Shown here piece after piece: positions 1 through 16,311 of a stretch of 16,311 bases of DNA. The stretch is from a virus (Duplodnaviria; Heunggongvirae; Uroviricota; Caudoviricetes), in the IMG/VR virus record IMGVR_UViG_3300013307_000018, positions 1 through 16,311 of that record, one strand, 5' to 3'. The translations under genes were made by a program, and so were the position numbers. Within the stretch, counting starts at the first letter, position 1. The number at the start of each line of letters is the position of its first letter. Under the pieces are notes generated by a model. It worked only from the letters and a program-made list of their open reading frames with translations. It did not search any database and was not told where the DNA came from.

Positions 1-27
1 ACCTTCACGTTCAAAGAAACTCTCCAT
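1..27 (-). CDS. possible 5' end of a CDS running off the left edge (MESFFEREG...)
   Basis: ATG at 27 (-) is preceded by GGGGGT and the frame is open to the edge. The frame is also open from an ATG at 117. Confidence 0.3.
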
Positions 28-114
28 GACTACCCCCAGAATACAGCTGACGATATGTGCAACGCGCACACACAATGCTTGCACCATAACGTAAGTCGCG
101 GATGTAACGAAATA

Positions 115-138
115 CATGGAGGGTTTTACCCCTCCATG
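115..138 (-). terminator. perfect 9-bp hairpin downstream of the fibre-like gene trio, probable terminator
   Basis: CATGGAGGG-ttttac-CCCTCCATG lies just after the stop at 141-143. The U-tract is weak. Confidence 0.5.
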
Positions 139-140
139 CC

Positions 141-1349
141 TTAGACTTTCTTGGCGTTGTACAGTGCCCGTAACCCTTTGGGTGATACCAGTAGATTTCC
201 AGCAGTGCCGTCAATGACCTGTTGGTCAGTGGCAAACCCGTAACTGATGGTGGCTACCGCATCGAGGTTATTGGTGGCAGGGTTGTAAAAATAGAGCGTG
301 TTGTTCATTGGACTGAAGTAATGCCGTCCGGGTTTCACATACCCTGCGGTATCACTGGCAGGAATGGCAATCCAGCTCGTGCCATTGTAGGCATAACCGA
401 TTTTGGTGCGACCGTCCACGTAGTCTGCATAGGCCCCTGGGCGCTGAATCGACCGCCAGGTACACTCGGGTTGGGATTGCGCCATGTAGCCGATTTTGGT
501 CCCGCCTAAAAACTGCCTGGTATCCGGACGGGAGTTCAAATCAAACACAATCTTCGCGGCCGTTGAATACGCCGCACCTGGATTACAGGTCTCCACGGTC
601 AGTGTCGACCCAACCAGTGACGCCCGGATTTTCACCGCCCCCATGGTTTTGTAGTTGTTCCATCCTCCCACAGAGGCCTGGAGTTCCCCATCGGCATGGA
701 GCTGACCATCTGGCCACACCAGGTCATAGTTGCCCTGCGCCAGGATTTGCTGCACGTTCGGCACGTTCGCTATCTGAAACCCCTGGAAGTCCAAATACAA
801 CCCCCAGAGTCGACTCACCCCACCGTTCGCCCCGGCGGTACGTACCGCTGACAACGTGTGACATACTCCGTTGACTTCCACGTAGCCCAGGAATACCCCG
901 ATAAAGTCATCATCACCGTTGGTGGAGCTGATCTCCACTTCCAGGGTATAGTCCCCAGGGATGGCTCGCTGTGACACAAACCCCACGGTCGACACGGTGT
1001 TCTGTGCACCCAGAATACTGTCGGTACCGGCTTCATACGACCAGTTATCCAGTTCGCCGATATTCGTGGCATCGCGGGGGTTAGTGCCTACGATAACAAC
1101 ACGTTGCCATTGACTGAACACGGTAGAGAAATCTTCCACCGTGGATTTGGCTTGTGTTACGTCACCGTCATTCAACGCAATGTTCAGGCGCCCGCACATC
1201 CGGTCAAACTGGAAAGGCAGGTCTGGGTTCGTCGGGTGGTAGAACGGTGCCATGCCCGCATCGGTGGGAATCCCGTTCAGGGTGGTGTGTTCGGTACTGG
1301 TGACCGCTTCCACTCCCCCGGCTTTCTTTACTGATTCAATGATACTCAT
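141..1349 (-). CDS. virion fibre/baseplate-like protein A (402 aa) with an inserted lectin-like domain
   Basis: The start at 1349 overlaps the upstream stop (TAATG). The C-terminus FATDQQVIDGTAGNLLVSPKGL fits the fibre-type AT-x-x-x-V-x-x-GT...V-[ST]-P motif. It shares modules with the two upstream genes and contains STNGDDDFIGVFLGY. Confidence 0.7.
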   Translation of the reverse strand: MSIIESVKKAGGVEAVTSTEHTTLNGIPTDAGMAPFYHPTNPDLPFQFDRMCGRLNIALNDGDVTQAKSTVEDFSTVFSQWQRVVIVGTNPRDATNIGELDNWSYEAGTDSILGAQNTVSTVGFVSQRAIPGDYTLEVEISSTNGDDDFIGVFLGYVEVNGVCHTLSAVRTAGANGGVSRLWGLYLDFQGFQIANVPNVQQILAQGNYDLVWPDGQLHADGELQASVGGWNNYKTMGAVKIRASLVGSTLTVETCNPGAAYSTAAKIVFDLNSRPDTRQFLGGTKIGYMAQSQPECTWRSIQRPGAYADYVDGRTKIGYAYNGTSWIAIPASDTAGYVKPGRHYFSPMNNTLYFYNPATNNLDAVATISYGFATDQQVIDGTAGNLLVSPKGLRALYNAKKV

Positions 1350-1855
1350 TACCAACTCCCGTAAGCATTCTTCAAGGTGGCAGGCGTAACCAACCCGCTT
1401 CCGGACCCGGCCGCGACATCAGCTTGTGCTGCAAGCGGATTGTCTTTCTTCAGGAACGGTATCATGCCCATGTCACTGCCAACATACCACATCACCTTCG
1501 ACTGGCTGTTGTAATAGAAGCGACGGGGACGCAGGTACGCTTTCAACAAACTGGGAATCAAAGGGGTGGAAACCCAACTCGTACCGTTCCAGGTCCAGAT
1601 TATCCCCCGGGTCTCAATCACGAACCCGTTCGGGATTTGGTTGGCTGCTTTGGAAGCCGTGACTTCATCATCGGTTTGACAGATAGCGGCTACGGTGTTT
1701 TGTTGGTCCGCCAGTGCTTGCAGGGGAATGGCTGACGGGAAACCAAACAACAGGCTACCGGCCGGTTTCCCCGTGAGTGCCGCACGCATGGCAGGCAGGA
1801 CATCGTTACTGACCAGGCTCCAGGCTCCGTTCACTAAAAGGTATTTTCTCGCCAT
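1349..1855 (-). CDS. virion fibre/baseplate-like protein B (168 aa), paralog of A and C
   Basis: The start MARKY at 1855 overlaps the upstream stop (TAATG). Motifs: LVNGAW, WTWNGTSW, YLRPRRFYYN, LAAQADVAAGSGSGLVTPATL. Confidence 0.7.
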   Translation of the reverse strand: MARKYLLVNGAWSLVSNDVLPAMRAALTGKPAGSLLFGFPSAIPLQALADQQNTVAAICQTDDEVTASKAANQIPNGFVIETRGIIWTWNGTSWVSTPLIPSLLKAYLRPRRFYYNSQSKVMWYVGSDMGMIPFLKKDNPLAAQADVAAGSGSGLVTPATLKNAYGSW

Positions 1856-2370
1856 TATTGTGTCTTCCACAGTTGCCAGGCAATCTTCGCCTGGGCGGCC
1901 GTTACGGCAACGTTATCCAACGTCCCGGCATTGACCTGGGCTTGGGTAGCCACCGCCGGACCAAAGTCCCCGATTTTATCCAGCTTGTCTACTGCTGAAG
2001 CAAAGAACAAACTTTTGGTGGTCAGGTTCCAGTAGTATTGACCGGCAGCAATATAGTTGCGTACGGTACCCACTGGTTGAGCGACCCAGGCAGAGTTAGT
2101 GTACAAATACACCGTCTGGGTGCGAGCATCCACAATCGGGGTCGCGGCTGCGGCGTTCGCGGTTTTCTGAGCAGCTAACTCTGCGTCACTAACTACTGCA
2201 GACAAATCCTGACACAGGTTGGTATCCGTGAACTTTAACAGGCCGGTATCTGCACTGTTTGACAAAACAATTCGCCCCTCAGCACTGCCGAGTTTGCGGT
2301 TGAGTTCTTCCATCACGTCAGAGCGCAACACGACCCATTGACCGTTGACTAAAATTCGTTGCAATACCAT
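1855..2370 (-). CDS. virion fibre/baseplate-like protein C (171 aa), paralog of A and B
   Basis: GGAG RBS precedes the ATG at 2370. The longer track start at 2424 would run through a terminator. Motifs: ILVNGQW, YLYTNSAW, YIAAGQYYWN, VATQAQVNAGTLDNVAVT. Confidence 0.7.
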   Translation of the reverse strand: MVLQRILVNGQWVVLRSDVMEELNRKLGSAEGRIVLSNSADTGLLKFTDTNLCQDLSAVVSDAELAAQKTANAAAATPIVDARTQTVYLYTNSAWVAQPVGTVRNYIAAGQYYWNLTTKSLFFASAVDKLDKIGDFGPAVATQAQVNAGTLDNVAVTAAQAKIAWQLWKTQ

Positions 2371-2380
2371 TGCGAACTCC

Positions 2381-2410
2381 AAAAAAATAAGAGGCCCCTT
2401 TCGAGGCCCC
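2381..2410 (-). terminator. Rho-independent terminator
   Basis: On the minus strand GGGGCCTC-GAAA-GGGGCCTC (two G-U pairs) is followed by TTATTTTTTT, directly after the stop at 2421. Confidence 0.8.
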
Positions 2411-2420
2411 GTAGGGGAAA

Positions 2421-2849
2421 TCAATCTGCGGTGGCAGACTGCCCCGCTCCAAACGATACGTCAAACAGTTGTGCCAGCTCGTCAACAATTCGCCCGGTGT
2501 GCTTGGTCGTGTCGCTGAACACTAACCAGTATAAATGCAACAACGCGATGATAGACAACTGCATGTTCTCATCCGACGTCCCGGTGAGTGGCACAGTCAA
2601 CCCCAGACTCGCACCGTTACCCATGACCCGTGATACGTGGATTTTGGGTGGGGTGGTGTCCAGGTATTTGAAGTCTACCCGAAGGTCTTCTGATGCCCGT
2701 TGCAGGGATGACATGTCCTTACCGTAACCGGTGTAAGCAGGGATGTCACACGCGAACCCGCCTTCTGAATTCACTTCACGGGCACCGTGACACGCTGCAA
2801 CACGGACATTGGCAATGAACAGGGCTTTATCAAGTTTGGTGGTAATCAT
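2421..2849 (-). CDS. hypothetical protein (142 aa)
   Basis: Open frame with a GGAG RBS before the ATG at 2849, followed by a terminator. No motif recognised. Confidence 0.75.
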   Translation of the reverse strand: MITTKLDKALFIANVRVAACHGAREVNSEGGFACDIPAYTGYGKDMSSLQRASEDLRVDFKYLDTTPPKIHVSRVMGNGASLGLTVPLTGTSDENMQLSIIALLHLYWLVFSDTTKHTGRIVDELAQLFDVSFGAGQSATAD

Positions 2850-2856
2850 GGTTGTA

Positions 2857-3672
2857 TTACTCCGGCGTAGCAACAGTTAAGTCATACTGGTTCAGGGTGA
2901 ACTCAGCGATGCGAGCATTGGTTGACCAATCACCCACGGCGTAGGCGACATCCCAGTCGGTAAAGTGCTCGGTGTTCACCAACAATCCACGTTGGCGGTT
3001 GATGGGGTCCACGGACCACAGATGGTCTTCGCCGACCCACAGTTCCACTAACCCGTTTTCTTCACGCAGGTCAAGGATACCAAAGGTCCCGTAGCGGGTA
3101 CCGCCTCGGGTGCGACGCGCCATGTCCCGACGGATTTTCATCCCGGGTTCAGCCTGGTGAGTACGACCGTCTAACCCCAGCTGATGGCGGTTAAACAGAA
3201 TGCCGCCTTCTGCCCGGATGAACTCCAGTACCGTAGGCTTGCCCACTAACAACCCCGGTTGATTCGTCACGATAGACGTGCGGTGTTGTTTGTCCATGAC
3301 CAGGACTTCATGGGGACGAGCGATGTTGAACCACACATTGAAATGTGACGCTGGGTCAAAGTCATCTTTTACCCGGTCTGCCCACGTATTCACTGACACA
3401 TCGGTGTAGTTTGCCATGGTGAGCTTCACAGTTTTCTTGTACTGGATAGCGGGACGCAATTCACCGCCACAGACAAAGAACTTTAAATGACGCTGAAGCT
3501 GGGAGCGGATTTCGGATTTACGTAACGTATCCGGGCCAAAGATAGTGCAGGGGATTTCTAACCCGCGCAGGGTCAGGGTAAAACGAACAGGGTCGTGTTG
3601 GCTATCAGGTACACCCCAATCAATACGGGGAGCAACACCAAAGTCCAACGACACATCCGTTTGCGTTGTCAT
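2857..3672 (-). CDS. hypothetical protein (271 aa)
   Basis: GAGG RBS precedes the ATG at 3672, and the gene is tightly packed with its neighbours. No motif recognised. Confidence 0.8.
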   Translation of the reverse strand: MTTQTDVSLDFGVAPRIDWGVPDSQHDPVRFTLTLRGLEIPCTIFGPDTLRKSEIRSQLQRHLKFFVCGGELRPAIQYKKTVKLTMANYTDVSVNTWADRVKDDFDPASHFNVWFNIARPHEVLVMDKQHRTSIVTNQPGLLVGKPTVLEFIRAEGGILFNRHQLGLDGRTHQAEPGMKIRRDMARRTRGGTRYGTFGILDLREENGLVELWVGEDHLWSVDPINRQRGLLVNTEHFTDWDVAYAVGDWSTNARIAEFTLNQYDLTVATPE

Positions 3673-3676
3673 GAGA

Positions 3677-4027
3677 TTATCCTCGAGCTTTGAGCTCTGG
3701 TAGAATGATGATGGAAAAGTCCTTTCTGACACCGTTCAGATGCAGCAGTGCAGTACCCAGGGTAGACCCGGCATGACTGAACCAGCGGTCTTTGCCGTCA
3801 TTGAGCAACCAGTATTTAGGTGGCGCAATCGCACGGTGGTCAGCATCCCAGAACATGTCGCCACGGCTTTTGCGCAGACAGTTCAGGTAGATGGTGTTCT
3901 TACAACGGGGGCACGTATCGAACATCCCAGAAGGGTCACGTACGACCCGGACGATGGGTCCTGAACACGGGCCGCAGTAGGGGACGTAATCAGGCTGGTC
4001 AATCAGTTTGAACATTTCAAAGGGCAT
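3677..4027 (-). CDS. hypothetical protein with a CxxC...CxxC putative zinc ribbon (116 aa)
   Basis: GGAGG RBS. Contains CGPC-x17-CPRC. Confidence 0.7.
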   Translation of the reverse strand: MPFEMFKLIDQPDYVPYCGPCSGPIVRVVRDPSGMFDTCPRCKNTIYLNCLRKSRGDMFWDADHRAIAPPKYWLLNDGKDRWFSHAGSTLGTALLHLNGVRKDFSIIILPELKARG

Positions 4028-4038
4028 GTTGCCTCCGA

Positions 4039-4068
4039 CGGCATAAAGGGCGAGGTCAACCCCCGCCC
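4039..4068 (-). terminator. terminator hairpin followed by TTTATGCCG
   Basis: On the minus strand GGGCGGGG-gttga-CCTCGCCC is followed by TTTATGCCG. Confidence 0.75.
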
Positions 4069-4079
4069 TGGTATAATGG

Positions 4080-4235
4080 TTATTGTGCGCTCTGACGCTG
4101 AAGGCTGTTCAGTCGCAGTTGCTGTTTGTAGCGGGCAATCATTTCCAGGTTCGTATTCTGTTTCTGTTTACGTTCCTGCACAAAGTTAGACTCAGATTCC
4201 TTCTGAAAGAACTTTGGGATAGATTGGGTTTGCAT
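4080..4235 (-). CDS. small Gln/Lys-rich hypothetical protein (51 aa, not in the ORF track)
   Basis: Read by hand: MQTQSIPKFFQKESESNFVQERKQKQNTNLEMIARYKQQLRLNSLQRQSAQ. It fills the gap between two hairpins, but the RBS is weak. Confidence 0.6.
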   Translation of the reverse strand: MQTQSIPKFFQKESESNFVQERKQKQNTNLEMIARYKQQLRLNSLQRQSAQ

Positions 4236-4260
4236 TGTGGTGGTCTCAAATGAAAAGGCA

Positions 4261-4275
4261 GTGGGACAACCCCAC
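4261..4275 (-). terminator. short hairpin after the 4297-4665 gene, possible weak terminator
   Basis: GTGGG-5 nt-CCCAC is followed on the minus strand by TGCCTTTTCATTT. Confidence 0.35.
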
Positions 4276-4296
4276 CATATGTTTTACGTCACGGGC

Positions 4297-4665
4297 TTAA
4301 CGCAGACGCTGGATGACGTAGGTTTGGGGTGCTCGTTCGAACTGACGGTGTTCAAAGTACGTATCCGCCCAGATACACATTCCAATACCGACGACCATGA
4401 AGGCACCCACAACGGCAAACAACATGCGAGTACCGCCATTGCCAGTCATTACGATACCGACATTTAACAGCGCTCTGGCCATTGGGGACGTTGAGTCACC
4501 GGTGGTGGGATGTGAACGACTGAGATAGCCCCAGACAAACACCACCACGCACACCACCAACAGCCAAAATACCGTCCACCAGAATACATGGAATTGGTGT
4601 TCGAACAACACCGTGCGTTCTGCCACTAAGGTGTTCAAGGTGGCTTCATCAATGACAAGTGACAT
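4297..4665 (-). CDS. membrane protein with two predicted TM segments (122 aa)
   Basis: Hydrophobic runs VFWWTVFWLLVVCVVVFVWGYL and MLFAVVGAFMVVGIGMCIWA. The start is coupled to the upstream stop (TGATG). Confidence 0.75.
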   Translation of the reverse strand: MSLVIDEATLNTLVAERTVLFEHQFHVFWWTVFWLLVVCVVVFVWGYLSRSHPTTGDSTSPMARALLNVGIVMTGNGGTRMLFAVVGAFMVVGIGMCIWADTYFEHRQFERAPQTYVIQRLR

Positions 4666-5150
4666 CAGGCCTTACCGTCCTTTGCTGTGAATGGCTTACG
4701 GTGTTTGCTGGAGAACATCAGCGTCGGGCTCACCGACTCCACCCGGCTTTTATCTGCACGGGACTTCACCATGGTCATCTGTAGTTCACCACGGCGTGCA
4801 CCGTTTTCTGGCTGGATGCCGATGAACACATCGGACTCAGTCAGTGAAAAGGTGCCGTGTTCACGATAGCGTGCCGCTTCTTCTTTCGAGATAGACCCGC
4901 GTTCTATCATCAACTGCAAATCCACGTTGCTGAATTTGATAGGTTTGATATCGGCCAGATAGGCATGACTGACGTCGTCGTCGATAACCACGTTACGACG
5001 GACACCCACCGCTTCACGGTCCCAGAACAGCTCGCCGCCTTCACGTTTCACCGGCTGGGCGATTTTGCCTTTGCTCACACGGATGCGCAGGGCTTTCACA
5101 GAAATATTCAGGTAGGTCGCCAGCTCTTTTGTTGCAATCAGGTTATTCAT
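4665..5150 (-). CDS. DNA-binding protein with an N-terminal AlpA/Xis (MerR-like winged) HTH (161 aa)
   Basis: LIATKELATYLNISVKALRIRVSKGKIAQPVKREGGELFWDREAV matches the L-x-x-x-E-x-A-x-x-L-x-x-S...P-x-K-x-G...W pattern. Confidence 0.7.
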   Translation of the reverse strand: MNNLIATKELATYLNISVKALRIRVSKGKIAQPVKREGGELFWDREAVGVRRNVVIDDDVSHAYLADIKPIKFSNVDLQLMIERGSISKEEAARYREHGTFSLTESDVFIGIQPENGARRGELQMTMVKSRADKSRVESVSPTLMFSSKHRKPFTAKDGKA

Positions 5151-5199
5151 TTTGTCATAATCCAGTTAAGAAAATTAAAAGACCCATTGTCTCACACCA

Positions 5200-5207
5200 G
5201 TAATATA
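5200..5207 (-). promoter_or_regulatory. candidate phiKZ-type early promoter core TATATTAC
   Basis: Exact TATATTAC on the minus strand, 50 nt upstream of the HTH gene ATG. This octamer is the known phiKZ early promoter core. Confidence 0.6.
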
Positions 5208-5236
5208 GACGCATAAATCTTTCATTTCATGTTTAA

Positions 5237-5275
5237 CGGCACAGATGCGGGATACAGCTTGCTGCCATATCCCGC
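5237..5275 (-). terminator. hairpin followed by ATC-TGTGCCG, a variant of the hairpin-TATGCCG module
   Basis: 8-bp stem GCGGGATA/TATCCCGC at 5247-5275, lying 22 nt after the stop of the 5297-5425 ORF. Confidence 0.55.
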
Positions 5276-5296
5276 GTTATCCCTGGTGAGGGCGTC

Positions 5297-5425
5297 TTAC
5301 CATTTACTGTACAGCCAATCTGTAACGAGTGGGGTGGTATATTTCAGTACCAATCCCGTGACCGCAACAATCGTCACGCACGTGATGGTTTTATCAATCA
5401 GGCGGTAGTGTTCTGATTTTGGCAT
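5297..5425 (-). CDS. small single-TM protein (42 aa, not in the ORF track)
   Basis: MPKSEHYRLIDKTITCVTIVAVTGLVLKYTTPLVTDWLYSKW. It has an AGGA RBS, an AATATTAC upstream and a hairpin downstream. Confidence 0.6.
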   Translation of the reverse strand: MPKSEHYRLIDKTITCVTIVAVTGLVLKYTTPLVTDWLYSKW

Positions 5426-5497
5426 TGTCGGTGTCCTGTTGAAGGTTATCATTATGTGGTAGTAGTGAGCGCATCGCTCAATAGATAAGCAATATCC

Positions 5498-5505
5498 GTA
5501 ATATT
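5498..5505 (-). promoter_or_regulatory. candidate early promoter core AATATTAC (one mismatch)
   Basis: Lies 73 nt upstream of the ATG at 5425 in AT-rich context. Confidence 0.35.
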
Positions 5506-5525
5506 TTACCCTCTAAGGAGCAGCT

Positions 5526-7655
5526 ATGTTTGGCGGCGCACTCAATCGACTGTTAGGCAGCGTGGATGTTAACGAAGCCGGTAATGCCATCACTATCCTC
5601 GGGATGCCAGGCGAGGGATTCGGTAAGCAGGTTACCCAGGCATGGGGAACATCCAAAGTCATCGGTAACATGTTTAACCAAATCACCCCTTACAAACTGA
5701 GCTTCAACAAGTTCTTTGCCATCGATGTGTTGTACATGCTCCAGGAACTGGCTCGGCAACGTACGGTACACATCAACCGACGTGGGTTGGAGAAGGCCAT
5801 CGAGGAGATGCAGGCCAATACCTGGTTGTCGTCTATCTATCAGGTCACGCCCGATATCCTCAATCTCTCCAAAACCAATCTGTTTACTCGCACGCCACTG
5901 GAACACCAACAGCGCTTCCTGGAGCACTACAACTCCATGGTGCCGAAATACAACCTCAACGGGTATATGCTGGCCGCCAAACCGGGCGCCGGGAAGACAT
6001 TGACCGGGTTGATGTTAGGGGAGTGTCTGAACTCTGACGTGTTTGTGATTCTGTGCCCGATGAACGCGGTCAACAAAGTTTGGCGTAAAACGGTACTGGA
6101 AGAATACAAGAAACCCTACACGGAGAAAGACGTCTGGGTGTCGTCGGACAACAAACCCCTGGAGCGGGGCAAGCGGTTCTACATCTTCCATTACGAGTCC
6201 ATGCCCAAACTCAAAGACTTACTGGGGATGGTCTCAGGTAAACGCATCATCACCATCATTGACGAGTCCCATAACTTCAATGAGCAGAAATCCCAACGTA
6301 CCCAGCAACTGGTGGACTTTGTGCTGCGCAGTCGCTGCAAGCACACGCTGTGGGCCTCCGGTACCCCGGTGAAAGCACTGGGCTATGAGATGATTCCCTG
6401 TTTGACCACCATCGACCCGTTCTTTGATGCCAACACCGAAGACCGCTTTCGTAAAATCTACGGCAAGTCCGTCAGCAAGGCCGTGGATATTCTGCGCAAC
6501 CGTATCGGGTTGATTTCCTTTAAAGTCGATAAGCAGGAATTCACCAAAAAGCCCCCGATTGAAAAGTCAGTGAAAGTCACTATCCCGGACCCCAGTCGGT
6601 TTACGTTGACGCAAGTCCGCAAGGACATGGCTGATTTCATCTCCGAACAACTCAAGCACTATGAGAAAAACTTTTCTCTCTATGAGCGACAGTACAACGA
6701 TGGGGTGAAATACTACGCCAGCATGAAGCTGACTGACCAGCAGAAAAAAGAGCTGGATACGTACCGTCGCAACATCGCGATGATCCGTAAAGGCTACGAC
6801 CCGGCCACCATGAAGAACGAAGTGTTGTTCTGCAACAACATGGAACGGCGCAACATCCTGCCTGTGTTACCTCAACCGATGCGCAATGAATTCAAGAACG
6901 CCCGGTCGGTGGTGAAATATCTGGCCTTGAAAGTACAGGGTGAAGCATTGGGACGGGTGTTGGGTAAACGGCGTGCTGAGTGTAACGCGGCCTTGATAGC
7001 TCATGCGGGACTGCCCACGATTATCGACGACGCTGAGAAAAAGACCCTTATCTTTACCTCATTCGTGGATGTCGCTGAGCAGACCAAAACCTATCTGGAA
7101 CAACAGCGCTACAAAGTGTTGATTGTTCACCAGGGTACCAACAAAAACCTGGCGAGTATCATTGACCAGTTTGGGAACGATGAAGACATTGCTGTGTGCG
7201 TGGCGACCTTCCAGTCACTGTCTACGGCAGTGCCGGTTACCATGGCCAACAACGTGATACTGATGAACCAACCGTTTCGTGATTTCGAACGCGAACAGGC
7301 CATCAGTCGCTGTGACCGTATCGGCCAGGACAAACAGGTCTATGTGTGGAACGTGTTGTTGGACACCGGCAGTGAAGCCAACATCTCCACCCGGGCGGCA
7401 GATATTGTGCAGTGGTCACGCGAACAAGTCGCGGCCATCATGGGAACCAAAGTCATGGATGAAACGGCTGTGTCAACGGAATCCCTGCAAAATGCCCCAG
7501 AGCGGGTGTCTCTGGAGTTTTTGGCTGACCACGGCATAATGGTGACGCAGGAAAGCTTAGACGCCCTGGCTGACATTGCTTACGATGAGTTCCCACAGGA
7601 CGAACCGTTGGTGATGGCCAAAGCGTATGAGCGTCCGCGTTCTTCTCTGTGGTAA
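5526..7655 (+). CDS. SNF2-like superfamily-2 (DExH) helicase/translocase of phiKZ-like phages (709 aa)
   Basis: AAGGAG RBS. Motif I AAKPGAGKT, II IIDESH, III SGTP, IV LIFTSF, V STAVPVT, VI QAISRCDRIGQ. Confidence 0.9.
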   Translation: MFGGALNRLLGSVDVNEAGNAITILGMPGEGFGKQVTQAWGTSKVIGNMFNQITPYKLSFNKFFAIDVLYMLQELARQRTVHINRRGLEKAIEEMQANTWLSSIYQVTPDILNLSKTNLFTRTPLEHQQRFLEHYNSMVPKYNLNGYMLAAKPGAGKTLTGLMLGECLNSDVFVILCPMNAVNKVWRKTVLEEYKKPYTEKDVWVSSDNKPLERGKRFYIFHYESMPKLKDLLGMVSGKRIITIIDESHNFNEQKSQRTQQLVDFVLRSRCKHTLWASGTPVKALGYEMIPCLTTIDPFFDANTEDRFRKIYGKSVSKAVDILRNRIGLISFKVDKQEFTKKPPIEKSVKVTIPDPSRFTLTQVRKDMADFISEQLKHYEKNFSLYERQYNDGVKYYASMKLTDQQKKELDTYRRNIAMIRKGYDPATMKNEVLFCNNMERRNILPVLPQPMRNEFKNARSVVKYLALKVQGEALGRVLGKRRAECNAALIAHAGLPTIIDDAEKKTLIFTSFVDVAEQTKTYLEQQRYKVLIVHQGTNKNLASIIDQFGNDEDIAVCVATFQSLSTAVPVTMANNVILMNQPFRDFEREQAISRCDRIGQDKQVYVWNVLLDTGSEANISTRAADIVQWSREQVAAIMGTKVMDETAVSTESLQNAPERVSLEFLADHGIMVTQESLDALADIAYDEFPQDEPLVMAKAYERPRSSLW

Positions 7656-7672
7656 ACGAGTAAGGGTGTGCT

Positions 7673-8113
7673 ATGGACTATGACATCATCAAATACACGA
7701 TGGTGGGTATCTTCATGTTGTTGCTGTGTTTGTTCGTGGCGGTAAACTTCGGACTGTCACGCGATGACATCGTAGGCCGAGTACTCAACAAAATAAACAT
7801 CGAGCGGTACGCTGCTCGGTACCATGAAGGGGTTCTTGTTTATCACAACGAGCAACCCCTCACCCCCGAGACCCCCACGGTGGAGTTAGTGGCCTTCCTT
7901 ACGGCCCGACTCCAGATAGTGTTGCGACCTGCTGATTTCAAATACCTCAAGATAGAAGTACGACAGGACAAAACTTATTTGCATGCCGTGATGTCTCGAC
8001 AGTGTAGTGTTTTTTATGGCCAGGTCTCTTTTCTGATTGATGTCATCCGGGTGAAAGTCCCGAGTGCCTCGATTATTCGTGTTACTTCTTTGGGCGGATT
8101 GTTGGCTCCGTAA
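7673..8113 (+). CDS. N-terminally membrane-anchored hypothetical protein (146 aa)
   Basis: TM-like segment TMVGIFMLLLCLFVAVNFGL. AAGGG precedes the ATG. Confidence 0.7.
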   Translation: MDYDIIKYTMVGIFMLLLCLFVAVNFGLSRDDIVGRVLNKINIERYAARYHEGVLVYHNEQPLTPETPTVELVAFLTARLQIVLRPADFKYLKIEVRQDKTYLHAVMSRQCSVFYGQVSFLIDVIRVKVPSASIIRVTSLGGLLAP

Positions 8114-8187
8114 AATTCAACAGACGTATCATTTGCAGGTAGTCTGTAAAGATATTCAATGCTTTTTCCTCATTTAGGAGTAATACC

Positions 8188-8763
8188 ATGGTAGCTTCAG
8201 TATGGAAACAACCCGGACGTGACGTAGTACTGGATCTTGTTTCTGCAGCGAACACCGGCTTTGAAGCGGTTCGTTCTTCTTTTGAGTTCACTACGGTTGC
8301 CTCACCTACGGCTGACGGCGCTGCGAAAAACTCAAAGGCTACCCTCAGCCCAACCGCTGAAGGTGCGGCCACGTACGAAGGTGACGTAGAAGTCACCTGG
8401 GACCGTCTGCAGCTCGAAGTGTATGTGGATGCCGTACTGACCGGTAACACGGTTGATTACGTACCGGATGCCGGTAACGGCAAACCACGTCTGGTTGAAG
8501 GTCTGACCCCAGCTGACATCGTGGGCGTACTGAATGCCGTGTTGGGTCTGCAGACCGTTGCAGCGGATTTCACCGCTGAGTCACTGACCGTTACCAAGGT
8601 CTCTGACACGGAGTTCACCATCACTCCAGTGGCGTCTGATGGCACGTTCCTGTTCCTGGGTTCAAGCACCATCACGTTCAACCAAGCCGTTGAGAAACAG
8701 CAGACCGCCTCTGTAGTTCAGAACACCGAACTTGACGGTCTGAATGCCCCGGTTGCCGGCTAA
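8188..8763 (+). CDS. phiKZ-type virion structural protein (191 aa)
   Basis: AGGAG RBS. Motifs W-x-Q-P...DL...N, Y-x-G-x-V-x-x-T-W-x-R-L-x-L, FTITP...LFLGS and the C-terminal ELDGLNAP are patterns I associate with paralogous virion proteins of phiKZ relatives. Confidence 0.7.
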   Translation: MVASVWKQPGRDVVLDLVSAANTGFEAVRSSFEFTTVASPTADGAAKNSKATLSPTAEGAATYEGDVEVTWDRLQLEVYVDAVLTGNTVDYVPDAGNGKPRLVEGLTPADIVGVLNAVLGLQTVAADFTAESLTVTKVSDTEFTITPVASDGTFLFLGSSTITFNQAVEKQQTASVVQNTELDGLNAPVAG

Positions 8764-8790
8764 CGGTAATTTGTAAGTGCATGAAAACTA

Positions 8791-8819
8791 TGGAGACCTT
8801 TGGGTCTCCATTTATGCCG
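8791..8819 (+). terminator. terminator hairpin followed by TTTATGCCG
   Basis: TGGAGACC-tttg-GGTCTCCA (perfect 8 bp) then TTTATGCCG, just after the stop at 8763. Confidence 0.75.
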
Positions 8820-8864
8820 TTCGGTATGGTGTGGGACTACTACCCGAAACTACAGGAGTGCGTT

Positions 8865-9416
8865 ATGGCCACGAACTGGAATCAACCACCCGCAGCAATC
8901 GTCACGGATTTGCTGGCTGATAAGAACACGAAGTTCTCCTCGACTGCGTCGTCTTTTGCCTTCAAAAACGTGGGACCCAATACCCAAGCTAACGCGACGT
9001 CGAAGAACACACAAATCACCGTGTATCCCACCGACACGACGAAATACTCGGGTGAGGTGATTGCGACGTACAGACGTGTGGAATTCCCGGCTTTCATGAA
9101 CAAGAAGACCGGGTCACCTACACCGACGGTGAGCTGGGGCCAGCAGACCGGACAGACCTTGGTTGCTGCGAGCACCACCAAAGCGCAATTGGTGAGTCTC
9201 ATCAATACGCTGTTTGGTTTGCAGTTATCCACAACTGACTACGCCACACTAACAGCCACCCTCGACGGGGGCTTCGTAAACATCGCTATCACGTTTGCGG
9301 ATGCTAACCTGGTGTTTGTACCCTCCGTCAGTGCAACGTTACGCTTAGACCAAACCACCCCAACCAGTGCCATCATTACAGCACCGGACCTGGATGGGTT
9401 GGACCTGCCTGCTTAA
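8865..9416 (+). CDS. phiKZ-type virion structural protein (183 aa), paralog of 8188-8763
   Basis: CAGGAG RBS precedes the ATG at 8865. The track start at 8781 would span the terminator. Motifs: WNQPPAAIVTDLL, YSGEVIATYRRV, DLDGLDLPA. Confidence 0.75.
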   Translation: MATNWNQPPAAIVTDLLADKNTKFSSTASSFAFKNVGPNTQANATSKNTQITVYPTDTTKYSGEVIATYRRVEFPAFMNKKTGSPTPTVSWGQQTGQTLVAASTTKAQLVSLINTLFGLQLSTTDYATLTATLDGGFVNIAITFADANLVFVPSVSATLRLDQTTPTSAIITAPDLDGLDLPA

Positions 9417-9427
9417 CGTGTATCCCA

Positions 9428-9454
9428 GGGAGCCTTCGGGCTCCCTTTATGCCG
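9428..9454 (+). terminator. UUCG-loop terminator followed by TTTATGCCG
   Basis: GGGAGCC-TTCG-GGCTCCC-TTTATGCCG, directly after the stop at 9416. Confidence 0.85.
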
Positions 9455-9455
9455 A

Positions 9456-9500
9456 CGGCAAAATAAAAGAAAAATCAGGAGCCTCAAATAAGACCCCTGA
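9456..9500 (-). terminator. convergent terminator of the minus-strand block
   Basis: On the minus strand TCAGGGGTCTT-attt-GAGGCTCCTGA (9475-9500) is followed by TTTTTCTTTTATTTTGCCG. Confidence 0.7.
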
Positions 9501-9507
9501 TTACCCG

Positions 9508-9840
9508 CTAGAATATATCGGGCAGCTCAACCGCACCCTCACCGGCTTGTGCATGCATAAACAGCAAACACAAGGTCGCCCCGATAAGCGCAATCGCCAA
9601 GACAACGAACCACAAAATCGAAACGCCCCACAGTGCTTTAGTGCCATAGACTCCTGAAATATCAGGATTCCCTCCGCTCCAGTACGTCAACAGACACCCC
9701 GCAGTGTAAACTGCGATAACGGCATAGGTAGCTTCGGCTGGCCCTACATGGATGTACACCCAGCCACATGCAGTCAGTGCAATTAACGTAGCAAAGGCGT
9801 AAAGCCAAAGTTTCGCGACTTCACGAAAATGAACATTCAT
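9508..9840 (-). CDS. membrane protein with about three TM segments (110 aa, or 114 aa from 9852)
   Basis: Three hydrophobic runs. GGGGT precedes the ATG at 9840. Confidence 0.7.
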   Translation of the reverse strand: MNVHFREVAKLWLYAFATLIALTACGWVYIHVGPAEATYAVIAVYTAGCLLTYWSGGNPDISGVYGTKALWGVSILWFVVLAIALIGATLCLLFMHAQAGEGAVELPDIF

Positions 9841-9885
9841 GGTTAACCCCATTATAGATAACAGACAGTTACAGTTTCTGTCGTA

Positions 9886-10185
9886 CTATTCGTTACGGAT
9901 TCGCGACCATCCGGCGAGCAGTAAACAGCCAAAGTAATAGGGGTACAGTACCGGCCATAAAAAGAGCATCTTCGTTTCTTGCTTGGTGTAGGTATTGCCT
10001 TCAATCCCCATAACCCAATACCGGGGGTCAGAGGCATACATCAGTAACCCAATCCCCAGATATACCGTGAGTAACGGTAAACGGGGTGTGAGTACCCAGG
10101 CAAAACAGGTAATCAACGACAGTCCACCGAGCGCCCCCATAAAAAACAGGATTGCCCACCACCCTACCCAGGAGTTACGCGCCAT
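9886..10185 (-). CDS. membrane protein with about three TM segments (99 aa)
   Basis: Hydrophobic runs, including YLGIGLLMY and LFLWPVLYPYY. Confidence 0.7.
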   Translation of the reverse strand: MARNSWVGWWAILFFMGALGGLSLITCFAWVLTPRLPLLTVYLGIGLLMYASDPRYWVMGIEGNTYTKQETKMLFLWPVLYPYYFGCLLLAGWSRIRNE

Positions 10186-10691
10186 AGTAGTCTACTCTCG
10201 ATATATTTACGATCCTCTAAATCGAACGAGATGATCCCACGCAATGCTTTGGTTTCGCCCATTAAACTTACCTTGCTGCGCATTGAGAAGATAAGTCCCT
10301 GGTTCCGAGTCAGGACCCAATCGAACCTGACCAAATCCAGTGGTTGTATAATCCCGTCAATATGTATTTTCTTGCCTTCCTTGGTGAGTGTGTAGGACAA
10401 CAACCGAAAGTACGGCCGCAGAATAGAGGACTGTCTGCGGGTGTTGAAGCGTACGTACGTCAGCCGTGACAGATTACGGGCGTAACGGTACTCACCCATA
10501 GCCAATCCCACCAACGGCAGCATCGCCCGATTCACGGTATCGTACTCCGATTGCAGATACGGTCCTTCCAACGAGAGTTCATTCACGGTCGCTAACCGGA
10601 CATGGTAGTGCCCTAACGCATCCGGTATGGGTGCTGGGTTAATCCCCAGCGTACAACTCACCAACGGTGTGGCGTACAGATTCAGTGACAT
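10164..10691 (-). CDS. hypothetical protein, possibly a degenerate S80 (T4 gp21-like) prohead-protease fold (175 aa)
   Basis: GAGGGG RBS. The ordered motifs GLAMGEY, IDGIIQP, FSMRS and ISFD resemble the S80 motifs GE-x-x-HP, SSRG and VDAV, but the His is absent. Confidence 0.45.
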   Translation of the reverse strand: MSLNLYATPLVSCTLGINPAPIPDALGHYHVRLATVNELSLEGPYLQSEYDTVNRAMLPLVGLAMGEYRYARNLSRLTYVRFNTRRQSSILRPYFRLLSYTLTKEGKKIHIDGIIQPLDLVRFDWVLTRNQGLIFSMRSKVSLMGETKALRGIISFDLEDRKYIESRLLWRVTPG

Positions 10692-10732
10692 GGTGCTTTT
10701 CCCCTCGCAGTGACACTCCTAAAATACGCCTG

Positions 10733-10783
10733 AAAAACAAAAAAAAATAAAGCACGGCCAGCCAGGGAGGCCGAAGCCTCCCT
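10733..10783 (-). terminator. UUCG-loop terminator
   Basis: GGGAGGC-TTCG-GCCTCCC at 10765-10782, followed by TGGCTGGCCG and then a long T run. Confidence 0.8.
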
Positions 10784-10790
10784 ACCGGAA

Positions 10791-11198
10791 TTATGCAAGC
10801 AGATACGGGTATCTGGGATAGATAAACTCGATTTCCACCTCAGTGGCTTTTGATTTGAAGACAAACAAGATGGCGTCCTGGCAGGTGATATAGCTCAGGT
10901 GTGGTCGTGTGTAGTCGCCATTGACTGCACCCAACAAATGCACAATCGACATGGACTCTTCAATCTCTTTTACGATGGTCATCAAGCTGACCGGTGTCGG
11001 GGCGTGTTCAGCGAGTTTCAGTTTGTCAAACAGCAGGTTGCGTCCTCGTGCCATGGCCTCCAGTTGGGCTTTCGCATAGTTCGCATCGTAGTGTTTGCGT
11101 GAGTCTTTATTTTTTTCGAACTGGTACACACAGGCGACTAACAGAATATAAGCCGCCATCAGTACTACGGAGAAAGCCGGTTGAGAAAGCAGTGACAT
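10791..11198 (-). CDS. N-terminally membrane-anchored hypothetical protein (135 aa)
   Basis: AGGA RBS. TM-like segment AFSVVLMAAYILLVACVY. Confidence 0.75.
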   Translation of the reverse strand: MSLLSQPAFSVVLMAAYILLVACVYQFEKNKDSRKHYDANYAKAQLEAMARGRNLLFDKLKLAEHAPTPVSLMTIVKEIEESMSIVHLLGAVNGDYTRPHLSYITCQDAILFVFKSKATEVEIEFIYPRYPYLLA

Positions 11199-11212
11199 GA
11201 GTGTAATCCTTT

Positions 11213-11599
11213 TTAACGACAGTAAATTTTAACCGTTACGCGAGCGTTCGGGCTGATGAGGTCCACCTCTTTAACGGCGGAGTTATGGCGTGAGCCTTTG
11301 ATGGCCCACTTCACGTTTACAGACTTCTTGTGTTCTTTTTGGTGTGTGCCTTTTTCCAGAAACACGACGTTGTCGATGTCTTTGTCGACCAGTGGCTGGA
11401 AGATTTTCTTACGGGTGTGACTGCTACGCTGCAAAGCCATGGCAATTTTGGTCAACAGCGCACCTTCACGTTGTACGTCTGCTTTGGTTGCAAAGATGGA
11501 CGCGTGGTTCTGACAGGCATAGGCCACCAACCCAACCCCTGCGACGACAGCCGCAACACCCAGGACGAGTTGTAATTGTGCTCTTTCTTGTTGGTTCAT
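11213..11599 (-). CDS. N-terminally membrane-anchored basic protein (128 aa)
   Basis: GGAG RBS. TM-like segment LVLGVAAVVAGVGLVAYAC, with a Lys-rich C-terminus. Confidence 0.75.
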   Translation of the reverse strand: MNQQERAQLQLVLGVAAVVAGVGLVAYACQNHASIFATKADVQREGALLTKIAMALQRSSHTRKKIFQPLVDKDIDNVVFLEKGTHQKEHKKSVNVKWAIKGSRHNSAVKEVDLISPNARVTVKIYCR

Positions 11600-11626
11600 T
11601 GTTGTACTCCAGTGGATACGTAAAGA

Positions 11627-11839
11627 TTAATCGGCCAGTGTGAGGTAACCTACGACACCGCCCGCGATGGTACCGATGCTGATGCAGGTCATCGCGCGCC
11701 GTTGGCTGGCTTCTCTCTGCTCCTGCAGTTCGTCCAGGGTACCGTCTTTTTTATCAGTCTGGTCAAGCGCAATGGCCACACCAACACCTGCGAGACTGCC
11801 GAGCAGAGCACCACATTGAGTAGCAATATAAGCGTGCAT
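11627..11839 (-). CDS. small glycine-zipper two-TM protein (70 aa)
   Basis: GGAG RBS. GALLGSLAG and GTIAGGVVG flank a charged helix. Confidence 0.7.
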   Translation of the reverse strand: MHAYIATQCGALLGSLAGVGVAIALDQTDKKDGTLDELQEQREASQRRAMTCISIGTIAGGVVGYLTLAD

Positions 11840-11869
11840 GATTGTATCTCCGAAAATAATAAAAGTAGA

Positions 11870-11887
11870 AGGGGGCCTATGCCCCCT
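11870..11887 (-). terminator. terminator hairpin
   Basis: AGGGGGC-4 nt-GCCCCCT, followed on the minus strand by TCTACTTTTATTATTTT. Confidence 0.7.
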
Positions 11888-11892
11888 CGTTA

Positions 11893-12411
11893 TCAGAAGT
11901 AGTTATCTTCTGAGTCGTCACCACGTTGAACCCGTGCGAATCCCGGTAACTTACTCAGGATAGCGTGGACTATTGGGGAGTGGGGGCACGCTGCATTTTG
12001 TCTTGCATCCCGTTCACGACCCTCAACCAAAATGACACAGTAGGTTTGAGCCAGACTTGCGAAATCCGAGGCCTCGGCATAACCCAACTTTGTCACGTCA
12101 GCAACACTGCGCGCAACCAAAGTCTCGCAGTCAAGTGGTGTAGTACCTTCGGGGTGGGTGTAGTGCCAATAAGCACCGCCTACCAGACGAGAAACCAACA
12201 CAATCTCACGGACCGTCAAGGATGGACACGTCACATGTAGGTGACTACCGACCACAGCAAAGACCGCACTACTGCGACTGTCTTGTTGCAAACCGTGACG
12301 GTCCACCGCCATAGCCATGCGCTCAATGCGTTCGACATTGAGTTCACCCATACCCAAGCGGCGTGCATACACTGCCACATTGTGAGCAAAGCCAGCCAAT
12401 ACAAAACCCAT
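11893..12411 (-). CDS. hypothetical protein (172 aa)
   Basis: GGAGG RBS, a candidate promoter upstream and a terminator downstream. Confidence 0.8.
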   Translation of the reverse strand: MGFVLAGFAHNVAVYARRLGMGELNVERIERMAMAVDRHGLQQDSRSSAVFAVVGSHLHVTCPSLTVREIVLVSRLVGGAYWHYTHPEGTTPLDCETLVARSVADVTKLGYAEASDFASLAQTYCVILVEGRERDARQNAACPHSPIVHAILSKLPGFARVQRGDDSEDNYF

Positions 12412-12465
12412 AAGACCTCCAAAGTCTTAACGGACAGAGAACCATTTCTCTATCTATTCGCAGCA

Positions 12466-12481
12466 GTGATATACGTTTATA
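12466..12481 (-). promoter_or_regulatory. candidate early promoter AAACGTATATCAC
   Basis: The 13 bp at 12466-12478 are identical to 13830-13842. The core TATATCAC is one mismatch from phiKZ TATATTAC, and it lies 55 nt upstream of the ATG. Confidence 0.6.
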
Positions 12482-12511
12482 AAAAGTTTATTTGACGTTT
12501 CAGGAAAAATG

Positions 12512-12539
12512 CGGCATAGATGGGAGGCCGAAGCCTCCC
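12512..12539 (-). terminator. UUCG hairpin followed by ATC-TATGCCG
   Basis: GGGAGGC-TTCG-GCCTCCC at 12522-12539, with no canonical U-tract directly after the stem. Confidence 0.75.
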
Positions 12540-12545
12540 GGACAA

Positions 12546-12797
12546 TCAGGCGTCACAGTACACAGGAATACGGTATTCCCCACAGGGGGCGGCTTCCATA
12601 ATCCAGGCCCACGTACTCGCAGGTTTTAGGCCTTTATCTTTGCCGTTGTAATACCCGGCGATGGAGCGGGTATCATCGGGGTTGGTCAGGTATACAGGCA
12701 CTGTCTCCGTCAGGGTTTTCACCGGGCATAAATACCGATTGAACTTACCATCCTTTAAGCGCTCAACATACCCGACAGGCTGCTCTGACCCGGCCAT
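12546..12797 (-). CDS. hypothetical protein with an internal [PI]-[VA]-G-Y...P-V-Y repeat (83 aa)
   Basis: The start overlaps the upstream stop (TAATG). QPVGY...VPVY is followed by SIAGY...IPVY. Confidence 0.7.
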   Translation of the reverse strand: MAGSEQPVGYVERLKDGKFNRYLCPVKTLTETVPVYLTNPDDTRSIAGYYNGKDKGLKPASTWAWIMEAAPCGEYRIPVYCDA

Positions 12798-12937
12798 TAG
12801 ATTTTACAGCCTTCGCAGTCAGCATCGTCGTCAGCAATGGCTTCGCCGCCAGCACTGCGTTTGGCATCAATCGCAGCTTCATCAATGTCCAGCGCGTCGA
12901 TGTTGTCGAAATCGATATTGTCTTGTGGGTTTGACAT
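12797..12937 (-). CDS. 46-aa acidic mini-protein ending in CEGCKI, resembling the RNR alpha C-terminal tail (not in the ORF track)
   Basis: MSNPQDNIDFDNIDALDIDEAAIDAKRSAGGEAIADDDADCEGCKI. It has an AGGA RBS, and its stop is coupled to the next ATG. Confidence 0.75.
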   Translation of the reverse strand: MSNPQDNIDFDNIDALDIDEAAIDAKRSAGGEAIADDDADCEGCKI

Positions 12938-12970
12938 CGTAGTGTTTCCTGTTATGAAAAAAGGGCATGT

Positions 12971-12978
12971 GTGGTATA
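12971..12978 (-). promoter_or_regulatory. candidate promoter core TATACCAC
   Basis: One mismatch from TATATCAC. It lies between a terminator and the ATG at 12937. Confidence 0.35.
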
Positions 12979-12986
12979 TGATTAAA

Positions 12987-13014
12987 CAAAAAAATAAGGG
13001 AGCCGAAGCTCCCT
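12987..13014 (-). terminator. UUCG-loop terminator
   Basis: GGGAGC-TTCG-GCTCCC at 12998-13013, followed by a T-rich run. Confidence 0.85.
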
Positions 13015-13026
13015 GTAGACTGACCG

Positions 13027-13461
13027 TTATCGACCGGTGATATGGTCAACAATGGTCATGGACAACACACGGCACTCGTTCTCACGGTTGGTCTGTGTGG
13101 TGGCTTCAATCACGAAGGTGTCTTTCTTCTTCCCGATGGTGCGATGGACAGGGGATACCCAGATATCGCCACCTGCTGTGACGGTGTTCTGTCCACCAAC
13201 AGACGCCGGTATCAGAAACACGGTAGAGGATTTCTCCACGTATTCCACTTCACTGAAGCGCGCATCCATCTTGGCGTCTTTCTCACCGGCCGAGACCAGG
13301 TTGATAAGCTGTGCGGTCGCCGTGGCCACTTCACGCTGGCACTTCTCATTGGCAACCGGTACACCAGGAGCAACCGTTGAAGCCCCCGCTACTTTACTCA
13401 ACACAATGACTGCAACAACAGCAATACTGAACAGCAATTTACCGCAAATATCTTTAGACAT
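13027..13461 (-). CDS. signal-peptide or membrane-anchored hypothetical protein (144 aa)
   Basis: N-terminal K...LLFSIAVVAVIVLSKVAGA. Two cysteines in the soluble part (EKCQR, NECRV) could form a periplasmic disulfide. Confidence 0.75.
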   Translation of the reverse strand: MSKDICGKLLFSIAVVAVIVLSKVAGASTVAPGVPVANEKCQREVATATAQLINLVSAGEKDAKMDARFSEVEYVEKSSTVFLIPASVGGQNTVTAGGDIWVSPVHRTIGKKKDTFVIEATTQTNRENECRVLSMTIVDHITGR

Positions 13462-13484
13462 GTCTTTGTCTTCCGTTTAAAGAG

Positions 13485-13751
13485 TTAGATAACGTCCGCT
13501 GACAACAGCGCGACGATGATTAGTATCAGACGAATTACCAGCGTACTTAAGCACGCCAGCAGTGATGCGAGTACCCAGGTAAACACTGACCGGCGTCGCA
13601 CGAAGCGGTCGATAGCATAAATGAGGGTGGCAATCATAACGGCTGCCGTGAGTATCACGCAGCTGAGTAAGCCACTGTGTCGCGTGCAATAGAGCGCGAC
13701 CACTCCCACCAGTACATAGAAGAACACAAACGACAACAGACGTTGACGCAT
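13485..13751 (-). CDS. small membrane protein with about three TM segments (88 aa)
   Basis: AGGA RBS and three hydrophobic runs separated by basic residues. Confidence 0.75.
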   Translation of the reverse strand: MRQRLLSFVFFYVLVGVVALYCTRHSGLLSCVILTAAVMIATLIYAIDRFVRRRSVFTWVLASLLACLSTLVIRLILIIVALLSADVI

Positions 13752-13829
13752 TTTATTTTCCTTTCAGGTCATCAGACGCAAGGTAAATGGTTTCGTGGGA
13801 GTGAATTTATACTCACTTCTATCCAATAC

Positions 13830-13847
13830 GTGATATACGTTTTTATA
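13830..13847 (-). promoter_or_regulatory. candidate early promoter AAACGTATATCAC
   Basis: Second copy of the 13-mer, in AT-rich DNA directly downstream of a terminator. Confidence 0.6.
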
Positions 13848-13865
13848 TATTTCATTTCAACTTTA

Positions 13866-13893
13866 CGGCATAACAGGGAGGCCGAAGCCTCCC
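13866..13893 (-). terminator. UUCG hairpin followed by TGT-TATGCCG
   Basis: GGGAGGC-TTCG-GCCTCCC at 13876-13893, identical to the stems at 10765 and 12522. Confidence 0.75.
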
Positions 13894-13902
13894 CGACTAG
13901 AG

Positions 13903-14055
13903 CTACTGCGATTGCTTCAAAATCACGACCTCGCCTTTTTCACGGCTGGGTAGTGGAATGTTGGTTCGGGCTACGCAAAGCGCCTCGTAGGACACACGGG
14001 TGTCTTCTGGACGCGTTTGACGAGGTAGGTCTAATGGGATTGCTGTGTTCGTCAT
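13903..14055 (-). CDS. small hypothetical protein (50 aa, not in the ORF track)
   Basis: MTNTAIPLDLPRQTRPEDTRVSYEALCVARTNIPLPSREKGEVVILKQSQ. It has an AAGG RBS and ends just before a terminator. Confidence 0.5.
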   Translation of the reverse strand: MTNTAIPLDLPRQTRPEDTRVSYEALCVARTNIPLPSREKGEVVILKQSQ

Positions 14056-14063
14056 AAGTGACC

Positions 14064-16311: not shown

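What the first reader, a model, noticed from the sequence alone, without database searches (positions are those of the whole stretch)
12797..12937. Free-standing mimic of the ribonucleotide reductase alpha C-terminal redox tail
Seen in sequence: a 46-aa, strongly acidic and probably disordered peptide ending DDDADCEGCKI, with its own RBS and candidate promoter, in a two-gene unit. No RNR gene is present in the window. Established: class Ia RNR alpha subunits end in a flexible acidic tail with a cysteine pair (E. coli NrdA ends CESGACKI) that carries electrons from thioredoxin or glutaredoxin to the active site, and the tail can act on the partner subunit. Inference: the peptide may be a tail supplied in trans for a tail-less (split) phage NrdA, a booster or competitor of host RNR, or a decoy that captures Trx/Grx. 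Any of these would be an unusual way to control dNTP supply.
Basis: partly seen in the sequence, partly recalled or inferred. Interest (0 to 1): 0.8.

Follow-up and report, generated by a model that had tools for sequence, protein, structure and literature searches.

The report
Free-standing ribonucleotide reductase tail peptide
A giant phage with no ribonucleotide reductase of its own encodes a conserved 46-residue acidic peptide that ends in a copy of the two-cysteine electron-shuttle tail of that enzyme's large subunit, most likely to act on the host enzyme that makes DNA building blocks.

Summary
Window 12797-12937 (minus strand) encodes a real, conserved 46-aa acidic peptide (phrog_10239). 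It is translationally coupled to an 83-aa gene and bounded by hairpins.

Its last ~20 residues match the C-terminal redox tail of class Ia RNR alpha. T4-like coliphage Lw1 NrdA ends in the identical DCEGCKI, after the same G-x-G-E and acidic linker. Family members in Dickeya and Erwinia phages carry the host-type CESGAC or CEGGAC tail instead.

"A tail for a split phage NrdA" is refuted. No RNR alpha gene was found in the window genome or in 23 other tail-bearing phage records searched, 19 of them at least 90% complete.

New context points to the host enzyme. Six complete sister jumbo phages carry a NrdB without NrdA, and the one compared is 77% identical to E. coli's. In three of them a GrxA-type glutaredoxin gene directly precedes the peptide gene. 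In a 90-kb phage the tail protein sits between a dCTP deaminase and a thioredoxin.

Best reading (about 0.5): a trans-acting alpha tail that carries electrons from glutaredoxin or thioredoxin to host NrdA. No biochemistry exists.

This scan has already noted the same family on other phage DNA (e1-128314, e1-136077, e1-261423). I found no paper describing it.

The parts
12797..12937 (-). Gene for the 46-aa acidic peptide, stop codon included; member of phrog_10239
   Evidence: ORF list and translation. phrog_10239 at E 2.8e-11 over its full length. 11 homologues among 1.8 billion representative proteins, all ending in DCEGCKI.
12854..12928 (-). Residues 4-28: acidic amphipathic segment with the conserved L-D-x-L-[ED]-[ILV]-D-E ... 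A-K-[RQ] motif, predicted helical
   Evidence: Alignments A1 and A3. AlphaFold2 helices at 4-7, 10-15 and 20-28, pLDDT 73-80.
12800..12853 (-). Residues 29-46: NrdA-type tail made of A-G-G-E, an acidic linker and D-C-E-G-C-K-I. Cys41 is at 12815-12817 and Cys44 at 12806-12808.
   Evidence: Identical to the end of phage NrdA proteins. hhalign P 3.9e-6. Predicted coil, pLDDT 57-60. Only synonymous codon variation in this stretch.
12946..12950 (-). Shine-Dalgarno AGGAA, 8 nt upstream of the ATG
   Evidence: Read directly from the sequence.
12546..12797 (-). 83-aa protein of unknown family, translationally coupled to the peptide gene by a TAATG overlap; has one invariant Cys in L-C-P-V-K-T
   Evidence: ORF list. 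The same pair is found in L003, L004 and L009/G004. Only three relatives in 5.8 billion proteins. No Pfam, PHROG or NCBIfam hit. AlphaFold2 pLDDT of 54 is not usable.
12997..13014 (-). Terminator hairpin with T-run of the upstream 144-aa gene; marks the 5' boundary of the two-gene unit
   Evidence: Terminator scan.
12522..12539 (-). GC-rich hairpin with a UUCG loop after the 83-aa gene, followed by TATGCCG; marks the 3' boundary of the unit
Evidence: Read from the sequence.

Best explanation
The gene encodes a detached, phage-type copy of the flexible C-terminal redox tail of class Ia ribonucleotide reductase alpha (NrdA).

The phage has no reductase of its own. The peptide is therefore proposed to act in trans on the host enzyme. 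Its Cys41/Cys44 pair would be reduced by a GrxA-type glutaredoxin or by thioredoxin; in this phage that would have to be the host's. It would then reduce the active-site disulfide of host NrdA after each turnover, sustaining or raising dNTP synthesis for replication of a roughly 260-kb genome. The conserved acidic helical N-terminal half would serve as the docking part.

What is shown: the gene is real and under purifying selection; its tail matches NrdA tails in sequence; carriers lack NrdA; sister phages link the peptide gene with glutaredoxin, thioredoxin, NrdB and dNTP-metabolism genes.

What is inferred: redox exchange with Grx or Trx, action on host NrdA, and the direction of the effect (boost rather than block).
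For: 1. Tail identity.
- NrdA of Escherichia phage Lw1 and related contigs ends in ...R-D-G-A-G-E-(acidic)-D-C-E-G-C-K-I. A second, distant NrdA (L148, 755 aa; PF02867 E 1e-114, with ATP-cone) ends the same way.
- The peptide family ends in G-G-G-E-(acidic)-D-C-E-G-C-K-I.
- hhalign of the family against 64 phage NrdA C-termini aligns residues 27-46 with the tail (87%, P 3.9e-6).

2. Family members recognised by their N-terminal half carry other NrdA-type tails.
- CESGACMI in Dickeya phage JA11 gp019, and CESGACEI in L275, a 253,323-bp record the size of JA29. CESGAC is the host sequence.
- CEGGACKI in L278, a 265,635-bp record the size of Erwinia phage pEa_SNUABM_7.
- CEGGGCII in G005.
- All 80 enterobacterial NrdA tails sampled end in DD[GD]CESGACKI.

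3. Carriers lack the enzyme.
- PF02867 was found in none of G000-G005 and none of 19 further tail-bearing records, 15 of them at least 90% complete.
- A NrdA protein query also found nothing in the six nrdB-carrying records.

4. Genomic context in independent lineages.
- Six complete jumbo phages have NrdB without NrdA. The one compared (G419) is 77% identical to E. coli NrdB (NF006576, 721 bits), and the four full-length ones read share the same alpha-binding C-terminus.
- In G412, G417 and G418 a GrxA-family glutaredoxin (NF008401, 90-98 bits, cut-off 84, for the G412, G417 and G411 genes scored) ends 2-3 nt before the peptide gene. In G411 it lies about 450 nt downstream.
- In a 90-kb phage the order is dCTP deaminase, tail protein (overlapping stop and start), an 82-aa ORF, then thioredoxin.
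- In Yoloswag and JA11 the gene lies within 2-5 genes of a (d)CMP deaminase and thymidylate synthase.

5. Established knowledge. The alpha tail already acts on the other protomer of the dimer and is reduced by Trx or Grx (PMC4078304). GrxA (Grx1) is a physiological reductant of E. coli NrdA (my knowledge).
Against: - There is no biochemical or genetic test of any step.
- The window phage and its complete relative G004 have only the peptide and the unknown 83-aa partner. They have no NrdB, Grx or Trx. The strongest context therefore comes from sister lineages and is transferred here by homology.
- Host NrdA keeps its own tail at high local concentration, so the benefit of an extra free tail is unclear.
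- The same tail is fused to an Acb4-family anti-CBASS sponge domain in N4-like Erwinia phages. The RNR model does not explain this.
- Absence of RNR is a lineage trait: phage Eowyn lacks both RNR and the peptide. The anticorrelation is therefore weak evidence.
- Profile A1 does not reach E. coli NrdA in PDB sequences at E of 10 or less. The similarity rests on about 20 residues.
Confidence: 0.5

Rival explanations
1. Competitor or decoy. The free tail soaks up reduced Grx or Trx, or occupies the site on NrdA where the tail acts. This would lower host RNR activity or redirect reducing power, comparable to small disordered RNR inhibitors or to the toxic free C-terminal domain of Neurospora UN-24.
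For: - The tail sequence is identical to a genuine redoxin substrate.
- There is a precedent: a free RNR-alpha C-terminal domain forms a non-reducible complex with Rnr1 and is toxic in trans (PMC3618301).
- The E and G between the cysteines are more strictly conserved in the free peptides than in close NrdA relatives, which show DCAGCKI, DCVGCKI and SCEGCKI. This suggests tight recognition by a partner.
Against: - Carriers have no RNR of their own, so they depend on host RNR or on salvage.
- Sister carriers add a host-like NrdB and a Grx. This makes sense only if host NrdA is kept working.
Confidence: 0.15
2. Portable redoxin-docking tag with a role outside RNR. The tail recruits host Grx or Trx to whatever it is attached to or co-expressed with, such as the 83-aa partner or the Acb4-like sponge. 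The purpose could be to keep a cysteine reduced or to take part in anti-defence.
For: - The same tail occurs on unrelated N-terminal domains: PF13876/Acb4 family, and three or more unknown domains.
- In this window it is coupled to an unknown 83-aa protein with one invariant Cys.
Against: - The context in three lineages is nucleotide metabolism plus a redoxin.
- The tail variants track the NrdA repertoire exactly.
- No non-RNR target is known.
Confidence: 0.15
3. Metal-binding or dimerising CxxC end, or a DNA-mimic acidic peptide. On this reading the resemblance to NrdA tails is convergent.
For: - The composition is very acidic.
- The long forms have hyper-acidic linkers.
- Two CxxC motifs from two chains could bind a Zn ion (my inference).
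Against: - The match is exact over 7 residues and includes the G-x-G-E start of the tail.
- The family switches between CX2C and CX4C spacing just as NrdA does. Such switching is unlikely for a metal site.
- A glutaredoxin gene lies next to the peptide gene.
Confidence: 0.07
4. Detached tail serving a tail-less (split) NrdA encoded by the phage itself.
For: Detached tails next to tail-less nrdA genes were reported by earlier notes of this scan in Saccharibacteria (not checked here). Split nrdA genes exist in phages (PMC3045599).
Against: - No PF02867, PF13597 or PF00268 in the window genome or in complete relatives.
- The window record is only 69% complete. However, its complete syntenic relative G004 (278 kb, terminal repeats) also has none.
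Confidence: 0.02

Closest known systems
C-terminal redox tail of class Ia RNR alpha: E. coli NrdA Cys754/Cys759, ...DDGCESGACKI; phage Lw1 NrdA, ...DGAGEDEAEDCEGCKI
   Same: It lies at the extreme C-terminus. It has a Cys pair spaced by 2 or 4 residues followed by K-I. It has an acidic, disordered linker that starts with G-x-G-E. The last seven residues are identical to Lw1-type NrdA.
   Different: It is not attached to the catalytic barrel. It is a 46-aa protein with its own conserved helical N-terminal half, in phages without any NrdA.
Split RNR large subunits: Aeromonas phage Aeh1 NrdA split by a homing endonuclease gene (PMC3045599); Pseudomonas NrdJa/NrdJb (my knowledge)
   Same: Part of the RNR large subunit is encoded as a separate polypeptide.
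   Different: In those cases both pieces are encoded side by side and reassemble into one enzyme. Here the body of the enzyme is absent from the phage and would have to be the host's.
Phages that carry nrdB only (noted, unexplained, in PMC3653736)
   Same: Six tail-bearing jumbo phages have NrdB but no NrdA.
   Different: That paper does not mention a tail peptide or a glutaredoxin. The window phage itself has no nrdB.
Small disordered RNR regulators Sml1 and Spd1 of yeasts (Zhang et al. 2007, cited in PMC4078304; my knowledge)
   Same: A small, disordered protein acting on the regeneration step that involves the alpha C-terminal tail.
   Different: There is no sequence relation. Sml1 has no Cys-pair tail and is an inhibitor. 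The direction of the effect here is unknown.
UN-24 PA incompatibility domain of Neurospora RNR alpha (PMC3618301)
   Same: A free C-terminal piece of RNR alpha that acts in trans on the RNR large subunit.
   Different: It is a 135-aa eukaryotic domain, toxic, forming a non-reducible complex. It is not a natural separate gene.
Phage T4 NrdC, a phage glutaredoxin-type reductant dedicated to the phage RNR (my knowledge)
   Same: A phage supplies its own component of the RNR thiol relay. Sister phages here carry a GrxA-type gene beside the peptide gene.
   Different: T4 also encodes NrdA and NrdB. NrdC is a folded redoxin, not a tail.

Membership tests
phrog_10239 (phage protein family, unknown function) | Full-length match to the 47-position profile | tested here: met
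   E 2.8e-11, residues 1-46 against profile positions 1-47. Other short tail peptides (L104, L108, L118, L130, L278) hit the same profile.
Class Ia RNR alpha (NrdA) C-terminal redox tail | Cys pair spaced by 2 or 4 residues, two residues from the C-terminus, ending K-[ILV] | tested here: met
   C41-E-G-C44-K-I-stop. 64 distinct phage NrdA ends show C-x2/4-C, with K-[ILV] the commonest ending. Identical DCEGCKI is found in Lw1-type and L148-type NrdA.
Class Ia RNR alpha (NrdA) C-terminal redox tail | Acidic, flexible linker between the end of the barrel (R-D-G-x-G-E) and the Cys pair | tested here: met
   A-G-G-E followed by A-I-A-D-D-D-A. hhalign aligns residues 27-46 with the NrdA tail, P 3.9e-6. 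Predicted coil with pLDDT 57-60.
Class Ia RNR alpha (NrdA) C-terminal redox tail | Covalently attached to the RNR catalytic barrel (PF02867) | tested here: not met
   A 46-aa protein. No PF02867 in the genome or in relatives. It is therefore not a NrdA but a detached analogue or homologue of its tail.
Class Ia RNR alpha (NrdA) C-terminal redox tail | Thiol-disulfide exchange with Trx or Grx and with the active-site Cys pair of NrdA | not testable with these tools
   Only indirect evidence: a GrxA-type gene lies directly upstream of the peptide gene in G412, G417 and G418, and a Trx gene lies nearby in G415.
Split (two-piece) RNR large subunit | A tail-less RNR alpha gene in the same genome | tested here: not met
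   No class I, II or III large subunit in G000 or G002-G005.
DNA-mimic or anti-restriction acidic proteins (Ocr/ArdA type) | Folded acidic surface that mimics DNA; family match | tested here: not met
   No Pfam hit. Half of the peptide is predicted coil. The conserved part is the Cys tail, not the charge pattern.

The most novel reading that the evidence does not exclude
A group of enterobacterial phages runs an 'alpha-less RNR kit'. They take over the host's NrdA catalytic body by supplying up to three detachable parts: a host-like NrdB, a GrxA-type glutaredoxin, and a free alpha tail that shuttles electrons between them. The window phage keeps only the tail peptide.

The peptide's conserved N-terminal motif (L-D-x-L-[ED]-[ILV]) has the same pattern as the last six residues of NrdB, which bind alpha. 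It may be the docking element that places the tail on host NrdA.
Probability: 0.3. Interest if true: 0.85.

Novelty: new variant of a known kind. Interest (0 to 1): 0.72.

Why it matters
RNR is the bottleneck of DNA-precursor supply, and phages are known either to bring a whole RNR or to rely on the host's. A free-standing alpha tail would be a third strategy: modifying the host enzyme with a detachable part.

It would also give a natural example of the alpha tail working as a separate polypeptide. That would make the poorly resolved re-reduction step of class Ia RNR directly testable with a 46-residue peptide.

It may explain phages that carry nrdB only, which were noted but left open in PMC3653736. 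It also fits recent reports that phage NrdAB triggers reverse-transcriptase defences by raising dNTP levels (10.64898/2026.10.27.754916). That could be a reason to avoid carrying a full RNR.

The family occurs in cultured phages of Erwinia, Dickeya and Pantoea (Yoloswag gp34, pEa_SNUABM_5 gp34, JA11 gp019, AAM37, phiEaP8), so experiments are possible.

Tried and rejected
- Megablast of the locus against phage and plasmid collections found no match. tblastn of the 46-aa peptide against phages also found none, probably because of the low-complexity filter; longer homologues did find Yoloswag and pEa_SNUABM_5.
- The word-index protein search found only the peptide itself. The exhaustive HMMER search was needed.
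- The profile of the family against PDB sequences gave no RNR chain at E of 10 or less. The 'longer' protein search gave no RNR. The link to NrdA came only from the DNA pattern scan.
- About 55 of the 91 pattern hits are an antisense shadow frame of a phrog_129 regulator gene in roughly 40-kb prophages. They were discarded.
- Complex prediction of E. coli NrdA(1-735) with the peptide alignment gave no verdict (score 0.29, mark 0.32). This counts neither for nor against binding.
- AlphaFold2 of the 83-aa partner gave pLDDT 54, too poor for a fold search. The ESM Atlas gave nothing for it.
- The 83-aa partner has no relatives in IMG/VR by pattern scan.
- A double-glycine leader (RiPP precursor) reading was rejected. 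The residues before G-G do not fit the leader consensus, and no maturation genes lie nearby (reasoned from sequence).
- A CaaX-type or PDZ-ligand reading was considered and dropped for lack of any supporting feature.
- The RNR-absence anticorrelation is of limited weight, because Eowyn lacks both RNR and the peptide.

Full report
**What is in the window**

On the minus strand, 12797-12937 is an ATG ORF of 46 codons. It is preceded by AGGAA at 12946-12950 and ends in ...DDDADCEGCKI followed by TAA. The product has 14 acidic and 3 basic residues and a pI of about 4.05.

Its stop overlaps the start of an 83-aa ORF at 12546-12797 as TAATG. A hairpin with a T-run (12997-13014) closes the upstream gene, and a GC hairpin with a UUCG loop (12522-12539) follows the 83-aa ORF. 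The 'two-gene unit' is therefore real. A sigma-70 promoter is not detectable on that strand.

**The phage**

The window is the first 16.3 kb of a 185,970-bp IMG/VR virus record, judged 69% complete, with 51.9% G+C. Its SNF2 helicase is closest (53-54% identity) to Klebsiella phage Eowyn and to the 'Serratia phage' KpHz_2 and KpGz_1 records. These are phiKZ-like jumbo phages, and Eowyn carries a tubulin gene.

**The gene is real and conserved**

The peptide matches phrog_10239 end to end (E 2.8e-11). An exhaustive HMMER search of 1.8 billion representative proteins gave 11 hits. Ten end in DCEGCKI with G-G-G-E about 12 residues upstream; the eleventh is a 1112-aa protein matched internally and was set aside.

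The module stands alone at 44-64 aa, or forms the C-terminus of 90-233-aa proteins with unrelated or hyper-acidic N-terminal parts. The last seven residues never change, while their codons vary at synonymous positions. AlphaFold2 predicts short helices at residues 4-28 and a coil tail at 29-46.

Named carriers:
- Erwinia phage Yoloswag gp34 and pEa_SNUABM_5 gp34.
- Dickeya phage JA11 gp019.
- Pantoea phage AAM37.
- Erwinia N4-like phage phiEaP8, as a fusion protein.

**The tail is an NrdA tail**

A scan of IMG/VR for DNA encoding DCEGCKI followed by a stop gave 91 stretches.
- About 55 are an antisense shadow frame of a regulator gene and were discarded.
- Four are genuine class Ia NrdA genes (PF02867 E 1e-114 to 1e-122, with PF00317 and an ATP-cone). 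Their proteins end in ...R-D-G-A-G-E-(acidic)-DCEGCKI or ...E-D-G-A-G-E-(acidic)-DCEGCKI. One of them is Escherichia phage Lw1.

Sixty-four distinct phage NrdA ends show the general rule: D-G-x-G-[ED], an acidic linker, C-x2 or x4-C, and most often K-[ILV]. The peptide's A-G-G-E, acidic linker and DCEGCKI fit this rule. hhalign of the family against the NrdA C-termini aligns residues 27-46 with the tail (87%, P 3.9e-6).

E. coli NrdA ends in ...DDGCESGACKI. All 80 Enterobacteriaceae and Erwiniaceae tails sampled end in DD[GD]CESGACKI.

Homologues recognised by their N-terminal half carry other tails from the same repertoire:
- CESGACMI in JA11, and CESGACEI in L275, a 253,323-bp record the size of JA29. 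The CESGAC core is the host sequence.
- CEGGACKI in L278, a 265,635-bp record the size of pEa_SNUABM_7.
- CEGGGCII in G005.

CEGCKI followed by a stop was not found in 401 sampled gammaproteobacterial genomes. It is therefore a phage version of the tail and not background.

**No phage reductase**

PF02867 (class I and II large subunit), PF13597 (class III), PF00268 (NrdB), thioredoxin and glutaredoxin were found in none of the window genome and four relatives at least 99% complete. One of these is G004, a 278-kb genome with terminal repeats that has the same peptide plus 83-aa gene pair and the same neighbours. The 75%-complete G001 was tested for PF02867 only and is also negative.

Nineteen further records with a non-NrdA DCEGCKI tail, 15 of them at least 90% complete, also lack PF02867. 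The idea of a tail supplied to a split phage NrdA is therefore refuted here.

The anticorrelation itself carries little weight, because Eowyn has neither RNR nor the peptide.

**Context that points to host RNR**

Six complete tail-bearing jumbo phages do encode NrdB, while a NrdA protein query finds nothing in them. The NrdB of G419 is 77% identical to E. coli NrdB (NF006576, 721 bits). The four full-length ones read keep the same C-terminal alpha-binding tail, and the G419 alignment also shows the Tyr of S-Y-T-H-I-I. With no phage alpha, such a beta can only pair with host NrdA.

In G412, G417 and G418 a glutaredoxin gene ends 2-3 nt before the peptide gene. In G411 the two lie about 450 nt apart. 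The G412, G417 and G411 glutaredoxins score as GrxA-family (NF008401, 90-98 bits, cut-off 84). Grx1 is a physiological reductant of the E. coli NrdA tail (my knowledge).

In an unrelated 90-kb phage (G415) the order is a dCTP deaminase-like gene, a 71-aa tail protein with overlapping stop and start, an 82-aa ORF, then thioredoxin.

In Yoloswag and JA11 the gene lies within 2-5 genes of a (d)CMP deaminase and thymidylate synthase. In the window genome a thymidine kinase lies 4.4 kb upstream.

**Most likely mechanism**

The alpha tail normally reduces the active site of the partner protomer and is itself reduced by Trx or Grx (PMC4078304). A free copy could do the same in trans on host NrdA, drawing on a phage Grx where one is present and on host redoxins in this phage.

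I put this at about 0.5. The broader claim, that the peptide belongs to the RNR thiol relay in some role, I put at about 0.8.

Weak points:
- There is no biochemistry.
- The window lineage has only the peptide and an unknown 83-aa partner.
- The host enzyme already has its own tail.
- The same tail is fused to an Acb4-family anti-CBASS sponge domain (PF13876; PDB 9e4w at E 0.004-0.02; 10.1101/2024.12.30.630793) in phiEaP8-like phages. The model does not explain this.

Rival readings are a competitor or decoy (precedent: the toxic free UN-24 C-terminal domain, PMC3618301), a general redoxin-docking tag, and a metal-binding end.

**Comparison with what is known, and novelty**

Split nrdA genes (PMC3045599) and nrdB-only phages (PMC3653736: 'two phages only contain nrdB', function unknown) have been described. 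I found no paper on a free-standing alpha tail in seven literature searches.

Earlier notes of this same scan describe the same kind of peptide in other phage genomes, and detached tails next to tail-less nrdA genes in Saccharibacteria. The family is therefore not new to the scan. My results agree with those notes and add three things: the exact NrdA counterpart, the host-type tail variants, and the Grx, NrdB, Trx and dCTP deaminase contexts.

I class it as a new variant of a known kind: a known functional element of RNR encoded as an independent phage protein.

**What did not work**

Complex prediction of NrdA with the peptide gave no verdict. The fold of the 83-aa partner could not be predicted.

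Noticed in passing
L165:417-758 (Erwinia phage phiEaP8); also L134:1913-2266, L175:5055-5408, L125:1753-2106: Acb4-family (PF13876, anti-CBASS sponge) domain proteins carry the same DCEGCKI tail after an A-N-D-L-V-x-x-L linker. Why a nucleotide-signal sponge would bear an RNR-type redox tail is unexplained.
   Followed up: partly
G411, G412, G417, G418, G419, G422 (loci L279-L282, L287): Complete 260-287-kb phages encode a class Ia NrdB but no NrdA. The one compared is 77% identical to E. coli NrdB. In G411 and G417 the nrdB match is in two pieces about 290 to 1000 bp apart, which may mean an intron or a homing-endonuclease insertion.
   Followed up: partly
window 12512-12518 (minus), after the hairpin at 12522-12539: TATGCCG heptamer directly after the terminator-like hairpin of the two-gene unit. 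It may be a phage promoter or processing signal.
   Followed up: no
L102:6839-7240 and about 55 further IMG/VR prophage contigs: A 133-aa frame ending in DCEGCKI is the antisense shadow of a conserved phrog_129 transcriptional regulator gene (L102 6895-7416, minus). It is a chance match copied many times and a trap for motif scans.
   Followed up: yes
P0007, P0014-P0018 (pEa_SNUABM_5 gp34 and relatives): The long forms of the family have a conserved helical N-domain (P-I-E-Y-Y-V-A-E-A-K-R-L-G-L...) and a 60-120-residue linker that is almost entirely Asp and Glu, before the tail module.
   Followed up: no
window 8188-8763 and 8781-9416 (plus strand): Two adjacent paralogous virion structural protein genes (phrog_1037 and phrog_2935; DUF7941 in the longer contig's annotation), next to an SNF2-type helicase at 5526-7655.
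   Followed up: no
window 13027-13461 (minus): The 144-aa protein upstream of the peptide gene has an N-terminal hydrophobic, signal-like segment and no family match. It is conserved in L003 and L009.
   Followed up: no
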